Positions 1 to 64,000 of a stretch of DNA of 64,000 bases are shown here, one piece after another. The notes under the pieces are model-generated. The model made no database searches. It was not told where the DNA came from and saw only the letters and a list, made by a program, of their open reading frames with translations. The position numbers were made by a program, and so were the translations under genes. The stretch is taken from positions 1-64,000 of the forward strand of contig JABCTZ010000012.1 of NCBI GenBank assembly GCA_018238155.1. Reading direction: 5' to 3'. Source of the DNA: Candidatus Heimdallarchaeota archaeon. Its GTDB lineage: Archaea > Asgardarchaeota > Heimdallarchaeia > JABLTI01. Numbering within the stretch: position 1 is the first letter of the stretch; every line of letters begins with the position of its first letter.

Positions 1-2
1 CT

Positions 3-725
3 GGATTTAGTGTTGATAAAAAAGTTCAAAGTGCAGGACCTCATGCCCTGTTTATCTACTATCTCTGGAACTCGGGTGGTGCAGGTGGTACTTGGGCTGG
101 AGATAATCCGAAGAATTATTTTGTCAATGGTTATGGAAACGTAAAAGCAGGCTTATGGCGCTTTAGTCAAACCTCAAGCAATATCCCCGTCCTTATTAAT
201 CCGATAATTGCCTGGGACGATCGCACTTGGAGTATACCAGCTAATTTGCATGATACTGGAACTATAATGTCTAATGGAGTAAATCACATAGAAGATAAAC
301 TGAAAATTTCAAGCTGGAGTAAATTACTAGATAGTTCATGTCATAAACAATGTGGATTTGACATTATCTTATTAGCTGCGGGTAGGCGAGGTAATGTTGC
401 AGGTATAGCTGATAAAAATGTCGCATTAGTATGTAAATGGAGGAGGGGTTTACCTTCTCTTAGTCCTTTCTGGCAGAGTAATATTGATGGGACAGTTCAA
501 CATGAAGTGTCTCATTTGTTTGGAACCAAAGATGTACCTGGTCATGCCAGAGTTGCTTGTATTATGTCTTATTGGGAAACGTGTATATGGCGTCCTGATT
601 GGTATAGATCCTATCTTTATGAGTATATGTGGGGTGAACCATGCCAAACTAATAACTGGCATAGTGCTTGTCGTTGTCAGATTGATTTTCTAGCTCACTG
701 GGATCGAGTCTATGATATTTGTTAG
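3..725 (+). CDS. Zinc metallopeptidase, metzincin-like (5' end lies outside the window)
   Basis: Frame is open from position 3 (GFSVDKKVQ...), upstream of the ORF-track start at 246. Contains HEVSHLFGTKD (HExxHxxGxxD) and a Met-turn-like CIMSY. Confidence 0.75.
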   Translation, partial: GFSVDKKVQSAGPHALFIYYLWNSGGAGGTWAGDNPKNYFVNGYGNVKAGLWRFSQTSSNIPVLINPIIAWDDRTWSIPANLHDTGTIMSNGVNHIEDKLKISSWSKLLDSSCHKQCGFDIILLAAGRRGNVAGIADKNVALVCKWRRGLPSLSPFWQSNIDGTVQHEVSHLFGTKDVPGHARVACIMSYWETCIWRPDWYRSYLYEYMWGEPCQTNNWHSACRCQIDFLAHWDRVYDIC

Positions 726-801
726 CTAAATGAAATTGAAGAATATAAATTGATGAATCGATATTTACAAGAAAAAAAAAACAAAATAAGAGGAAAAAAA
801 C

Positions 802-1416
802 ATGCACAAAAAGGAAATAAAGAACAAAAAAATTCATTTGAAAAACATAATAAAAACTATGTTTGTAATAGTCTTGATGGTATTTTTTATTTCGCCAAGC
901 ACTTCTATTACACATTGTTTTTTAGACACACCTGAAAATACTTCGACAAGGACTATCTTAAGACCTTCTGAATTAAAGACTAGAGCAATAATATCTGAAG
1001 AACTATTTGTGAATAATTTCACCACTATATTAGATACAAACCCCTATCCTCGTAACTCAATCATTCATATCAATATCACTGTTCTACCACAATCGAATGC
1101 AAGTGTTGAAATTCTTTTTGATGGTGATGATGATAATGTTTCTCCTAAACTTACAAACTTTACTCTTGCACCTGGGGAATCGTTTGCTGAGAATTATACT
1201 TGCATAATTGGAACCATTTGTGGAATAACTTATCTTTGTCATTGTACACTCGATAATTCTAATGCAACTATTTTTTGGTTGTATGAGGTACTTTATTTAG
1301 CAGAAATGTCAGTATTCATTGGCGTGGAATTTCTATTCATTGGAGGAGCATTTATCCTTTCAACAATGGTTCTAGTGTTCATTACAAAAAAGAAATCCAA
1401 TAAGAAGAATAAGTGA
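802..1416 (+). CDS. Hypothetical membrane-anchored protein
   Basis: 204 aa; N-terminal hydrophobic segment and C-terminal TM helix followed by a Lys-rich tail. Confidence 0.6.
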   Translation: MHKKEIKNKKIHLKNIIKTMFVIVLMVFFISPSTSITHCFLDTPENTSTRTILRPSELKTRAIISEELFVNNFTTILDTNPYPRNSIIHINITVLPQSNASVEILFDGDDDNVSPKLTNFTLAPGESFAENYTCIIGTICGITYLCHCTLDNSNATIFWLYEVLYLAEMSVFIGVEFLFIGGAFILSTMVLVFITKKKSNKKNK

Positions 1417-1810
1417 TCATTCTCTCTCTTTTGTTTTTAAACAATTGCTTTTGAGATTTCCAGTAGCAAACAGCGAAAATAAAAATGGTGTGGGAAAATG
1501 GTTTAGCAGTTAACTTTGTTTATAGAGAAAAATATCTGAGAAGGATTTTTTTCTAATACTTTTGTTTATCACTAGAGAAAAAGTATTGATAATCGACAAG
1601 TCTACTTGTACTCAAAGAGAAAAGTAAGGAAAAAAGAATTTTGAAGATTGTTCAAACCACTACTACATCTAATATGAAGATAGGAAAACCCCACTCCACT
1701 GTTCCTTGTGGGCTCAGATATGAACTGCAATAACAACCTTGTTGTTGTAGTGACTTGTATTATAGATAAAATATTTAGGTTTGTTCAATTTGTCTATGAA
1801 AAAATAATGA

Positions 1811-2542
1811 TTAAAATAATTTTGTTTGTTTGGTCTTTTCAATTAATTCAGCAATGCATCGCTCACCTTGATTTCTAGGTGAGTTAACAAATGTTGAGAT
1901 AGGATAAGCTGTCATAGCAGAAGCAGTGTAAGGTTTTAGCAATGATTTTATTTTTTCCGTTTCTTGGATGGTTGGGTTTAACCACAAATCAAAGTCTTTT
2001 GGCTCAATAATCAGTGGCATTCGTTTGTGAATGGGTTTCACAATTTCATTAGGAGCGGTGGTAAGGATAGAACACGATTCCAAAACCTTGCCTTGAGGAC
2101 TAGTCCATGTATCCCAGATTCCTCCTAAAGCAAATGGTTGTTTGTCAGTTAATTGAATGAAAAACGGTTTTTTCCCTTCTTTTTGCTTTTGCCATTCATA
2201 GAACCCATCGACAGGAATGAGACATCGATGTTTTTTGAATGCTTCACGAAAGGTTGGTTTCTCGGCAACAGTTTCTGATCGTGCATTTATTGCCTTGGTG
2301 CCAATTTGAGGGTCTTTTGCCCAGAAAGGAATTAGACCCCAACGAAAAGCAGTAACTTCTTTAGAGAATTCTCTCAGTGAAGCACTTCTTTGTTGAGCAT
2401 CTCGAATAATAATTCCTCTAACAGCAAAAACATCCTGACCTGGTGTGATATTATACTGAGGCACTAAATTAAGGAATTCGTCTAATTGAAAGAGCATCCG
2501 AAATATATGTGCCGGAGAAAATCGGGCAAATCTTCCACACAT
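1811..2542 (-). CDS. SRAP family (HMCES/YedK-like) abasic-site processing protein
   Basis: True start at MCGRF (catalytic Cys2, ATG at 2542). Motifs WGLIPFW, INARSET, GFYEW, IHKRMP. Confidence 0.93.
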   Translation of the reverse strand: MCGRFARFSPAHIFRMLFQLDEFLNLVPQYNITPGQDVFAVRGIIIRDAQQRSASLREFSKEVTAFRWGLIPFWAKDPQIGTKAINARSETVAEKPTFREAFKKHRCLIPVDGFYEWQKQKEGKKPFFIQLTDKQPFALGGIWDTWTSPQGKVLESCSILTTAPNEIVKPIHKRMPLIIEPKDFDLWLNPTIQETEKIKSLLKPYTASAMTAYPISTFVNSPRNQGERCIAELIEKTKQTKLF

Positions 2543-2626
2543 TTTTATCATCTCAATAGTTCTATCTAATAATAGACATTTCTTCTTTATATTCAATACG
2601 ATAAAGAAATCGTGTTTTCTTCGATT

Positions 2627-3259
2627 TTAGTGATAACAGATAGTACTATTGGTTCGTTCTGCTATCTCAAGAAATGTTGCTTGCGATTCATCTGAAGAAT
2701 AGTCAAAGGGGCAAACATCATTGGAATATTTTCTAACAGTGAAATGAATATGAGGAAATTCGCCACCGTTGAGAAGAAGACCAATTTCATCACCAACTTC
2801 AACTCTTTGACTGAATTTGACATAGATATTGGATAATTGAGTTTCGTGAAATTCAGTGGAATTGGAATACGGCTCAAAAACAATCATAATTGACCATACA
2901 AGATTTATTCTAATATTTATGCTAATCATAATGTGTCCTTTGTTTGTGTTGACTGAAGAGGAAATCAATCCGACTGTCCCAGTACAAGGTGAAATCACTT
3001 TTGAAGCATTTTCAATTTTAAGATCGATGCCTGTATGATGCCCTCCATCAGATTCTTCCTCAATGAGATTGTAACCTCTAAGCCAGATGATATCATCCGG
3101 ATTTTCAAAAGGAAACTCAAGAACGGGAGTGCCATATGCTGGGTCCCATTTCATCATAAAAGGTAGTGTTGGAATAATTATTCCAGTTACTAGTAAAATC
3201 GAACCAAGTAATATGAGGGTAATTTTAATACTTTTTTTCATCTTGACCGACCTAATCAT
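2627..3259 (-). CDS. M23-family peptidase with N-terminal TM anchor
   Basis: HTGID (HxxxD) and PHIHF (HxH) zinc motifs, VEVGDEIG, N-terminal TM helix. Confidence 0.8.
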   Translation of the reverse strand: MIRSVKMKKSIKITLILLGSILLVTGIIIPTLPFMMKWDPAYGTPVLEFPFENPDDIIWLRGYNLIEEESDGGHHTGIDLKIENASKVISPCTGTVGLISSSVNTNKGHIMISINIRINLVWSIMIVFEPYSNSTEFHETQLSNIYVKFSQRVEVGDEIGLLLNGGEFPHIHFTVRKYSNDVCPFDYSSDESQATFLEIAERTNSTICYH

Positions 3260-3266
3260 TCAGTGC

Positions 3267-4652
3267 TCAAGGTTTGAACTTTCGTTTATCAACTAGTCTT
3301 CTTCTTTTGATGTTATTATTAGGTAATTTATTAACAATGATAATTTGAGGTTTGTTTAGTGTTTTTGTAGTTTCAATATCGACTTTTATTGAGTCGAGGG
3401 AATAGAGTTTATCAATGATTTTTTGCTCGAGACTTTTAGAGCCATTCTTAGTTAGAATATATACTTTCATAGTATCTCTTTCATCTTCTCTAATAATCTC
3501 TATCCAATAATCTTGAACTTCAGTTATTGAATCAAATAATTTGTCGAAAACGATGGGATAGTATTTTTCGGCTGCACCAATAATTACTCTATCATCAGCT
3601 CTTCCCTTAATATAATCAATTCTCGGTAACTTCATTCCACACTCACAATTACCAAGAATGATTCGGGAAATATCTCCAGTGCGATACCTAATTAATGGCA
3701 TAGCTTCTCGGCTCAGTGAGGTTAAAACTAGCTCGCCCCATTCTCCATCTTCAACTAATTCCTCTGTTTGAGGGTCAATTATTTCCAAAATTGAACTAGG
3801 AAAAACATGATAACCATTATGAGCTTTGCATTCGGAACCAATACCACCACCGAATTCATTCAAGCCATAATTCAGAAAAACTTCTCCACCTAATCTTTCT
3901 TCGATGATCTTTCTACGATGTTCTGGTAAACCTTCCCCACCCATCATAATTGCCTTCATTTTTCCCTTGCTTCGTTCTGATAAGCCTATTTCTTTAGCAA
4001 GATTGTAAACATAAGAAGGTGTGCCAAAAATAACTGTTGTTTCAAATTCTTCGATAAATTTCTTTTGATCTTGGAAATTCATATAATTGCCTGTTGGTAA
4101 AACCACTATCTCGAGTGTTCTAAGTGCATCTTGAATATGACTTGCCAATGCCCAAACACCATATGAATAAACAATTTGGGCAATATCTGAAGGATTAATG
4201 CCACAGTTTATCATACCTAAAATATAGCTATATTTTAGACGCTGAAGATCATTTTTGCTATTAAAGATTGTCTTTTTGTTTCCTGTTGTTCCATAGGTGA
4301 AATGAACTGAAATTACTTCAGATTTAGGGATTGCTAAAAAATCTTCAGAATTTGCGGATACAGCTGCAGAAGTCGTAAATGGAAGTGTTCTTAAAATGGA
4401 ATAGACATTCTTACGGTCTAATTTTCGTATATATTTAGGAAGCGTTTTTCTATAGTAGGGTGAATTTATTGCACTGTGTCTTAAGATATTGACTGCATTG
4501 ACCCTCTTTGAGAATTCTGATTGGTTAATATCTACTGTGGAAATTTTTCTTTGCACTCTATCCAAATCTAGCTTGTCTATCAACTGTCTGAATTGTCGTA
4601 ATCTTCTATTGATAAAATAGGTGAGTATTTTTTGTGAGGTCATGTTTATCAA
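3267..4652 (-). CDS. Phenylacetate-CoA ligase family (PaaK-like) adenylate-forming enzyme
   Basis: TYGTTG, GTPSY, YGLNE, GELVLT, PLIRYRTGD, GRADD. Confidence 0.85.
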   Translation of the reverse strand: MINMTSQKILTYFINRRLRQFRQLIDKLDLDRVQRKISTVDINQSEFSKRVNAVNILRHSAINSPYYRKTLPKYIRKLDRKNVYSILRTLPFTTSAAVSANSEDFLAIPKSEVISVHFTYGTTGNKKTIFNSKNDLQRLKYSYILGMINCGINPSDIAQIVYSYGVWALASHIQDALRTLEIVVLPTGNYMNFQDQKKFIEEFETTVIFGTPSYVYNLAKEIGLSERSKGKMKAIMMGGEGLPEHRRKIIEERLGGEVFLNYGLNEFGGGIGSECKAHNGYHVFPSSILEIIDPQTEELVEDGEWGELVLTSLSREAMPLIRYRTGDISRIILGNCECGMKLPRIDYIKGRADDRVIIGAAEKYYPIVFDKLFDSITEVQDYWIEIIREDERDTMKVYILTKNGSKSLEQKIIDKLYSLDSIKVDIETTKTLNKPQIIIVNKLPNNNIKRRRLVDKRKFKP

Positions 4653-4766
4653 CCAACATCTAAATTATTAAGTATAACAAATATAACTATAATGAAATAT
4701 ACTATAACAAGAATGAATAGGTAAACAATTTAAATTATTCTTTAATTTTATGTTTGGTGATGTAAA

Positions 4767-6227
4767 ATGTTTGATTTTCAAGAACGATTTAAACAGCATG
4801 AGAAGAAGTTGACTGAAACTGATTACTTTCAAAGGGCATATACTTCTGCTCTTTATCATGATAACTGGAAAAAACATGTTGCTGATATAAGTAAACTAAA
4901 AGGTTTCAAAGGGCTTCGAGATTTGCCTTTTACAAGTGCGGATGACTTGCGAAGAATATGGGAAGCACACACAATCGAAGAAATAATACTGACCGATATA
5001 GTTGCTTGGTGGTACTGTACTTCAGGTTCAATGGGTAATAAGAAATGGATTCCTTGGACATATGCGGATTATACTCTAGCACAAGGAGCAATAGGCAAAG
5101 TCATTTTACAGTATCTAAAGCCAGAAGATAGATTGATGTCAATTATATTACCTCCGCCTTTTCTATCTGGTAGTTCACCATTTCGCATTCTAGATGGGAC
5201 AGCATCTTTAGGTCATCCAATTGAGCAATTGGCAATGGCTCCAGAGTATATACAAGACAGCTTTGGTTTGTTAATGAGACGGCAACCAACAGCAATTCTA
5301 GGTACACCTTCATTCATGTTACGTATTGCCGATGAAATAGCACAAAATGCACCTGCAATTCTTAGTAAGCAAGCTAAAGCGAAGAAAAGTACAAAATTAC
5401 GTATTGTTTCAGCAGTTACAAAAGTCCTCAAAGTAAAACCAAAACAAATCTTCAAAAAAATGCGTGTCGGATTCTTTGGTGCAGAACCATTAGATCCTTT
5501 CAGAAAAGCAATAGAAGATCAATGGGGACTTGAAGCATTTGATATCTATGCTTTCACAGAAGGGTTTGGTTCAGGGTATGAATGCTCCGAGCATTATGGT
5601 TTACACTTTCCGAATATAAATGGTATAATTGAGATTATTCCAGAAAAAGAATTAGAAAAAGAGGAGAAAGATTCAAACTACAAACCTGAAACGGTCATAA
5701 TACATGAGGCAGAGGTTGGTTTGAAAGGTGAAATCGTCTTAACAGATTTCAAGGATGCATTACCTTTAGTAAAATATCGAATTAGAGATTTAGTAGAAGT
5801 AGTAGCTGTTGGTGATTGCAGTTGTGGAGACGATTCTCCACGGTTGAAAATCCATGGAAGAACTGATAATGTGATTAATCTTGGTGTTATCAGATTGTCA
5901 TCCATAATCTTTAATCAATACTTAAGGAAAGATTTCAAATCAGGTGAAGTGAAACTCTGGGAAGTACTCGTCTCTCGAGTTGGGTACAAACCAAAAATAT
6001 CCCTAACTGTTGAACCTGAATTCATTAAGAATGAAGAGGAATTCAGAAAAGATCTCTTCGAGTCTCTACATAGCTTCGACATATTCCAAAGAGGATATGA
6101 TAACGAATTGTTCATCTTCGATGAAATAAAATTCGTAGATAATTTGAAACTAGAAATATACGGGCAAGGAAAAAGTAGGACTATTCAATATGACCCTGGA
6201 TACTTCAAAGAAATCAAATTCAAATAA
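4767..6227 (+). CDS. Phenylacetate-CoA ligase family enzyme (divergent paralog)
   Basis: TSGSMG, GTPSF, GAEP, YAFTE, PLVKYRIRD, GRTD. Confidence 0.8.
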   Translation: MFDFQERFKQHEKKLTETDYFQRAYTSALYHDNWKKHVADISKLKGFKGLRDLPFTSADDLRRIWEAHTIEEIILTDIVAWWYCTSGSMGNKKWIPWTYADYTLAQGAIGKVILQYLKPEDRLMSIILPPPFLSGSSPFRILDGTASLGHPIEQLAMAPEYIQDSFGLLMRRQPTAILGTPSFMLRIADEIAQNAPAILSKQAKAKKSTKLRIVSAVTKVLKVKPKQIFKKMRVGFFGAEPLDPFRKAIEDQWGLEAFDIYAFTEGFGSGYECSEHYGLHFPNINGIIEIIPEKELEKEEKDSNYKPETVIIHEAEVGLKGEIVLTDFKDALPLVKYRIRDLVEVVAVGDCSCGDDSPRLKIHGRTDNVINLGVIRLSSIIFNQYLRKDFKSGEVKLWEVLVSRVGYKPKISLTVEPEFIKNEEEFRKDLFESLHSFDIFQRGYDNELFIFDEIKFVDNLKLEIYGQGKSRTIQYDPGYFKEIKFK

Positions 6228-6228
6228 T

Positions 6229-6252
6229 TAACCAGATGAAATAATCTGGTTA
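6229..6252. terminator. Hairpin between convergent genes (possible bidirectional terminator)
   Basis: Perfect 9-bp inverted repeat TAACCAGAT-N6-ATCTGGTTA between the two stop codons. Confidence 0.5.
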
Positions 6253-7131
6253 CATTTCACTTATTTTGAAAACTTGAAATTGACAATGTTTGTCACCGGT
6301 AGCATGACAAGCAATTTCTCGAACAGAAATTTGTGGATTATTATAAGCTCCTTCGATAAAACCAGCAACAAAATCACAATCAAATACTTTTGTTTCACGC
6401 CCTCTGCAGAATGGGCATATTTGAAGGGTAATTATATTGTCATTGCATGAACAGATGCTTATTTCGTTGAGGATTTTCATTATTGCTTTATCATTTGTTT
6501 TCTTTTTGATCTTCTTCTCTGCTACATCTTTGCCAACTTCAATACCAAGTTTGTGCATTGTATAATGCATTTCTTCTTCAGGAAGCTCTTTCTGGAAATT
6601 TCTAGTCATTCTTATTGTTGCTTCTGGAAATTTATCAACCAATTCTTCCGAGAAATTACTGAGCTTCTCGATAGCTTCGATGGAAATACTTGGAGGAATA
6701 TTTGCTAAGAGATTAGGATTATTTCTGACTATATTTTCACACATTTGAACTATTTTGCGAACCTTATCCGCAAAAGGGAAGAAGATATCCCTGCGAACTG
6801 TACCATCAAAGTTCTTTAGCTCCTCCTGATACTCCTTAACAAATTCTCGATAAAGCAAAGCAACAATATGCTCTGCTATTGTTTCATCATCATCTATTGA
6901 TATTTTTGCGACAGTGATTAGATTTTCCATCACCTCATAGACAAAAATATGCTCTTCAATTTCTATTTTGGATAAATGACCTGCACCTAATTCAGATGTA
7001 AAAGCTACTATTGCACTAGAAAATCCTGCGAAAAGTTCTTCGGGTAGTTGGACAGTAAATGAATTCTCTTCTAATCTAATATGGAATAAGCTTAGACCAT
7101 CTCTCCGTAGAATAAAGAATTCATCTAGCAT
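6250..7131 (-). CDS. Longin-like domain fused to a V4R (Bet3/TRAPP-fold) domain
   Basis: N-terminal FILRRDGLSLF...LFAGFSSAIVAFTSEL...IEIEEHIFVY longin pattern. C-terminal CPFC...CDFVAGFIEG...EIACHATGDKHCQF V4R signature. Confidence 0.8.
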   Translation of the reverse strand: MLDEFFILRRDGLSLFHIRLEENSFTVQLPEELFAGFSSAIVAFTSELGAGHLSKIEIEEHIFVYEVMENLITVAKISIDDDETIAEHIVALLYREFVKEYQEELKNFDGTVRRDIFFPFADKVRKIVQMCENIVRNNPNLLANIPPSISIEAIEKLSNFSEELVDKFPEATIRMTRNFQKELPEEEMHYTMHKLGIEVGKDVAEKKIKKKTNDKAIMKILNEISICSCNDNIITLQICPFCRGRETKVFDCDFVAGFIEGAYNNPQISVREIACHATGDKHCQFQVFKISEM

Positions 7132-7206
7132 AGCTGTTCACGCATCAATTGTAGATAAAAAGTGGTTAAAAGGATTTTCAATGTACCTATTAACCTTTAC
7201 TGATAA

Positions 7207-7638
7207 TCAAAATTCATTGGTTGGAGTAGGTTCCATTTCTTTTGCAGGCTCTTCTTCGTTTTCTTGGGGCTCAACACCAAAGAGTCTTGCTGAAAAAGCA
7301 AAGAACCGGAAAAAGCCCACAACAAGAATAATAGCTCCAATGAGAAGAGTAACATCCTTAGTAACTTTCCAGAATTTATAGAAATTATTTGTAAACCAAA
7401 CAAATTCATCAAAGAGATTCATAATAGCATGAATAAAACCGAGAATGACAAAGATTAATGCTTCAATAAATCCATGTTTGAGCAAAATAGGTGTTTTTGA
7501 GGCGGCAATAAGTAAGACCACTAAAAGGAACATAAATGCAATTAACGCTAAGAATTCAAGGAGGATATCTCTAACAGCTGAAAAGTCAAAATCTGTAAGC
7601 CACCGCTCAACTACTGAAGCAAACATATAGGAGGACAT
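7207..7638 (-). CDS. Small 3-TM membrane protein
   Basis: Three hydrophobic segments and an acidic tail; similar to 7641..7997. Confidence 0.75.
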   Translation of the reverse strand: MSSYMFASVVERWLTDFDFSAVRDILLEFLALIAFMFLLVVLLIAASKTPILLKHGFIEALIFVILGFIHAIMNLFDEFVWFTNNFYKFWKVTKDVTLLIGAIILVVGFFRFFAFSARLFGVEPQENEEEPAKEMEPTPTNEF

Positions 7639-7640
7639 TT

Positions 7641-7997
7641 TTATCGTACCTCCCAGATTTTAGCTGTGTAAAGAGCAATACGTAACAACCCCACACCTAA
7701 TAGAATTAAACCAATAAAGAGAAATGATGCTTCCATACTGTCAAAAACATCTTTAGCAATACCTGAAGAAATGGTGTCTAGTCCATCAAATAATCCTTTT
7801 AAGGCAATTAATGGAGCGGCAATAACTAATTCAATCCAGCCATTATGTGTGAGCTGTGGAAATTTACCACGAAGCACGAAGAGTAGAACACTAATTATCG
7901 TAAAACCAATAAAAAGGCAAATCTCAACTGAAAACGTTAGAATATCTTTAGTCTCAAGAGCCCACTCAATTGCCATTAAATTTAGCATAAATATCAT
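7641..7997 (-). CDS. Small 3-TM membrane protein, paralog of the downstream gene
   Basis: Shared pattern (KFPQLTHNGWIE vs KTPILLKHGFIE); 2-nt gap to the next gene. Confidence 0.75.
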   Translation of the reverse strand: MIFMLNLMAIEWALETKDILTFSVEICLFIGFTIISVLLFVLRGKFPQLTHNGWIELVIAAPLIALKGLFDGLDTISSGIAKDVFDSMEASFLFIGLILLGVGLLRIALYTAKIWEVR

Positions 7998-8178
7998 CTG
8001 AAGTGCATTTGATAGTAGACTTTAAAATCCTTTCTTACTATAAATATATTTGTCGGGGTAAAACACCGAGAGATTTACAGAAAATGAATCAATTTATTTT
8101 TCTTTCCAAACGTTTAAATTCCATTGAATATTCAAATTCATTATAAATTATTTCTATTTAAAACTGAAGAGTGAATCT

Positions 8179-9678
8179 ATGAATTGCGATCAATCAAATA
8201 AGGGGAAATCTTTTGAAGAAACCGAAATAGATTCACTTACAATTGAAAAAAATGATTCAGCAATACTGCCAGAACCGTTTCAATCAGCTCTGGAAAATTC
8301 AGAGGAAATACAAGGACAAACAACACAATCTCCAAAACAAAGGTCACAGCTATTTTATTTGATATCTGCTGGAAGTGCGACAGGACAGCAATTTCTATTT
8401 AATTTCTTTTCTGCTTTTGCTGTGCTCGTTGGTGTTACACCAGTTCTTCTTGGTTTCATAACATCAATTCGAAATTTAATGAGCTCCGTATTCCAAGGAA
8501 TAATTGGAAAATTAAGTGATAAAATGGGTAGGCGTTATTTGCTTTTGTTGGGATTTTTCATGGCTTTCTCAAGCTTTGTTGTTCTAATGTTTGTAAATAA
8601 TGTAACAATGTTAATCATAATCTCTGTAATTCAAGCTTTCTCATTGAGCATTATCATTCCAGTTTGGAATGCTACGTTAGGTGATGTAACCGAAATAGAT
8701 GATAGAGCAAGTTATATGGGAAAATTGTCTGCAATGGGGACTGCAATCTCTGTAACTCTAATGCTAGGTTTAGCTGTCGTTTTTTATCTAGCAAGTGATG
8801 TATTTGACGGGTGGGTCATTCTCGGTTGGACTGTTTCAGTAGCAGAAAAAACTAAATATATCGTTGCTTTTGGTGTGGCTGCACTCAATTTCTTCTTGTG
8901 TTTATTAGGTGCATTTCTACTTCAAGAAACGAGAATAATTAAAGATAAAACGAAACCACAACCTAAGATGTTCCTTGCATTGAAAGATCCTACTTTTAGA
9001 AAATATTTCATAGTTAATTCTATATTTGGATTAATAATGGCTACAATGTGGCCTATATTTCCAATCGCTCAAATAGTCATATTAGAAATGACTTTTACAC
9101 AAATAGCAATAATAAATGCTATTTTCGCTGCCTGTGCAAGTTTAGCACAATATTTTGGTGGAAAACTAAGTGACAGAATTGGAAGAAAACCACTGATTAT
9201 TTTTAGTCGTGTTTCAATGTTTACTATACCAATAGTAATGATTGGAGCTATTTTTACAAATAATTGGTTGTTGCTTATCATTTCAAATGTAATAGGTGGA
9301 ACAGCAATAGGGGTAGTAAGTGTAGCTCATAATGCATACCTCTTAGATATTTCTCCAAGAGATCAAATGGGTGCATATTCCGGTTTGAATCAAGTGGGTT
9401 GGGGTATAGCAACTTTTATTGGTTCGTTATCCGCAGGATTCATTGCAACTGCAGTAGAAAATGCTGCTCCAGTTGAATTAGTTGGTGACGAAAGAACAAG
9501 ATACATGATATTAGTAATGTTTACTGCTATTGCCATTCTAAGATTTTTAGTTTCACTTGGCTTTTTCTTCATTAAAGAGAGTTTCAATAAAGAGTCTCGA
9601 GATGCTTTGAATGAACGAAGAAAAAATGGTTATCATCCAGAATATTCTAACGAAGACTCCTCTTCTCAAATGAAATAG
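8179..9678 (+). CDS. MFS transporter
   Basis: Motif A twice (GKLSDKMGRR, GKLSDRIGRK); about 12 TM. Confidence 0.92.
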   Translation: MNCDQSNKGKSFEETEIDSLTIEKNDSAILPEPFQSALENSEEIQGQTTQSPKQRSQLFYLISAGSATGQQFLFNFFSAFAVLVGVTPVLLGFITSIRNLMSSVFQGIIGKLSDKMGRRYLLLLGFFMAFSSFVVLMFVNNVTMLIIISVIQAFSLSIIIPVWNATLGDVTEIDDRASYMGKLSAMGTAISVTLMLGLAVVFYLASDVFDGWVILGWTVSVAEKTKYIVAFGVAALNFFLCLLGAFLLQETRIIKDKTKPQPKMFLALKDPTFRKYFIVNSIFGLIMATMWPIFPIAQIVILEMTFTQIAIINAIFAACASLAQYFGGKLSDRIGRKPLIIFSRVSMFTIPIVMIGAIFTNNWLLLIISNVIGGTAIGVVSVAHNAYLLDISPRDQMGAYSGLNQVGWGIATFIGSLSAGFIATAVENAAPVELVGDERTRYMILVMFTAIAILRFLVSLGFFFIKESFNKESRDALNERRKNGYHPEYSNEDSSSQMK

Positions 9679-9693
9679 TTAGTCAAATTTCAG

Positions 9694-11118
9694 TTAACCA
9701 CTATTTAATTTTCCATTCTGGCGATCTTCTCTAACATTTTTTGGTAGGCTTTCAGTAACAAAGAAAAAACCTACAGAAGCAAAAAATCTTAGAATTGATA
9801 TTCCAATTAACATCCAAAATATCGTAAAGAATAAACCATAAGACGATTCTAGAGAATCAATAATGAATCCTGATGCAAGAGAACCACAAAAGGTTGTAAT
9901 ACCAAAGAACAATTCTCGAATACCAGAATATGCTCCCATTAAGTCATCTGGAGCTAAATCTAAAGTTAGAGCATTAAGAGAAACGAAAAATGTTCCTGTG
10001 CCAAAGCCTGCTAAAGTATTAGCCGCAATTAACCAAAGCCAATTTCCAGTAACAATTGCAGGGAGCATGCTAACAGGATAGAACACTAAAACAAAGGCTC
10101 CAAAAACGAATAACGGCTTCCGACCAAATTTATCGCTTAACTTGCCAGATATTACCTGAACCAAACTCATGACCATTATAAAGACAGAAGAGAGAATGGC
10201 TATTTGATAGAACTCCATATTAAGATACTTCACTTGAAGAATAGGACTTACCGGCCAAAAAAAGGACAAACTAAAACCAAACAAAGAGTAGAAAGCAACA
10301 AATTTCATGAAATTTTTATCTTGAAAAGCAATACGCATTTGAGGGCGGTTGTGAGTAAGATCCTCACTTCTAGTTTCTTTAAGGCTTAAAATAAGGGCGG
10401 AAGCAATTAAGGAGTTTACTGCTGCAATAGCAAACGCAATGCTATATTGTACACGCCAGTCAATATAAACAGTCCATCCTCCAATGACCCACCCCTCATA
10501 TACATTAGTAAGATAAAAGATCAATGCAATTGCAAGCGAAAATGAAACTGAAATCAAGCGACCTAAAGAAGCAATTTTACCAATAAAAGTTGCTCGAATC
10601 TCAGGTTTTGTTACATCACCCAATAACGCATTCCATGTGGGAACAAAGATACTGAGTGAGAGAGCTTGGATAATAGCAATAGTTACGATTAACCAAGTAC
10701 TTTCAAAGAAAATCAAAGGAACTGTTATCGCGAAATTCAAAAAAATACCTATGAACAAAATGAATTTTCGACCCAATTTGTCACTTAAATAACCAATGAA
10801 TGGTTGGAAAACTGAACTGAGCAAATTACGGATGGAGGTAATAAAACCCATTAATGCTCCTGTAACATTTGCTTCAGCAGCAAAAGCTGAAAAGAAATTA
10901 CCAAAGAAAAATTGCCCAGTAGAAGTGAAGACAGATAATAACCAGAAGAGGATTTTTTTATTTCCTTTAGTATCTATGAGTGGTTCTTCTTCAGGTATCA
11001 CTTGTTTGTCCTTGTCAATACTAGCATCCGCAATATCTACAATTGTAGTTCTATCCATAATTGCTACAGATGGGTTAGGATTATTTCCCATTTGTTCTAA
11101 TACATTTTCGTCATTCAA
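9694..11118 (-). CDS. MFS transporter (paralog)
   Basis: GYLSDKLGRK, GKLSDKFGRK; WNALLGDVT shared with its neighbours. Confidence 0.92.
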   Translation of the reverse strand: MNDENVLEQMGNNPNPSVAIMDRTTIVDIADASIDKDKQVIPEEEPLIDTKGNKKILFWLLSVFTSTGQFFFGNFFSAFAAEANVTGALMGFITSIRNLLSSVFQPFIGYLSDKLGRKFILFIGIFLNFAITVPLIFFESTWLIVTIAIIQALSLSIFVPTWNALLGDVTKPEIRATFIGKIASLGRLISVSFSLAIALIFYLTNVYEGWVIGGWTVYIDWRVQYSIAFAIAAVNSLIASALILSLKETRSEDLTHNRPQMRIAFQDKNFMKFVAFYSLFGFSLSFFWPVSPILQVKYLNMEFYQIAILSSVFIMVMSLVQVISGKLSDKFGRKPLFVFGAFVLVFYPVSMLPAIVTGNWLWLIAANTLAGFGTGTFFVSLNALTLDLAPDDLMGAYSGIRELFFGITTFCGSLASGFIIDSLESSYGLFFTIFWMLIGISILRFFASVGFFFVTESLPKNVREDRQNGKLNSG

Positions 11119-11224
11119 AAAATAATTGCTCCACTCAAATATCTATAATCAGTTTAAGTGTTCAATGGAATTTAAATGATTGTACTGATTTTAATTAATG
11201 GTATTATTTTTACTTGCCAAAAAA

Positions 11225-11826
11225 CAATTGGTTTGTTTTGCAAACAAACGAAAGTGGTTAGTCTATTGTTTTTGATGTCAGCTTTCTTTTGATAAAGAAG
11301 TAACTAATGGATGGGAGAACTCTCATATTTGCGATTGTAATGGTAGTGAAGATACCATGATAATCAATCCAATAGGTTGAGCTAATAACATCGCAATAAA
11401 ACCCGCGCTCAGAGAACCAATAAAAGTAGCACGGTTTTAGGTTCAGTAACATCTCCGAGAACTGCATTCCAGTTTGGTGTCACTACACTAATAGAAAAAG
11501 CTTGTAGAATTGCCACTCCAACAATTTGTAACCAGATGTTCTCAAAGATTATCAATGGAATATGTATAAGTAAACCAAGGATGAACCCTGTAATAAGGAT
11601 AAATTTCCGATCAAAAGTATCAGATAAACGACCAACGAATCCTTGAAAGAGACCAGTGAGCAAATTATGAAAGGACATGAGAAAACCAAGTTTCGTTGCA
11701 GAAACAACTGCTAAGCGAGCAAAAACATAGAAAAAATAACCTTATTTAATAGCGGTAGTATCTTGTGAGGAATTTTTGGTCGTTGGAAATATTCTAACCA
11801 ACCCGAATCTACAAATGGTTTTTGGT
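11225..11826 (-). pseudogene. Decayed, internally deleted duplicate of the 16.76-19.86 kb block (pieces of two MFS genes and the CrtC-like gene)
   Basis: 11393-11427 is identical to 16948-16982 (35 nt). About 11416-11740 is similar to 19150-19470. 11763-11783 is identical to 19800-19820. Contains frameshifts. Confidence 0.88.
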
Positions 11827-11869
11827 AAATTTTTTGAAGCACTAATAAAGAAGAAAGTTGTTACACATT

Positions 11870-11890
11870 AAAACAGAACCTTTAAATAGT
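11870..11890 (+). promoter_or_regulatory. Putative BRE/TATA promoter of the leu operon
   Basis: Purine-rich AAAACAGAA followed by CCTTTAAATAG about 80 nt upstream of leuA. Confidence 0.4.
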
Positions 11891-11968
11891 TTTTAGTCTG
11901 CAGTCTCTTAATTGAAATATGTTAGGTGAATTTTATGGTTTGGAGGAATAGTTTTCTTATATAATCAA

Positions 11969-13459
11969 ATGCCTGATACTATACAGATATTTGACACTAC
12001 ATTAAGGGACGGCGAACAAACACCAGGTGTTTCTTTAACACCAGAAAAAAAACTAGAAATTGCTCATTCTTTGGATGCTCTTGGTGTTGATATTATTGAA
12101 GCAGGATTTCCAATCACTAGCCAAGGTGAAATTAAGGCTATCAAGATGATAGCGAATGAAGGTCTGACAGCGGAAATCTGTGGCTTGGCAAGAACACTGA
12201 AACAAGATATTGATCGTTGTTTGGCTTGTGATGTGGACAGAATCCATACGTTTATCGCTACTAGTGATATCCACATGGAACACAAGCTGAAAAAAACCAG
12301 TGAGCAGGTTTTGGAACAAGCAGTTTCAGCAATAGAATATGCCAAAGAACATGGCATAACTGTTGAATTCTCAGCTGAAGATGCTACTCGAACTCGGATT
12401 GATTTTCTATTAGAGATTTTTCAAGCAGTAACGGAAGCTGGAGCTGATGTGCTAAACATTCCTGATACTGTTGGAGTGGCAATTCCACAAGCAATGACTT
12501 GGTTGGTTGATCAGGTAAGAAGTGTTACTGATGCCAAAATATCCGTTCACTGCCATGACGACTTAGGGCTTGCAGTTGCAAACTCTCTCGCAGCAATAGA
12601 AGCAGGGGCTGAACAAGTTCATTGTTGTATTAATGGTGTTGGCGAGAGAGCAGGAAATGCAGCTCTTGAGGAAGTTGCTGTAGCATTACAGTTCATGTAC
12701 AATGTTGAAACTCAACTTGACCTTACTCGGTTATGTGAAACCTCACGACTCGTCTCTCGAGTGATGGGGGTGCCACTAGCACCGAATAAAGCAATAGTTG
12801 GAAAAAATGCCTTCTCTCACGAAAGTGGCATCCATACTCATGGAATCATTGCCTCTCCACTGACCTATGAACCAATTGCTCCTGAACTTGTAGGGGCACA
12901 CAGAAAATTGGTTGCTGGGAAACATTGTGGAGGTCATGGCGTCAAAGAGATTCTGAAAACGATGGGCATTATTCCCAATCAAGAGCAGTTAAAACTCATT
13001 GTCAAGAAAATCAAAGCTCTTGGCGATAAGGGGATTCGGATAACTGATACGGATATTCGTGCCATTGCTAATACGGCACTTGTAAGTACTCCTCTTGAAG
13101 AGAAAGTTCTCCATCTAGAAGAATTGCTTGTTGTAACTGGAACAAACGCAAGTCCTACAGCTACCATAAGACTAGCTGTTAACGGAAAGCCTTACATTTA
13201 TGCAGAAAATGGGGTTGGTCCTATTGACGCTGCCATAAATGCTGTCCAAAAAGCCTGTGAAGCGGCTGGAAAGTTTTCCCTTCAAGAGTTTCGAATAGAA
13301 GCAATCACAGACGGAACAGCTGCAGTCGCAGAAACCATTGTTACCATAGAGGATGACCAAGGTAGGCGAACGTCTGCACGAGGAGTAAGCGAAGACATCG
13401 TGACTTCAGGAGTAGAAGCTATCATTGAGGCGATTAATCACCTCTTAGAGAGCTCTTGA
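11969..13459 (+). CDS. leuA: 2-isopropylmalate synthase (LeuA/CimA family)
   Basis: DTTLRDGEQ, HCHDDLG, GVGERAGNA, HESGIH and a C-terminal regulatory domain (GVGPIDA). Citramalate synthase activity cannot be excluded. Confidence 0.9.
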   Translation: MPDTIQIFDTTLRDGEQTPGVSLTPEKKLEIAHSLDALGVDIIEAGFPITSQGEIKAIKMIANEGLTAEICGLARTLKQDIDRCLACDVDRIHTFIATSDIHMEHKLKKTSEQVLEQAVSAIEYAKEHGITVEFSAEDATRTRIDFLLEIFQAVTEAGADVLNIPDTVGVAIPQAMTWLVDQVRSVTDAKISVHCHDDLGLAVANSLAAIEAGAEQVHCCINGVGERAGNAALEEVAVALQFMYNVETQLDLTRLCETSRLVSRVMGVPLAPNKAIVGKNAFSHESGIHTHGIIASPLTYEPIAPELVGAHRKLVAGKHCGGHGVKEILKTMGIIPNQEQLKLIVKKIKALGDKGIRITDTDIRAIANTALVSTPLEEKVLHLEELLVVTGTNASPTATIRLAVNGKPYIYAENGVGPIDAAINAVQKACEAAGKFSLQEFRIEAITDGTAAVAETIVTIEDDQGRRTSARGVSEDIVTSGVEAIIEAINHLLESS

Positions 13460-13611
13460 AGTTCTCTTGACTATTACAGTATCCACTAAGAAGGAGAATG
13501 GAATCAGAAACAGTTGTCCTGTCAATTTTGTGACTGTTAGCTGCCTTAGTGGGTGCTCGTATTTGAAATTTGAATCTTGAAAAGCAATGATAAGAAAAAT
13601 GGTGATGATGT

Positions 13612-14874
13612 ATGGATATGACAATTACAGAGAAGATATTAGCAAAATCAGCTGGGAAATCTCAAGTAACTCCCGGAGAAATTATAAATGCAAATATCGA
13701 TATTGCCTTAACTCATGATGTTTTGTGTGGTCCTACTGCAGAAGAATTTTGGCAGCTTGGCATTGAAAAAGTTTGGGACCCAGAAAAAATAGTTGTTACC
13801 CCAGACCACTTTGTTCCTGCGAAAGATATCGCTTCAGCAAAATTGTACCAAACAATGGAAAAGTTCGTTAAACAACAGGGGATAAGGAACTACTATCCTT
13901 TAGGGAGACATGGAATCTGCCATGTTATGTTGTCCCAAGAAAGGTTTGCAAAACCTGGGATAGTTATTGTTGGGACGGACAGTCACACTTGTACAAGTGG
14001 TGCAATGGGCGCATTTGCTGCAGGAATCGGAACAACAGATATGGCAGGAGTTTTTGCCACTGGAAAATGCTGGTTCAGAGTTCCAGAGTCAATAAAATTC
14101 GTTCTTTCTGGAAACTTGAGAGAATCAGTGTATGCGAAGGATGTAATTTTACACATCCTTTCAGAAATTGGAGTAGACGGTGCGCTCTATAAAGCAATGG
14201 AATTCACAGGTCCTATAATAAACGGGCTCATTATGGATGAACGCTTTGTTCTCTGCAATATGGCTATTGAAGCAGGAGCAAAAAATGGTATCATCAATCC
14301 TGACAAAAGAACACAGAGCTATCTAAGAGGACATGTAGTAGAACAGCAGCAACAATTGACAAGTGATGTTAAAGCTGACTATAACGAAGAATTTTCTATT
14401 GACGTTTCAGAGCTAGAGCCTTCAGTAGCAGTTCCCTGCTTGCCTTCAAACGTTAAGACCGTTAGAGAAGTTCAGTCTATTGCAATTGATCAAGCAGTGA
14501 TAGGGTCTTGTACCGGAGGGCGATTATCAGATCTAAGAATCGCTGCTCAAGTCCTAAAAAACAAATGTGTTCATTCTTACACTCGGTTGATAGTTATTCC
14601 CGCAACTCAAAAGATCTACTCTCAAGCTCTACAAGAGGGCTTATTGCAAATCTTCATGGAAGCAGGAGCAGTAATCTCCACACCTACTTGTGGACCTTGT
14701 TTAGGAGGGCACATGGGAATTCTAGGGGAAAATGAAGTAGCTATCACTACAACTAATCGGAATTTCAAAGGGAGAATGGGACATGAATCTTCTAAGATTT
14801 ACCTAGCTTCTGCAGCAACGGTTGCCGCATCAGCTGTCAAGGGGGAAATAATCGATCCGAGGGATTTAGTTTGA
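13612..14874 (+). CDS. leuC: 3-isopropylmalate dehydratase large subunit
   Basis: GICH, DSHTCT, IGSCT, CGPCLG, NRNFKGR. Confidence 0.95.
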   Translation: MDMTITEKILAKSAGKSQVTPGEIINANIDIALTHDVLCGPTAEEFWQLGIEKVWDPEKIVVTPDHFVPAKDIASAKLYQTMEKFVKQQGIRNYYPLGRHGICHVMLSQERFAKPGIVIVGTDSHTCTSGAMGAFAAGIGTTDMAGVFATGKCWFRVPESIKFVLSGNLRESVYAKDVILHILSEIGVDGALYKAMEFTGPIINGLIMDERFVLCNMAIEAGAKNGIINPDKRTQSYLRGHVVEQQQQLTSDVKADYNEEFSIDVSELEPSVAVPCLPSNVKTVREVQSIAIDQAVIGSCTGGRLSDLRIAAQVLKNKCVHSYTRLIVIPATQKIYSQALQEGLLQIFMEAGAVISTPTCGPCLGGHMGILGENEVAITTTNRNFKGRMGHESSKIYLASAATVAASAVKGEIIDPRDLV

Positions 14875-15407
14875 AAAAGAAAATACAGATGATACAAGGA
14901 AATGCCATAACCTATGGTGATCATATAGATACGGATGTAATCATTGCAGCTTCATATCTAATACATGGAAGTGATATAGACTATTTGAAGCAGTATGCAA
15001 TGGAGAGAGTTGATCCTAACTTTCATGAGAAAATAAGTGAAGGGTCATCTATCATAGTTTCTGGAAGCAACTTTGGTTGTGGGTCTTCCCGCCAACAAGC
15101 ACCAGAAGTTTTGAAAGCAGCAGGAATAGAAGCTGTGGTAGCAGAATCCTTTGCTAGGATTTTCTTCAGAAATGCCATCAATATTGGCTTGCCTGTTTTT
15201 ATCGCTCCTGGAATTTCAGCTATCACACAAGAAGGTGACAGAATTAGTATTGATACTGTAGCAGGAGTGGTATTCAACCAGTCAAAGAGTGAGAAGATTC
15301 AAACAACAACAATTCCTGCCTTCATGCGAGAAATTCTTGAGAATGGAGGACTAATTCCTCACCTGAAAAAAAGTCTGCTTACTTGTAAGGAGGAAATGAC
15401 GAGATGA
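14871..15407 (+). CDS. leuD: 3-isopropylmalate dehydratase small subunit
   Basis: IDTDVI, NFGCGSSR, SFARIFFRNAINIG; overlaps the leuC stop. Confidence 0.95.
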   Translation: MKKKIQMIQGNAITYGDHIDTDVIIAASYLIHGSDIDYLKQYAMERVDPNFHEKISEGSSIIVSGSNFGCGSSRQQAPEVLKAAGIEAVVAESFARIFFRNAINIGLPVFIAPGISAITQEGDRISIDTVAGVVFNQSKSEKIQTTTIPAFMREILENGGLIPHLKKSLLTCKEEMTR

Positions 15408-16423
15408 AAAAATATGAAGTCATGGTAATTCTAGGAGATGGAATTGGTCCAGAAGTTATGGCAGTAACAATTGATATACTCAAATCTTCTGAAGCGAAAC
15501 TCAAGTTCAACTATTTCGAAGCTGGAGATTGTACTTTAGAGAAACAGGGAATTGCCCTCCCTGAAGCTACTCTTGAGGCTGCAAAAAAGGCAGAAGTTAT
15601 CCTAAAAGGACCAATCGGTGAATCCGCAAAGGATGTTGTATTGCCCTTAAGACAGACTCTAGACCTTTATGCAAACATCCGCCCTGCAAGAAATCTCCCA
15701 GGGATAGAAACAAGGTTAAAACCAAATGAAGTGGTAGATCTAGTCATTGTTAGAGAAAACACCGAAGGACTCTACTCGAGAAAGGGTGGCGTGAAGGAAG
15801 ACTATGCTTTTGACATGAAAATAGCCTCAAAAAGAGCTAGTCAAAGGATAATGACTCTTGGTTGTCAAATCGCTCAAAAAAGAAAGAGGAAAGTATCTGT
15901 GGTTCACAAAGCTAATGTCCTCAAAGCTGACAAGTATTTTCGGGATGTTTGTGAGGATATTGGAAAACAGTATTCTGACCTTGAAATTGAGCATATGTAC
16001 GTCGACAATTGTGCCTATCAACTGATACATGATCCAACACAGTTTGATGTGCTAGTGATGCAAAATCTCTTTGGAGATATTCTAAGTGATGAAGCATCAT
16101 GGGTTCAAGGAGGATTGGGGCTTTCTCCAGGAGCGAACCTTGGAGAAAAGCAAGGAATGTTTGAACCCGTTCATGGCGCAGCTTGGACTCTAAAAGGAAA
16201 AAATGTTGCAAATCCGACCGCAATGATACTAAGTGCTGTAATGATGCTCACTTGGTTGGGGGAAAAATATGACGATAAGGATTTACAAGATCAGGCACTT
16301 CGAATTGAGGATGCTGTACAAACTGCACTTATGGATGGACACAAGACTACAGATGTAGGTGGTAAGCTGACAACAACAAAGTTTGTTGAAAAAGTAAGAG
16401 AAAACTTAGAATCAGTAACTTGA
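15404..16423 (+). CDS. leuB: 3-isopropylmalate dehydrogenase
   Basis: GDGIGPEV, RENTEG, HKANV, NLFGDILSD, FEPVHG, NPTAMILS. Confidence 0.92.
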   Translation: MKKYEVMVILGDGIGPEVMAVTIDILKSSEAKLKFNYFEAGDCTLEKQGIALPEATLEAAKKAEVILKGPIGESAKDVVLPLRQTLDLYANIRPARNLPGIETRLKPNEVVDLVIVRENTEGLYSRKGGVKEDYAFDMKIASKRASQRIMTLGCQIAQKRKRKVSVVHKANVLKADKYFRDVCEDIGKQYSDLEIEHMYVDNCAYQLIHDPTQFDVLVMQNLFGDILSDEASWVQGGLGLSPGANLGEKQGMFEPVHGAAWTLKGKNVANPTAMILSAVMMLTWLGEKYDDKDLQDQALRIEDAVQTALMDGHKTTDVGGKLTTTKFVEKVRENLESVT

Positions 16424-16796
16424 TACGTCCATAATTTATTCGAAAATTGGATTTATGAACAATTGTTTCCATAAGTCCCCCTTTTTCCTTTTTGATGTTC
16501 GCTTTAATTACTCAAGTTTCTCTATTCAACAATTCTCTGCCTAAACATCTTCAATGAATTTTGTAATGTTCTTCTGAAAAGAAAAAGCTGGATCTTTATA
16601 CTCCTTATTTAAGAAATGATATTGATGCAAATGTAATCTAGCTTGGAATTAAAGAATTTAAGATTGTTATATTGATTTAGATAGTTAAAATGCAAATTTC
16701 GATAGCAACTTCAGAGCAATCAAAAATTATCATGTTAAGAGTCATTATGTCATAAGTAATTGGTAACTGGTATATTTTGTAAACCAAATCAAGAGC

Positions 16797-18197
16797 TCAA
16801 TATTTTGTCTTAGAAGATCGATTTTTTTTTGGTAAGCTTTCTTTGATGAAAAAATAACCAACAGATGCGAGAGCTCTCATAATTGCTATTGCAATGGTAG
16901 TGGAGATAACCATGATAATCGGTCCATAGGTTGAGCTAATTGCATCAGCAATAAAACCCGCGCTCAGAGAACCAATAAAAGTTGCAATGCCCCAAGAAGC
17001 ATGAGCTAAACCTGAAAATGCGCCCAAAGTTTCTGTCGATGAGAGATCTAAAACATAAGTATTCATCAATACTAAGAAAATACCATTACCAAAACCACTA
17101 ATGACATTTGTTAACATGATATAAAACCAGGAACCAGAGAGCACAGCAGGAATATACAGAAGAGAAACACTAAACATAATTACTCGAGAGAAAATAAGCA
17201 CAGGTTTTCTACCAAAACGGTCACCCAATTTTCCACCAAGAAAACCACCAAAACTGAAAAAGATAACGTAAATTGCTGCAACAACAGTTAATTCATAAAT
17301 TTTTAAACCCATTATAGAAACTTGAATAACAGGATAGATAGGCCAAAGGGCAGCCATAGAGATGCCGAAGAAACCATTGACAATGATGAAATTTCGGAAC
17401 GATTTATTCTGAAAAGCAGTAATCATTTTCGGTTGAACTCGAGAAGAATCCTTTATTCTTGTTTCCTTTAGAAAGATAACCGCAATTCCACTGATAAATA
17501 AGGTAAGAGCACAAACAGCAAAAACAATGCCATATTGGAGCTTCCAATCAAGACCAGTAATGAGTTTTCCCAAAACAATGTATCCATTAAAGCGATCAAA
17601 GAAAAAGAATATGCATGCAAGTATTAGCATTAACACTACACCTACTGCTTGACCAATTGCACTCAATTTGCCTATGTATGTTGTTCGTCCTTTCAATTTT
17701 GTGATATCCCCTAAAGCAGCATTCCATGCAGGGATAATAATACTAAAAGCAAATGCTTGAGCAGTAGCAACAATGACTAACATTATCGTACTGTAGGAAA
17801 AAATAAGCATAGCAGAAAAGGCAAAACTAAAGAAAAAACCAAGCAAAAGGAAGAGCCTTCTCCCTTTTTTATCACTCCACAAACCAATCCGACCTTGAAA
17901 GAGAGCACCAACCAGATTTCGAATTGCAGTAAGGAATCCCATAACCGTTGAGGTAACACCAACTTGAGCGGCAAAATAGGGGAAGAAATTGAGAAGAATG
18001 AGTTGAGAGGTATTACTACCAATGGAGAGCAACCAGAATAATTTTCGTTGAGGCTTTTCAGAAGTGTTTTCAGCTTGATCCTCTGAGTCATCAAAAGAAT
18101 GCTCTTCAAAGCTATCTTCATTTGAATGAACTTCTTTGCTCTGTTCTTCTGATAATTTATCTGTCGTTGTAGACAACCTCAATAAGCGAATTAACAA
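16797..18197 (-). CDS. MFS transporter (paralog)
   Basis: GLWSDKKGRR, GKLGDRFGRK, WNAALGDIT. Confidence 0.92.
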   Translation of the reverse strand: MLIRLLRLSTTTDKLSEEQSKEVHSNEDSFEEHSFDDSEDQAENTSEKPQRKLFWLLSIGSNTSQLILLNFFPYFAAQVGVTSTVMGFLTAIRNLVGALFQGRIGLWSDKKGRRLFLLLGFFFSFAFSAMLIFSYSTIMLVIVATAQAFAFSIIIPAWNAALGDITKLKGRTTYIGKLSAIGQAVGVVLMLILACIFFFFDRFNGYIVLGKLITGLDWKLQYGIVFAVCALTLFISGIAVIFLKETRIKDSSRVQPKMITAFQNKSFRNFIIVNGFFGISMAALWPIYPVIQVSIMGLKIYELTVVAAIYVIFFSFGGFLGGKLGDRFGRKPVLIFSRVIMFSVSLLYIPAVLSGSWFYIMLTNVISGFGNGIFLVLMNTYVLDLSSTETLGAFSGLAHASWGIATFIGSLSAGFIADAISSTYGPIIMVISTTIAIAIMRALASVGYFFIKESLPKKNRSSKTKY

Positions 18198-18261
18198 AAC
18201 TAGACCTCTCGCCTAAAAAAGAATTGTGAAAAATCTCAATAGTTAACTGAAAAAAAATCCT

Positions 18262-19614
18262 TTAAGACTTAGGAATTGCTTTTCCAAGATTTATTTGGTC
18301 ATTTTTCGGCAAACTTTCACTGATGAAGAGAAAACCAGTCGCAGCGAAAACTCTCAGGACAGTAACACCAATGGACATGATAATCATAGTTGTTTTTATT
18401 GTATAATTTGCTGTAAGAAAAGCATCAATAATGAAACCTGAAATAAAGGACCCTATGAAAGTAGCAATACCATAAAATACTTCGCGAATGCCAGAATATC
18501 CACCCATCAAATCTTTAGGAGCAAGATCCAAAGTGTACGCACTAACAGCAACAAGATTAATACCAGTTCCAATACCACCAACAAAACGAGAAAGGATGAG
18601 CAAAGACCAACTTCCAGAAGTGATGGCTGGGATCATACTAACTGGAAAGAAGAGCAAAATAAAAATAGAGATAATAATTAAGGGCTTTCTTCCAATCTTA
18701 TCACTTAATTTACCGCCTAAGATTTGAGCGATAGCAATAAAAATTGTAAAAGAAGAAGTCATAATAGCAATCTGCCAGAAAGTAAGTGTAAGATGATCAA
18801 CAAGAATAATTGGATTCGCAGGCCAGATCAAAGCCATGGTGATACCCCAAACAGAATTGACAATGAGGAATTTAACAAAATTTTTGTCCTGGAAAGCAAC
18901 ACGCATTCGAGGGACATGATTATTTTTAGGATCGACAAGGCGAGTTTCTTTGAAGAAAATCATTGTTATAATACAAAGTAATGAATTAAAGGCAGAGATA
19001 GCAAAGGCAACACCATATTGAACACGCCAGCTAACAAAGACTGACCAGCCTAAGACTACTGAACCAGAATAATGATCAACAAAGAAAAAGAGAAGTGCAA
19101 TTAATAAAGCAAAAATAACAGAAATTATTCTACCAATAGAAGTGATTTTACCAATAAAAGAAGCACGGTTTTCCAGTTCAGTAACATCTCCTAGAACAGC
19201 ATTCCAACTGGGAATGACCACACTAATAGCAAAAGCTTGGATAATTGCAACGGTAATAAGCAACCAAGTGCTCTCAAAAAAAAGTAAGGGAATGGGTATT
19301 AACAAACCAAGGATGAATCCAATAATAAGAATGAATTTCCGACCAAATATATCTGATAGACGGCCAACCAATCCTTGAAAGAGACCTGAAAGCAAATTAC
19401 GAATAGACATAAGAAAACCTAAAACTGAAGCAGAAACACCAGCTAAACGAGCAAAAGCAGAGAAAAACTGTTGAAAGAAATTCTGAGAAGAAGAGCTAAA
19501 AACAGAGATTGCCCAAAAGAGGCTAAGGCGATTTCCCTTGAGATTCAAATCTTGTGATGAATCGTCAGGAGTGGAAAACTCTTCATCTGATTTTGGTAAA
19601 ATTTCTTCGCTCGT
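18262..19614 (-). CDS. MFS transporter (paralog); start uncertain (ACG at 19614 behind a GGAG, or TTG at 19686)
   Basis: GRLSDIFGRK, GKLSDKIGRK, WNAVLGDVT. Confidence 0.88.
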   Translation of the reverse strand, partial: TSEEILPKSDEEFSTPDDSSQDLNLKGNRLSLFWAISVFSSSSQNFFQQFFSAFARLAGVSASVLGFLMSIRNLLSGLFQGLVGRLSDIFGRKFILIIGFILGLLIPIPLLFFESTWLLITVAIIQAFAISVVIPSWNAVLGDVTELENRASFIGKITSIGRIISVIFALLIALLFFFVDHYSGSVVLGWSVFVSWRVQYGVAFAISAFNSLLCIITMIFFKETRLVDPKNNHVPRMRVAFQDKNFVKFLIVNSVWGITMALIWPANPIILVDHLTLTFWQIAIMTSSFTIFIAIAQILGGKLSDKIGRKPLIIISIFILLFFPVSMIPAITSGSWSLLILSRFVGGIGTGINLVAVSAYTLDLAPKDLMGGYSGIREVFYGIATFIGSFISGFIIDAFLTANYTIKTTMIIMSIGVTVLRVFAATGFLFISESLPKNDQINLGKAIPKS

Positions 19615-19750
19615 GAAACTATCTCCAAAGACTACTTGAAAAATAAAGAAAAAGTAAATGTAAAAAAGGATTTGGATATGAATCAAAAGTATTAGGAATT
19701 CAAAAAGAACCTACCAGTTGAAACAGATGTTCATAATTAGCAAAAAAAGA

Positions 19751-20839
19751 CTATGACATCCACCTTCTACTTTTAGCTCTATTTAACATCAGCAAAATTT
19801 TGTGAGGAATTTTTGGTCGTACAAAATATTCTAACCAACCAGAACCTACAAATGGTTTTTGGTTTGCTGAATGCCCTTGAAAAGACACAAAAGAGCGAAC
19901 ATACATTATCAAATTACTTAGTACTTTTTCAAAAACCATTGACACGACAAACTCAGAGTTGTCTGATATAACTGAAACTTCATGGGGAATTTTAATGAGC
20001 CCCGTTCTTTTCCAGTTAGTTGGTGAGATATCAAATTCATAATAGAACTTTGGTTCTTTTTCTTTATCTTGTCGTGTGAAAAGAAAGCTAAGACAACCAC
20101 GATAGTTTTTCGTAGGAAGAACCCTAACAAAGATCATTGCTCGATCCTTACTATAGATGCGCCCCCAGTGCCATTGCAGATGAGTTTCAAGCATATCAGC
20201 TGTCCCCCAAGTGTGGTCATGGTATCCTGTTCCCTCAAGGGTAGTAGCCTGATCCTTAAGATTAATAGTTCCTTTAGCATGAAATAATGGAGCGGGAAAA
20301 ATTGCCGCAGAAAATTTCTTTGGGTCATGAATATGCCGAAAGTAGATACCATCTTCTCCAATTTTAAACCCTTGACAAAGGGGTCGGATGATAAAACTGG
20401 CTTTCAAATTGGGAATATCTACATTAATTCGATATTCTTCAATTTGTTGGTCGGAATTCCCTACAATTAAAATAGAGCTCTTACCAAAATGAATTTTCAT
20501 TTCATTTGTATCTGCTCTTTCCTCAATACGAAAATCACTTTCAGATAATAAATGGATTTTATTCCAATGCTTCTTTTCGTTTTTGATTTCAATATGTAAG
20601 TGTGGTTTTGATTTGTGAGCGGTGGGATCTCGTCTTTTGAATAAAATTACGAAAGAATCGCCATTTTCTGCTTCAACATCAAAATACCACCATTCAAAAG
20701 AAGCAGAATAGGTGAGAATATGTTCAGTTGTGATTTTAGGAAAATCATCTCTAAAACTAGTGAATAAAATTTCTGTTTGAAGAGCATCAGTACGAACAAA
20801 ATCAGATTTTTCCATGGTTTTTTCATTCATTTGAATCAT
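19751..20839 (-). CDS. AttH/CrtC-like (lipocalin-like hydratase/cyclase fold) protein
   Basis: EWWYFD, GYHDHTWG, WHWG and GWLE motifs. Confidence 0.7.
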   Translation of the reverse strand: MIQMNEKTMEKSDFVRTDALQTEILFTSFRDDFPKITTEHILTYSASFEWWYFDVEAENGDSFVILFKRRDPTAHKSKPHLHIEIKNEKKHWNKIHLLSESDFRIEERADTNEMKIHFGKSSILIVGNSDQQIEEYRINVDIPNLKASFIIRPLCQGFKIGEDGIYFRHIHDPKKFSAAIFPAPLFHAKGTINLKDQATTLEGTGYHDHTWGTADMLETHLQWHWGRIYSKDRAMIFVRVLPTKNYRGCLSFLFTRQDKEKEPKFYYEFDISPTNWKRTGLIKIPHEVSVISDNSEFVVSMVFEKVLSNLIMYVRSFVSFQGHSANQKPFVGSGWLEYFVRPKIPHKILLMLNRAKSRRWMS

Positions 20840-20999
20840 TCTTTTTAAGATGCTAAATTTTAAAAGGGTTTTCTATATCAAAGCACAACCTTTGAATGAG
20901 CATCAGATTTCTTTTCCATAAAGGGAGATTTTATTCAAAAGAAGAAATGTTTATCGAAAAATATACTGAAGAAGAATAGAATAAAAGGGTGAAATAAAA

Positions 21000-21076
21000 T
21001 GGTGGGCGGGGCCGGATTTGAACCAGCGACCTTCTGCTAGTAAGGCAGACGTCATTCCGAGCTAGACCACCCGCCC
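21000..21076 (-). tRNA. tRNA-Val(TAC) with encoded CCA
   Basis: Minus strand folds as a cloverleaf: GGGCGGG acceptor stem, TCTGC-CTTACTA-GCAGA anticodon arm, GCTGG-TTCAAAT-CCGGC T arm, ACCA end. Confidence 0.93.
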
Positions 21077-21574
21077 TGGTGGTTGTTCTTTTACGTTCCT
21101 TTTTACCTTTTAATTATTCCGTTTAGTAAAAAATATCAAGAACAAAAAAAAACAGAATTACTTTCAGAAATTATTAATGCAGATGAAGTTGTTTGGCGAT
21201 TAGAAAACAAGTTAAAAAAGAGGAATTTATACTTTCCTTAGTGTTGTCTTTTGATGGTTATCGGATGTGAAAAAAAGGTTGGAAATAAATGAATTAATCT
21301 TCATAGTATGTTTGGTAGCTCTATTATGGCAGTTCCTCTTCTATTGAATGCTGTTTGGAGTTATTATTATATAATTAAAGCAGTTAACTACTGGTTTCAA
21401 ATAACTTATAGTGGTGAATGACTAGAGGAGGTTGGTAGATTTTCCAATATTGTAGAATAGAGTTAAAATGTTGCTGCATTTGAGTTACATCAGTTATCAA
21501 CTTTTCTAAAAATTCTTTGGGTAAAAACTCGATAGTTTTATATATTCTATTAGATAAATTAACATTAACATTCA

Positions 21575-22138
21575 TTGAAAAAGGATGGGGAAATAATGAG
21601 AAAGAGAACAAAATTTCTTATAGTTTCACTTATGTTATTAGCTAATTTCGTTTTATTAGCATGTTCTAGTAACATAACTGACTCAAGTACAAAGACAATG
21701 AAAACTGCATATCTTCGAATTACTAAAATTGAAGTCACCAATGACTTCAATGCAGGTGTTTTAACTCAATATGAGTACAGATTTGCAACCGAATTCAGAC
21801 GACTCTTTACAAATTACGGAGAGAGATTGATTAACTCTGATTATGAATATAATAATTGGGGTCGAACCTACTATACTTATCCTGATAGAATCAATGGTAG
21901 ATTCACTGGTGTATTAGTTAAAGACTTGAATCTTCCAACGAGTTATACAATACCATTAAGCAATTCTGGTTTTGAATTCTTCTTAGCAGTAAGAGTTAAG
22001 AGAATTGGTGGTGTGTACTATACAAACGGATTTTACCTTGGAAACTCTGATAACCAATACAATCAAGAATACACAACTTGTTCAATAAGTAGACATGGTG
22101 GAACCTACAAGATTAGTTATATGTTTATCTTGACTTAG
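21575..22138 (+). CDS. Secreted or lipoprotein-like hypothetical protein
   Basis: Basic N-terminus, hydrophobic core, LLAC; Tyr/Asn/Gly-rich mature region. Likely start at MRKR. Confidence 0.7.
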   Translation: MKKDGEIMRKRTKFLIVSLMLLANFVLLACSSNITDSSTKTMKTAYLRITKIEVTNDFNAGVLTQYEYRFATEFRRLFTNYGERLINSDYEYNNWGRTYYTYPDRINGRFTGVLVKDLNLPTSYTIPLSNSGFEFFLAVRVKRIGGVYYTNGFYLGNSDNQYNQEYTTCSISRHGGTYKISYMFILT

Positions 22139-22179
22139 TATCTTTACTAAGTTTTTTTTTTAAAAAATAAAATTTAAAA

Positions 22180-24906
22180 TTGAAGGTGAGAAGAACGATG
22201 TTAGCTAAGTATCGAATTAAATCCCGCTCTCAGGAATTATTAAAAGTAGCTTTAATTGTTACTTTATTATCATTTTCAATTACTCTTGTACATTTTCTTC
22301 CACAGCTAATAACTCCCCAGATACTAAATAAGAATCTTTCAAAATTGACATTTGGAGAAATAGATGTTGATGATTTACAAGAAAACCATTTTGATTTTGT
22401 TTTTGAAGGAACTACCAATAACTTCTCAGTAATTGAAAATTTTAATAACACACTTAAACAGGCTTCAATTTCCACATATAATCAATTCTGTCCAAAATCA
22501 TCATTTCATGGTTTTTATGATGTTGTGGTTGAGAGGAGTTCCAATTCGACAAACTGGCTCTTAGTTGGTACATCTCATGCTATTTTCAGTAATATAGTTA
22601 ATAATATTCTAAATAAAACATCTATTGATGGTGCACTTATTATTACAAGTAACCTTACAATAATTACAGGTTTATATAATTTTAATGTACGCGAAGAATC
22701 CTTCAATTTATCCATTAGCAATAATCTTTCTTTGGATATTTTTCGGAATCATGAACAGATATTATCCGAATATCTCTTTAGTGGACCTTATACCGGTATC
22801 GAGAATATTGTTCTACTTCCTGTTCAAACATTGGACAATCTTTACCGATCTACATTAGAATTAGATCAAAATTTCAAATATAACATCTTTGGATATCTCT
22901 CTGTAGATGAATCACAAAAATCTGAACTGTATTGGTCTGTTGACAAACAATATAAAAAGAAACTGTTTCAAAGGACGATAATTTCGAATCTTCAAAAAAT
23001 TGATTCAAAAGTTAATGTTATTTTTACTATCTCAAGTGGTGTTAATAGTTATGATATACAAGCAGATATTCTAATCAATTTGGTTTATTCAATTGTCCGA
23101 TGTATGCAACTTGTTGTTTGGATAATATCTCTTGTTATTATGTTTATTTCAATAACTAAATTACAGGAACTTAATAAGTATCAAGAACTAAATCAACTTC
23201 TAGTAGGTCAGTCATGGAAAGGACGAATTGGCGGTATTCTGATTGATAGTCTCTTATTATGTGGAACTTCAACAATAATTACAGCAATGCTATTCTTTCC
23301 ATTAATGTATTCCCAAAATCTTCTTTCTATGCAATTCCAATTCACAATTGATCTATTATTTCAGTTCATTCTTCTCCAAGTTCTTCAATTAGTTATAATC
23401 TTATGTTCATTTCTAGCATATGAGTTCCATTTGAGAAAGATTCAAAACTCAAAGATAGCTTATGATACAAAATACCAATTTTCAAAAGATAAATTCATAA
23501 GAATTATATTTGCTTGTTGTGTATCTTTGCTTATCCTTAATATCTTCCTTCAAGATAAATATTGGGTTTTCTTAATAATGTTTTTTGGTGTTTTACTAAC
23601 AAGTCTTTTTATTAGTGGGATTTTATATTTTATTTTATTGGTAGTCATCACACTAAGCGAAAAATTAAATTTCCTCTATTTGAAATGGAAGGATAAACCA
23701 CTTAGTTCAATAAGCTGTTTGTTTATTTTATGGAAGAAAAAGTTTAAACGAAAAAATTTCTTATTTCTATTTCTATTTACTCTGATATCATCAACATTCA
23801 TTTACTCAAATGCTACTGCAGATATTAACAAAACAAATTGTCTATTTGATTTAGGTGGAGAGATAAATTTAACAATATATGGGAATGCTACCAACCAAGT
23901 AATACCTGCTTTATCTTCGTATGATAATATTGAAAGTTTTACCATTAAGAAATTTTCATTTCAAAAGAGCAATGGAACAGGTTTCTTCAATTATGGTATA
24001 ATTGAAAACAAGCTTCATGTAATTAATAGATCAGATTTTTCTGGAAGTGAAATATTTAGTGTAAAAGGAATTGATTTTCAAGACTATTTTGAACACTACT
24101 CCAATTGGAATAAGAAAAACTGGTTAGATGGGGTTACTTCATCTCAATTAGATAATCGCTCTATCCTTCTAAGTAATAAACTTAGATCAGAGGGTTTTAG
24201 TAAAGGTGATAATTTACTGATAAACAATGATTCATTGATAGTAGCTGGCTTCTTTCAAACATTACCAAGTATTGGAACACAATCAACTAGTGACTATTTT
24301 AGTACGATAATATGTGACATATCTGTACTAACAAATTGGTTCCAATCTAATAACATAAATAATGATTTTGCATCCTTTATTATAAGGACATCAACAGAAA
24401 CAACATTAGAAACCATTGAGTATCTAAATACTAGACTTTCATCCCAAAAATTTGAACTGAGTTATCTTGATCCAGAAATTTACTCTAGTGTAAATACCAT
24501 TTTTCTGAAACCACTTGCGATTTGTTTTGAAGCATTTATTCTGATTTTTCTTGCTTTAATCCTTTTCTCATTAATGAGAATAAAGAATCAAAGTGGAGAA
24601 GTCTTATCATTAAGCTTAATTGCAATTAGAAAAAATTACCGGAAACCATTCTGGAATTATTCTTTGATAGAAAATGGAGCTATTCTATTGTTTGGTTCAA
24701 TAATCTTCTTTATCTTCAATATAGCCGCTTATAGACTTCAAGCGATGGTATTAATTAGTGAATCATTTTTCGTTTCTGGAAATACTATCCAGAATTATGC
24801 ATTTCTATTCGTTGGATATTTCATATTATTATTAATCCAACAAATAGCTATTTTCCTTGGTATTCGAAAACTTGATCTTGCTATGATATTTCGTCATCCT
24901 GAATAA
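22180..24906 (+). CDS. FtsX/MacB-like ABC transporter permease
   Basis: 908 aa with two large extracellular regions and two TM clusters; C-terminal LDLAMIFRHPE; precedes two ABC ATPases. Confidence 0.7.
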   Translation: MKVRRTMLAKYRIKSRSQELLKVALIVTLLSFSITLVHFLPQLITPQILNKNLSKLTFGEIDVDDLQENHFDFVFEGTTNNFSVIENFNNTLKQASISTYNQFCPKSSFHGFYDVVVERSSNSTNWLLVGTSHAIFSNIVNNILNKTSIDGALIITSNLTIITGLYNFNVREESFNLSISNNLSLDIFRNHEQILSEYLFSGPYTGIENIVLLPVQTLDNLYRSTLELDQNFKYNIFGYLSVDESQKSELYWSVDKQYKKKLFQRTIISNLQKIDSKVNVIFTISSGVNSYDIQADILINLVYSIVRCMQLVVWIISLVIMFISITKLQELNKYQELNQLLVGQSWKGRIGGILIDSLLLCGTSTIITAMLFFPLMYSQNLLSMQFQFTIDLLFQFILLQVLQLVIILCSFLAYEFHLRKIQNSKIAYDTKYQFSKDKFIRIIFACCVSLLILNIFLQDKYWVFLIMFFGVLLTSLFISGILYFILLVVITLSEKLNFLYLKWKDKPLSSISCLFILWKKKFKRKNFLFLFLFTLISSTFIYSNATADINKTNCLFDLGGEINLTIYGNATNQVIPALSSYDNIESFTIKKFSFQKSNGTGFFNYGIIENKLHVINRSDFSGSEIFSVKGIDFQDYFEHYSNWNKKNWLDGVTSSQLDNRSILLSNKLRSEGFSKGDNLLINNDSLIVAGFFQTLPSIGTQSTSDYFSTIICDISVLTNWFQSNNINNDFASFIIRTSTETTLETIEYLNTRLSSQKFELSYLDPEIYSSVNTIFLKPLAICFEAFILIFLALILFSLMRIKNQSGEVLSLSLIAIRKNYRKPFWNYSLIENGAILLFGSIIFFIFNIAAYRLQAMVLISESFFVSGNTIQNYAFLFVGYFILLLIQQIAIFLGIRKLDLAMIFRHPE

Positions 24907-24917
24907 GAAATCTTGGT

Positions 24918-25640
24918 GTGTATAATATGAAAACAAATAATGCTAATCATAAGCTCTCAATAAATGAATTAACTAAAATATTCCCACATCCATCAAAACC
25001 TAACACGAATATTCCAATTCTTGCAAATGTTTCTCTTAATATGGATGCCAAGAGACTAAATTTCCTAATTGGTCCCTCAGGTTCAGGAAAAACTACTTTA
25101 TTCAGAATTTTATTAAAAATCGAGGTAATAAATGCTGGGGAAATCCACTTTGATGATCAGATTATTCATTATCTCTCACATAAGCTAAGGACGAAATATC
25201 TACAATCAGTTGGATTTATGGATCAATTCCCTGCAAGATATTTGTTAAAACGTTTAACTGTACAAGAGAATTTGGATTATGTTCTATTATTGCGTTCTAC
25301 CTTGAATTCTAACGAACGGCAAGAACGAATTCAATCAATAATAAAAGAGCTCAATATCACAGATTTCTCTGAACAAAAAGTGCAGACACTCTCAGGAGGA
25401 GAATTACGACGATTAGGTTTAGCTTGTACGATTATCTCTAAACCTGATTTATTACTTTTGGATGAACCTACTGCACAATTAGATGTTGAAAACAAGAAAC
25501 TTGTTATGAATACCATAAATAAATTATTTTCGATTTATAAACCCTTGATCATTATTACAACACATGATCAAAGTATAATTGAAGAAAAAAGTGCTGTTTA
25601 TGAAATTAAAAATAGGAGGATAGAATTATTATGCTTGTAA
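24918..25640 (+). CDS. ABC transporter ATP-binding protein (LolD/FtsE-like)
   Basis: GPSGSGKT, LSGGE, LLLDEPT, TTHD. Confidence 0.92.
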   Translation: MYNMKTNNANHKLSINELTKIFPHPSKPNTNIPILANVSLNMDAKRLNFLIGPSGSGKTTLFRILLKIEVINAGEIHFDDQIIHYLSHKLRTKYLQSVGFMDQFPARYLLKRLTVQENLDYVLLLRSTLNSNERQERIQSIIKELNITDFSEQKVQTLSGGELRRLGLACTIISKPDLLLLDEPTAQLDVENKKLVMNTINKLFSIYKPLIIITTHDQSIIEEKSAVYEIKNRRIELLCL

Positions 25641-26299
25641 ATTTAAAAGACATTCATTACTCAATAACAGATAAAAATCGACAAATTGAATTAGAAATTC
25701 TAAGTGGTATTGATTTACAATTACATAAAGGAGAATGTTGCTTTATATCCGGACCATCAGGTTCAGGGAAAACAACTTTACTTCATATTATAGGTGCTCT
25801 TCTTCATCCTTTCCTAGGAACTCGAACATTGTTTTCAAAACAAATTGATAATAATTCTTCATTTGGTGAAATTCTAGAAATACGAAATAAAATTGGTTAC
25901 TTAATGCAAACTTCATATTTACCTTCAGAAATTACTATACAAAAATATATACAAATCCAAACCAGCCTTGCAGGACTAGGTTTAAGAACAGCTAAAAAAA
26001 AATACAAAGAATTAATGGAATTTCTCTCCATAGATCAATTTATGAAAATGAAACCAAGTTCTTTAAGTGGTGGAGAAAGACAAAGAGTTGCTCTAGCAAG
26101 TGTTTTACTTCAAAATAACCAGCTTTTATTACTAGATGAGCCAACAGGTTCCCTGGATCAAAAATCAAAAGAAGTAGTTTGGAAACTCATAGATGAATTA
26201 CGTACAAAAAATCATACTATTTTAATTGTCAGTCATGATTTAACGTTTAAGAATTACTCTGACAGTTCTTATGAATTGCGAAATGGCAAACTTCACTAA
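25631..26299 (+). CDS. ABC transporter ATP-binding protein (LolD-like)
   Basis: GPSGSGKT, LSGGERQR, DEPTGSLD, VSHD; overlaps the previous gene. Confidence 0.92.
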   Translation: MLVNLKDIHYSITDKNRQIELEILSGIDLQLHKGECCFISGPSGSGKTTLLHIIGALLHPFLGTRTLFSKQIDNNSSFGEILEIRNKIGYLMQTSYLPSEITIQKYIQIQTSLAGLGLRTAKKKYKELMEFLSIDQFMKMKPSSLSGGERQRVALASVLLQNNQLLLLDEPTGSLDQKSKEVVWKLIDELRTKNHTILIVSHDLTFKNYSDSSYELRNGKLH

Positions 26300-26392
26300 A
26301 TAGAATCCAAAATAGCTTTCTTGACAATTCTCCGGGTTTTAAATAGTCTCTTTCAGTATATACTAGTGAACTATTTTGTTAGCTCTGATTAG

Positions 26393-27319
26393 GTGAGAAC
26401 CATTTTAACAAAACAGCAAGTCAATACTTCCATAAACAAAGCACATCCCGATGCAGACATTATTACTATCGGTTGTGAGGATCAATTACAAAAAAGGAAC
26501 CGTCTTAAAGGTCTTGCTATGCAAAAACTCGTCCTTGAAGTTATGTCTGCTCGAAAAAATGATGATTCTATAGCCAAAATTTCTGCTGTTCTTTCCACTC
26601 AAGGTACCAATTATTTCATCGTTGATATTCCCTTCAAAATTAACAAAGACTCTTTATTCCGAAAATGGGAGTACTTTCATTGTAACGATCTCGACGATTA
26701 TTTAGAAATCTGGGTTCGTGAAGAAATTTTTGATAAAACATGGAAAATCTGTAGTTTCTGTGGGCTACGAATTCGTGCTGGTGAACAATTCTCCCGTAAA
26801 TGCAAGAAGTGCAAAAAGGGTTGGTATCATTTTGCTTCTGAAAAGCTTCCCTCCTGGAAAGTCCTTACACTTGGTCCCAAAGATCGCATGGTGAATCTTC
26901 TTTTGGAAAAGGGTTTTATCAAACCTGCTCCAATCAAGAAGCGCCTTGATTTCTTCCGTTATTCTAAAGGTGTTTTTGAAATCTACGAAGCTCGGAACAA
27001 AGAATCTACCGGTTTAACCACTATGGATCTTCGTAAGACATTGATCTATCCTTTCATTATACACAATAGCGGCTATAAAGTTGAAAAGTTCATTTTAGTT
27101 TATAATGGTCATCTCACTGATGAACTTCTTCGTGAGATTCGAAAGGGGTATGGTCGTAATTTTCCCTTTAAAATCGAGCTTCGCCCTGTTGGTGACTATC
27201 TTCGAAAAAATGGTTTGAAAATTAAAGCTGTCCGTGTTCTCAACGACAATGGTCATTATGATTACAAGCTTGTTAAGGGTTTCAAAAATAAAATAATCAT
27301 TGATTTGACAGAGGCTTAG
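26393..27319 (+). CDS. Zn-ribbon protein with a putative PD-(D/E)xK nuclease domain
   Basis: CSFC...CKKC; RLDFF...IYEARN, followed by a helix with a Tyr and a beta strand. Confidence 0.5.
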   Translation: MRTILTKQQVNTSINKAHPDADIITIGCEDQLQKRNRLKGLAMQKLVLEVMSARKNDDSIAKISAVLSTQGTNYFIVDIPFKINKDSLFRKWEYFHCNDLDDYLEIWVREEIFDKTWKICSFCGLRIRAGEQFSRKCKKCKKGWYHFASEKLPSWKVLTLGPKDRMVNLLLEKGFIKPAPIKKRLDFFRYSKGVFEIYEARNKESTGLTTMDLRKTLIYPFIIHNSGYKVEKFILVYNGHLTDELLREIRKGYGRNFPFKIELRPVGDYLRKNGLKIKAVRVLNDNGHYDYKLVKGFKNKIIIDLTEA

Positions 27320-27356
27320 GGGAAAAATATTGGAGGTTGACATGCAACCTCACTAT

Positions 27357-28541
27357 TCATTTTTTGAGTGTTAGTAACCATTCGAGAAGGTTTAGTACTT
27401 TGATTTTTGGTTCTGGAGCGGGAGGTGGTTCATCGAAATCGAAGTCGTCGTCATCTATCTCTTGTTCATCTCGAGCGATTACACTGGCACCTTTTTGTAA
27501 TGTTAGCTCACATGTTGGACAGAACGTTAGAATGATATCTGCCCCTTCTTTTTCTGCTTCTCGGTATCTTTTCTTAGAAATTTCAATGGCTATTTCGGGG
27601 TATGCCATTAGCATCCCTGACCCTGCACCACAGCAATGACTGTCAAGTCCATGATTTTCCATTTCAACGAATTCGATATTTTTCACTGCTTGAATGATTT
27701 CTCGAGGTTCATCAAGAATACCACCGAATCGACCGAGATGGCATGGGTCATGCCAAGTTACCTTGACTTTCTTTTTACTCTCAAATTTCAGTTTACCATC
27801 TTTCACAAGTTGATGTAGTTTGGTTATGAAGTGAATTGGTTTTGCTTTTAGTACATCTGAGTAATTTTCTTCAAGCATTCTGTAACATGTTGGGCAGCCT
27901 GTAACAATTTCTTTTGCTTTGGTTTTATTTAGAATAGCAACTATTCCTTTCTTTTTCTCTTCGAATTCTTTCAAGTATCCTGTGTCATACAGCAGATTAT
28001 TGCAGCATGGTTCTTCTTCGCCAAGATAATTGACATCTCCCAACAATTCAGCCATATCGATGAGTGTTTTCTGATCTGTTAACGAGTATGTGCATCCTCC
28101 AAAAAGAAGTGTTTTACTCTTTTTGTTTGATTTAATTTCAGGTACAATCCTCTTTTCTGGTTTCTGTTTGAATGGGTTGCCAAAAGTTTCGATTGATTCT
28201 CTTCCGTTCTCTAGGTATCTGTCTGTAAATCCTTTGTCAATCATATCTGCTTTGAAATCACGGAAAATAATTGTATTATCTAATGCACAGTTCTTTTCGC
28301 AATACCCACATAAAAGGCAAGTGTTCGCTAGTTTCATGACTTCCTCGTTAACTTCTATGGTGCCCTCTACTATTCCACGTGCGACGAGGTTTCTCCCTCG
28401 AGATGTGTAAGTTTCCATACGTGTGACTTCATAAACTGGGCACTTTTGAGTACAGAAACCGCATCTAGTTCGGTTGCAGGTATAAATTTCATCAATGTGT
28501 TCTTTTGTTCTCGGTAGTTCGTCCATAAGTATTCGCTCCAT
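27357..28541 (-). CDS. Fe-S oxidoreductase with CCG domains (GlcF/GlpC-like)
   Basis: CGFCTQKCP, CLLCGYCEKNC, FGGC, WHDPCHLGR, CCGAG. Confidence 0.9.
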   Translation of the reverse strand: MERILMDELPRTKEHIDEIYTCNRTRCGFCTQKCPVYEVTRMETYTSRGRNLVARGIVEGTIEVNEEVMKLANTCLLCGYCEKNCALDNTIIFRDFKADMIDKGFTDRYLENGRESIETFGNPFKQKPEKRIVPEIKSNKKSKTLLFGGCTYSLTDQKTLIDMAELLGDVNYLGEEEPCCNNLLYDTGYLKEFEEKKKGIVAILNKTKAKEIVTGCPTCYRMLEENYSDVLKAKPIHFITKLHQLVKDGKLKFESKKKVKVTWHDPCHLGRFGGILDEPREIIQAVKNIEFVEMENHGLDSHCCGAGSGMLMAYPEIAIEISKKRYREAEKEGADIILTFCPTCELTLQKGASVIARDEQEIDDDDFDFDEPPPAPEPKIKVLNLLEWLLTLKK

Positions 28542-30026
28542 TTACTCCTTGTATCCGAACATTTTAATTGGAAATTTTTTCCCTGGATTCATGATTCCAT
28601 TTGGATCAAAAACTTGTTTAATCTTGAACATATATTCGTATGCTTCTTGGTGTTCCAATTCTCCTATCCAGGGCGTTTTAAATTCTGAGTCACCAATGTA
28701 CGTAGCGCTTGTTCCTCCCATTTCAATTGCTGCTTCGCTCATTTCTCGAACATATGAATAGAATCCTTGAATATTCTCTGGATCCTTGTCGTCTACAAAA
28801 ACAGCAAAACTGATACTCGGGCTTAACCTGTTTGGTCTCTCGTGGTATACACACATTCCAAGTATTTGTTGATTATATTTGGTCGCTATTTCGATGAATT
28901 TATCGTATCCTTCTTCAATACGCCCTATTGGGAATCCGCAGTCTACTGCACCAAATTTTTTCTCTCTTTGTGAATCTGGCCATTTCTGTTTGAACGGGGT
29001 AAAATTGACGGTATATTTCGATGCCCACCATCCATCTGTGATTTCCACTTCTTTTACTAATAGTCCTTTATTCTTCTCACAAATTTTAATGGCATAATCT
29101 CGGTTGAACTTGATAATTTCATCAGTATCTTCTGCAGTTGCAAATGAAATTCCTAGCAGTGCTTCTGACCATTCTGGGATTTCAGGTTCATGTCCATGTT
29201 TTTCTTTATAGGAGTGAGTGTAAAATCTTAACCTTTGTTTGCAATTGATGTGTGCAGATTCAAGTGCAAGTCCCGCATGCATGATATCTCTAATCGCATA
29301 CATTGAATCGTTTAGGGACGGAAAGACAATCATATCTACAAGTCTGTTTTTTTGGACAGGAATAAGCTTGACCGTTGCTTCTGTAACAATGCCTAGCGTT
29401 CCTTCTGAACCCACTAGGAGCCAATTTAGCTGGTACCCTGAATTTGAACACATTGCTTTTCTTCGACCTGCTCGAACGATTTTTCCTTCTCCGGTTACTA
29501 TTACTGCATTTGAAAGGTGATCAACCATTCTTCCATGTCTAATACCAAAAGTCGAATCATTATTGCAAGCAATTGAAGCTCCTACTGTGACTGCTTTTTT
29601 GCTTTCAGGTTCATGAGGTAAATAGAGTCCATGTCTTTTCGCTTCTTGATTTAGGTCCCACAGTGTTATTCCAGCTTGCACAGTTGCAGTCATATTTTCA
29701 ACATCAATTTCAAGAACTTTATTCAATCCTTTTGTTTCAAAAGCAATGCCGCCATAAATTGGTACCGCTCCTCCACCCATTCCAGTAAGTCCCCCCATTG
29801 GTGTTACTGGGATTCGGTGTTTATTTGCTATGGAAACAATTTTTGCTACTTCTTCTGTCGTTCTCGGGCGAACTACAACATCAGGTAAAGTAGTATTCTT
29901 GTCATCTCTTGGTGACCAATCTCGTGAATAAGCCATCCGATGTGTTTTTTCGTCAAAGATTACGTCTTTTCCTACTGCATCCTTTAACTCTTGGACAATT
30001 TCAGGTGATATTTTGCCGAATTTCAT
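28542..30026 (-). CDS. FAD-linked 2-hydroxyacid oxidoreductase (GlcD-like)
   Basis: VVVRP, GGLTGMGGG, GSEGTLGIVT, FDPNGIMNPGK; abuts the Fe-S partner. Confidence 0.9.
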   Translation of the reverse strand: MKFGKISPEIVQELKDAVGKDVIFDEKTHRMAYSRDWSPRDDKNTTLPDVVVRPRTTEEVAKIVSIANKHRIPVTPMGGLTGMGGGAVPIYGGIAFETKGLNKVLEIDVENMTATVQAGITLWDLNQEAKRHGLYLPHEPESKKAVTVGASIACNNDSTFGIRHGRMVDHLSNAVIVTGEGKIVRAGRRKAMCSNSGYQLNWLLVGSEGTLGIVTEATVKLIPVQKNRLVDMIVFPSLNDSMYAIRDIMHAGLALESAHINCKQRLRFYTHSYKEKHGHEPEIPEWSEALLGISFATAEDTDEIIKFNRDYAIKICEKNKGLLVKEVEITDGWWASKYTVNFTPFKQKWPDSQREKKFGAVDCGFPIGRIEEGYDKFIEIATKYNQQILGMCVYHERPNRLSPSISFAVFVDDKDPENIQGFYSYVREMSEAAIEMGGTSATYIGDSEFKTPWIGELEHQEAYEYMFKIKQVFDPNGIMNPGKKFPIKMFGYKE

Positions 30027-30161
30027 TGTTCATAACCAAAATATTTGCTATTATTTCTACTCAAAGCTTTAATTCAATTTTAAGATTTTGCATTTAGATT
30101 TTATTAAATGGTATTTGCTCTCCTCACAGCAAATTAGAGAACTGCTATTTTTGAAACGGTT

Positions 30162-31253
30162 TTAAAGCTTCTCGAGATACTTGGAAGCTTCTACAAAAAG
30201 ATCTTCCTCATTACCTAGTGCTTCGCAAAGCGCAGAGACTATTTCCCAGGTAATATCCCAATCATTGATTTGATATCGTATTGCTTCTTTGAATACTTTT
30301 AGTGATTCTTGCAAGAGGTTTTTCTCATTTTTTTCCTTTCCTAGACCATAGAGGTTACAAGCTAAAGTATCTTGAAATGCGGCGAACTGAGGGTCTCTAC
30401 TTACAGCTTGTCGTGAAAACTCTGTTCCTTCTGAGTAAAGCTTTGCCATAAAAAAGCTCCAAGCAATTCTATTGTATTCGTGAGCCGCATCAAAAGCTTC
30501 AGCAAATTTAGTAATTTCTTTTTGGAGTTCTTTGTTTGATAAAACCTCTTGAGCGAGTTCATTATCTTTTCCTGCTAAAAGGAAGAGTATTGTTGCTATT
30601 GGTAAATCATCATTATTTTCTTGATATCCTTTTATTAGTTTCATAATTGCTTGAATAACTTTTTTGCCTTTTTTCAGCTCTGTATAGGCATAGAAAAGTT
30701 TCTCCCAAACTTTTGGATAATTAGGATATAATTTGACAACTTTTTCATAGCACTTTGCTGATTCTTGATAATTATTTAGCATATGATAATAATGAGTCCC
30801 TAAATTTTCCCAAAAATAAGGATCTTTAGGTTCAAGTTCTGTTGCTCGAGTGAAATATACCACGGCTTTTTGTTGGTTCCCTAATCTACTAATTGTAAAT
30901 CCTAAATTATTCCATGCAAGAGTGTAGTTTTTGTCAATTGAAAGAGTTTTTTCGAAGCATTCTTGAGCATTCTCATATTCCTCTAGTTCAATATATGACA
31001 TCCCCATATCAAACCAAACAAGTTTGTCTTCTTTCAATTGGAGAGCTTTTTTGTATGAAGTTATTGCTTCTTTATCTTTGTAAAGGTTATAATACACTTC
31101 ACCTTGCTTGTGCCACGCTTCAAAAGAGTCAGGTTTTAATTTGATGACCTTCTGATATCCTAGAAGTGCCTCTTCGTATTTCTCCTCTTCAAAAAGAATT
31201 TCACTATACTTCATTAATTCCGTGAGATTAGAAATCTCCTCTAACTTTTTCAT
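30162..31253 (-). CDS. Tetratricopeptide repeat protein
   Basis: Repeated AWxxxG...A...(Y/F)xKA TPR units. Confidence 0.9.
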   Translation of the reverse strand: MKKLEEISNLTELMKYSEILFEEEKYEEALLGYQKVIKLKPDSFEAWHKQGEVYYNLYKDKEAITSYKKALQLKEDKLVWFDMGMSYIELEEYENAQECFEKTLSIDKNYTLAWNNLGFTISRLGNQQKAVVYFTRATELEPKDPYFWENLGTHYYHMLNNYQESAKCYEKVVKLYPNYPKVWEKLFYAYTELKKGKKVIQAIMKLIKGYQENNDDLPIATILFLLAGKDNELAQEVLSNKELQKEITKFAEAFDAAHEYNRIAWSFFMAKLYSEGTEFSRQAVSRDPQFAAFQDTLACNLYGLGKEKNEKNLLQESLKVFKEAIRYQINDWDITWEIVSALCEALGNEEDLFVEASKYLEKL

Positions 31254-31306
31254 AGCAATGGTTTCTTTGATTTACAATTATTAAATGTTTTTTACTAAAA
31301 CCATGT

Positions 31307-31657
31307 CTAAATTTGAGAAACAATAACTAATATAAGAAATCCTAGCAAAATTAAACAAAAAATAATAATAGGTAAATTTCCCCATTTATAATCCATTTTA
31401 AGGGAACCCATAAGTTTGTAGTGCTCAATTAAATAACAATATTCCTTTTCTTCTTTTTGAAAAACAATAATTTCCTCTTCTAAAACTGATTCATCGAATG
31501 CTATATCTTCCTCTTCTGTTAGCTCTAATTTTTCAACTGAAACAGCACATTTCTCAGTAAATGCACCCAAATTGTATAACTTTTCAAAAAGGCTATCCTT
31601 TGCAAAATCTGATGATTTTAATTTATAGTCTGTTGTTATTTCCTTTTCGTGAACCAT
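31307..31657 (-). CDS. Small hypothetical protein with C-terminal TM helix (possible wHTH-like N-terminus)
   Basis: 116 aa ORF with a hydrophobic C-terminus and an upstream GAGAG. Confidence 0.55.
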   Translation of the reverse strand: MVHEKEITTDYKLKSSDFAKDSLFEKLYNLGAFTEKCAVSVEKLELTEEEDIAFDESVLEEEIIVFQKEEKEYCYLIEHYKLMGSLKMDYKWGNLPIIIFCLILLGFLILVIVSQI

Positions 31658-31836
31658 ATTATCTCTCTCAATTGAAGAGCTACTAGAAAAATAAATACCT
31701 TTTGATAAAGAATGAAAATCTAATAATAATATATGAAAAGCTTTGCTTTTAGCGCAAAAATCTTTCTATCATTGTTAGTGAAATACTTAAAATAGTATCT
31801 CATCAAGTTTAATCGAAATAAAATCTACGTGGAGTA

Positions 31837-33345
31837 TTGTTCTTTATGAAACCATACAAGAAACTAATGACTCGATATAAAGAGAATACAATTTTAGGAA
31901 ACATTAATGGAATCCTTAGCTGGGATTTCGAAGTAATAATGCCAAAGAAAGGGACACAACAAAGAGCAGAACAATTAGCAATGTTAAGCGGTATGCTTCA
32001 CAAAAGATCCACTGCTCCAGAAATTGGTAATTTAATAGATAAAATACAATCTCATGCAAAATATGGTGACTTGTCCACAATCGAAAAGAGAAACGTTACA
32101 TTAATGAAAAGAGATTATGATAAATTTGTTAAAATTCCAGTCGAATTTGCTCAGGAACTCACTAAGCATGGTGCTATTGCCACAGAGAGCTGGAAAAAAG
32201 CAAAGACGAAAGCTGACTATTCTATTTTTAAGAAAGACTTGGCAAAAATGATTGATTTAAAGAAGAAACAAGCACACTATTTTGATTCTGAAAAAGATCC
32301 TTATGATGTTCTTCTTGATTATAACGAGTTTGGTTTTTCCACGAAAATATATGATAAGATTTTTGATGAAGCAAAAGCAGGGTTAGTGCCCATTATTAAG
32401 GCAATAGCGGGTTCACCAAACCAACCAGATGATACACTCATTCTAAGACATTGCCCTGTTGATATTCAACGCAAAGTGATATTCGATATCGCTAAATTTG
32501 TACAGTATGATCTCGAGGGAGGACGAATAGATGAAGCAGTTCATCCATTTACAAGTGGCTTTTTTGATGATGTTCGCATTACAGTAAAATATTATCCTGA
32601 AGATTTCACTCCTGCATTTTATTCTTCTTTACATGAAGCAGGTCATGGGTTATATGAACAAAATTTTCCACAAGAGTTCAAGTACCAACCTGTTGGTCAA
32701 GCTTCCTCTAGTGCAATGCATGAAGGTCAAGCACGTTTTATCGAAAATATAATAGGTCGAAGTGATGAATTCTGGGAATTTTACTTGCCACGTTTCAAAG
32801 AATTGACTGGGAAAACATTTGCTGATGTAGAGTTAAAACCATTCATCCATGCAATTAACAAAGTTTCGTCAACAAAGATACGAATTCATGCTGATCCAGT
32901 AACATATTCTTTGCATATCATTCTTCGTTACGAAATTGAGAAAGATATTTTTGCTGATAAAATAACTGTTGATGAAATTCCATCTGTTTGGAATAATAAA
33001 ATGAAGGACTATCTTGGAATTGATATTGAAAATGATGCTGAAGGATGTCTACAAGATACTCATTGGGCTTGGCAATATTTTGGGTATTTCCCAACTTATG
33101 CTCTTGGAAGTTATTACAATGCACAATTCCTCTCAAAAATGACTCAAGATATCCCAAATTGGCGAGATGAAATACGCACAGGTAAAATAGCTACTATACA
33201 TAATTGGTTGAATACTAACATCCGCAAAAAAGGAGGTCTTCAAGATCCATTGGATATGGTTAAGGATATCACTGGAAAAGAATTCTCCGCAAAGTACTTT
33301 ATTGAAAATACTAAAGATAAATACTCTAAATTATATGGCTTGTAA
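31837..33345 (+). CDS. M32 carboxypeptidase (Taq/PfuCP family), copy 1
   Basis: HPF, DVRIT, HEAGH, HEGQ, GCLQDTHW, GYFPTY. Confidence 0.95.
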   Translation: MFFMKPYKKLMTRYKENTILGNINGILSWDFEVIMPKKGTQQRAEQLAMLSGMLHKRSTAPEIGNLIDKIQSHAKYGDLSTIEKRNVTLMKRDYDKFVKIPVEFAQELTKHGAIATESWKKAKTKADYSIFKKDLAKMIDLKKKQAHYFDSEKDPYDVLLDYNEFGFSTKIYDKIFDEAKAGLVPIIKAIAGSPNQPDDTLILRHCPVDIQRKVIFDIAKFVQYDLEGGRIDEAVHPFTSGFFDDVRITVKYYPEDFTPAFYSSLHEAGHGLYEQNFPQEFKYQPVGQASSSAMHEGQARFIENIIGRSDEFWEFYLPRFKELTGKTFADVELKPFIHAINKVSSTKIRIHADPVTYSLHIILRYEIEKDIFADKITVDEIPSVWNNKMKDYLGIDIENDAEGCLQDTHWAWQYFGYFPTYALGSYYNAQFLSKMTQDIPNWRDEIRTGKIATIHNWLNTNIRKKGGLQDPLDMVKDITGKEFSAKYFIENTKDKYSKLYGL

Positions 33346-33436
33346 CTGAGCCATTTATCTTTTCTTTTTTTAACAAAAAAACCAATTCGATATAATCCTT
33401 TTAAATAACAAAGGCAATTATTTTTTTTGTAGATGA

Positions 33437-34963
33437 TTGTTGATGGTGAAAATAACTCAAGAAATTGACTTGTACGAAAAATTGCTTGCAAAAATTAAAG
33501 AAATTACTATCTTAAATAATGCTCTAGGAACGATTTATTGGGATATGGAGACTTTTATGCCAAAAGGAGGCATTGAACAAAGGTCAGAAGAAATAGCCAT
33601 TATGAGTGGTTTAATTCATGAAAGAGTTGTCGAACCTGAAATTGGTTCTCTTTTAGAGAAAATCAAACAACATAATAATTACGAAAAGCTTTCTGATGCT
33701 GAGAAAAGAAATATCTATCTCATTCAAAGATCATATGACCAACAAACTAAGATTCCTAAAGATTTAGTGATGGCTTATGCAAAGCAAGCTGCTATTGGAG
33801 TTGAAATCTGGAAAAAAGCAAAAGCTGAATCTAATTATAAATTATTTCAACCCGAGTTAGAGAAAATCCTTGAATTAACTAAAAAACAAGCTCACTATCT
33901 CAATCCAGATAAGGATCCATATGATGTTTTATTGGATCAAAATGAACCCGGTTTTAACAGGGAGATAATTGACAAGCTCTTTTCTGAATTACGAGATGGT
34001 TTGAAACTTCTTATTAAAGACACTGTTGAAGCACCAAATCAACCTGATTATTCTATTATTGAACGAAAATGCCCTGTTGAAATACAGAAGAAAATGTCTG
34101 AAGATATGGCTAAATTAATCAAATTTGATTTTAAGAGGGGGCGAATTGATGAGGCTGTTCATCCTTTCACCTCAGGTTACTATGACGATGTCAGAGTAAC
34201 TACAAGATATATTGAAAATGATTTTTCCTCAAATCTCTTCGCGGTTTTGCATGAATGCGGTCATGCTCTCTATGAACAGAATATGCCTAAGAAATTCAAA
34301 TACCAACCTGTGGGTTACTATTGTTCAATGGGTTTTCATGAAGCACAAGCAAGATTTTTTGAGAATATTGTAGGACGAAGTAGAGAATTTTGGGAACAAT
34401 ACTATCCTAGATTCAAAGAACTAACTGGAGAAATATTTGCTGATATAGAATTTGATGTTTTCCTTCGTGCTTTGAATAAAGTGAATCCATCTAAGATACG
34501 TGTAGAAGCTGATCCAGTAACATATTCATTACACATTATTTTGCGCTATGAAATTGAAAAAGAACTTTTTGCTGGTAAAATTTCTTTAGATGATTTACCA
34601 AAGGTCTGGAATCAAAAAATGAAAGATTATCTAGGTATTGACATAGAGGATGATGCTGAGGGAGTACTACAAGATACACATTGGGCTGGTGGAGGCTTTG
34701 GATACTTCCCTGACTATGCTCTTGGCAACATTTACGATGGACAGCTTCTTTGGACGATGGAACAAGATATCCCTAACTGGCGTGATCAAGTTAAAAAAGG
34801 TGATAACTCAAAAATTGTTAACTGGATGGTTAAAAATGTTCACCAAAAAGGAAATCTTCTAGATGCACTCGATTTAATCAAAGAAATAACTGGTGAAGAG
34901 CTTTCCACAAAATACTATCTAGATTATTTACGAAAAGAATATAAGAAATTATATTCTTTGTAA
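33437..34963 (+). CDS. M32 carboxypeptidase, copy 2
   Basis: HPF, DVRVT, HECGH, IRVEAD, GVLQDTHW, GFGYFP. Confidence 0.95.
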   Translation: MLMVKITQEIDLYEKLLAKIKEITILNNALGTIYWDMETFMPKGGIEQRSEEIAIMSGLIHERVVEPEIGSLLEKIKQHNNYEKLSDAEKRNIYLIQRSYDQQTKIPKDLVMAYAKQAAIGVEIWKKAKAESNYKLFQPELEKILELTKKQAHYLNPDKDPYDVLLDQNEPGFNREIIDKLFSELRDGLKLLIKDTVEAPNQPDYSIIERKCPVEIQKKMSEDMAKLIKFDFKRGRIDEAVHPFTSGYYDDVRVTTRYIENDFSSNLFAVLHECGHALYEQNMPKKFKYQPVGYYCSMGFHEAQARFFENIVGRSREFWEQYYPRFKELTGEIFADIEFDVFLRALNKVNPSKIRVEADPVTYSLHIILRYEIEKELFAGKISLDDLPKVWNQKMKDYLGIDIEDDAEGVLQDTHWAGGGFGYFPDYALGNIYDGQLLWTMEQDIPNWRDQVKKGDNSKIVNWMVKNVHQKGNLLDALDLIKEITGEELSTKYYLDYLRKEYKKLYSL

Positions 34964-35022
34964 GAAAATTCTCTTCAGAGATTTTCTTTTTTTTTGTATA
35001 ATTTGAGGATTGATGATAACAC

Positions 35023-35619
35023 ATGCTATTCAAAGATATTGTTGACAAATTTGATTGGGCTTCTATTGAGAACAGATTTTTTGAAATCTATCCTGATATG
35101 AACCATAATGGGGAAACATTCGATAATGTTCTCAAAACATTGAAAGCACTGTCATTAGAAACTACCGAGGAGAGCATCACTTTACTAATAGTACACATAA
35201 CCGAGGACTATACCAAGAAATCCGTAGATTATCATGAAGTTACTGGTTTTAATATTAAGGACAAACAACATTTTGGAATAGCCTTTATGTCTTGGGAAAA
35301 ATGGTTAACTATGGAGATTCATCAAAATACACTTGAGAACTATGATCATGAAGGTATTCTAATTCATAGTTTGTGGGAAATGACTTATTATGGTTTTACT
35401 CAAACTGATATTCTAAAGGAAAGAGAGGGAAGCGAAAATGAAGATGAGTTCAAAACTATTACTCTGAGCAACGGTTTAGAAATAAATATTCCTTTAGCAA
35501 TGTTTGAAGGAGAAGATGAAGCAACAAATGCTTTTATTGCTAAACTCGAACAATTTTCTGGTACGAAAGAAGAATTATTGAAGAAAATAAAAGAAGGTCA
35601 AGATTTCTTGATTGAGTAG
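35023..35619 (+). CDS. Conserved hypothetical protein (DUF6557-like)
   Basis: WEKWLTM...HSLWEMTYYGF motif recalled from this family; not verified. Confidence 0.5.
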   Translation: MLFKDIVDKFDWASIENRFFEIYPDMNHNGETFDNVLKTLKALSLETTEESITLLIVHITEDYTKKSVDYHEVTGFNIKDKQHFGIAFMSWEKWLTMEIHQNTLENYDHEGILIHSLWEMTYYGFTQTDILKEREGSENEDEFKTITLSNGLEINIPLAMFEGEDEATNAFIAKLEQFSGTKEELLKKIKEGQDFLIE

Positions 35620-35742
35620 TTAGTTCTCTTCGTCAATTTCCAATGAATTTCGTTCTTTTTTTGTCTTTTTATTCAGTATATTTCGAAATATATAATATAA
35701 GCTGATTCTAATACTCACTAAAACCAAATGGAATTGTGATTC

Positions 35743-36516
35743 ATGAAAACTCCTTCCGGAATTGATGATATACCCATTACGAATTCTGAGGACTTAGCAG
35801 TCAGTCGGTCTCAAGAGTTATGTGATTTGATATTTCATTTTGCTCCTAAGCAGAAAATTGATGAATTTTACAAATGGTTGAAGGAATTTTTACAATACAA
35901 TACCAATTTTCCACAAAACAAAGAAATACATAATCTCTTAGCAAAATCTCTGAAAGAAGCAATTCGATTGTTTGGAGAACGGAAAGCTTTTGCAGATATG
36001 TTGTATGTTCTTGATGAATTATACTCCATTTACACAATAGGTTTCGAATCTGAAACTCTGAGTGAAATGTTGGCAGAAGCATATGCGGTAGCAATTTTCT
36101 ATTTAAGAGGGTCCTGGGACATCGAAGGCACTTCAACGCTTCTAAAACGACTTCGAGTTTTACTTAAAAAACATCCCAAGAATAATAAGATCGCTGTTCA
36201 ATATGCGAAAAGTTATTCAGATGCAATAAATCGTTTTTGTTCTGATAGACATAATTTTACTTGTGATAAGCTCTTATTTGAGCTACGAATGTTTGCAAAT
36301 AAAACCAAAGATAATGAATCAATTCAATATGAGTTTGCCCAAGCACTGACAAGTGTTATTGGAACATTTGCACGAGAAGAACGCTTTGAAGAGCTTGAAA
36401 AAGTTTTGAACGAATTACGTCAAATTGCTAGTCGTTTCCCCAAAAGTGAAAAAATTCAATTACTCTTAACAAGAGGAACTATTCTCTCATCTCTTGCTGA
36501 TACCAGTACAGAATAA
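35743..36516 (+). CDS. Alpha-helical repeat (solenoid) protein
   Basis: About 40-aa repeats of the form LxELRxxAxxxPxxxxIxxxxAxxL. Confidence 0.65.
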   Translation: MKTPSGIDDIPITNSEDLAVSRSQELCDLIFHFAPKQKIDEFYKWLKEFLQYNTNFPQNKEIHNLLAKSLKEAIRLFGERKAFADMLYVLDELYSIYTIGFESETLSEMLAEAYAVAIFYLRGSWDIEGTSTLLKRLRVLLKKHPKNNKIAVQYAKSYSDAINRFCSDRHNFTCDKLLFELRMFANKTKDNESIQYEFAQALTSVIGTFAREERFEELEKVLNELRQIASRFPKSEKIQLLLTRGTILSSLADTSTE

Positions 36517-36728
36517 TTCTTTTATTAAAAGAGAAAAGAAAAAACGAAAAACTCGTTTAGTTTCTAACCAAGGAGGTTTGTTTTCATTGGAATACTTTCG
36601 TTTGACTCTTGTAATTTTCTTTAAAAAACATAATCCTTTTTTGTGCATAATAGTCTTAATTTCAACTAGCGTTTTATTGCTAATTATATAAAGGAGAAAT
36701 AAATAGATACATTTAGGGATGAAATCAT

Positions 36729-37601
36729 ATGCTAGAAAAACAAAAAGAAATTCTAATTGCTGTGAAGGAAAACATAGAAAAAATTGAATCTGAAAGATAT
36801 AATTCCAAAGATCCAGTTGTAACTATTGATAAAAGTGATTCTCATCAAAATGTTATTGTGAAATTATTGACAGCAGAACGAACAGGAGCGCCTTTGATCC
36901 TGGAAAAGGAAACTCTTTATCCCGCAGAAGATTTAGCTAAGAGGAATTTCTCTAAAGGAGTAACAACATTAAATTCTTGGCGATTTAGAAAAAGTTCAAC
37001 CCATTTTACAGACGCTGCAAACCTTGCTCGCGATTTAGTTTTACAGCAAAGAATTAATCTCTATAAACAGTTACATTCATTATTACAATCTACCGTTTTG
37101 ACCGCACCTGATAAAATCATAAAAAGCAAAGGAAAATTATTCGCGGAAGTTCTTAATTCTTTGAAAAAATATGATAAATTGTCTGAAGAAGAACAATATT
37201 ATTATCAACGAATTATTGATTCTCTGTATGGTATTGCGAGTTTATTGGTTGCAGGAGATAAAAAGACAAAAACCCAGCAGCTGTTTGTAAGATGTACTAT
37301 TTCTTTAAGCAATCGTGAATACCTCGCAGCAAATATTTGGCTCTTTAAAATCTACTTGCTGAATAGAGATGCTTTCGATTCTTTGGCAGCTAGTGATAAA
37401 ATATTACAAAAAGCACTCAAATCTCTCCAATTATATGTTGAAGTAGAAGCGGGTCTAAAAGAGTTCGCTGAAGGTTTACCTATAATGGCAAGTGCCTATG
37501 ATTTACAAACTATTTTTGCTGATTATCTCAAAACAGTTTTTGATATTGAATTTATTGTTGAAACAAAGAGGGATTTTGGCTTTCCAGAATATCGGGTGTA
37601 A
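36729..37601 (+). CDS. Hypothetical protein resembling a degenerate CARF + helical (Csm6/TIGR02710-like) protein
   Basis: The ORF itself is clear. Family similarity is by-eye pattern only (see findings). Confidence 0.45.
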   Translation: MLEKQKEILIAVKENIEKIESERYNSKDPVVTIDKSDSHQNVIVKLLTAERTGAPLILEKETLYPAEDLAKRNFSKGVTTLNSWRFRKSSTHFTDAANLARDLVLQQRINLYKQLHSLLQSTVLTAPDKIIKSKGKLFAEVLNSLKKYDKLSEEEQYYYQRIIDSLYGIASLLVAGDKKTKTQQLFVRCTISLSNREYLAANIWLFKIYLLNRDAFDSLAASDKILQKALKSLQLYVEVEAGLKEFAEGLPIMASAYDLQTIFADYLKTVFDIEFIVETKRDFGFPEYRV

Positions 37602-37617
37602 TATTGGAGTTGATAGT

Positions 37618-40600
37618 ATGGAACACATCAAGAAAAGTCTCAAGACACTCCAACAAACACCAGGAGAACCACAGTTTGTAGATTTCCAAGTTCTATCCGT
37701 TAGACAACGAGATGCAGAAGGAGGATATCATTTGGCTCTTCGTTTGCTTGAACCTGGAACAAGAAATCAAATATGCAAGGCAATTGTTTATCCAATGGAA
37801 TGGTATCCTGGTCGATACGATGATCCTTCATTTTCACATTATCATAGTGTACTTAGATATTGTTTTGCGGGTCTCAAATCTGAAGGAAGACCTGCTGAAC
37901 TGTTATTACAAGTAATGAAAGCTGTTTGGAAACCCGGAAAAGCAAAACCAGCCGGGAAATCTGCAGACGATAATCAAGGTCAGTTAGTAATTCTCAAATT
38001 TATTATTTCACCTGATTATAATATTACGGGTGGTGAGCTTGAGCTCGCTTTTAATTGTCCGGTTAAATATTTTTATGAATCATTTCTTGGATTACAAAGA
38101 GCAATTCGCTCTGCCCCTACGTCAATTGGCTTTGTAAGAGGAAACGCAATTCACAAAGGGATACAATATGCATCAAATGAATGGGTACAGAGTGCTGATC
38201 CCGTGGCTTCTATGAAATCTTATAACAGAGCTGTTATTGATGAATGGAGAGATAATTTTGCTATCCTGCTTCGTAAAAATTATTTTAGAGGTCCAACAAA
38301 GGATTTGAAATTACCTGTTCAAGTTGATTCTATAGTCGTTGATCAAATAGCTGAAAAATTCACTGGTATAGAAGAAACGCAATTATTGAATGAATGTTTA
38401 CTATTTTCTCCTGAGCGAGGAATTTCTGGCAGGGCAGATCAAATTATTCTTAAGGATGATCAAGATGAACTTTGGGAGATAAAAACTGGGAGTAGATATT
38501 TCATTGAATCTGATTATGATCCATTAACTGGTGTAACACATCCGGGTGGGATACAAGCATTTGCTTATCATGATATTGTGAAAAAAGTGTTAGGACGAGC
38601 TCCAAAAGCTTTCATTGAATTTTTTGATGCAGATGCAGGAATGGCTGAAGACAACCCAGAAATTATTCCATTACAAGAGCATGCTGTGATTAAGAGAAGA
38701 AAAATAGACCTTGCTAACACTCAAAGTGATGAATATCTTGACTTGCTCCTACAAACAAGAAATATTTCATTTGCAATAGAGTCAGGATTGCTATCTGGAT
38801 ATGATCGTTACAAAATAAACAAATTTTTGTCTAGAAGATTTATGCCTGCTTTGGGCACAGATTTCAACCTTCTAAGTAGCAATTGGAATCGTATTTGTAA
38901 TTACTGTCCATCGAATCAACAAGGTATTTGTTCTGATGGTCGAGTTCGTTTAGATACTGATATCTGGTTACATTTTCCTCAAGATTTGTTTGAATATTGG
39001 TCTTGGTATTTCAGGCAATTGCGATTTGAATTAAATAATGTTAAAAGATATCTGCATCGACTAGCGACAACACAAGTATCCCTCTTAGAAGAACAAGGAG
39101 TAACAATTTCAGATCTTGCGATAAAGAAATTTGATCCGTACAGATATATTCTCACTCTATCTTCAAAAAAGAGAATTTTCACTCGAATTCGTGAAGGTGA
39201 TAGTGTTTTTGTTACTCCTTCTATTTTAAAACCGGGCGAAATTTTTAGTGTTGAGGGAAAAGTGGAATTTCTTACTACAGATGAAGTGGTCATTAAAACA
39301 CGGTCAACTTTGAAGTCTAGAGGTAAACAGTCAAAAGAATTTAGGATTGATCAAGTACAGAAGGTAATATTTTCGAAATGGCAAACTCGCTCTCTCACTG
39401 ATTTTCTATTTGAGTCAATGAGAAGGACGAATGTTCTTGGTAGAAAATTGTCAAGTAAAGAATTACCAAAAACAGTACAGCTCGTTATTGGAACTACAAA
39501 ACCGAAAAAAATCATTCCTGTTAGTCGAAAGCGATTGTTAAAAGATCTAGACAAATTTAAGGTCGAGGCAATCGAAAAAGCACTAGGCTTGGAAGCAGGT
39601 GAATTTCTTCTAGTTCAAGGCCCACCTGGAACTGGGAAAACAAGAATGATAGCTCAACTTGCCAAAGAAATTTTCTCAGAAAAATATCTCTTACATTCAA
39701 AGGATTTCAATGAAACAGATTATACGTTACCAAAACCAGTTCTAATTTTGACAAATACCCATAGAGCTGCAGATGAAGTTATTATTAAATTGCGTTCATT
39801 TGAAGATCTAAAACCATACATTGTTAGATTGGAATCATATTCAAAGAATCATCCGGAAGAAGTTCAAGAGTACATCATTCCTAATAGAGTCCAGTTCTCA
39901 GAGCATATAAAGGATAAAGCAGATCCCAATCTTTTGGTATCCATTCTCAAGAAAGGTACTGAAATGTATAACCAAGCAGGAATAATCGTTGGCACTCTAG
40001 GAAGTGTTGGAAATAATCTCTTAAAGGGTCTAAATTTCAATTGGGTAATTGTTGATGAAGCTGGACAAGCAACCGAACCTGCCTCTTTGGGTGCACTCCG
40101 TCATTTATGTCCACTTTCTGATTCGAAGGATGGCTATCCGAGAATAGTTTTAGTTGGAGATCACAAACAATTACCTCCTGTAGTTTCTGAAGAAACAATT
40201 GAACATACTCCTCCTGTGCCTAAAGTTCTTCTCAAATCTGGGCTAACGAAAACAGATACACTCAAAACTTCACTCTTTGAAAGATTGTTCAGAATGTGGG
40301 TTGGAAAAAGTAATAATGTTGTTATTTTAGCTGATCAATATCGGATGAATGAAGCAATTTCGAGAATAATTAATCATGCATTTTATCCTGAAGTAAACTA
40401 TGTGCCTGCGAATGATTCCATTGGCAAACACTCTCTGAAGGATTTTCTGGATGCATTTGCTCCTAAGCAAGCGTTCGATAAAAAGAAATTTTCAAGTATA
40501 ATTTTTGATTATAAAATGCCCGTTGTTTTTCTAAACTCAGAAAAAGATCCAAATGGCTTGGAAGGAGTAGAGGATACAGATATACAAACTGAATCTCGTT

Positions 40601-41097
40601 TTAATATTCGAGAAGCAAAAATAATCAGTTCATTACTATCTGAATTTTTAATGAATTATCCAGAAAAGGATCAAATTGCTATTGCAAAACAAATAGGTAT
40701 TATTTCTCCATACCGTCATCAGAACAATCAAATTTATGCTGAATTACGAGCTAAAAAATTCTCAGATGCAGTTATTACACAAATAAGAGTTGATACTGTT
40801 GATAGATATCAAGGTGATGAACGCGAAATAATCATTCTGAGTTTAACAAATAGCAATGAACTAAATACTATCGGTCAGTTGCATCGCGAATGGCGACGAA
40901 TGAACGTTTCAATCAGTAGAGCAAAAGCTAAACTTGTAATCATAGGCAATAAACGAACTTTCATTTTACCTAATTCTGAAGAAAAAGATGTTGAAGCAAA
41001 AGAAAAATTCAAAAAAATGTTTGATACGATTGAAGTATTAAAGAGTGAAAAATTAGCTCTAGAATTGCCTACAGCGAATCTCTTCACTGAAGACTAG
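37618..41097 (+). CDS. Dna2-like nuclease-helicase (Cas4-type Fe-S PD-(D/E)xK nuclease + Upf1-like SF1 helicase)
   Basis: Start at MEHIK behind GGAG. Nuclease: CP...GNAIH...E...GRAD...EIKTG...QAFAY...CNYC-x6-C. Helicase: GPPGTGKT, DEAGQ, GDHKQLPP, QYRM, SPY, TVDRYQGDE, NVSISRAK. Confidence 0.9.
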   Translation: MEHIKKSLKTLQQTPGEPQFVDFQVLSVRQRDAEGGYHLALRLLEPGTRNQICKAIVYPMEWYPGRYDDPSFSHYHSVLRYCFAGLKSEGRPAELLLQVMKAVWKPGKAKPAGKSADDNQGQLVILKFIISPDYNITGGELELAFNCPVKYFYESFLGLQRAIRSAPTSIGFVRGNAIHKGIQYASNEWVQSADPVASMKSYNRAVIDEWRDNFAILLRKNYFRGPTKDLKLPVQVDSIVVDQIAEKFTGIEETQLLNECLLFSPERGISGRADQIILKDDQDELWEIKTGSRYFIESDYDPLTGVTHPGGIQAFAYHDIVKKVLGRAPKAFIEFFDADAGMAEDNPEIIPLQEHAVIKRRKIDLANTQSDEYLDLLLQTRNISFAIESGLLSGYDRYKINKFLSRRFMPALGTDFNLLSSNWNRICNYCPSNQQGICSDGRVRLDTDIWLHFPQDLFEYWSWYFRQLRFELNNVKRYLHRLATTQVSLLEEQGVTISDLAIKKFDPYRYILTLSSKKRIFTRIREGDSVFVTPSILKPGEIFSVEGKVEFLTTDEVVIKTRSTLKSRGKQSKEFRIDQVQKVIFSKWQTRSLTDFLFESMRRTNVLGRKLSSKELPKTVQLVIGTTKPKKIIPVSRKRLLKDLDKFKVEAIEKALGLEAGEFLLVQGPPGTGKTRMIAQLAKEIFSEKYLLHSKDFNETDYTLPKPVLILTNTHRAADEVIIKLRSFEDLKPYIVRLESYSKNHPEEVQEYIIPNRVQFSEHIKDKADPNLLVSILKKGTEMYNQAGIIVGTLGSVGNNLLKGLNFNWVIVDEAGQATEPASLGALRHLCPLSDSKDGYPRIVLVGDHKQLPPVVSEETIEHTPPVPKVLLKSGLTKTDTLKTSLFERLFRMWVGKSNNVVILADQYRMNEAISRIINHAFYPEVNYVPANDSIGKHSLKDFLDAFAPKQAFDKKKFSSIIFDYKMPVVFLNSEKDPNGLEGVEDTDIQTESRFNIREAKIISSLLSEFLMNYPEKDQIAIAKQIGIISPYRHQNNQIYAELRAKKFSDAVITQIRVDTVDRYQGDEREIIILSLTNSNELNTIGQLHREWRRMNVSISRAKAKLVIIGNKRTFILPNSEEKDVEAKEKFKKMFDTIEVLKSEKLALELPTANLFTED

Positions 41098-41110
41098 ATT
41101 GAAATAAATT

Positions 41111-41656
41111 GTGGATCTGATTCAAATGTTAACGGCAGAAAAATTACCGAAAATAGTAGCTGAACTTTTGGTTTTAGAAGAGATTGGATGTACCTATGAT
41201 TTCAAAGAACGCTTTGAAGTTGGGTTAAATAGTTTAGAAGTTTTAGGCTTGGTTAAGCTTATCAAAACACGTATCCCAAGATGTGGAGATCATTGTACAA
41301 AATATCGTGATTGTCAATATATAGCATTGTTTGAAAAACGAAAAAGTAAAACAAAATATCGATTAACAAAAGAAGGGAAAAATCTGGCCGATTATCTTTC
41401 TTCAGAAACAGTTACTAGTAAGAATATAAAATTATTACTTCAAAGAGAATTCAGCAATTATTCTTTTGTAGATTTAATATTGTCTCTTCTGATGGATAGT
41501 CCTGAAATTTCAGTTGAGAAATTGGTCTCGAGTATAATAGCAAATACAAATTTAGCTCTTTATAGTATTCGCACTTCAATAAAGGACATTTTAGATTTAC
41601 TAACAACTTTAGAGATACTAATTATAGATGAAGGTAAAATAACTACTTATACTTAA
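41111..41656 (+). CDS. Tandem winged-helix protein with a Cys-rich insertion
   Basis: LEVLGLV...YRLTKEG wHTH with CGDHC-x5-C in the wing; second wHTH ends LLTTLEILIIDEG. Confidence 0.65.
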   Translation: MDLIQMLTAEKLPKIVAELLVLEEIGCTYDFKERFEVGLNSLEVLGLVKLIKTRIPRCGDHCTKYRDCQYIALFEKRKSKTKYRLTKEGKNLADYLSSETVTSKNIKLLLQREFSNYSFVDLILSLLMDSPEISVEKLVSSIIANTNLALYSIRTSIKDILDLLTTLEILIIDEGKITTYT

Positions 41657-41766
41657 AGAATGCTTATTAAGAGGTATTTAGTTTGATATTATTGTTAATT
41701 TAGCTATAAAGAGGCAAAGATATTTCATAATCATTAATCATTCAAATTTAGAGCTTAAATTGAGTT

Positions 41767-44064
41767 GTGCTGAAAATGTCATTGAAAAAAGTAAGTAGTT
41801 CATTACTAAGTCAAATTGGTTTCTCAGAACTAGAGCAGCAAGTATATTTAACGATTCTGGGAATAGGCAATGCATCCTTGGGTGAAATGTATCTTCAAAC
41901 GGGGATATCTTTTGAAGATTTACAAAATGTTGTTGATGAATTATCTGATAGAGGTTATCTTAAGAAAATAGCCGGTAAAATCAATAGATATATTGCTGTT
42001 GAACCATTTCTTAAGGGATTTTTATTTGTTGAAAAGGAATTTCAAAATGATATTATTGGCATTGAAAATTCATTAATTAATTCTTTTGATACTAGTTATG
42101 ATAAATTAAATCTTAGCATGGACAATTTCATTGGGTCAATTAGTCCCATTTATGATAAAATAGTAGAAGAGCTGCGCCTTTCTAATGAAAAGTTAAAGAT
42201 GGATCTAACAAATTCTATCTATCGTCATTCTGATAAAATCTCTAATCTTGCAGAAAGTTTTGATGTTATACTTTCTGAAGGCTTCTCTAAAACGTATTTA
42301 TCTATTAGCAATGAGCTTTCAAATCTTAGTAATGAAATAAGTGTTATTCTTCGTGAAGAATCTACTAATGCTACTACTCGATTGCAAACTTTTGAACAAA
42401 TAACAAACCAAACACTTACAAATATTATTCAACCATTAGATGATTCAATAATTGAATATAAAGCGTCTGCACCTGTTAAACAAAAATTAATTTTAGATGA
42501 ACACAGACACGAAATATCTAATCTTCAAAAGAATATCAAATCAATCACTAAACTAAGTTTGAAAGATATTGCTACATCCCTTAAGGAATTCGAGAAGGAA
42601 TTTTTAGAACTTCTTTCTACAGCTTCAAATGGATATGCAACGGTCATCAAAGATTACAAAACAGCTACTCACACATTAGTGAGTGAAAAGAAGAAAAAAT
42701 TAGATGGTGCAGTAGTAAAACTTGTACAATATATTGGCAAAAATGTCGATCAACTTTCACAAGAAGCTCATAACTTGAAAGGAAATATAGATGAATTAAC
42801 TAAAACTGGTTTATTGAAACGCCCTCCTCCTCAATTAGTACAAGAAGCAAAAGAACGTGCAGATAAAATCGATCGTTTATCAATAGATATCAAAGGTGCT
42901 TATGATGAAGCCCTTAAAACATATCAGAAGGATATCATAGAAGGTCTGAACGACTTTATAAAAATAAATGATGCTTTATTAACTAAACAACTTGCAGGTG
43001 GAAATAGCCAGATCAAAGCTCTTAAAATTAAGATTGCTAGTACCTGGACTGCTATAGCAAAGAAATATGAGACTGATTTAACAGCTGCTGTCAAAGAAGT
43101 GCTAAAGGAATCCAACCCAAAACTCACAAGTACCTCTAAAGAGGCATTCAATAATACGCTCAAGCATATTGAGGTTCTAAAAAACAGTGTTTCAGTAATT
43201 TTAGCTCCATTAAAGGATGTTATCTTTAAGGATCTTGAAGATTGTATGGAAAACCTCTTTTTGAATTCAGCAAAGAGATTGCGATATCATAATGATTCTA
43301 ATAATAAATCATTGGAAACAATACGCCATCTAACTGATGATATGAAATTTGTTTTCAAGAATCAAGTACAAGAAGAATTGAGTAAACCAAAGCAAATTGC
43401 TTCTGAAATGATAAGCGATTATACCAGTACACTTGACAACTATCTAACCACTCTCAATAGAGATCAAGGTGCAACTCTTGATACAATTACAACAGCAGCA
43501 GAAACTTTCCTCAATGTCTTGAAGGATTCATACTCAACTTCGAGTAATGAAATCTCCAACCGATTAGCGGCAATTATTTACAAGGTCAACGAAACTAAAA
43601 CATATCTCCAAGAAATCACCAATGCTGTGGATCAAATTCTTCCTGTTCCAAAACCACATTCAATCATTGTTTATGGCAATCAAAATTCAATGAATACTAT
43701 TTACGATATGCTCCTTCGTACTCGGTCAACTTGCACTATTGTAGTTCCAACAATTGATCAATATCTTGTTGATCTTCTTTCTAAACAAGTCTCAAAGAGA
43801 GTACGAATAAGAATATTAGCTGATGTAGATCCATTCAGAGATGAAGCGATGGTTGCAGCTTTGAAACAACAAGGCAATATTACTATTTGGAATTACAATA
43901 TGAGAGACTTCTTTGCAGTTACTCGAGATGGTGCCGAAGTATTACTTGCTCCTGTCACTCGAGATGGTGAGCTGACAAGTTTCGTTACAGAACAAGATGC
44001 TTTAGTAAGAGCAATTCAACAAATTATCAATGCATCTTTCATGGCTCGTTCAAAAGAAGTTTAA
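41767..44064 (+). CDS. TrmB-family HTH + long helical/coiled-coil region + TrmB-type (PLD-like) C-terminal domain
   Basis: GFSELEQQVYLTIL...LSDRGYL...YIAVEP at the N-terminus; about 545 aa helical region; C-terminal IVVP...RVRILAD...TRDGAEVLLAP. Confidence 0.8.
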   Translation: MLKMSLKKVSSSLLSQIGFSELEQQVYLTILGIGNASLGEMYLQTGISFEDLQNVVDELSDRGYLKKIAGKINRYIAVEPFLKGFLFVEKEFQNDIIGIENSLINSFDTSYDKLNLSMDNFIGSISPIYDKIVEELRLSNEKLKMDLTNSIYRHSDKISNLAESFDVILSEGFSKTYLSISNELSNLSNEISVILREESTNATTRLQTFEQITNQTLTNIIQPLDDSIIEYKASAPVKQKLILDEHRHEISNLQKNIKSITKLSLKDIATSLKEFEKEFLELLSTASNGYATVIKDYKTATHTLVSEKKKKLDGAVVKLVQYIGKNVDQLSQEAHNLKGNIDELTKTGLLKRPPPQLVQEAKERADKIDRLSIDIKGAYDEALKTYQKDIIEGLNDFIKINDALLTKQLAGGNSQIKALKIKIASTWTAIAKKYETDLTAAVKEVLKESNPKLTSTSKEAFNNTLKHIEVLKNSVSVILAPLKDVIFKDLEDCMENLFLNSAKRLRYHNDSNNKSLETIRHLTDDMKFVFKNQVQEELSKPKQIASEMISDYTSTLDNYLTTLNRDQGATLDTITTAAETFLNVLKDSYSTSSNEISNRLAAIIYKVNETKTYLQEITNAVDQILPVPKPHSIIVYGNQNSMNTIYDMLLRTRSTCTIVVPTIDQYLVDLLSKQVSKRVRIRILADVDPFRDEAMVAALKQQGNITIWNYNMRDFFAVTRDGAEVLLAPVTRDGELTSFVTEQDALVRAIQQIINASFMARSKEV

Positions 44065-44092
44065 AACAGAATAATGATTTGTTGATTGTTAG

Positions 44093-44779
44093 TCATTTGA
44101 AAATGGTTAACAATCTCTGAATTTCTTTAAACCAATTCGAAATACTTTTTTGAATAACTTTCTTAGTTTTATCTGGCACATGCCATAGTTCTATAAGATC
44201 AAATTCTCTTTTAGATGTTTCAAACATGTTTTTGAGGAGTGCCAGAACAATTTTGTTCTTTTTCATCAATTTACGTGAAACAGCACTTAGTGGAATTGGT
44301 TGTTCCTTACCAAAGGATTCCAATATACCCAAAATTCCTAGACAGCTGCTTTCAAGAAAAACATCAAAGGAATTTGTCAAGGGGATGTAAACGTGATATG
44401 CAGGCATAGTTAAGAGAACTAAGGGATTGCCATCTGGATCAAGATTTTTCATATCAAGTAAGTAAAATGCTTCTTCATCGTTTGTTGCAAATAAAATAAA
44501 ACGATTATCGGGAAGATGATTTACTTTTTTCCTAGTAAGAATGAGGTTTTCACATGAATTTATCAGTAGGTGTGATGGGTCCTCTAAATCATCTAGAAAA
44601 TACTCGGAATCAATCATTAAACCATTTGTTTGCTCGTAAAAAAGTTTCAAATGATCTGGTAATTCCATGTTCTTAAAAAATAATAGTTCTTTAATATGGA
44701 TGCGAGTGAGTCCATTGTAAAAAGTGACTTCTACTCTTGAATCATCTAAATAATTATCCAGTATCTGAATTTTCTTCAC
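44093..44779 (-). CDS. SMI1/KNR4-family protein
   Basis: LPDHLKLFYEQTNG, ILFA...YLLD, LTNSFDVFLE. Confidence 0.7.
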   Translation of the reverse strand: MKKIQILDNYLDDSRVEVTFYNGLTRIHIKELLFFKNMELPDHLKLFYEQTNGLMIDSEYFLDDLEDPSHLLINSCENLILTRKKVNHLPDNRFILFATNDEEAFYLLDMKNLDPDGNPLVLLTMPAYHVYIPLTNSFDVFLESSCLGILGILESFGKEQPIPLSAVSRKLMKKNKIVLALLKNMFETSKREFDLIELWHVPDKTKKVIQKSISNWFKEIQRLLTIFK

Positions 44780-44863
44780 CTACAAATGTTCTTGAATAAA
44801 TTGGATTAATATTGTTTTTTTAAGTTAAAAAAAGAGATGGAATAGAAGAAGACAAAGCTGTGC

Positions 44864-45496
44864 CTACTTCATTAGTTCCTTCATTGTATTGTAACCTTTG
44901 TCGAATGCTTCGATATTTGTTGCAATAACTTTTTCGTTTTTCTTAAAACGCATATTAAGTGCTTTGATAAGTGATTCTTTTGTAAGAGGAAAGTTTGGTA
45001 TAGCAAAGAGAGCTCCTACTAGGACAACATTTTGAGTTCTTGTATCACCAACTTCAGAAGCTAATTTGAAGGCATCAATTAGGAAAACATTGTTGGTATA
45101 TTTCTTAATGATAGTAAGAATGTCTTCTGTTTCGGGGTATTTTCCTCCTTTCTTAGCACTCAGACTAGGTGGGATGATTTTGTGACTATTCATAATAACA
45201 TACCCATCTTTAGGAATGATTTTGCGAATAGCTCGGGCAGTTTCTCCAAGCTCAAAACTTAAGAGAACATTTGCGTCACCATCTGCAATTAGAGGACCAC
45301 TAACAGGTCCAAAGCGAATTTCGGTGTTAACAACACCACCTCTTTGAGCCATACCATGTATTTCACTTTGCACCACAAAAATATCCTGGACTAATGCTGA
45401 GTTACCAATAAGCATGGCTGCAGTGAGGACACCTGTTCCACCTACTCCTGCAATTTCAATTTGATATGGTTTATCTAATTTAGTCATTTCATTCAC
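44864..45496 (-). CDS. iorB: Indolepyruvate:ferredoxin oxidoreductase beta subunit
   Basis: AGVGGTG, EIHGMAQRGG, NIEAFDKG. Confidence 0.92.
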   Translation of the reverse strand: MNEMTKLDKPYQIEIAGVGGTGVLTAAMLIGNSALVQDIFVVQSEIHGMAQRGGVVNTEIRFGPVSGPLIADGDANVLLSFELGETARAIRKIIPKDGYVIMNSHKIIPPSLSAKKGGKYPETEDILTIIKKYTNNVFLIDAFKLASEVGDTRTQNVVLVGALFAIPNFPLTKESLIKALNMRFKKNEKVIATNIEAFDKGYNTMKELMK

Positions 45497-47391
45497 CTTT
45501 TAGTAAAAGCATCGTAGGGACAGATTATTCTACAGACGCCACATCCAATACAAGTCGCTTCATCAACAAAAGCTTTCTTTTTCTCATAATCGAATGTAAT
45601 TGATGGACAAGCAAAAGTCCGCACACAAGTTCTGCATCCAATACAGATGTCTTCATCTACGAAAAACTTTTCGATTTTCTCTTTAGCTCTTTTTGCTAAT
45701 CGAGCGTATTCTAAAGCACAATCTCTTCTTGAGATGATTACAGAGAGCTCTCCACTATCAAGTGCTTTTCCTATGACTTCTATAGTATGTTCGAGGTCAT
45801 ATGGATCAACTATCTCAAGATTTTTGATCCCAATTCCTTTGCAAACTTGTTCGATAGTTACAATACCTGCAGGTTCACCAAAAGCTGTTTTACCTAATTC
45901 TGGTGTTGGTTGACCGCCTGTCATTGCTGTTAGATGATTGTCAACAATTACTAAGACAAACTTTGCATTGTTTACGATAGCATTAACTAAAGCGGGAATA
46001 CCCGTGTGGAAGAATGTACTATCTCCTATTACAGGAATAATTGTTTGATTTGTTGCATGAGCCAATCCATTTGCAATACCTATTGATGAACCCATTGAAA
46101 CAGTAGTATCAACAGAGCTCAGAGGAGCCATAAATCCAAGTGTATAACAACCAATGTCTCCTGGCATTATTGCTTTGATTTGCCGTTTCTTTGTCGCTTT
46201 TTTAATTGCTATGAATGTTGCTCTATGAGGACAGCCTGGACAAAGCTCAGGAGGTCTGATTGGTAATTGTCCATTAATCTCTGTTTGAGATGGCAAGTCA
46301 TCTTCATGTTCAACAATTTTTAAATCCATAACTTTTGTGAAAGCACGTTTCAAAATCAGTGGATTCAGTTCATTTGAAATTGGGATAGCTCCTTCCTTTC
46401 TTCCAAATATTTTAACATTAATACCATTTTCTGCTGCTAAAGCCTTCACCAACAATTCAAAGTAAGGTTCAACTTCTTCAGCAATAAGACATTTAGGATT
46501 TTCTTTTAATAATTCAATTATTTTCGCTTCTGGAAGGGGGTTGCTAAAACCTATTTTATAAATAGTGGGATCAATATTCATTTCTCTTATGGCGTCAATT
46601 ACGTAAGTGTATGAAACACCAGAAGTAATAACTAGTAATGGATCTTTTCCTTTGGTTACAACATTCCATTTAGATTTACATGAATAATCTTTCATTTTAT
46701 CTAGCTTTTGCAATAAAAGTGGTTTTGCTTTTCGAGCGCTACTTGGCAAACAAACGAATTTTTCCGGGTTCTTAACAAATTCACCTTTAATATCTTCTCT
46801 CTTTGCAGGGATTTTACCAGTTACAACTGGAGCCCGAGAATGACTTAATCGTGTTGTAGAGCGTATGATAATCATTGATTCATTTTTTTCAGAGAAATCA
46901 TAAGCGTATTTTACCATATCCAGTGCTTCTTGTGGAGTCGATGGTTCCATACAAATTGCGTGTGCAGCGAGTGCATACATTCTTGTGTCTTGTTCATTTT
47001 GACTCGAGTGAAAGCTTGGATCATCAGCAATGCACATAACAAATCCACCTTTCATCCCACCAAATAATGCTGCAGTAAAGAATGGATCTGCTGCAACATT
47101 TAGTCCTACATGTTTTGCTACAGTAAAGGAACGTAAACCGCTCCATGCAGCACCCAATGCCACTTCAAAGGCAATTTTTTCGTTGATTGACCACTCTGCA
47201 TGCATTCCAGTATCTTTTCCGAATAAGGCAATATTCTCCATAATTTCAGTTGAAGGAGTACCAGGATATGCAGCAGCGACATCAACACCAGCTTCTAAGA
47301 CACCTCTAGCTATGGCTTCATTGCCACTCAAAAGCATCTTAGTTATTTTATCTGACAATTTAGTTAACCTTCTGTTTCTTTTTCTATACAA
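45493..47391 (-). CDS. iorA: Indolepyruvate:ferredoxin oxidoreductase alpha subunit
   Basis: GNEAIARG, YPGTPSTE, KHVGLNVAAD, SSQNEQD, CPGCPH, GDSTFFH, 2x[4Fe-4S]. True start is probably slightly downstream (TTG near 47358). Confidence 0.95.
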   Translation of the reverse strand: MYRKRNRRLTKLSDKITKMLLSGNEAIARGVLEAGVDVAAAYPGTPSTEIMENIALFGKDTGMHAEWSINEKIAFEVALGAAWSGLRSFTVAKHVGLNVAADPFFTAALFGGMKGGFVMCIADDPSFHSSQNEQDTRMYALAAHAICMEPSTPQEALDMVKYAYDFSEKNESMIIIRSTTRLSHSRAPVVTGKIPAKREDIKGEFVKNPEKFVCLPSSARKAKPLLLQKLDKMKDYSCKSKWNVVTKGKDPLLVITSGVSYTYVIDAIREMNIDPTIYKIGFSNPLPEAKIIELLKENPKCLIAEEVEPYFELLVKALAAENGINVKIFGRKEGAIPISNELNPLILKRAFTKVMDLKIVEHEDDLPSQTEINGQLPIRPPELCPGCPHRATFIAIKKATKKRQIKAIMPGDIGCYTLGFMAPLSSVDTTVSMGSSIGIANGLAHATNQTIIPVIGDSTFFHTGIPALVNAIVNNAKFVLVIVDNHLTAMTGGQPTPELGKTAFGEPAGIVTIEQVCKGIGIKNLEIVDPYDLEHTIEVIGKALDSGELSVIISRRDCALEYARLAKRAKEKIEKFFVDEDICIGCRTCVRTFACPSITFDYEKKKAFVDEATCIGCGVCRIICPYDAFTKR

Positions 47392-47620
47392 AATGAAAGT
47401 TCAACTCTATCTTTTGACTTTTCATCAAATTTAGTTGTTGTGACTTTCTTAATATCTGTAATATTCCATTTAATATCTGAATGATACCAAAAATATTAGG
47501 TCGGAAGACCCTTTTTAACTTCTTTCTTCTCTCTACTTTTGATAAAGGTTTCCTAGAAATCAAAAGTTTTTTAATTACATATAATAAGGACACATTAGAC
47601 TTTTGCTTTTGAAACGGTGA

Positions 47621-48682
47621 TTGATTATGAATACAATGGAATGGATTTGGTTAGCAATAATATTTGTTTTTGCATTTGGAGCAACCTTCTTTCTAACTTG
47701 GTTTCTAAGTAAATACTTTCTGAATAAAGGCATTTATGGTCACGATGTTCATAAAGCAACTAAACCAAAAGTAGCAGAAATGGGTGGAGTCGGTTTTGTC
47801 ATCGTTATGTTAGTTGTAATCATTAGCTGCATTTTTATTTACCGAGACTTTTGGCAACACTTCACTGTAGCAGCAATTGCCATCTTACTTGTGGGCTTGA
47901 TTGGCATTTGGGATGATTTGAAAACTTTAGGAGCAATTACAAAACCTTTCTTATTATTAATACCTAGTTTACCGATTATAATTTGGCAATTAATTGCCAA
48001 TCCTTCCCTTGTAAACGAAGAGCTCATGCTCTTTTTCCCAAATCCATACTTGCCTTTAATTGGTTCAATTAGAATAACAGTTATTTATTGGCTTTTAGTT
48101 CCATTTGCAATTACTGTTCTTTCTAACTCAACAAATATGTTAGATGTTATGAATGGTTCTTCTCCAGTTACTATGATGTTTGTTTCTGGAACAGCAATAA
48201 TTTCCACTATCGTGCTCTATGTTAAAGGCGTAGTCAATGTACCTGGTATAGTCTTGTCAATTTTGCTATTCAGTTGTTTATTCGCATTCTTTTGGTTTAA
48301 TAGATATCCCGCAAAGATTTTCTGTGGAGACACGGGAAGTTTAACAATGGGTGCCATGATAGCTTTAATAGCGATTTTTGGTCGTATAGAATTAATAATC
48401 ATAATCGCAATGATGCCTCAGATAATGAATGCATTCCAGATTATTTCAAGTGTTCGTGGTTTTAGAGAACGAAGACAAATAAAAGAGCGACCAATAAAAG
48501 TACTTAAGGATGATAAAATGGCAGCAAATCCTCATAGAAAAGCACCTCTAACATTGACTCGTTGGATTGTTGCAAGAGAACCTTTGAAAGAGTTTGAAAT
48601 AGTCTCATCTATGGGTCTGATATCATTCTTTTCGAGTTTGTTAGGTATTGCTACTATGCTTTTAATCGTAATTGCAATGTAA
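47621..48682 (+). CDS. Polyprenyl-phosphate GlcNAc-1-phosphate transferase (AglH/ALG7, MraY-like)
   Basis: DVHK...EMGG, GIWDD, NMLDVMNG, NRYPAKIFCGDTG. Confidence 0.88.
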   Translation: MIMNTMEWIWLAIIFVFAFGATFFLTWFLSKYFLNKGIYGHDVHKATKPKVAEMGGVGFVIVMLVVIISCIFIYRDFWQHFTVAAIAILLVGLIGIWDDLKTLGAITKPFLLLIPSLPIIIWQLIANPSLVNEELMLFFPNPYLPLIGSIRITVIYWLLVPFAITVLSNSTNMLDVMNGSSPVTMMFVSGTAIISTIVLYVKGVVNVPGIVLSILLFSCLFAFFWFNRYPAKIFCGDTGSLTMGAMIALIAIFGRIELIIIIAMMPQIMNAFQIISSVRGFRERRQIKERPIKVLKDDKMAANPHRKAPLTLTRWIVAREPLKEFEIVSSMGLISFFSSLLGIATMLLIVIAM

Positions 48683-48814
48683 AAATGCCTTTTTCGCCCT
48701 TTTTCGCTCAATGTATTCTCTAGATAGCATCACCATTGATACCAGAAAAATGTCTTGGTCGCACACGGGTTTTTAATATTTCAACTCTATTTGTACATAT
48801 ATCAGGTGAGGACA

Positions 48815-49954
48815 ATGGAATCTTTTATCAAAAATATCACTGAAAAAGAGCAAGTACCAAAGCTCTTTACAACTGAAGAATCAAAGTATGACTCTCAAGA
48901 TGTTGATCAAGATTTACGAAGGATTATTGAGGACATCCAAGCGAAAATATTGGTTATAGGCGTTGGTGGTGCGGGAAATAACGCAGTCACAAGATTAAAC
49001 CAATCTGGCCTTGTTGGAGCAATCACTCTAACAGCAAACACTGATGCACAACAATTGCTCTTCTCAAAGAGTCATAAGAAGATGCTCTTAGGTAGAGAGC
49101 TCTGCAGAGGACTTGGTGCAGGTAATGATCCACAAATAGGTGCAGAAGCTGCTGATGAATCAAGTGAAACCTTGAAAGGAATTCTAACACAAGTTGACAT
49201 GGTCTTTATTGTTTGTGGACTTGGTGGTGGAACCGGAACTGGTGCTGCCCCTGTTATTGCACGTTTAGCTAAAAATCTGGGCGTTTTAACAGTATCAATA
49301 TGCACTCTCCCATTTGATGTCGAAGGAAAGATGAAAGCTCTACATGCTAAAGAAGGTTTGAGAAGATTATATGAAAGCAGTGACACAACAATTGTTGTTC
49401 CAAATGAAAAATTAATTGAAATTGTTCCTGAACTATCATTAAAAGAAGCTTTCTTAGTTGCAGATGAAATACTCATTCGTGCTGTTACCGGATTAACGGA
49501 ACTTATTAATCGACCAGGAGATGTTAATGTTGATTTCGCAGATGTTCGTCGAGTTCTAGGTGAAGGTGGAGCGGCAATAATTGGTCTTGGAGAATCTAGC
49601 AGTGCAGATAATAGAGCTAAAGAAGCTGTTGAAGATGCTTTAAGCAATCCATTGCTCGAAGTTGATATTCGTACTGCGAAAAGTGTTTTGCTAAATATTA
49701 CTGGTGGTAAAGATCTCAATCTAAAGCAAACAGAAGAAGTTATACGTGCTGTAACAGATCAACTCAGTACAGATATCATCGTTAAATTTGGTGTTTTGAT
49801 TGATCCCGATCTTCAAGGAACAATTAGAGCAACAATAGTTGTTTCCGGAGTTAGAAGCCCCTATATTCTTTCAAATATGCAAGATTCACCTTCCACAGAA
49901 ATGGATTATGATTTAGAAGACGACCTTGATTTAGGGCTCGAAACATTTGAATAA
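48815..49954 (+). CDS. ftsZ: Cell division protein FtsZ
   Basis: GVGGAGNN, NTDAQ, GLGAG, GGGTGTG, NVDFAD; ATG at 48815 behind GGTGAGG. Confidence 0.97.
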   Translation: MESFIKNITEKEQVPKLFTTEESKYDSQDVDQDLRRIIEDIQAKILVIGVGGAGNNAVTRLNQSGLVGAITLTANTDAQQLLFSKSHKKMLLGRELCRGLGAGNDPQIGAEAADESSETLKGILTQVDMVFIVCGLGGGTGTGAAPVIARLAKNLGVLTVSICTLPFDVEGKMKALHAKEGLRRLYESSDTTIVVPNEKLIEIVPELSLKEAFLVADEILIRAVTGLTELINRPGDVNVDFADVRRVLGEGGAAIIGLGESSSADNRAKEAVEDALSNPLLEVDIRTAKSVLLNITGGKDLNLKQTEEVIRAVTDQLSTDIIVKFGVLIDPDLQGTIRATIVVSGVRSPYILSNMQDSPSTEMDYDLEDDLDLGLETFE

Positions 49955-49963
49955 ATACAAAAA

Positions 49964-49991
49964 GAAAAGGAGAGCCTTCTTTCTCCTTTTC
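49964..49991. terminator. Hairpin between ftsZ and the convergent MFS gene
   Basis: GAAAAGGAGA-N8-TCTCCTTTTC 10-bp inverted repeat flanked by A/T tracts. Confidence 0.55.
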
Positions 49992-50022
49992 AATTATTTT
50001 TCTTTAAGAATTGTTTTGTTAT

Positions 50023-51507
50023 TTAATCTCCGTCACCATATTTTATGTCTGCTGATTTCGTTCCATCAAAAACTTGTTGCATGCTATCTAATTCATCAAA
50101 CTTTTCGCTATTGCTTTCTATTGTTTCTTCTAATTGATAATCGGAAGACATCAAATTTCTTTTGTTAGAATAAATCAGTCCAATAATAATTACTATTGTG
50201 CATATTCCTGAAGCTCCTAGAAGGACATACATTGGGAGAACATAATTAGCGATTATTGCTACAATTCCCATTCCTACTAATTGAGCAATACCTTGAACGA
50301 GTTGTTGTGTGCCAAAAACTCTGCCTTGTTTTTCATATGGAATAGTTTCTTGTATAAGTGTGGAAGATGGAATATTGATTAAAACGATTATTATACCAAA
50401 ACTGAACATAATGCCCATCATTGCCCACTTATTTCTTACTGTTGCAAAGAGGTACATTGCCACTGTAGCTAATAAAAAGGCTACATTGAGTAGTAATATT
50501 TTTCGTTTAATTTTCCCAAAACTCATTAGAATGATTGCTGTAATTATTCCTGAAGCACCCATTAAAGCTTGCATAACACCATACATTGTTTGATCTAATC
50601 TCATTTCACCTTGTAGAATGACTATGAATAGAACGTTTATTGCTCCAAAGGTAAAAGTTATCATCGAAAAAATCAAGAGCATGTAGGTTATCTTTGGATG
50701 CTCTCGTATAGTCCGATAACCAACAACAATATCCTTTGTGATGCTTTTCATTTCTTGTCTTATGTTTTGACTTCTTTCTCTATGAACTTTTGGCGGTTTC
50801 TTACCTATGAAGAAAATACCTCCAATCAACAATCCCGAAATAAGAAAAGTACTTGCATTAAAACTGAAGCTTAACAAATAGCTTTTAGCTGCAAGAAATC
50901 CTGCTAAAAGGTACCCAACAATAGTTGCAATTTGGAATACAGTTGATCCAATAGAGTTAGCTACTAAGAGATTTTTCTTTTTAACAATTAATCGTGTATA
51001 AGCGTTTCTCGCAGGAAAGAAGAATGCCGCAGAAGAGGAATTTATGAAACAAAGAATGAACAATGGAACTAATAACCATGTATAATTTATTGTTGTAACT
51101 AATATAGTAATGCCATATGATGCTTGTTGCGTTATTGTTATTACTGTTAAAATATCCTTCAAAACATAGACAACCACAAAACCGATAGCTGCAATGCAGC
51201 TAATGATATTTGAATAAAGCATTATTTTTCTCTGATCAAATCTATCCGTATATACTCCTGCAAATGGTGCAATAATAACGTAAGGTAATAACCAAATAAT
51301 TGCTAGCATACCCATTAGTAATGGACTACCTGTCAATTCAAAGATAAGAAATTCAATAGCTAACCCTGAAACTGCTCTACCAATATTTTCTGCAAATTGT
51401 GCTGCAAAGAGAACCATAAATGGCTTGTTTGTTAAAACTTCTTTGATAGATGGTTTATCTGATATAGCTGTTGTCTCATTAATTGTGTTCGTTTCCAAGG
51501 TAATCAC
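50023..51507 (-). CDS. MFS transporter (DHA3/MefA-like)
   Basis: AGVYTDRFDQRK, FFPARNA, QETIP...QGRVFG. Confidence 0.9.
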   Translation of the reverse strand: MITLETNTINETTAISDKPSIKEVLTNKPFMVLFAAQFAENIGRAVSGLAIEFLIFELTGSPLLMGMLAIIWLLPYVIIAPFAGVYTDRFDQRKIMLYSNIISCIAAIGFVVVYVLKDILTVITITQQASYGITILVTTINYTWLLVPLFILCFINSSSAAFFFPARNAYTRLIVKKKNLLVANSIGSTVFQIATIVGYLLAGFLAAKSYLLSFSFNASTFLISGLLIGGIFFIGKKPPKVHRERSQNIRQEMKSITKDIVVGYRTIREHPKITYMLLIFSMITFTFGAINVLFIVILQGEMRLDQTMYGVMQALMGASGIITAIILMSFGKIKRKILLLNVAFLLATVAMYLFATVRNKWAMMGIMFSFGIIIVLINIPSSTLIQETIPYEKQGRVFGTQQLVQGIAQLVGMGIVAIIANYVLPMYVLLGASGICTIVIIIGLIYSNKRNLMSSDYQLEETIESNSEKFDELDSMQQVFDGTKSADIKYGDGD

Positions 51508-51703
51508 ATCATACCATTCAATTTTTTTTGAATATTTAATTTCTTATTAACATTTTGTTATATCCTATTTCTAACAAAAATTTGCATGAATGAAGCGATA
51601 AGACTGAGCAAATCAAAACTCGAATGCTTACAAAAGATTTTAAAATATTGATTTAACTTTAGAATCAGAACTTAATAAAAAATAGTAATACGGAGTTATC
51701 CCG

Positions 51704-51880
51704 ATGAACATTGGAGAATTCTTCACAAGAAGTAGACGATTATTAGTTCACAGCAAACGACCTGACCGTAAAGAAATTTGGTTAACAGTTAGAATTACTG
51801 CTATTGGTATCTTAATTATTGGTACAGTTGGATTTCTAATACACATCCTCTTCACAGTAATTATCCCTAAACCAGCGTAA
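51704..51880 (+). CDS. secE: Protein translocase subunit SecE/Sec61-gamma (not in the ORF track)
   Basis: Hand translation MNIGEFFTRSRRLLVHSKRPDRKEIWLTVRITAIGILIIGTVGFLIHILFTVIIPKPA; GGAG upstream; located before spt5. Confidence 0.92.
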   Translation: MNIGEFFTRSRRLLVHSKRPDRKEIWLTVRITAIGILIIGTVGFLIHILFTVIIPKPA

Positions 51881-52079
51881 GTTTACTACTAGCTATCTTA
51901 ATTTGTAGCTACTCTTATATCCTTTTATTTTATGCAAATGGATATAGGAGTCGTAAAATCTTTTTAGTATAAAAAAAATCTTGAATATGTTCCTTAGAAG
52001 GAACAAGTTTTTATGGAGCTTTAAAAGAAGATTAATATACCAAAGAACATCGGTTTGAACCGAATGGGATGGAATACCT

Positions 52080-52643
52080 ATGACTATCTGGACTTTACGT
52101 GCGACCATTGGTCAAGAAAAAGCAATTGCCAAACATATTCACTCTAAAATAGAAAATAATAAAATTGATGTTTGGTCTCTTCTGATACCTGAAGCTTTAA
52201 GAGGTTATATTTTCATTGAATCGGATTCTATTCAAAGCATTGATAGTGCTGTTCAAGGTATCCCTCATGTAAGAAATAAGGTCGTTGGTGAAGTAGAAAT
52301 AATCGAGTTGGAAAGTTTCTTAGTGCCTAAACCAACAATTGAAGGATTACATATTAATGATCTCATTGAGATAATTAGCGGTCCTTTCAAAGGTAGTCGT
52401 GCAAAGATAAACAGAATAGATGTAGGGCGAGAAGAAGTTACTGTAGAATTATTAGATTCACAAATACCAATTCCTATTAAATTACACTCTGATTTCTGCA
52501 AAGTAATTGAAAGTGCTGCAGATGAGATTTCTGAAGAGGATCTTGCAAAATTAATTGCTGAAAGCGAAAAAATTACCGGTAAATCTGATGGCAAGAAAGG
52601 TGAAAAAGATGATGATGTTTTCACTGAACTCTTCAAATCTTAG
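52080..52643 (+). CDS. spt5: Transcription elongation factor Spt5/NusG with an acidic tail
   Basis: GQEK, LRGYIFIE, KOW motif EIISGPFKG. Confidence 0.95.
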   Translation: MTIWTLRATIGQEKAIAKHIHSKIENNKIDVWSLLIPEALRGYIFIESDSIQSIDSAVQGIPHVRNKVVGEVEIIELESFLVPKPTIEGLHINDLIEIISGPFKGSRAKINRIDVGREEVTVELLDSQIPIPIKLHSDFCKVIESAADEISEEDLAKLIAESEKITGKSDGKKGEKDDDVFTELFKS

Positions 52644-52848
52644 ATTGTTTTTCATATCTTCTCGAAAAATACTCTAGTTTTCCTCTCTTTTTCATTGTTT
52701 TAATATCATCAAATTGACAAAGCTTTTTTATGTAACCAATATTTGAAAAAGTACTGTTAGAGATATGTTTGGAATGAGAACGAAAGTTCATAACCTCAAA
52801 CTCACTAGCATCTCAAGATAACAGAAGTAAAGAAAGAGGCTAATACTA

Positions 52849-54660
52849 TTGTCAACCAAAAGAGTTGGAAAAATCTTAAAGATTTCTGGACCTGTCATTG
52901 AAGCTGACGGTATGCTCGGTAGTTCTATGTATGAAGTTTGTAAAGTCGGTGAGGAAGGTCTTATTGGTGAAATTATCCGGATTCAAGGCGATATCTGTAC
53001 TATCCAAGTTTATGAAGAAACTGATGGTATTCTACCAAATGAAAAAGTCATTGGTACGGGTGCAGGTTTAAGCGCGGAATTGGCTCCTGGATTGATCGGT
53101 CAAATTTATGATGGTATTCAAAGACCCTTACCGTTAATTCTCGAAAAAACTCAAGATGATTTCATCCGAAGAGGCGTAATTGCCATTCCCTTAGAATATG
53201 ATAAGAAATGGCCTTTTGTTCCAACTCTTGAAAAAGGAGCAAAAGTTACCACAGGTGATATTATCGGTACGGTTCAAGAAGGACCGGTTGTAAATCACAA
53301 AGTTATGATCCCCCCAAAAGTTAGCGGGACAATTACTAGTATTGCCAAAGCAGATGATTATACAGTTATTGACCCAATAGTTACCGTGAAATCCAATGGT
53401 ACTGAACTAGAACTCCCTATGCTTCAAAAATGGCCTGTAAGATTTGGTCGCCCAATCAAGGAGCGATTAGAACCTTCAATTCCTCTTATAACTGGTCAAA
53501 GAATTTTTGATACGTTCTTTCCAATAGCCAAAGGTGGAACCAGTGCAATTCCTGGTGGTTTTGGAACTGGAAAAACAGTTTCACAGCATCAATTGGCCAA
53601 ATGGTCTGATGCAGAAATTGTTGTCTATATTGGTTGTGGTGAACGTGGAAATGAAATGACTAACGTACTTGAAGACTTTCCAGAATTAATCGATCCAAAT
53701 ACTGGCGAACCCTTGATGAATAGAACTATTCTCATAGCCAATACAAGCAATATGCCTGTTGCTGCTCGAGAAGCGAGCGTGTACACTGGCATGACTCTTG
53801 CAGAATACTATCGCGATATGGGTTATAATGTTGCCTTGATGGCTGATAGCACTTCTCGATGGGCAGAAGCAATGAGAGAAATTTCCGGAAGATTAGAAGA
53901 AATGCCTGGTGAAGCAGGTTATCCTGCATATTTAGCAAGCAAAATCGCTCAATTTTATGAGCGTGCAGGTCGTGTAACTACTTTATCAACTGTTGAACGA
54001 CAAGGTTCAATTACAATTACTGGTGCTGTTAGTCCTCCTGGTGGAGATTTTTCCGAACCGGTAACTCAGAACACCTTAAGAATCACAAAGGTCTTTTGGG
54101 CTCTAAGTAAAGATTTAGCCGCACGAAGACACTTTCCCGCAATTGATTACTTGAACTCTTATACTCTGTATGTAAATGAGCTCGCTCCATGGTTTGCAGA
54201 GAACGTTGACTCAAGATTCCAATCTTATCGTTCGGAAGCTATGGCCCTCTTACAAAAAGACAAAGAATTAGAAGATATTGTGCAACTTGTCGGTCCAGAA
54301 GCATTACCCGAATCAGAGAAAATTATTCTGGAATCAGCACGAATGATTAAGGAAGATTTTCTCCAACAAAATGCTTTCAATGAAGTGGATAGTTTCTCTT
54401 CACTTGAAAAACAATGGTTGATGTTGAAAATAATAATTGACTTTTATCATAAAATGAGTGAACTATATACTCTCGGTGTTAAACTTCCTGAAATGATGAA
54501 TTTACCAATCATAGATTTGATCACTCGAATGAAATATATCCCTAATAATATTGCTGGTAAAGAGCTTGGTGCAATTCTTGCAGAAATTGAAACTCTGCAA
54601 GCCGATGCAATCACAAATCGCATTGGTGGCAGAATGAAGACTGATTTAAAAGATAAATAG
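52849..54660 (+). CDS. atpA: A/V-type ATP synthase subunit A
   Basis: [36 protein letters not shown]; no intein. Confidence 0.97.
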
Positions 54661-54674
54661 TGGAGCGAACGAAA

Positions 54675-56132
54675 ATGACTGAAACACCAAAAATTAATCC
54701 AGAAGCACTTGCTAAGAGAGTATTTAAAACTGCAACAGAAGTTACTGGTCCCTTGTTATTTGTGGACCTGAAAGGCAAAGCAGGAGTATCCTATGGTGAA
54801 ATCGCTCGAATAAAGCTCCCTAATGGAGAGATACGCTCTGGTCAAATTCTTGAAGTATCACGAGATATTGCTGTTGTGCAACTTTTCGAAGGCACTTCTG
54901 GAATGGATGTCGAAAAAACAACTGTTCAATTTCTTGGAGAAACAATGAAACTCCCTGTATCTAGTGATCTTCTTGGTAGAATTTTCGATGGTAGAGGTGA
55001 ACCTCTTGATAAACAACCACCAATTATTGCTGTAGATGAGTGGCCTATAAATGGCTCCCCAATTAATCCATATGCCAGACAATATCCTCGTGAGTTTATA
55101 CAAACAGGTATTTCATCTATTGATGGTTTGTTTACTCTTATTCGGGGGCAAAAATTACCTATCTTCTCTGCAAGTGGTTTGCCACATAATGAAGTTGCAG
55201 CCCAAATTGCTAGGCAAGCTGCAGTATTAGGTGCTCAAGCTGATTTCGCGGTAGTCTTTGCTGCAATGGGAATCACAGCAGAAGAAGCACAATATTTTAG
55301 AAAAGAATTCGAAAAGAGTGGCGCACTTGATAGAGTAGTCCTTTTCTTGAATTTAGCAGATGATCCCGCTATTGAACGAATTCTTACTCCAAGGTTAGCT
55401 CTCACTGCTGCAGAATATCTTGCTTACGAATGTGATATGCACTTGTTGGTTATTCTTACAGATATGACAAACTATGCAGAAAGTTTGCGCGAAATTGGTG
55501 CAGCAAGAGAGGAAGTCCCAGGTAGACGAGGCTTCCCTGGTTATCTTTATTCTGATTTAGCATCTATCTATGAACGTGCTGGAAGAATTAAAGGACGTAA
55601 AGGATCAATTACCCAGATGCCCATTCTTTCTATGCCAAATGATGACATGACGCACCCAGTACCTGATTTATCTGGATATATTACAGAAGGACAAATTATT
55701 TTGGATCGAGGGTTGCATAGACGAGGTATCTATCCTCCAATAAACGTAGGACCTTCTCTAAGCCGGTTACAAAAAGAAGGTATTGGCAAAGGTTTAACGC
55801 GTAGAGATCATAGAGAATTAGCTGAACAATTATACTATGCGAATGCCCGGGGTAACGATTTACGTAATCTTGTTGCTGTAGTTGGAGAAGAATCTCTTAC
55901 AGAAGAGGATCATCGTTTCTTGAAATTTGCTGATGAATTTGAACAAAAATTCCTAAAACAAGGACGAGATGAAAATAGAAACATCTTTGAATCTCTAGAT
56001 ATTGGTTGGGAATTACTTAAAATCTTCCCAAATCCAAAAAGAGAGTTAAAGCGTATTTCAGAAGAAACAATTGATTTCTTTCATTTGGAAAGACGTGATC
56101 CAAAAACAAATTACGATTCAAGAGAAGTCTAA
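54675..56132 (+). CDS. atpB: A/V-type ATP synthase subunit B
   Basis: [31 protein letters not shown]; ATG at 54675 behind GGAG. Confidence 0.97.
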
Positions 56133-56275
56133 TCTTTTAGTCCTCTCTAACTCTTTCTTTCTTTTTTTAGCTCTTTCTAGAATATTTTTGTCAGTAGTAT
56201 ACTTACAACAAAGACAATTATGAAAATATTCTCTTCTCTAAAAAAAATATCTATATCAGCATTTGAACTGATGTT

Positions 56276-56545
56276 TTGGAGAGCAAAAGATTTGAAATAT
56301 TCACTACCAGAACTTGGTTTGAAACCAGAATGTTACCTGTTATGAGAAAACTTGTTATTCAATATCTTATTGAAAACCTTGAAGAAGCAGGCTTTCGTGA
56401 AATTCTGATAATTACCAGTAAAAACAAACGAACAATCGATGCTCAGTTACAACGAGGTCCTCTATTACTTGAGGATTTAAGACGAAGAAACAAATATCAC
56501 AAAATGAAATTAGATATGATACCGTACATTTCCGTTTTATGCTAA
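56276..56545 (+). pseudogene. Fragment of a GalU-like sugar-phosphate nucleotidyltransferase
   Basis: MLPVMRKLVIQYLIENLEEAGFREILIITSKNKRTI resembles the GalU N-terminal region. The GxGTR motif and the rest of the protein are missing. Confidence 0.6.
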
Positions 56546-56636
56546 AGCGTTAATTGTTATGTTTTTAAGATGAAAAAATCGGTCCTGAAATTAAAGACCA
56601 TATTCTAAAATTAAATTTGAATAAGATTATTCTTTT

Positions 56637-57467
56637 TCACTTTTTTTCCTTAGAATCTGAGAGAATTGCTGTTCTATTTTTTTCTAGTAAATCAAGTGAA
56701 TCATCGACTAAGTAGAAGCTGCCATCAACATTTACAATGTAAACTACTTCGTCCTGTAAGAATTCTTGTTGTTTGTGAACCGATTTCGCAGGAACTTTTT
56801 GAGGTGCAATTTGGTCTGGAATTTCTACTCTTATTAGTCCGCCTTCAGCGTTGACTTTTATTGAGACAAATGCTTCTCGCCCTATGAAATCTTGTTTGGT
56901 AGGTAATCGATAAGTTAGTGTTTGTGAAATCTTCTTCCAAATGACATTAACAATTATTGAGAGGATAATTGGTGAAAGTAAGGTTATGACCAACCTTAGA
57001 TATGAATTCATGTTTGGTTCTTGCCAAAAGAGTAACAATCCTAACCCTCCAAATGAAATTGAGAAAACTGCAAGTGAAAGCATTAATGGGGTTGACCCTC
57101 CTTTTTCAATATGGAATGGACCTACATCATATTCTAATGCATCTAAACTAACATCATAATCTAAATCAATATCTTTGTCGATACTTACATCTTTATCTAC
57201 AGAAAAGTCTTTGTCAATTGTGATATCCTTGTCAACGGTTAGATCTTTATCAAACGAAATGTCATTGTCTACTGAAATATCTGCATCATGGTCGATATCA
57301 TGGCTAAGACTATGGCTTGTACTAATTCCGAAAGTTACCAACACTAGTATAACAACTACTGAACCAAAAATTAGAAATCCTATACAAAATCCTCGAAACC
57401 ATTGTTCCCAAAGTAGCAAATCTGCTGCAAATAATAAATGAAACGTTTGTACAATAAAGTTTAGCAT
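56637..57467 (-). CDS. NfeD-like (YuaF/YqiJ-type) membrane protein
   Basis: TM helix, Asp-rich linker, two TM helices, C-terminal OB-like IGREAFV...G.I.V...VYIV; downstream of flotillin. Probable start MLNF at 57467. Confidence 0.8.
   Translation of the reverse strand: MLNFIVQTFHLLFAADLLLWEQWFRGFCIGFLIFGSVVVILVLVTFGISTSHSLSHDIDHDADISVDNDISFDKDLTVDKDITIDKDFSVDKDVSIDKDIDLDYDVSLDALEYDVGPFHIEKGGSTPLMLSLAVFSISFGGLGLLLFWQEPNMNSYLRLVITLLSPIILSIIVNVIWKKISQTLTYRLPTKQDFIGREAFVSIKVNAEGGLIRVEIPDQIAPQKVPAKSVHKQQEFLQDEVVYIVNVDGSFYLVDDSLDLLEKNRTAILSDSKEKK
57138..57300 (-). repeat. Imperfect 18-nt (hexapeptide D-h-x-h-D-K) coding tandem repeat
   Basis: DISVDN DISFDK DLTVDK DITIDK DFSVDK DVSIDK DIDLDY DVSLDA. 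Confidence 0.8.
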
Positions 57468-57586
57468 TTTTTTATTACCCAACTTGTATTTTTTCCTTTT
57501 TTGGTTTACTTTCCACTTTCTAAAAAAAAGTGTAAGGGAGAACCATTCCCCCACGATTATTAACTAATCAGTTATGGATTACTTCT

Positions 57587-58810
57587 CTATTTAGTAGTGA
57601 CGGTTTTCCTACCTTTTGGTAATGCTTTCTTTTTAGATTTCTTTGGAATTACTTCGACATCCTTAGACATAATTTTAGAAAAGTTAAGACTTTTACCTGT
57701 AATTTCTGGTAACACTGTTAGAAATGGTACAATGGATTCAGCAATACTTGAGAATGCTTGTTGTCCATCACCCATCACAAACATTTTATCGACATTTAGG
57801 TGTGAATAAATCTCTGGGAGCATTTCAACAATTTTTAGTTGGAAGAATTTTGGATCCGCTTGTGCTAATGATTTAACCTGCTCGAGAATACCATCTGCTT
57901 CAGCGATAAGCTTCTCCTTTACAGCTGCAGCTTCACCTTGAGCTTTTGCAATAAGCTGAGCTTTTTCTCCTTCAGCTATCCTGATCATTCTTTCGTATTC
58001 AGCATCAGCTTCAATGGTCACTTTTCTTCTTAAAGTATCCGCTGAAATTTCAGTTCTTTTCAATTCAAGTTTTTGTACTTCAATTTCTCTATTCTTAGAG
58101 ACAGTTTGAATTTCTAATTGAACATTCTGTTCTTGTTTGCCTGTTTTTCGTGAAACTTCAAGGTCTCTTAATTGAGTAACTTCTTCCATTTCTGCTCTTC
58201 GAAGCCGTGCAATTTCTTCTTCAGCTATTTGTTTTGATGCTTCCAAGTTTGTTTTCAGAATTTTGTTTAATACTTCAACATCTCTAATTTCAACTGAAAT
58301 GACTACAATACCCATATCGGCTAATAGGTCATGCAGCTCTTTAGATACTGCTGAAATGATTTCGCCACGCTCTCTGATAATAGCTTCTAAAGGCATGTTC
58401 GCACAAGTGGTACGAATGATGCTTTCTGCAGCATTTTTTATTATTGTCTCTATATAATCTGCATCTCTTTCCTTCCAGGACACAGCAGTAAAAGCTATTT
58501 CTGGTTTCATTACTTTCCAAAAAACGAAAGCATTTACAGAAACATCCTGAAACTCTCTTGAAAGCACTTTTTCTTTTGCTTCTAAAAATGTTTGTTGAGT
58601 AGTAGTAGGTATGACTATAATTTCATCAATTATAGGCATTAGAACACATTTTCCACCTTTTCCAGCAGATTTTACTTTTCCATTTCTGAATCTAATTACA
58701 TATTCATTAGTCTTAAATTTACGATATCTGCTAACGAAGAAAAATACAGCTAATACCCCTAACCCACAAACTCCTGCAACTATAATAGCGATTGTAGTTT
58801 CGATTGCCAT
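57587..58810 (-). CDS. Flotillin-like SPFH domain protein
   Basis: N-terminal TM, SPFH core (AAESIIR, GIVVISVEIRDV), EA-rich coiled coil (AQGEAAA, AEADG). Confidence 0.9.
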   Translation of the reverse strand: MAIETTIAIIVAGVCGLGVLAVFFFVSRYRKFKTNEYVIRFRNGKVKSAGKGGKCVLMPIIDEIIVIPTTTQQTFLEAKEKVLSREFQDVSVNAFVFWKVMKPEIAFTAVSWKERDADYIETIIKNAAESIIRTTCANMPLEAIIRERGEIISAVSKELHDLLADMGIVVISVEIRDVEVLNKILKTNLEASKQIAEEEIARLRRAEMEEVTQLRDLEVSRKTGKQEQNVQLEIQTVSKNREIEVQKLELKRTEISADTLRRKVTIEADAEYERMIRIAEGEKAQLIAKAQGEAAAVKEKLIAEADGILEQVKSLAQADPKFFQLKIVEMLPEIYSHLNVDKMFVMGDGQQAFSSIAESIVPFLTVLPEITGKSLNFSKIMSKDVEVIPKKSKKKALPKGRKTVTTK

Positions 58811-59055
58811 CTTATTTCAATTATTCCTTCAAAATTTGTTTAATATATAATTTATTGGTGTAAAAGATTTTGTTTTTCAAATCTTTTTGCTTAGAAAAGA
58901 CAAATTTTCATCTGAATCTTTTACTTAAGTAAATTATCTAGATACACATATATAAATATTAACAATCCATTCATTAATTTAATGAAACATTTACTAAAAT
59001 AAATAACTTATCAATTAAGAAAGTCCTTTTTCTAAATGATTGAAAAATTCTCAAC

Positions 59056-59097
59056 AAAAAAAAATAAGAAAAAAGTGAGATGAATATTTCTCATCTC
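59056..59097 (-). terminator. Putative terminator of the pilin gene
   Basis: GAGATGA-N7-TCATCTC hairpin followed on the minus strand by long T tracts. Confidence 0.55.
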
Positions 59098-59102
59098 TGC
59101 TC

Positions 59103-59555
59103 TTAAAATGCTGGAGAGGTAATAGTACCATCTGCTGCAGTTAAAGTGATTTCGTAATTTGAAGATGTTGTAAGAGTACCTGACAATTGAATAACGAATT
59201 TTACCGTATTGCCTTGAGCTAACTCATATGGGGTAGTAAAATCAATTTCAGTTGTGCCAACAAAAACATGAATAGCAATATATGTATCAGTTGTATTGGT
59301 AACTGTAAAAGCTTCCAAATTTACAAAGGTTGCGGGTGCACCACCAATATTTTTTATTTCAAAATAAACACGATCGCTTGATCCTGATTGCAATCCATAT
59401 GATAATGGACTAAGCTCTGACTTTTGTGCAAATAGTGGTACAACTACGAAATAAACAATTGCAGCTGCGGTGACTGTTAAAGCAATTAATAGAATTGTTG
59501 CAATAACAGGTGATACTCCTTTCTTTTTCTTTAGAATTATTTTTCCAAGTGACAT
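59103..59555 (-). CDS. Archaeal type IV pilin (class III signal peptide)
   Basis: KKKKG|VSPVIATILLIALTV cleavage motif and hydrophobic helix. Confidence 0.9.
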   Translation of the reverse strand: MSLGKIILKKKKGVSPVIATILLIALTVTAAAIVYFVVVPLFAQKSELSPLSYGLQSGSSDRVYFEIKNIGGAPATFVNLEAFTVTNTTDTYIAIHVFVGTTEIDFTTPYELAQGNTVKFVIQLSGTLTTSSNYEITLTAADGTITSPAF

Positions 59556-59572
59556 TCTTAATCAACCATCCG

Positions 59573-59690
59573 TTTGATTTCAGCTTTATTATAATTTCTT
59601 TTTGTGCAAAAAAGCTGAAATCAAATACTAGATTTCAGTCAGTTACTGCGCACTACTTACTATTTACCTTCCTAATTAAAGGATTTTCGT
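59573..59690 (-). promoter_or_regulatory. Pilin promoter (BRE/TATA) and structured 5' leader
   Basis: Minus strand CGAAAATCCTTTAATTA (about 59689-59673); perfect 15-bp inverted repeat at 59573-59587/59611-59625. Confidence 0.6.
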
Positions 59691-59869
59691 TCTGGCAAGT
59701 CAAAAAAAGGGCTATTTTTTCTATATTGATTTTTTTCAATCAGTAAATAAGAATAATTTCGTTTATGGCGCATTGAAAAGTAATATAAACTATATGTTCG
59801 AATTGTGAGTAGGTAGATTATTACCGCCTTTAAGATTTGTCAAATCTGATTCATTTGGAGTAGAATTTA

Positions 59870-60670
59870 ATGGGTATAAACGATCCTTACTCACCAAAAC
59901 TTGCTGGAATAATTGTTTCGTCTTTTGAAGATAGAGGTCCGGATATCGTTTTTAATAATACTGAATTAGCTGATGATGAAGCTATGGTTTTAGCTATAAA
60001 AGGTATGACAGTTATTGGTATTGATAATCCACTGGATGTTATTGAAGATATAAATGATGAAGAAGAGCGCAGAGCAACTATCCAACAATTTGGTCCATTT
60101 CCAATCAAAAGCCGTGATAATCTAAAAGCATTAGCAATTTCATTTGTTGTGAAGGCTGAAAAATCAGATGATTTAAGAATTATGACCTTTGGTCGTTTTT
60201 GTGTTATATTTTTAATTTATCATCAAGAACATACAAGACTAATGTTAGATTCATATGGTTTAATTGAACCCTATTTTACTATTATAACTCGAGACCTTGT
60301 TTCTGACAAGGATTTAAATCCTACAAATCTTAGCAGTGTTTACCGTAGAATGAATATGCTTTTCCAAGGTGTTTTACCGCGAGTATTTACAGTAACTGAT
60401 AAAGGCGTAATCAAGGAATTAATTGGAAAGGAAATTATGCACAGAGATGTTTTTCTAATTGCTGATAAAAAGAAGAGCTCCCTATATACAATGCTAATTG
60501 ACCCTGAAATGACTGTTTGGAGGAAACGAAAAATCTATCAATCTGCAGCAAAGCTCAATTCTAATCTCTATCGTCAAAAATTAACAATATCTACCGTAAC
60601 AGAACTTGAAGAGATTTCAAATTTACTAAAACGGTACAACCTCTCTGTTGAAGGTATTTCTCTGGGATAA
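59870..60670 (+). CDS. uDENN/longin-like domain with a putative C-terminal gelsolin-like domain
   Basis: IIVSSFEDRGP N-terminus; C-terminal DVFLIAD...LYTML...TVWRKRKIYQSAAKLN. Confidence 0.55.
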   Translation: MGINDPYSPKLAGIIVSSFEDRGPDIVFNNTELADDEAMVLAIKGMTVIGIDNPLDVIEDINDEEERRATIQQFGPFPIKSRDNLKALAISFVVKAEKSDDLRIMTFGRFCVIFLIYHQEHTRLMLDSYGLIEPYFTIITRDLVSDKDLNPTNLSSVYRRMNMLFQGVLPRVFTVTDKGVIKELIGKEIMHRDVFLIADKKKSSLYTMLIDPEMTVWRKRKIYQSAAKLNSNLYRQKLTISTVTELEEISNLLKRYNLSVEGISLG

Positions 60671-60715
60671 TTCATCAAAAATAGCTGATTTAGTTTTAGG
60701 TCTTTTTTCAATCAC

Positions 60716-62041
60716 CTAAAACCATTTTGTACAAGTATATTGTTTTCCTAATGTCATAGAATTAATTACCCAATCTGAAAATAAAAATTCTTTCTCCATA
60801 TCAAAAGTCTGACTGAGAATAACAATGAGCTTGAGCCCTATAGAATGTCCAGATTCTAGTTCTATATTTTCTTTAATATTATTATAAGTCGAGTTTTGAA
60901 GCGTTTTTGTTGCTAATACTCTAAGTGTGATATTTACACTATAAACAAAAATTCCTCCACTAATTACTACTGCTAAATCTTCTATTGAAGACGCCGGATC
61001 AACTTGAGATAGAATATCTATTGAGACATCAGTTGAAATTCTTTGGTATCGCCATTGGCGACTAATTTGTACTGTGGTTTGAGTAATTGGTACGGCAACA
61101 ACTAAGAGAATAAGTACCCAAGCAACTATTTGAGTTTTCATTGACCGCTTTGCTTTGACTTTCTTTACGGCTTGAGGTGACTCTACTTTTCGAATAATGA
61201 ATACTAATAAGCACCCAAGCAAAACACAAGCAACATTTGTTACAAATAGAACCAAGCTTCCTAAAGCCGTGTCCCACTGAAACATTCCTATGGCAATACC
61301 GATGTTCACTGTCACCGGAAGTAGAGCTGCAGCAGCTGCAACTCCAATCAATATTAGAGATGTACCACTCACAAAACAAATACCTGCTGTTAATCCTGAA
61401 GCAATTGCAATTATTAAATTGACAATGTTTGGTTCACCCCTGGCAATAATAAATGCGCTTGGTTCATTTTGCGCCAATAGATTTGTTAATCCCACAGCAA
61501 ATCCGATGAAAATGGAAATGAATACACCTATTCCCTCTGAAAGTAACCCTTCACGCAAGATTTTCTGATTGGATGTAAGCGCTCCAAAAGCAATCCCAAC
61601 AATTGGACCCATCAAGGGAGCAACTATCATTGATGCAATTAATGTAACGTTATCATCTCCAATAAGACCCATGGCTGCGAGGATAGACGAAAGGACCGTC
61701 CAAGCAATAAAATTGAAATCAAGTTTTGATATAGAGTGAACTTTCTGTTCCAATTCTTCGATAGAAATCCTTCTCAAAAATTTATCTTGTTTTCTCGTTC
61801 TGGTTCTAGGGATGGTCGCTTCAATTTCGGTAATAGTTATTCTCCCTTTTACTCTCCCGATACCTAAATCACTAAGATGATCTAAAACAAACCCTGTTCT
61901 AGTAGGAGTAACTGTTAATAGAATTAAACTATGGTCTGCTCCTTTGATATGTTCTATTTGTGAAGGAGAAACAACTTCAATGAGACCGGTTACAATATCA
62001 TCACCTTCTGTTGCGGGAACAGTTACTTGGATTTGTTTCAT
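60716..62041 (-). CDS. TIGR00341/DUF389 membrane protein
   Basis: LIASMIVAPLMGPI, GVAAAAALLP, LFVTN; N-terminal MKQIQVTVP soluble domain. Confidence 0.85.
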   Translation of the reverse strand: MKQIQVTVPATEGDDIVTGLIEVVSPSQIEHIKGADHSLILLTVTPTRTGFVLDHLSDLGIGRVKGRITITEIEATIPRTRTRKQDKFLRRISIEELEQKVHSISKLDFNFIAWTVLSSILAAMGLIGDDNVTLIASMIVAPLMGPIVGIAFGALTSNQKILREGLLSEGIGVFISIFIGFAVGLTNLLAQNEPSAFIIARGEPNIVNLIIAIASGLTAGICFVSGTSLILIGVAAAAALLPVTVNIGIAIGMFQWDTALGSLVLFVTNVACVLLGCLLVFIIRKVESPQAVKKVKAKRSMKTQIVAWVLILLVVAVPITQTTVQISRQWRYQRISTDVSIDILSQVDPASSIEDLAVVISGGIFVYSVNITLRVLATKTLQNSTYNNIKENIELESGHSIGLKLIVILSQTFDMEKEFLFSDWVINSMTLGKQYTCTKWF

Positions 62042-62318
62042 TTTTGAATCCTCAGAATAATTGACTAGTATTTGATGATAGTTTTACACTCTTTTATTTT
62101 TTGGGGAGCTCAATTCAATTGTAAAATGGTTTCTTTTGTGAGAAATTGTTTAACAACATATCTTTTTGGAACAGTACTTGTAATTACTATTGGATTTTGT
62201 AATGCGTTGAATGTTTTTCTTTCTTCCAAGATATCAACAATTGGTCTCTCTATTTTTCAATAGAACGGATAGAAAATATTAAACGGATTCAGTAAATAAC
62301 AAACTTGTTCTGATAGAA

Positions 62319-63602
62319 ATGCGATACTATGAAAATTGTGACAAATGCAAAAAATGCTTCCCATGTCCTGTGACAAACGGTGACAAAAACCAAGGAGCAT
62401 ATCCAATTACTCAAGGATATGGTGATGTTTGGTATTGTGCAAATTGCTTCTACTGCGAAGATATTTGTCCTGATTATTCTCCCAGACAATATGCAATTGA
62501 TTTACGAAGAACAACACAGCAATTTTCTGAAAGAACAATAGAACCAATCAAAAAATTGAGAAAATATGGTTTATTGTTTGATATCACTAAATCTTTGGAT
62601 GAATATCGGCTTGACATAGGTCTACCCTCCATTTTGAAACCAAATGTCATTGAAGTTAATTTTCTTTATCAAACTATTTTGGATGAAAAAAGCTTACCTT
62701 TAGTAAAAATTCAGAAGAAATTAGTCTCGAGTAAGCTTGAAAAGAATCACAAAAAAGGTAAGATTGCACTTTTTTTAGGTTGTCTAATTCCATATCGAGT
62801 TCAAGACTATGAATTATCTGCAAGAAATTTGTTGAAAAAACTTGATATTGAATATCTTGATTTACCTTTTTCATGTTGTGGTTCTGTTATGACAGAATCT
62901 CAATCAGAAGAACTTTGGTTGACAATAGGTGCATATAACTTAGCCATAGCAGAACAGTTAGATGTTAAAACTATTATTACTTTGTGTGGAGGTTGTACAG
63001 GTAATCTCAGAAGAATAAATGATGTCTTACTTGAAAATAGTAATAAATTGGAGAAAGTAAATGAACACTTGAGTAAGATTTCAAAAAGCTATTCTGGGAA
63101 AATCACTGTAAAACATCTTTCCGAATTCTTACTGGATAACAAAATAACTAATGATATACAACATCTATTTAATCCTTCAAAAATTGAAAACCTTAAGCAA
63201 ATATCTGCAGGGGTACAAATACCATGTCAAGTGATTCGTCCTGAAAAACAATCTCCAAATTCTCATCTTAAAACGAAGCTGCTAACTGATCTATTGAAAT
63301 CGACTCAAATCAACCTTGTCAAATATCCTTATGAATTACTGTGTTGTGGTTCATCGATATTAGCGTATGATGAACAATTAGCTTATAAAATTGCTAAGAA
63401 AAGAATCGATTCACTCCTAAAAAGGAATGTTGATGCGCTGATTCTTGGTTGTGGAAATTGTAGCATGAATTTCAGTGTTCACCTTTCAGAATATTCAACT
63501 GCTCGATTAGCAACATTATTCTTTACAGAAGTCCTTGATTATGCCTTAGGTTCCGATAATGAAAGAATAAATGAATTAATTACTAATAGAAAAATACCCT
63601 GA
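62319..63602 (+). CDS. HdrC-HdrB-like fusion (ferredoxin + two CCG domains)
   Basis: CDKCKKCFPCP, WYCANCFYCEDICP, FLGC, SCCG, CGGC, CCG, CGNC. Confidence 0.85.
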   Translation: MRYYENCDKCKKCFPCPVTNGDKNQGAYPITQGYGDVWYCANCFYCEDICPDYSPRQYAIDLRRTTQQFSERTIEPIKKLRKYGLLFDITKSLDEYRLDIGLPSILKPNVIEVNFLYQTILDEKSLPLVKIQKKLVSSKLEKNHKKGKIALFLGCLIPYRVQDYELSARNLLKKLDIEYLDLPFSCCGSVMTESQSEELWLTIGAYNLAIAEQLDVKTIITLCGGCTGNLRRINDVLLENSNKLEKVNEHLSKISKSYSGKITVKHLSEFLLDNKITNDIQHLFNPSKIENLKQISAGVQIPCQVIRPEKQSPNSHLKTKLLTDLLKSTQINLVKYPYELLCCGSSILAYDEQLAYKIAKKRIDSLLKRNVDALILGCGNCSMNFSVHLSEYSTARLATLFFTEVLDYALGSDNERINELITNRKIP

Positions 63603-63704
63603 AGTGCAATTAAGTAATTGCCACTTCGCTCTCCACAAATGCCTCTTCTTTCATTTGTGTGAAGAATTTTATTTTCTTGAATAAAAATGGTGTTAGCAAT
63701 CCAA

Positions 63705-63998
63705 TCACTTTTTCTTTTTCTTAAGCTTCTCTTCATATTCGTTATAAATTACATCCAGTATTTCGTTAGGGTCGGATTCAATACTAAATTTCCTTTTGAA
63801 AAATCGACAAAGATTTTTGATATCTCTAAATAGGTATTCTTTTGCATTAGGATGACTAGCTAACTCATATTGGGGAAAATCAATTATAAGGAAATCAAAT
63901 TTTGGAGTGATGATGATATTATATTCGGATAGATCTCCATGAACAATATTTCCTTTGACAAAGAGTTTTCTAACTTGGGACATTATACCATTAAATAT
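63705..63998 (-). CDS. RIO-family kinase (Rio2-like), C-terminal part; gene continues past the window end
   Basis: VHGDLSEYNI, IIDFPQ, HPNA...RD; frame is open to the window edge. Confidence 0.88.
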   Translation of the reverse strand: MFNGIMSQVRKLFVKGNIVHGDLSEYNIIITPKFDFLIIDFPQYELASHPNAKEYLFRDIKNLCRFFKRKFSIESDPNEILDVIYNEYEEKLKKKKK

Positions 63999-64000
63999 TT

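Follow-up and report, generated by a model that had tools for sequence, protein, structure and literature searches.

A longin-V4R fusion protein of Asgard archaea is strictly linked to the genes of two small membrane proteins

Introduction

Our analysis of the window (the whole 64,000-nucleotide stretch of Heimdallarchaeota DNA considered here) finds that its longin-V4R fusion protein belongs, most likely as the soluble subunit, to a three-gene module known so far from Asgard archaea only, and that the conserved functional partners of the fusion are two small membrane proteins, TM-A and TM-B. We favor a reading in which the module acts as a membrane-docked ligand or redox sensor/adaptor, a mechanism that as a whole we hold to be somewhat better than an even bet (a probability of roughly 55%). 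Longin and Bet3-fold proteins make up the core of the eukaryotic TRAPP Rab-activating complexes, and their origin from Asgard parts is a question of eukaryogenesis. Through the linkage of the trio, what had been a structural oddity becomes a three-protein system with defined members, and the linkage matters for whether the ‘TRAPP-like’ parts of Asgard archaea act at membranes on GTPases or are instead ordinary V4R ligand sensors equipped with a longin adaptor.

A fusion of this kind is already in the literature. Tran, Akil, Senju and Robinson (2024, Commun Biol 7:273, PMC10933270) determined two structures of TRAPPC3 from Thorarchaeota, in which zinc sits at a Cys4 site, and presented a single longin-TRAPPC3 fusion sequence from Heimdall, MBD3190748.1, as an AF2 homodimer model (their Fig. 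9g, Suppl. Fig. 10g and Discussion), inferring from the fusion that longin, TRAPPC3 and GTPases interact functionally. By exact look-up MBD3190748.1 corresponds to protein P0045 in our analysis, and it is 50% identical to the window’s protein over the full length (residues 1-289). The two share the same architecture (292 vs 293 aa), and the same two membrane genes lie upstream in the locus of the published protein (L008); MBD3190748.1 differs in coming from another lineage, and in the paper it stands as one sequence, given as a model only. We are highly confident that the window’s longin-V4R is an ortholog of MBD3190748.1 and that the three-gene unit is real. It follows from the orthology that the ‘Rosetta stone’ argument of the sequence-only reading is not new, the equal inference being already in print. 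The paper makes no mention of membrane partners, gene context or distribution of the fusion (the word ‘transmembrane’ occurs 0 times), and we found no description of the trio in the literature searched, including recent Asgard work on longin or TRAPPC3. As a sequence, then, the window adds just another ortholog of the published fusion; what is of practical value is the strict and deep link of this fusion to two dedicated membrane proteins.

Results

The fusion gene and its homologs

The longin-V4R gene (Table 1) is a real, conserved gene and a chance open reading frame is excluded. It has a GC content of about 34% in its surroundings, the window being AT-rich, and is single-copy in a source genome of 4.08 Mb (46 contigs, 90.7% complete). 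A search of 5.8 billion proteins returned 30 close full-length homologs at 52-92% identity, of which those named by source are all Asgard (Heimdallarchaeota, Gerdarchaeota, one labelled Thorarchaeota, and ‘Asgard group’), and more distant full-length relatives were found at 23-31% identity. The N-terminus is conserved from residue 1 in an alignment with 26 homologs, and the start codon is therefore correct. One cluster member among the homologs is labelled Bathyarchaeia, probably through a binning error.

Table 1. Coordinates of the three genes, the domains of the fusion protein and candidate sites in the window
Feature	Position	Strand	Description and basis
Longin-V4R fusion gene	6250..7131	(-)	Uninterrupted ORF, ATG start, 293 aa plus stop
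Longin domain, residues 1-138	6718..7131	(-)	Strand-strand-helix-strand-strand-strand-helix-helix in the AF2 model
V4R/Bet3-fold domain, residues ~150-293	6253..6684	(-)	Four helices plus a four-stranded sheet with an inserted helix (AF2)
Predicted zinc site, C239-x2-C242, C252, E272, C275, C283	6283..6417	(-)	Conservation and alignment
TM-B, 143-aa three-helix membrane protein	7207..7638	(-)	Alignments and AF2 model; 75 nt upstream of the fusion gene
TM-A, 118-aa three-helix membrane protein	7641..7997	(-)	Alignments; stop 2 nt from the TM-B start
Candidate archaeal TATA-like element, A/T run ATATATTTATA	8039..8050	(-)	~42-53 nt upstream of the TM-A start codon; by eye

Linkage and distribution of the three-gene module

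In the window TM-A, TM-B and longin-V4R lie next to one another on the minus strand, separated by 2 and 75 nt, and as judged from the sequence the three genes are most likely co-transcribed. We scanned 400 Asgard genomes with a profile of the fusion and with a profile of TM-B. A full-length fusion match at E < 1e-77 was found in 30 genomes, all of which also have TM-B, and the TM-B profile matches 48/400 genomes in 24 of 85 genera. At the 30 loci of the fusion scan (L019-L048, from ORF and HMM analysis) TM-B lies beside longin-V4R in 28, with TM-A present too in 27, and the remaining two loci end at contig edges where partial TM-B matches are kept. A further 13 loci come from families with weaker TM-B matches, and all 13 hold TM-A and TM-B as well as a protein, 254-289 aa long, in which the V4R-domain profile finds a match; the longin-domain profile is also matched in 11 of them, and in the other two (family f25) the N-domain was recognized only by full-length BLAST alignment to Hodarchaeales members. 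For the last five of the 48 genomes adjacency was established by coordinates. TM-B was therefore never seen without an adjoining longin-V4R gene in the 48 genomes, and the linkage of the three genes is strict. A split form, with separate longin and V4R genes beside TM-A/TM-B, was found in none of the 48, the fused form adjoining in each. Moreover, a word-indexed profile search of 5.8 billion proteins placed the TM-B relatives, among named matches, in Asgard archaea only (Heimdall and Hodarchaeales), and gave no evidence of an older archaeal module in which the membrane pair accompanies a plain V4R. Since the distribution is patchy (the 48 genomes above, and only about half of the window’s own genus), we regard the module as accessory and not core.

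Across the annotated loci TM-A and TM-B are separated by 0-14 nt, and the distance from TM-B to the fusion is 13-102 nt. A set of close loci (L001, L003, L005, L007 and L008) has the trio in common together with three or four MFS transporters, to which most of them add two PaaK-like ligases, an M23 peptidase and a SRAP gene; because these MFS (and mostly PaaK-like) neighbors are kept in the closer clade, part of the synteny there could reflect shared descent. In L009, L011 and L012 the fusion is just 26-31% identical and all other neighbors differ, and still TM-A and TM-B stand directly upstream with gaps of 0-6 nt (TM-A/TM-B) and 13-27 nt (TM-B/fusion). Gene order is permuted in L047, L052, L055, L058 and L061 (fusion, then A, then B), the trio genes are convergently oriented in L053 and L057, and a second copy of the fusion lies upstream of TM-A in L039, L040 and L042.

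These observations bear on the possibility that there is no complex at all, and that longin-V4R is a free cytosolic small-molecule-binding protein whose adjacency to TM-A/TM-B results from co-regulation or inherited synteny. Some loci have as much as 75-102 nt between TM-B and the fusion, the spacer of the window contains a short T-run, and in family f25 the fusion gene and the membrane genes are convergent, so that they cannot be co-transcribed there. However, adjacency is found in 48/48 genomes from several Asgard classes and outlasts changes of gene order, of orientation and of all surrounding genes, which inherited synteny explains poorly, and we consider this explanation highly improbable. 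Gene linkage is evidence of shared function, which is distinct from physical contact.

The membrane proteins TM-A and TM-B

TM-A and TM-B are paralogs, as found by comparing their alignments with hhalign (probability 97.2%, E 2.9e-11), and neither matched a family in Pfam, NCBIfam or PADLOC. In its AF2 model (pLDDT 87) TM-B begins with a short helix, after which come long helices at residues 19-48, 57-79 and 84-119. Its conserved motif, M-D-x-x-D-E-F-x-W-F ... Y..WK, falls at the end of TM2 and the start of TM3, and its C-terminal tail is acidic. In TM-A the invariant residues are E25 in TM1 and D71, D74 and T75 after TM2. Counted over the alignments, K and R are abundant in loop 1 of both proteins (2.5 and 3.25 per sequence), making it basic, whereas TM-A has a strongly acidic N-terminus and loop 2. 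From this charge distribution and the positive-inside rule we infer a topology in which both proteins would have their N-termini outside, together with the acidic motif conserved at the TM2 end, and loop 1, the C-termini and the acidic tail of TM-B in the cytoplasm. A feature search of the protein atlas gave unnamed archaeal hypothetical proteins as the nearest clusters of both. A fold search with TM-B returned BAR domains, Vtc1, complex II small subunits and the membrane parts of sensor kinases, which are generic helical matches and were set aside as not specific. PADLOC matched none of TM-A, TM-B and longin-V4R, so that nothing places the trio in a known defense system.

The longin domain

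We modelled longin-V4R with AF2 from a 27-sequence alignment (mean pLDDT 83.7, pTM 0.75). In the model the N-domain forms a five-stranded sheet in longin order without an N-terminal helix, which marks it as a longin as distinct from a roadblock domain, and conservation is highest along its central helix, in the motif LFAGFSSAI (residues 33-41). Additional support comes from a Foldseek search of the PDB, in which the 20 matches at E <= 0.001 are mostly of longin fold (zeta-COP, AP sigma subunits, Sec22b, Fuzzy and Mon1/Ccz1); after the longin chains the same search lists MJ1460, Thor-TRAPPC3, Bet3 and PoxR. The topology of residues 1-138 and the Foldseek matches thus bear out the N-terminal longin domain that had been proposed from sequence patterns.

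The nearest solved sequence relative of the N-domain is longin domain 1 of Mon1 (profile search, E 8.7e-4); the same search found none of the TRAPP longins Bet5, Trs23 and Trs20, and in structure comparison non-TRAPP eukaryotic longins score at least as high as synbindin. A Pfam scan of 43 family members gave weak matches to Fuz_longin_1 in 8 and matches to Longin in 3. Among the sequence relatives of the N-domain are P0082, a fusion of a longin with an Arf-like GTPase, and longin proteins with NPRL3-like winged helices, and the N-domain therefore belongs to an Asgard expansion of longins that elsewhere is tied to GTPases. The tri-longin Rab GEFs (Mon1-Ccz1, Fuzzy-Inturned and HPS1-HPS4, the proteins of Fuz_longin_1) have three longins and act as heterodimers on Rabs, whereas longin-V4R has only one longin domain, followed by helices and the V4R and with no such three-longin array, so that the likeness is limited to longin domain 1.

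The V4R domain and its Cys cluster

The window’s protein matches Pfam V4R (PF02830) at residues 235-287 with 33.5 bits against a curated cut-off of 31, the Pfam model spanning just the last 60 residues of the full Bet3/V4R fold, and all 43 family members match it (best E 8.9e-15). Together with the V4R/Bet3 fold of the AF2 model and the conserved Cys cluster described below, this confirms the C-terminal Cys-containing V4R domain of the sequence-only reading. The TRAPP family PF04051, in contrast, is weakly matched by 4/43 members (best E 0.014, far below threshold); it has no match at E <= 1 to the window’s protein and none in the whole source genome, and control genomes likewise gave none. 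In a profile search the C-domain is closest to the archaeal V4R protein MJ1460 (E 3.5e-6), ahead of Thor-TRAPPC3 (0.029 and 0.13) and MopR (0.31). Structure comparison scores PoxR/MopR at 13.2, Thor-TRAPPC3 at 13.1, Bet3/Trs33 at 12.5-12.8 and MJ1460 at 11.6, which by the comparison tool’s own rule is a tie among the four. A weak, sub-threshold NCBIfam match to the methanogen regulator MsvR was seen at the level of the V4R (E 6.6e-4).

In relatives down to 22% identity C239, C252, C275 and C283 never vary, and C242 and E272 hardly vary. HMMER aligns C239, C242, C252 and C283 with Cys positions of Thor-TRAPPC3, and C252, E272, C275 and C283 with the conserved C, E, C and C of MopR; thus the family retains the union of both ligand sets, at the positions where zinc-type V4R/TRAPPC3 domains (Thor-TRAPPC3, PoxR and MopR) use Cys or Cys/Glu ligands to tie the sheet to the last helix. 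In Thor-TRAPPC3 four Cys hold the zinc, and the protein has ligand cavities and is a homodimer (Tran et al. 2024, PMC10933270). Thor-TRAPPC3 (PDB 7YH2 and 7YH3) is a stand-alone domain of about 159 aa without a longin, its sequence similarity to the window’s protein is marginal at the E-values given above, and the window’s protein, unlike it, also keeps the E272/C275 pair typical of classical V4R. The XylR/NtrC-type phenol sensors PoxR, MopR and DmpR carry their V4R N-terminal to an AAA+ sigma-54 activator and an HTH, whereas the window’s protein, in which Pfam found neither domain, ends at residue 293 directly after the V4R and has a longin in place of the two. MJ1460 (PDB 2OSD/2OSO), which among solved structures is nearest to the C-domain by sequence, consists of one domain without an assigned function and MsvR has an HTH, and both lack a longin and membrane partners.

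TRAPP and the link to GTPases

The sequence-only reading had seen both TRAPP core folds in one polypeptide, and from this a proto-TRAPP or ligand-gated GTPase regulator. The folds are indeed present by AF2 and Foldseek; neither domain, however, showed a specific likeness to TRAPP in these sequence comparisons, and as far as sequence comparison and modelling indicate longin-V4R is TRAPP-like at the fold level only. A specifically TRAPP relationship is not supported by the Pfam results (V4R in 43/43 members vs PF04051 in 4/43) or by the nearest relatives, MJ1460 and Mon1, which are not TRAPP subunits. In eukaryotic TRAPP the Bet3-type subunits (Bet3/TRAPPC3, Trs33/TRAPPC6 and Trs31/TRAPPC5) and the longins (Bet5/TRAPPC1, Trs23/TRAPPC4 and Trs20/TRAPPC2) are separate subunits of a fixed hetero-oligomer with Rab GEF activity, whereas longin-V4R has no TRAPP Pfam match, a single type of longin, no GTPase linkage, and two membrane partners foreign to TRAPP. 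The TRAPP exchange site requires a Bet5-Trs23 longin heterodimer and two copies of Bet3.

A genomic link to a GTPase, which would lend support to a TRAPP role but does not strictly define one, was likewise not seen. The source genome has 40 matches to the Ras family profile, none of which lies on the window’s contig, and an Arf/Ras gene occurs within 5 kb of the fusion in 1/9 annotated homolog contexts (L011 only).

In a proto-TRAPP, a dimeric longin plus Bet3-fold protein would amount to the smallest TRAPP-like core, anchored in the membrane by TM-A/TM-B, and would act on a Rab-, Arf- or Rag-like GTPase of the archaeon as a nucleotide-exchange factor (or as a GAP platform). With both core folds on one chain, an N-domain nearest to a longin of Mon1 (a subunit of the Mon1-Ccz1 Rab7 GEF), a longin-Arf-like GTPase fusion among its relatives, and a genome with this many Ras-like proteins, such a core is conceivable, and Tran et al. 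drew the equal inference from their fusion (PMC10933270). We nevertheless consider it unlikely, given that the TRAPP/Bet3 Pfam family is absent from the window’s protein and weak in few relatives, that the V4R is nearer in sequence to MJ1460 than to Thor-TRAPPC3, that non-TRAPP longins score as high as synbindin or higher, that GTPase genes are missing from the contig and rare in the other contexts, and that the single longin type contrasts with the heterodimer of the TRAPP exchange site. GTPase regulation would fit within the same TM-A/TM-B/longin-V4R architecture.

Discussion

The steps that we infer for a membrane-docked ligand or redox sensor/adaptor run from topology and docking through zinc and ligand binding and dimerization to a downstream partner. 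TM-A and TM-B would pair into a six-helix membrane platform, with the conserved acidic residues (TM-A E25, D71, D74, T75; TM-B D77, E78) lying in TM1 or at the outer end of TM2, and the basic first loops and C-termini facing the cytoplasm. Longin-V4R would dock on the cytoplasmic face of the pair, probably as a dimer held through the N-terminal helices of the V4R, the central helix of the longin, or both. Its V4R domain, held together by a putative Cys-bound zinc, may bind a small hydrophobic ligand or sense thiol redox state, and the longin might then serve as the dimerization and hand-over part that passes the state of the V4R to a partner, maybe one of the genome’s many small GTPases. We propose a ligand or redox sensor because of the structural ties of the V4R to the phenol-binding PoxR, MopR and DmpR and the weak match to MsvR, and a zinc site and homodimer because the Cys residues align with those of Thor-TRAPPC3 and the fusion has been modelled as a homodimer (PMC10933270). 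A complex prediction of the trio from alignments, with the fusion as the scored partner, gave ipSAE values of 0.24 and 0.05 against a mark of 0.32, which argue neither for nor against binding.

A bolder version of the same architecture would make the trio a receptor-coupled small-GTPase regulator, that is, a membrane-anchored, TRAPP-like signaling complex predating eukaryotes. Here the outward acidic site on the six-helix TM-A/TM-B pair would sense an external cation or ligand, and the docked longin-V4R dimer, once switched, would serve one of the approximately 40 Ras-superfamily GTPases as exchange factor or GAP platform. We regard this version as very doubtful.

The membrane link could also point away from signaling. 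The V4R/Bet3 cavity might take up a lipid, isoprenoid or other hydrophobic compound presented by TM-A/TM-B for transfer, insertion or modification. We find such lipid handling quite unlikely, since it leaves no role for the longin domain and the transporter and ligase neighbors that would suit it are missing in the distant members. In its favor, the strict linkage is to membrane proteins, and in the closer clade the module is surrounded by MFS transporters and mostly also by PaaK-like acyl/aryl-CoA ligases. Moreover, the equivalent cavity takes up palmitate in Bet3 and phenols in PoxR/MopR, and Tran et al. speculated on ‘ligand transport’ for Thor-TRAPPC3 (PMC10933270).

Organization of the trio across Asgard loci

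The longin-V4R fusion and its two companion genes, which encode the paralogous three-helix membrane proteins TM-A and TM-B, vary in both order and copy number among the Asgard genomes. In L039, L040 and L042 (genomes G324, G328 and G325, respectively) an extra longin-V4R gene lies immediately upstream of TM-A, resulting in the order fusion2, TM-A, TM-B, fusion1, and a permuted order (fusion, TM-A, TM-B) occurs in L047, L052, L055, L058 and L061, which span several Asgard families. Since in family f25 (L053 and L057) the fusion gene is convergent with both membrane genes, co-transcription of the trio is not universal. TM-B of L003 (5137-5937) is 266 aa long, its length being due to a short acidic C-terminal tail that has grown to ~130 residues, nearly all of them Asp, Glu, Val and Thr.

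A larger conserved block in the closer clade

We found that within the closer clade, taken as those loci whose fusions share 50-72% identity, the trio is embedded in a bigger conserved block (window 1811-11118, and L001, L003, L005, L007 and L008). Three or four MFS transporters occupy one flank of the trio in these loci, and on the opposite flank most carry a pair of PaaK-like adenylate-forming enzymes together with genes for an M23 peptidase, an SRAP protein and a family-B DNA polymerase. The gene downstream of the fusion on the opposite strand (see table) encodes a divergent member of the PaaK/F390-synthetase/GH3 adenylate-forming group; every Pfam and NCBIfam match to this protein falls far under the curated cut-off, and precomputed Pfam annotation is absent from its relatives. 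The trio might be functionally tied to the uptake and activation of aromatic or acyl acids, which is only a lead because the block is missing from the distant trio members.

Coordinates of neighboring and related genes
Feature	Location	Strand	Remarks
486-aa protein gene	window 4767-6227	+	convergent with fusion gene; 22 nt between their stop codons
362-aa ORF	window 19751-20839	-	Diels-Alderase N-terminal domain (PF24137) match just sub-threshold (26.7 bits vs cut-off 27)
508-aa ORF	G000:C21:169893-170663		two tandem V4R domains; own genome, outside window

Related longin and V4R proteins

Among the sequence relatives of the fusion's longin N-domain (P0082, P0071, P0079 and P0111), P0082 is an Arf-like GTPase fused to the same longin type, and the others (~420-430 aa) combine this longin type with C-terminal NPRL3-like winged-helix domains. 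Besides the tandem-V4R ORF, the window's own genome holds two more V4R ORFs, of 258 aa on contig C8 and 186 aa on contig C7. Elsewhere in the window, two additional MFS transporter paralogs (16797-19686) adjoin the 362-aa ORF.

Follow-up and report, generated by a model that had tools for sequence, protein, structure and literature searches.

A Dna2-like nuclease-helicase gene (g2) and two partner genes (g1 and g3) form a genuine and tightly conserved cassette, a putative operon with no name as yet, found in a family of Heimdallarchaeia and in scattered Chloroflexota and Armatimonadota; the gene that follows, g4, is merely a neighbour. We tentatively propose, with somewhat less than an even chance of being right, that the cassette specifies a heterotrimeric Dna2-type machine with accessory subunits of undescribed families, which passed a single time between the Asgard archaea and bacteria of the Chloroflexota type and displaced the Dna2-RING protein in one Heimdallarchaeial family.

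The window analysed here is a 64,000-nt stretch of Candidatus Heimdallarchaeota DNA (contig JABCTZ010000012.1). The first-pass annotation of this DNA had described four co-oriented genes with gaps of 16, 13 and about 110 nt, a layout that was confirmed with slight corrections to two start codons. The gaps g1/g2, g2/g3 and g3/g4 were 16, 13 and 110 nt with the starts as first called. Based on database orthologues and an invariant Met in the alignments, the start of g3 was moved to ATG 41126 (28 nt from g2) and that of g4 to ATG 41776 (119 nt from g3). The features are as follows.

36684..36692, + strand: TATA-box-like element TTATATAAA, 36 nt 5' of the g1 start codon, read from the sequence
36729..37601, + strand: g1, 290-aa all-helical protein, family unnamed
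37618..41097, + strand: g2, 1159 aa, PD-(D/E)XK/four-Cys nuclease plus SF1B helicase
g2 aa 1-130: family-specific N-terminal domain
38035-38937, + strand: g2 aa ~140-440, PD-(D/E)XK nuclease with four invariant Cys
g2, between nuclease and helicase: stalk/barrel region
39535-40962, + strand: g2 aa ~640-1115, SF1B Upf1-like helicase
41126..41656, + strand: g3, 176-aa tandem winged-helix protein (ORF from GTG 41111, 181 aa)
41776..44064, + strand: g4, 762 aa, TrmB-type helix-turn-helix (HTH) plus long helical region (ORF from 41767, 765 aa)

The element TTATATAAA may be the cassette promoter, as judged by inference from the sequence only. Upstream of g1, an A/T-rich TTTTTATT-type element lies at a similar position in five other genomes of the family.

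Co-location in other genomes had been set beforehand as the test of the module; g1 to g3 were found together, and g4 was not. The order g1-g2-g3 was observed in every assessable locus of the Heimdallarchaeial family and in 17 of the 26 bacterial loci assessable on both sides (Thermomicrobium, other Chloroflexota and Armatimonadota), the related bacterial loci having been gathered with the N-terminal half of g2. Spacing within the trio ranged from -14 to +47 nt, with stop and start codons mostly overlapping or nearly abutting. Bacterial homologues of g1 lie directly 5' of g2 homologues (hhalign probability 98.2-98.6%, E 1e-14 to 1e-15), and those of g3 lie directly 3' of g2 (probability 94-95%, E 4e-8 to 1e-7; E 1e-25 to 1e-48 with an iterated HMM). 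The flanking genes differ: upp and an S8 peptidase in Thermomicrobium, MgtE and EAL in Thermalbibacter, Memo in Dehalococcoidia, and M32 peptidases and POR in the archaea. Chance does not explain the arrangement, given that g1 to g3 reappear side by side in distant genomes whose flanks are unrelated; g1 and g3 are shown to be fixed neighbours of g2 across two domains of life.

Within the archaeal family, the cassette was syntenic and single-copy in 9 of 11 genomes, and a tenth carries a g1 fragment at a contig end. Elsewhere, it was present in 14 of 61 sampled Thermomicrobiales and scattered among Dehalococcoidia, Chloroflexia and Armatimonadota. Trees of g1, g2 and g3 agree in their main groupings, and in each of them the archaeal sequences come together in a single clade with 100% support; the archaeal and bacterial groups are reciprocally monophyletic sisters. 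Among the thermophilic Chloroflexota that carry the trio, a cultured representative is Thermomicrobium roseum DSM 5159, whose trio (TRD_RS12340, TRD_RS12345 and TRD_RS12350) is annotated as "hypothetical" or "AAA domain".

In the alignments, g2 retains every residue predicted to be catalytic in a nuclease of the iron-staple PD-(D/E)XK type and in an SF1B motor. Pfam matches comprise PDDEXK_1 (30.7 bits; cut-off, 22), AAA_11 (E 1.8e-33) and AAA_12 (E 2.7e-43). The nuclease and SF1 helicase motifs of the 1159-aa protein, earlier described as complete-looking, proved invariant in all 39 aligned family members. In the nuclease, these are H179, E259, D274, E287-x-K289 and Q313-xxx-Y317, all seven residues of which are also kept in Asgard Dna2, along with cysteines C147, C427, C430 and C438, one N-terminal and three C-terminal of the nuclease core. 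In the helicase, Walker A GKT (673-675), Walker B DE (813-814), RR (1093-1094) and motif III were likewise invariant.

The best solved relative of g2 is mouse DNA2 (E 8e-32, helicase part); a solved-structure profile search with the nuclease half returned no chain below E 0.3. Mouse DNA2 (5EAN, 5EAW and 5EAX) and Asgard Dna2, homologues of which have been discussed previously (PMC12680538), share the domain order of g2, from nuclease through stalk/barrel to SF1B helicase, and g2 is colinear with Heimdallarchaeial Dna2 over residues 129-1111 at 27% identity. However, g2 differs from Dna2 in several respects. Its three C-terminal cysteines are spaced C-x2-C-x7-C rather than C-x2-C-x5-C as in other Heimdallarchaeial Dna2 and also differ in position, ~130 aa at its N terminus form an additional, family-specific domain, it does not carry the C-terminal RING-H2 finger of other Heimdallarchaeia, and it has two dedicated partner genes, whereas Dna2 has none. 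Neither g2 nor any other part of the window's genome matched the Pfam Dna2 nuclease domain (PF08696), even with E allowed up to 1, while Dna2 proteins of the sister families match it at E 7e-13. In a tree of archaeal and bacterial sequences, g2 forms a separate long-stemmed clade beside, not within, the Asgard Dna2-like proteins, with Lokiarchaeial Dna2-like proteins as the sister group. The assignment of g2 to Dna2 sensu stricto was rejected on the basis of the missing PF08696 match and this placement outside the Dna2 clade.

Among characterized enzymes, g2 can be likened by description to Bad of Geobacillus stearothermophilus, a DNA2-like protein with an Fe-S cluster, ssDNA endonuclease activity and 5'-3' translocase/helicase activity; Bad too is a sporadically distributed prokaryotic iron-staple nuclease joined to an SF1B helicase (PMC7430649). 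It is described there as a single protein, with no report of partners like g1 or g3, and is placed in Firmicutes, Proteobacteria or Mycobacteria, whereas the g2 family is found in Chloroflexota, Armatimonadota and Heimdallarchaeia (PMC7430649). By analogy, the biochemistry of Bad is the best available model for the 4Fe-4S cluster that the four cysteines of g2 may hold and for its predicted activities. AddAB, RecBCD and AdnAB are likewise helicase-nuclease machines whose genes adjoin or overlap in a chromosomal housekeeping context, as in the cassette, and AddB carries an Fe-S PD-(D/E)XK nuclease, as g2 is predicted to do. However, their motors belong to another polarity class (UvrD-like SF1A, against the Upf1-like SF1B of g2), and their partner subunit is generally a second motor or nuclease, whereas the partners in the cassette are small and lack enzymatic activity by prediction. 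Neither g1 nor g3 showed homology to any AddAB, RecBCD or AdnAB subunit.

Neither g1 nor g3 belongs to a family in Pfam, NCBIfam or PADLOC, and solved-structure profile searches with either returned nothing below E 0.3. The g3 model (pLDDT 85.2) contains two consecutive H-H-H-strand-strand units, of which the C-terminal one resembles ArsR/SmtB-type winged helix-turn-helix (wHTH) domains (Z 8.5-9.6, rmsd 2-3 A); the earlier description of a tandem wHTH protein is borne out by this model and by the C-terminal Z of ~9. Foldseek with the whole chain gave weak rows, including the FokI recognition domain and the Rpc5 tandem WHD (E 0.03-0.08), and the ESM Atlas returned generic double-wHTH, FokI-recognition and DUF7226 leads at 0.86-0.90 together with a Chloroflexota cluster that is probably bacterial g3. 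A putative metal-binding motif, C27...C58-x2-H61-C62-x5-C68, has its Cys and His residues retained in 31-32 of 32 sequences.

In contrast to the earlier description of g1 as CARF-like, its model (pLDDT 91.8) is all-helical, with strands limited to three of 3 residues each within the first 63 residues and no Rossmann-like alpha/beta CARF fold. The top VIA-align fold matches were Csm6 chains (Z 10.9, 10.2 and 9.5 over 236-258 residues, rmsd 7-8 A), all below the Z of ~13 under which the method is unreliable for helical proteins. The first Foldseek rows were also Csx1/Csm6 (E 0.4), and ESM Atlas feature and shape searches gave weak, unrelated rows (TM <=0.34). These best matches span most of g1 and correspond, weakly, to the 6H and HEPN helical part of Csm6. 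However, g1 differs from Csm6/Csx1 in having no CARF Rossmann domain, no CRISPR context and no sequence-level match, and no HEPN catalytic R-x4-6-H motif, as no His is invariant among 18 archaeal sequences or in a 10-sequence cross-domain alignment. The residues of g1 invariant across domains are R23, P29, R51, P65, E67, W84, Q106, Q107, D149 and Y159, and the invariant residue types follow the order R, P, R, P, E, A, W, Q, Q, L, P, D, Y, L.

RNA is often the substrate of Upf1-like helicases and of Csm6/HEPN-like proteins. The Upf1/Sen1/IGHMBP2 type of the g2 helicase and the faint Csm6 likeness of g1 would fit an RNA-directed surveillance module, which we nevertheless regard as highly improbable: the nearest solved and phylogenetic relatives of g2 are Dna2 proteins, its predicted Fe-S PD-(D/E)XK nuclease is of the kind seen in Dna2, AddB and Cas4, which act on DNA, and g1 is missing the HEPN catalytic residues.

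The first-pass annotation had also counted g4 into the module, as a TrmB rod. The protein consists of a TrmB-type HTH (Pfam TrmB, E 6e-8), a helical region of ~550 aa and a conserved C-terminal domain. It is not a TrmB sugar-sensing regulator, since only the N-terminal HTH matches and the TrmB effector-binding domain does not (27.4 bits against the full-length regulator model NF040851, cut-off 600). That g4 might act with g1 to g3 as a long scaffold is suggested by its position after g3 in all 7 family loci in which that side is visible, including one genome in which a 3-kb insertion parts g3 and g4 from g2 and leaves the two together. However, the whole 20-kb region is syntenic within the family, so this adjacency carries little weight there, and none of the 37 bacterial loci contains g4. 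In one sister family (f2), a TrmB-coiled-coil gene is situated ~1 kb 5' of the Dna2-RING gene, but this is another paralogue, alignable with g4 only in its HTH and the beginning of the helical region (E 2e-6), and was rejected as a case of g4-Dna2 linkage. The true f2 orthologue (765 aa, full-length match) is 40-50 kb from Dna2; its neighbours are the genes for endonucleases III and V, a hint that its role may be DNA-related. At least four g4 paralogues in unrelated contexts are found per genome, including the window's genome, and the 119-nt gap before g4 contains a TATAAA element of its own. A four-gene module is thus improbable, and g4 is, as read from sequence and context, a separately transcribed neighbour conserved beside the cassette solely in this archaeal family. 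Likewise, orf257 (35743-36516) was rejected as a fifth member; it is absent in the bacterial loci, and in one genome a 6-kb insertion parts it from g1.

The earlier view of g1 to g3 as a module around a Dna2-like nuclease-helicase that matches no named system was supported. The helicase half of g2 scores 261-287 bits against MkoA models of Mokosh in PADLOC, but the matches (MkoA and MkoC) are confined to this half, and g1 and g3 match no Mokosh component. Mokosh contains a PLD nuclease (MkoA plus MkoB in type I, MkoC in type II); no PLD domain was found by Pfam in g1 to g4, and the g2 nuclease is of the Dna2-type PD-(D/E)XK kind, so identity with Mokosh was rejected. ProA of Prometheus has a four-domain architecture with DUF4011 and DUF3320 (PMC13700489). 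Prometheus was rejected as well, as g2 scored 42.4 bits against NF058533 (cut-off 1500), covering residues 992-1109, and had no DUF4011 or DUF3320 in Pfam.

An antiviral or anti-plasmid system of another kind, in which g3 would recognise foreign or abnormal DNA, g2 would degrade it and a degenerate HEPN/Csm6-like g1 would regulate or sense, seems rather unlikely, albeit with several observations in its favour. The cassette has spread patchily across domains as one unit with overlapping genes, the g2 helicase half resembles MkoA, the top fold matches of g1 are Csm6-like if weak, g2 is broken by two in-frame stops in one family member, and single-protein nuclease-helicase defences built from Dna2-like parts exist, such as Prometheus (PMC13700489). 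Against this, g1 and g3 fall into no PADLOC or NCBIfam defence family in their archaeal or their bacterial versions, the neighbours are all ordinary, with no defence or mobile-element gene adjoining the cassette and no defence island at any annotated locus, and its position is stable across the whole archaeal family and among Thermomicrobium species. No match was found in 50,697 phage records, and the single match among 72,556 plasmids was a non-mobilisable 918-kb megaplasmid of T. roseum. The GC content around the cassette resembles that of the remainder of the window. Furthermore, g2 is the sole Dna2-like gene found in the archaeal family: a search with Dna2-RING returned no second such gene in the window's genome or in 12 family genomes.

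Genomic context therefore favours chromosomal DNA end- or flap-processing, repair or maintenance, and we see about an even chance that the g1-g3 operon encodes a three-part Dna2-type machine acting on the cell's own DNA. The sister families carry the Dna2-RING fusion, with both g1 and g3 absent. As the cassette holds the place of Dna2-RING in this family, its role would most likely be double-strand-break resection, or flap or fork processing. A weak hint in the same direction is that two Thermomicrobium genomes showed no large RecB/AddAB-type PDDEXK_1 protein. By analogy with Dna2 and Bad, a free 5' single-stranded end would thread through the nuclease ring of g2, whose helicase would then translocate 5'-to-3', the strand being cut while it is reeled in. 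With its tandem winged helix and Cys4-His metal site, g3 may bind duplex or junction DNA and so place or retain g2 at ends, flaps and stalled forks, and g1 would be a helical, non-catalytic structural or regulatory subunit. A complex prediction for g2 residues 1-525 with g1 and g3, run with separate alignments, scored 0.16 (mark, 0.32) and carries no weight either way.

Some observations count against this repair reading. The patchy cross-domain spread also fits an accessory or defence cassette, the in-frame stops suggest that g2 may be dispensable, and variant loci have g1 missing, g3 missing or g3 upstream. Moreover, a compact operon that pairs a nuclease-helicase with a small winged-helix protein is typical of antiviral systems. 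A loss of the HerA-NurA resection route in the family was rejected, as NurA is encoded in 7 of 11 family genomes (the window's genome is not among them), and there is no clean replacement of this route.

Dna2 is a core eukaryotic replication and repair enzyme whose roots are sought among Asgard archaea (PMC12680538). The cultured T. roseum offers a tractable organism in which to learn how accessory subunits target or regulate a Dna2-type motor-nuclease, what a tandem winged helix with a putative metal site does where DNA ends, and whether such cassettes serve repair or immunity. The cassette is also a clean example of a replication- or repair-type module transferred across domains, and with it one Heimdallarchaeial family in which no canonical Dna2 was found has a divergent Dna2-like enzyme tied firmly to two partners of undescribed families.

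Four co-oriented genes, g1 to g4, lie on the forward strand of the window:

36729-37601, + strand: g1, ORF of 290 aa
37618-41097, + strand: g2, ORF of 1159 aa
41111-41656, + strand: g3, ORF with a likely start at ATG 41126 (176 aa from this ATG)
41767-44064, + strand: g4, ORF with a likely start at ATG 41776 (762 aa from this ATG)

Their shared orientation and ORF spacing (16, 13, and 110 nt) are as given in the first-pass annotation; with the starts of g3 and g4 moved to ATG 41126 and ATG 41776, on the basis of orthologues and an invariant Met, the last two gaps become 28 and 119 nt. Read from the sequence, a TTATATAAA element lies 36 nt 5' of g1, and TATAAA occurs within the gap preceding g4. 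The flanking genes are ordinary, with two M32 carboxypeptidases, a DUF6557 protein, and a 257-aa protein without a known family on the 5' side and a SUKH protein, 2-oxoacid:ferredoxin oxidoreductase subunits, a glycosyltransferase, and FtsZ on the 3' side. The GC content of the region around the cassette (g1-g2-g3) resembles that of the remaining window. The M32 (Taq-type) carboxypeptidase genes are a tandem duplicate (31837-34963; ~52-55% identical), and the pair is kept in most genomes of f1, the Heimdallarchaeial family of the window genome. The SUKH-1 (SMI1/KNR4) gene (44093-44779, - strand) is transcribed towards g4, with synteny throughout f1. The SUKH fold is a frequent marker of toxin-system immunity proteins; no toxin gene was seen near this gene in the window.

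Adjacency of g1, g2, and g3 inside f1 proves little, because the 20-kb region around the cassette is wholly syntenic within this family (two genera). Neither g1 nor g3 was found in 72 genomes from other families of the class, and a search of 5.8 billion proteins returned only close Heimdallarchaeial relatives. An exhaustive HMMER search with g2 recovered full-length relatives at 36-40% identity on bacterial contigs, each overlapped by a 5' gene (312-330 aa) and a 3' gene (176-204 aa). Profile comparison identified the 5' gene as a g1 homologue (probability 98.2-98.6%, E 1e-14 to 1e-15) and the 3' gene as a g3 homologue (probability 94-95%, E 4e-8 to 1e-7) that retains the g3 Cys/His motif. These bacterial loci are the decisive evidence for g1-g2-g3 as a module. 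Absence of co-location elsewhere, named in the first-pass annotation as grounds for rejecting the unit, was not observed for g1 to g3, which occur together in distant bacterial loci.

When each species was represented by a single genome, a scan yielded 40 loci, distributed over Thermomicrobium, other Thermomicrobiales, Dehalococcoidia, Chloroflexia, Armatimonadota, and Heimdallarchaeota. In the 26 bacterial loci whose two sides could both be assessed, iterated HMMs detected the order g1-g2-g3 in 17 (gaps of -14 to +47 nt), g1-g2 only in four, g3 without g1 in four (twice with g3 upstream of g2), and g2 alone in one. The g1, g2, and g3 trees agree in their major groups, and in each of them the archaeal sequences form one clade with 100% support. 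Thermomicrobium roseum DSM 5159, a cultured organism, carries the cassette on a 918-kb non-mobilisable megaplasmid, where its genes are annotated as follows:

TRD_RS12340: 'hypothetical'
TRD_RS12345: 'AAA domain-containing'
TRD_RS12350: 'hypothetical'

Glycan-biosynthesis genes are inserted inside or beside the cassette in two related genomes. In G007 (L025:7054-10020), a DUF7033/deacetylase gene and a GT4 gene separate g2 from g3, and in G010 (L024:10145-16126), a 6-kb cluster (glycerophosphotransferase, nucleotidyltransferase, two FkbM methyltransferases, and GT1) lies between g1 and the gene on its 5' side, orf257.

The nuclease and SF1 helicase motifs noted earlier in the 1159-aa g2 protein are present and invariant in 39 family members. 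Pfam places PDDEXK_1 at residues 140-431, together with the SF1B pair AAA_11/AAA_12, and the invariant positions comprise the nuclease residues H179, E259, D274, E287-x-K289, and Q313-xxx-Y317, the cysteines C147, C427, C430, and C438, and every helicase motif. Among solved structures, mouse DNA2 comes closest (E 8e-32, helicase part), and residues 129-1111 are colinear with the ~1000-aa Dna2 of other Heimdallarchaeial families. The latter match Pfam Dna2 (PF08696) and carry a C-terminal RING-H2 finger, whereas g2 lacks this finger and falls below PF08696 detection in Pfam. The three C-terminal Cys of g2 are a second set further downstream (C-x2-C-x7-C), in contrast to the canonical C-x2-C-x5-C of sister-family Dna2. 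As there was no PF08696 match and the profile of the N-terminal half of g2 matched no solved chain, g2 is, as judged from its sequence, Dna2-like by architecture and motifs and not an orthologue of Dna2 proper. Defence models from PADLOC and NCBIfam (MkoA and MkoC of Mokosh, DpdJ, ProA of Prometheus, and Hhe) matched only the helicase half of g2, far under any curated cut-off. In a tree built without eukaryotic Dna2 and without the bacterial DNA2-like helicase-nuclease Bad, the g2 family has a long stem and stands next to the Lokiarchaeial Dna2-like proteins. The g2 orthologue of genome G005 (L023:9571-13065) is broken by one TGA and one TAA into pieces of 592, 216, and 330 aa, which reflects either pseudogenisation or a misassembly in a MAG with 7% contamination.

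No other Dna2-like gene was detected in 12 f1 genomes using Dna2-RING, the RING-H2-bearing Dna2 of sister families, as the query. The sister families carry Dna2-RING and lack g1 and g3:

L029:7949-10939 (also L030 and L032-L036), other Heimdallarchaeial families: Dna2-RING, ~970-1025 aa, PF08696 and SF1B

The terminal finger (C-x2-C...C-P-x-C-x3-H-x2-H...C-x2-C) points to a possible connection of Dna2 with the ubiquitin system of Asgard archaea. In two genera of the sister family f2 (L029:7338-7847, L036:10902-11417), Dna2-RING is transcribed divergently from a small gene for a stand-alone PLD-family (NgoFVII-like) nuclease.

The g4 protein combines a TrmB HTH (E 6e-8), a helical stretch of ~550 residues, and a C-terminal domain that is strongly conserved (71-100% identity within f1). 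Proteins of this architecture form a multi-paralogue family in Heimdallarchaeia, with at least four in the window genome (G000), in unrelated contexts. Members from this genome and from other loci are:

41776-44064, window: g4
~115-118 kb, G000 contig C39: family member
~147-149 kb, G000 contig C39: family member
~63-65 kb, G000 contig C4: family member
7562-9859, L065: family member
7285-9582, L066: family member

The full-length f2 orthologue of g4 (765 aa) is located 40-50 kb away from Dna2, adjoining genes for endonuclease III, endonuclease V, and a Ras-like GTPase. A TrmB-coiled-coil protein near f2 Dna2-RING was ruled out as the g4 counterpart, being another paralogue. Because g4 is absent from the bacterial cassettes, has paralogues in unrelated contexts, and has a distant f2 orthologue, the 'TrmB rod' previously counted as a fourth component is a conserved neighbour of the cassette and not a member.

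Pfam, NCBIfam, and PADLOC yielded no family for g1. Its structure, modelled with confidence (pLDDT 91.8), is helical apart from three strands of 3 residues each close to the N terminus, and contains no Rossmann fold; therefore, its earlier description as 'CARF-like' is unsupported. The top fold matches were to the helical 6H and HEPN part of Csm6 (Z 10.9, 10.2, and 9.5 over 236-258 residues; rmsd 7-8 A), Z values of a kind that the fold-comparison tool flags as unreliable for helical proteins. A conserved Arg...His motif was not found in g1 alignments. Conserved in archaeal and bacterial g1 alike are R23, D28-P29, E50-R51, P65-x-E67-D68, W84, Q106-Q107, D149, and Y159. The tandem wHTH proposed for g3 is reproduced by its predicted fold of two winged helices (pLDDT 85), the C-terminal one resembling ArsR/SmtB-type domains (Z ~9). 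An insertion in the first domain carries the motif C27...P56-x-C58-x2-H61-C62-x5-C68, a putative Zn or Fe-S site retained in 31-32 of 32 homologues.

The cassette occurs patchily (in 14 of the 61 Thermomicrobiales sampled) and crosses domains, its genes are arranged in an operon style characteristic of immune systems, and two stops interrupt g2 in one f1 member, all of which would fit a defence system, a reading that we hold to be possible and rather unlikely. The cassette is single-copy and syntenic, its flanks vary by lineage and consist of ordinary genes throughout, and no defence or mobile-element genes adjoin it at annotated loci. Furthermore, it was found in none of 50,697 phage records and on one of 72,556 plasmids. 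Given this rarity, the ordinary context, the single-copy and syntenic state, the tree position of g2, and the lack of another Dna2-like gene in f1, we favour a three-part Dna2-type machine acting on the cell's own DNA, to which we give about an even chance. By analogy with Dna2 and Bad (PMC7430649), the models for the mechanism of g2, a 5' single strand would be threaded through the g2 nuclease and cut while the motor runs 5'-to-3'. Binding of duplex or junction DNA by g3 would position the enzyme, and g1 may act as a non-catalytic scaffold or regulator.

Follow-up and report, generated by a model that had tools for sequence, protein, structure and literature searches.

The window analyzed here, a stretch of 64,000 nucleotides from a Candidatus Heimdallarchaeota genome (assembly GCA_018238155.1, contig JABCTZ010000012.1), carries on its forward strand the open reading frame 41767–44064. 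The reading frame proposed in a preliminary description, which had been made from the sequence without database searches, is genuine, and the landmarks named in that description (P80, PPP at 353–355, and P626) are all in place when numbered from its GTG start. Every ortholog comprises 762 amino acid residues and begins with MS[LKVQ]K, suggesting that the true start is probably the ATG at position 41776, which likewise yields a protein of 762 residues. The same length and N-terminus were found in the public cluster representative and in 41 of 47 homologs. The ATG numbering, equal to the GTG numbering minus 3, is used below unless otherwise stated. The whole protein, henceforth the rod protein, has a net charge of approximately −20. 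A BRE/TATA-like motif, the TATA-like element of which spans 41720–41730, precedes the gene and is retained upstream of the orthologs sharing 73, 67, and 54% protein identity; we regard this promoter-like motif as the putative promoter of the rod gene. The features of the locus are as follows.

41713..41730, + strand: BRE/TATA-like motif (a purine run, then ATATTTCATAA), approximately 50 nt 5' of the ATG
41776..44064, + strand: gene for the 762-residue TrmB-headed rod protein, stop codon included, probable ATG start
41776..42006, + strand: TrmB-type winged helix-turn-helix, residues 1–77, with Pfam, profile, and structural matches
42007..42804, + strand: arm 1, residues 78–343, 24 unbroken hendecads with the core positions a/e/h
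42805..42831, + strand: central turn, residues 344–352, with a C-cap at G345, a basic loop, and P350-x-P352
42832..43632, + strand: arm 2, residues 353–619, a hendecad helix less regular than arm 1
43633..44061, + strand: PLD-fold domain of the TrmB/TrmBL2 type, residues 620–762, without HKD and without the sugar-binding barrel

The assignment of the N-terminus to a TrmB-type helix-turn-helix was borne out by three kinds of matches. PF01978 was detected at positions 14–80 (GTG numbering) with 32.9 bits, the cut-off being 25.6, residues 8–122 of Pyrococcus furiosus TrmB (3qph) were matched at the profile level with an E-value of 8e-7, and winged helices of the MarR/BlaI type were matched structurally with Z scores of 10–11. 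P80 (GTG numbering) lies where this domain had been said to end, and the winged helix occupies residues 1–77 in the ATG numbering. Directly after the winged helix, residues 78–123 align to helix α5 of TrmB and beyond, that is, to an amphipathic pairing helix, which runs on for 266 residues in the rod protein. The segment 78–100 is almost invariant among the 28 aligned orthologs. The wing carries a net charge of +3.2 and is nearly invariant, while the recognition helix (residues 44–59) carries −2.4 and lies within the least conserved stretch of the winged-helix domain. As the recognition helix is both acidic and variable, and the entire protein is strongly acidic, DNA binding by this domain is not assured.

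At the opposite end, the PLD-like domain that had been placed after P626 (GTG numbering) was recovered by structural superposition on the corresponding domain of TrmB and TrmBL2. The match to TrmB (2f5t) reached a Z score of 16.9 with an rmsd of 2.1 Å over 129 aligned residues (VIA-align) and covers TrmB residues 110–241 only; the match to TrmBL2 scored a Z of 14, and those to NucT, Nuc, and Zucchini 12–15. PF11495, which belongs to the PLD clan, was found in 20 of the 80 C-terminal domains of the family (best E-value of 1.3e-6), and the query protein itself gave no match to it. The catalytic motif HxKxxxxD is absent from all 28 orthologs and from the C-terminal domains of all 80 relatives. 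Across the superfamily, R717-D718 is nearly invariant and E721 invariant. Since the protein ends at residue 762, right after the PLD-fold domain, the sugar-binding barrel is missing.

The 542 residues between the two end domains are entirely helical. Their repeat is the hendecad, with a period of 3.64–3.68 in all segments, and not the heptad. Arm 1 starts at F78, its first residues aligning to the dimerization helix α5 of TrmB, and holds a steady phase of approximately −95° throughout; the hydrophobic fractions at positions a, e, and h are 0.76, 0.80, and 0.72, respectively. Arm 2 has a period of approximately 3.70 in its first half, and the 35 residues at its end can be superposed on the helix leading into the C-terminal domain of TrmBL2 (5box). 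Hydrophobic residues form a narrow stripe made up of a, e, h, and part of d, with an estimated width of about 100°, and this fits the packing of two helices. The hendecad power of each arm exceeded that of all 500 shuffled sequences, and a two-segment fit placed the sole change of register at residue 347 (range 339–355), the midpoint of the rod being 348.5. Thus, two arms of approximately 267 residues separated by a single central break exceed what is expected by chance. The two near-equal arms around a central turn had been anticipated, albeit with 273 and 271 residues. Prolines also occur within the arms at positions 124, 220, 233, 448, 478, and 538, and the 11-residue register continues across them. 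G169 is invariant, and the stretch HNDSNNK at 504–510 is conserved. The possibility that the arms arose by internal duplication was discarded, as a comparison of the two arms by hhalign yielded a probability of 12% and no convincing repeat.

At the central turn, the hendecad amplitude collapses and the phase jumps by approximately 100°. The break at PPP (353–355, GTG numbering) is present in this genome, where the codons CCT CCT CCT can be read directly, but PPP as such is not conserved. What is conserved is the motif G345-[LR]-[LF]-[KR]-[RK]-P350-[DNS]-P352, in which G345 and P350 never vary and P352 is retained in 26 of the 28 aligned orthologs.

The 42 distinct full-length orthologs, which are 54–91% identical, are all exactly 762 residues long, and not a single insertion or deletion was found across the 28 aligned orthologs down to 54% identity. 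A length kept constant to one residue while 46% of the sequence has changed is characteristic of a structural ruler, not of a linker. The rod family is widespread in Asgard archaea: relatives were matched in 218 of the 301 Asgard genomes searched, and every named match was of Asgard archaea and annotated as 'hypothetical protein' or generically (helix-turn-helix, TrmB). The neighbors in the ESM Atlas were likewise all clusters of hypothetical proteins of Asgard archaea, and our literature searches found no published description of the family.

The hendecad period falls between 3.64 and 3.68 in all of the 64 distant relatives. The preliminary description expected the turn to be central in homologs. 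This was the case in many distant length classes, in which a central proline or register jump was found, but not throughout: no register jump of 75° or more occurs anywhere in the rods of three paralogs encoded in this genome and of 11 of the 63 distant relatives, so the fold-back cannot be a rule for the entire superfamily. These phase breaks were scored by a local phase-jump scan. A global comparison of two- and one-segment fits was uninformative for the 63 relatives, because a tiny change of period absorbs a phase jump over hundreds of residues. The three paralogs (about 650, 750, and 785 residues) maintain a constant hendecad phase and contain hardly any proline; the amplitude peaks at or near the center of the rod in two of them, and the third keeps a high amplitude there. 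With these properties combined, the three paralogs look like continuous helices, and the distant members P0182 and P0062 display similar features.

How the two arms of the 762-residue protein are arranged was addressed by structure prediction, conservation, and covariation. Two independent AF2 runs yielded helical models with a coil at residues 344–351 and a closed hairpin. The mean pLDDT values were 61.8 and 71.7, those of the arms near the tip 83–89, and the pTM 0.27–0.31. Both models place the end of arm 2 beside the winged helix, and structural matches to winged helices extend to model residues 613–619, indicating that the two adjoin. Each model also contains an 'elbow', at 206–217/469–486 in the first run and at 161–176/516–526 in the second; as the elbow shifted between the runs, the length of the rod in the models is uncertain. 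Residues 194–496 of the model superposed on the chemoreceptor hairpin 2ch7 over 299 residues (Z of 11.7, rmsd of 10.2 Å), and a Foldseek search of the PDB with the first, low-confidence model returned weak matches to long coiled coils with TM scores of 0.2 or below. Conservation is mirror-symmetric about the loop, peaking at i+j=693 with an r of 0.87; it amounts to 0.84 and 0.82 in the segments H1 and H4 and to 0.63 and 0.64 in H2 and H3. A weak band of covariation runs at i+j of 686–700, with z values of 1.1–3.2 after column entropy had been regressed out, in a scan that had an effective number of sequences (Neff) of 13.5 and was partly confounded by column variability. No covariation appeared at the H1:H2 or H3:H4 registers in the same scan. 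The covariation and the mirror conservation are suggestive of, and compatible with, antiparallel pairing. The antiparallel hairpin proposed beforehand, which unites the helix-turn-helix and PLD-like domains, is therefore backed by both AF2 models, the mirror conservation, and the covariation, but a swapped dimer gives the same signals. The AF2 runs were of monomers; they favor fold-back, and inter-chain pairing is invisible to them. A two-copy complex prediction for residues 200–495 remained, with scores of 0.17 and 0.12, below the mark of 0.42 and speaks neither for nor against binding. We regard fold-back within a single chain as predicted with moderate confidence.

Altogether, we favor, at roughly even confidence, the view that an independent gene encodes a TrmBL2-type head on an intrachain antiparallel hendecad stalk of approximately 40 nm, which serves as a structural spacer or tether. 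The protein would follow the TrmBL2-type plan (a winged helix followed by a pairing helix and a catalytically inactive PLD-fold domain, the sugar-binding subdomain being absent), with the pairing helix replaced by approximately 540 residues of hendecad-repeat helix. The 267-residue halves would pair antiparallel, residue i facing approximately 693−i, around the tight capped loop G345...P350-x-P352, and the resulting two-helix stalk would run straight, without supercoiling, for about 40 nm. Both end domains, the winged helix and the PLD fold, would meet at the base of this stalk, and the conserved basic loop would form its tip. Anchored by the TrmBL2-like head, probably on DNA, such a stalk could act as a fixed-length structural spacer or tether. 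The rod protein would then be neither a sugar-sensing regulator, nor an enzyme, nor an SMC-type motor.

The same register can be read between two chains, which we consider possible though rather unlikely. In a domain-swapped antiparallel homodimer, arm 1 of each chain would pair with arm 2 of its partner, and the rod would measure approximately 80 nm and hinge at the G...P-x-P dyad, each end bearing a head composed of the winged helix of one chain and the PLD-fold domain of the other; this would be a stretched version of the antiparallel α5:α5' pairing of TrmB and of the rod of Sso10a and would be well adapted to linking two DNA segments across a set distance. The antiparallel α5 zipper of TrmB (F81/I91', F84/L88') has itself been called a domain swap (PMC4158304). 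The register of i+j≈693, the mirror conservation, and the central break are all equally expected from the dyad of a homodimer, the seemingly continuous helices of the three paralogs, P0182, and P0062 would agree with it, and spacers of 100 to 1600 residues evolve more easily without paired insertions. On the other hand, the conserved Gly C-cap and Asp-Pro N-cap lie approximately 5 residues apart, which is typical of a closed α-hairpin, and both AF2 models close the hairpin with the highest confidence beside the loop.

A hairpin refolded at an elbow into a compact four-helix form, with helices of 85–165 residues in a particle of 19–25 nm, appears quite improbable to us. Each AF2 model breaks both arms once with the breaks facing one another (~212/478 and ~168/521), the folded cohesin elbow 7ogt was among the weak Foldseek matches, and the conserved prolines P220 and P478 have positions that add up to 698, a register in which the invariant G169 comes near HNDSNNK (504–510). 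Nevertheless, the elbow positions differ between the runs and fall within the stretches of the lowest confidence (pLDDT of 38–48), and both the phase and the amplitude of arm 1 are unchanged across 206–217. The lack of H1:H2 and H3:H4 covariation also disagrees with this form, as does the far lower conservation of H2/H3 than of H1/H4, which is unexpected for one shared core, and the narrow stripe suits two helices and not four. The four-helix bundle suggested by the first AF2 run was demoted accordingly, since its breaks lay elsewhere in the second run and the hendecad phase continues across them. Still less credence, in our opinion, is due to an amphipathic helix that binds the surface of lipid and links DNA, or else the head domains, to a membrane or lipid body. 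The 11/3 periodicity is a hallmark of the helices of apolipoproteins, perilipins, and α-synuclein, weak profile matches to apolipoprotein A-I/A-IV and apolipophorin-III were obtained (E-values of 0.005–0.4), and PF01442 is precomputed on most orthologs. However, the apolipoprotein-type matches (Pfam, PDB) all fall short of the curated cut-offs and are probably due to nothing more than the repeat, the stripe of a, e, h, and part of d (an estimated 100°) is narrower than a lipid-binding face, and neither the mirror symmetry nor the capped central loop is given a role.

Among known proteins, TrmBL2 and TrmB are closer relatives of the rod protein than SMC and Rad50 are. TrmBL2 (PF0496/TK0471; PDB 5box, 5bpd, 5bpi, and 5bqt) is a chromatin protein of Thermococcales in which an N-terminal winged helix is joined through a pairing helix to a PLD-fold domain at the C-terminus, the sugar-binding subdomain being absent (PMC4877046). 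The homologous parts occur in the same order in the rod protein, and model residues 583–762 superposed on residues 74–264 of the 5box chain with a Z score of 14.3. With its single short helix, TrmBL2 is 264 residues long; it assembles into dimers and tetramers and covers DNA in the form of a stiff filament. The rod protein, in contrast, has approximately 520 extra hendecad residues between the two connections of that helix, as well as an acidic recognition helix. With the sugar-sensing regulators TrmB and TrmBL1 (3qph, 2f5t), the rod protein shares the winged helix, the start of α5, and the first subdomain of the effector domain, but it has no second (barrel) subdomain, the sugar-binding residues of TrmB being G320 and E326 (PMC4158304). 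The PLD enzymes Nuc, Zucchini, and PLD3 carry HxK(x)4D, which the rod protein does not possess despite the match in fold. Sso10a is another archaeal winged-helix protein, the C-terminal helix of which forms an antiparallel two-helix rod spacing the DNA-binding domains, and Sso10a1 bridges DNA (PMC4941522). Sso10a, a protein of 10 kDa, forms its short rod between chains and lacks both a PLD-fold domain and a hendecad array; we claim no kinship in sequence.

The term 'SMC/Rad50-like' holds for geometry only: long antiparallel two-helix arms, predicted in the rod protein, join the N- and C-terminal parts in both, but the rod protein has no ABC head, hinge, or hook, and its repeat is the hendecad instead of the heptad. 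Foldseek gave weak matches to Rad50, cohesin, and a segment of an SMC arm. Pfam found neither SMC_N nor AAA in the rod protein, in agreement with its description as ATPase-free; the true SMC and Rad50 of this genome match PF02463, and their arms have periods of 3.46–3.56 against 3.64–3.68 in the rod. There is neither an apical hinge nor a CxxC zinc hook; the apex consists of a loop comprising some 8 residues (344–351 in the AF2 models), and the sole cysteines are at 490 and 653. A profile match to JetA (kleisin) with an E-value of 0.08 was taken as chance. The cytoplasmic hairpin of methyl-accepting chemoreceptors (2ch7) likewise forms a long antiparallel hairpin of helices, the tip of which is conserved, and the Z score of its match stays under the level at which matches between helical proteins mean more than a common arrangement. 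The length classes of chemoreceptors arise via matched insertions in both arms. In contrast to the hendecad rod, chemoreceptors are built on heptads, anchored in the membrane, and arranged as four-helix dimers.

The known members of the TrmB family, comprising regulators and chromatin proteins, are 139–360 residues long (PMC4158304), and here the pairing helix would have become a rod of approximately 40 nm, or approximately 80 nm if the dimer is swapped. If the head binds DNA, the rods are candidate organizers of a compact Asgard nucleoid; if it does not, the fold of a regulator would have been recruited for a purely structural role. We further entertain, as a speculation more likely wrong than right by a wide measure, an Asgard family of DNA-anchored rulers that hold chromatin at a set distance from the membrane, the cytoskeleton, or a second DNA segment, their lengths being fixed to the residue in each ortholog group, four or more paralogs being present in this genome, and contacts being made by the conserved tips or second heads. 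Were this true, the prokaryotes most closely related to eukaryotes would possess a scaffold for nucleoid spacing or tethering. The ruler idea lends itself to a direct test, as the hendecad array is fixed and tunable.

Finally, the rod gene neighbors a module consisting of a Csm6-like protein, a Dna2-like nuclease-helicase, and a double winged-helix protein. The rod protein could be the fourth part of this module, a DNA-sensing or recruiting scaffold in repair or defense, which we deem very unlikely. The adjacency to the nuclease-helicase noted beforehand recurs in the three orthologous loci sampled: the order of the nuclease-helicase, a gene for 175–180 residues, and the rod gene is kept in all three, down to 54% identity. 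However, the entire surroundings are equally syntenic there, down to unrelated metabolic genes (for an M32 peptidase, a POR-type (pyruvate:ferredoxin) oxidoreductase, a glycosyltransferase, and FtsZ), so the kept order of the nuclease-helicase and the rod gene amounts to plain synteny. Moreover, the adjacency is absent at all four loci of distant homologs (755–766 residues), which have unrelated neighbors and no such helicase. In our preferred reading, the rod gene would be independent of the adjoining nuclease-helicase operon, and it is preceded by a gap of 107–152 nt that contains the conserved BRE/TATA-like motif.

The open frame at 41767-44064 (+) comprises 765 codons when counted from its GTG. 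Among 47 close homologs, 41 were exactly 762 aa long and began with MS[LKVQ]K, fitting the ATG at 41776; thus, we took this ATG as the probable start of the gene and numbered the residues from it. The numbers in the preliminary description are larger by three, and its landmarks (P80, PPP353-355 and P626) were all recovered in the translated frame. The product, hereafter the rod protein, consists of a winged helix (1-77), two helical arms (78-343 and 353-619) and a C-domain (620-762).

The TrmB winged helix was the only above-threshold Pfam match in the rod protein (32.9 bits), and a profile of 28 orthologs matched P. furiosus TrmB (3qph) at residues 8-123 with an E of 8e-7, covering the winged helix and the beginning of the dimerisation helix α5. 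These matches bear out the TrmB helix-turn-helix described for the N-terminus. We ran AlphaFold2 (AF2) on 28 sequences and then on 92 sequences including distant relatives. The C-domain was poorly modelled in the first run and received a pLDDT of 73-83 in the second, of which the model had a mean pLDDT of 71.7 and a pTM of 0.31. In the second model, residues 628-762 could be superposed on the first of the subdomains that make up the effector-binding domain of TrmB (2f5t; 129 residues at a Z of 16.9 and an rmsd of 2.1 Å), and model superposition of the C-domain also gave a Z of 14 for TrmBL2 and of 12-15 for members of the PLD superfamily (NucT, Nuc and Zucchini among them), so that the proposed PLD-like fold holds. 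The HxKxxxxD catalytic motif was absent from every ortholog and relative scanned, and PF11495, the TrmB-type C-domain, was found in 20 of the 80 family C-domains. The rod protein shares its three-part order with TrmBL2 (PMC4877046) and, as it ends right after the C-domain, lacks the sugar-binding barrel found in TrmB and TrmBL1. The TrmB family members known so far are of 139-360 aa (PMC4158304).

Both AF2 runs predicted residues 78-619 as helical with a coil at 344-351. The hydrophobic period was 3.64-3.70 residues in every rod segment, as against 3.5. In the control, the arms of this genome's own SMC (1213 aa) and Rad50 (962 aa), it was 3.46-3.56. Arm 1 can be written as 24 successive hendecads from F78 to residue 343, with hydrophobic occupancies of 0.76, 0.80 and 0.72 at positions a, e and h, and the register crosses P124, P220 and P233 intact. 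The coiled coil is hendecad-based and not supercoiled. We replace the label 'SMC-like' with 'TrmBL2 head on a hendecad rod'. Tracked in sliding windows at period 11/3, the phase was flat (-125° to -87°) through all of arm 1; the amplitude collapsed at 318-372, and the phase jumped by ~100° and then drifted slowly along arm 2. A two-segment fit placed the register change at residue 347 (339-355 within 3% of the optimum), next to the rod midpoint of 348.5, and the periodic power of each arm exceeded that of 500/500 shuffles. The two arms of ~270 residues and the single central break that had been described are therefore real and not a matter of chance. The PPP thought to mark the break is confined to the closest relatives; what the orthologs conserve at this central turn is G345, [LR], [LF], [KR], [RK], P350, [DNS], P352 and x-[LIV]-V, with G345, P350 and V355 invariant. 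The Gly C-cap, the basic loop of five residues and the Asp-Pro N-cap would together suit the needs of a tight α-hairpin.

The 28 orthologs (54-91% identity) aligned in 762 columns with zero gaps, and 42 distinct sequences had exactly 762 residues. Conservation along the rod is mirror-symmetric. In the proximal halves of the arms (78-205 and 487-619), the majority residue reached frequencies of 0.84 and 0.82; in the distal halves, these were 0.63 and 0.64. The correlation of the smoothed entropy profile with its reversed copy was highest at i+j=693 (r 0.87; i+j being the sum of the paired residue numbers). Mutual information, scanned across every antiparallel register, peaked at the same value and gave no signal at ~423 and ~955, the registers expected for pairing of neighbouring quarter-helices. 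After column entropy was regressed out, a band of z 1.1-3.2 remained at i+j 686-700, which, at an effective sequence number of 13.5, is suggestive of an antiparallel register of ~693.

Such a register may be satisfied within one chain or between two. We regard an intrachain hairpin, in which arm 1 pairs with arm 2 of the same chain, as having about an even chance. A swapped dimer, in which each arm 1 finds its partner in the arm 2 of another chain, would predict the register, the mirror symmetry and the central break equally well, and has precedents in the antiparallel α5:α5' zipper of the TrmB dimer, termed a domain swap (PMC4158304), and in Sso10a, of which the dimeric winged helices are mounted on an antiparallel rod (PMC4941522). 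A C-domain profile search of this genome found four long family members (650-800 aa), including three TrmB-headed rod paralogs with long open frames (671, 757 and 798 codons):

Contig C39, 147340-149256 (-), rod paralog
Contig C4, around 63000-65323 (+), rod paralog
Contig C39, around 114000-116305 (-), rod paralog

In contrast to the 762-aa protein, all three keep a constant hendecad phase across the rod centre, where the amplitude is at or close to its peak, and their rods are almost free of proline; the distant members P0182 and P0062 likewise keep phase through the centre. The swapped dimer gains weight from these break-free paralogs, but the capped five-residue loop and the AF2 models speak against it, and we consider it rather unlikely. 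In the second model, the turn is flanked by confident helices (290-340 and 360-420, pLDDT 83-89), and several winged-helix structural matches extend to residues 613-619, so that the winged helix adjoins the end of arm 2. The claim that an antiparallel rod brings both end domains together is consistent with this model. Residues 194-496 matched the chemoreceptor hairpin 2ch7 over 299 residues with a Z of 11.7, which is too low for a match between helices to indicate more than a shared arrangement. Altogether, the hairpin is supported but not proven against the swapped dimer.

The structure prediction that had been called for agreed on the central coil between two helical arms, but each model also broke each arm once, at facing positions (206-217/469-486 in the first, 161-176/516-526 in the second), as a compact four-helix form with an elbow in both arms would. 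However, the breaks moved between runs and sit in the lowest-confidence stretches, and the hendecad track has no discontinuity at 206-217; we thus treat the elbow as unproven and the compact form as improbable. The invariant G169 of arm 1 (42280-42290) lies approximately opposite a conserved polar HNDSNNK (~504-510; 43294-43305) of arm 2 in antiparallel register. This site, which coincides with the elbow that the second model places there at low confidence, may be a real joint.

Net charge was -2.2 for the winged helix, -2.4 for its recognition helix, +3.2 for the wing and ~-20 for the whole protein. No block of the domain is less conserved than the one holding the recognition helix; the wing is nearly invariant. 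The recognition helix of TrmB carries ~+2 (counted from the profile alignment with 3qph). Canonical major-groove reading by such an acidic and variable helix is doubtful; the domain may contact DNA with its wing or may serve to bind proteins. The best inference is that the rod protein serves as a fixed-length structural spacer or tether.

The surroundings of the rod gene are as follows:

37492-41097, PD-(D/E)XK and SF1 helicase protein, upstream
Upstream, 181-aa protein
41713-41730, purine run and TATA-like element, conserved upstream of orthologs down to 54% identity
44093-44779 (-), SUKH/SMI1-KNR4 family gene, convergent with the rod gene, 29 nt past its stop
Downstream, opposite strand, pyruvate:ferredoxin-type (POR) oxidoreductase genes
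48755-49954 (+), probable FtsZ/tubulin homolog, syntenic with loci L001 and L002

The last assignment is probable from the orthologous loci L001 and L002, in which the gene following a family-4 glycosyltransferase matched Tubulin/FtsZ_C. Gene order was kept in 3/3 of the sampled orthologous loci, of which the most divergent has 54% identity, and the SUKH gene in two of them, the third having an unannotated 197-aa gene instead. The nuclease-helicase named in the preliminary description does lie near the rod gene in these loci, but unrelated peptidase, oxidoreductase, glycosyltransferase and FtsZ genes are equally kept, and the neighbours of four distant homologs (755-766 aa) are unrelated. The 107-152 nt preceding the gene carry the conserved purine run and a TATTT(T/C)AT motif ~50 nt 5' of the ATG, suggesting a promoter of its own. 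We conclude that the rod gene is an independent gene. In L001 (GCA_019058195.1; 4248-7352), the Dna2-like nuclease-helicase appears as three ORFs (462, 216 and 330 aa) and not as a single one of ~1170 aa; frameshifts, gene decay or misassembly could be the cause.

An exhaustive profile-free search yielded 179 relatives (E≤0.001) that share both the winged helix and the C-domain, of ~320 to 1812 aa with spacers of 100 to 1610 aa. The median period was 3.61-3.73 in 64/64 relatives with spacers >300 aa, and the longest relatives showed self-identity when shifted by multiples of 11. As to whether the turn is central in homologs, a register jump near the midpoint was seen in roughly half of the relatives scanned and proline peaked locally within the central 4% of the spacer (19/64 representatives), but 11/63 had no jump anywhere. 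Matches occurred in 218 of the 301 genomes of the phylum, among which true orthologs (≥56% identity) were confined to the family of this genome; many other families had full-length matches at 20-24% identity in open frames of ~755-775 codons. The named members, annotated as hypothetical or as generic helix-turn-helix or TrmB proteins, are of Asgard archaea (Heimdall, Hod, Thor, Loki/Promethearchaeota, Atabey, Sigyn, Borr and Baldr). The two exceptions among close orthologs, labelled Zixibacteria and Thorarchaeota, are taken to be binning errors. The ortholog in a genome of the same genus (G199, contig C109, 1044-3329 (-); 70% identity) contains one in-frame TGA, which could be a sequencing error, a sign of a pseudogene or a case of recoding.
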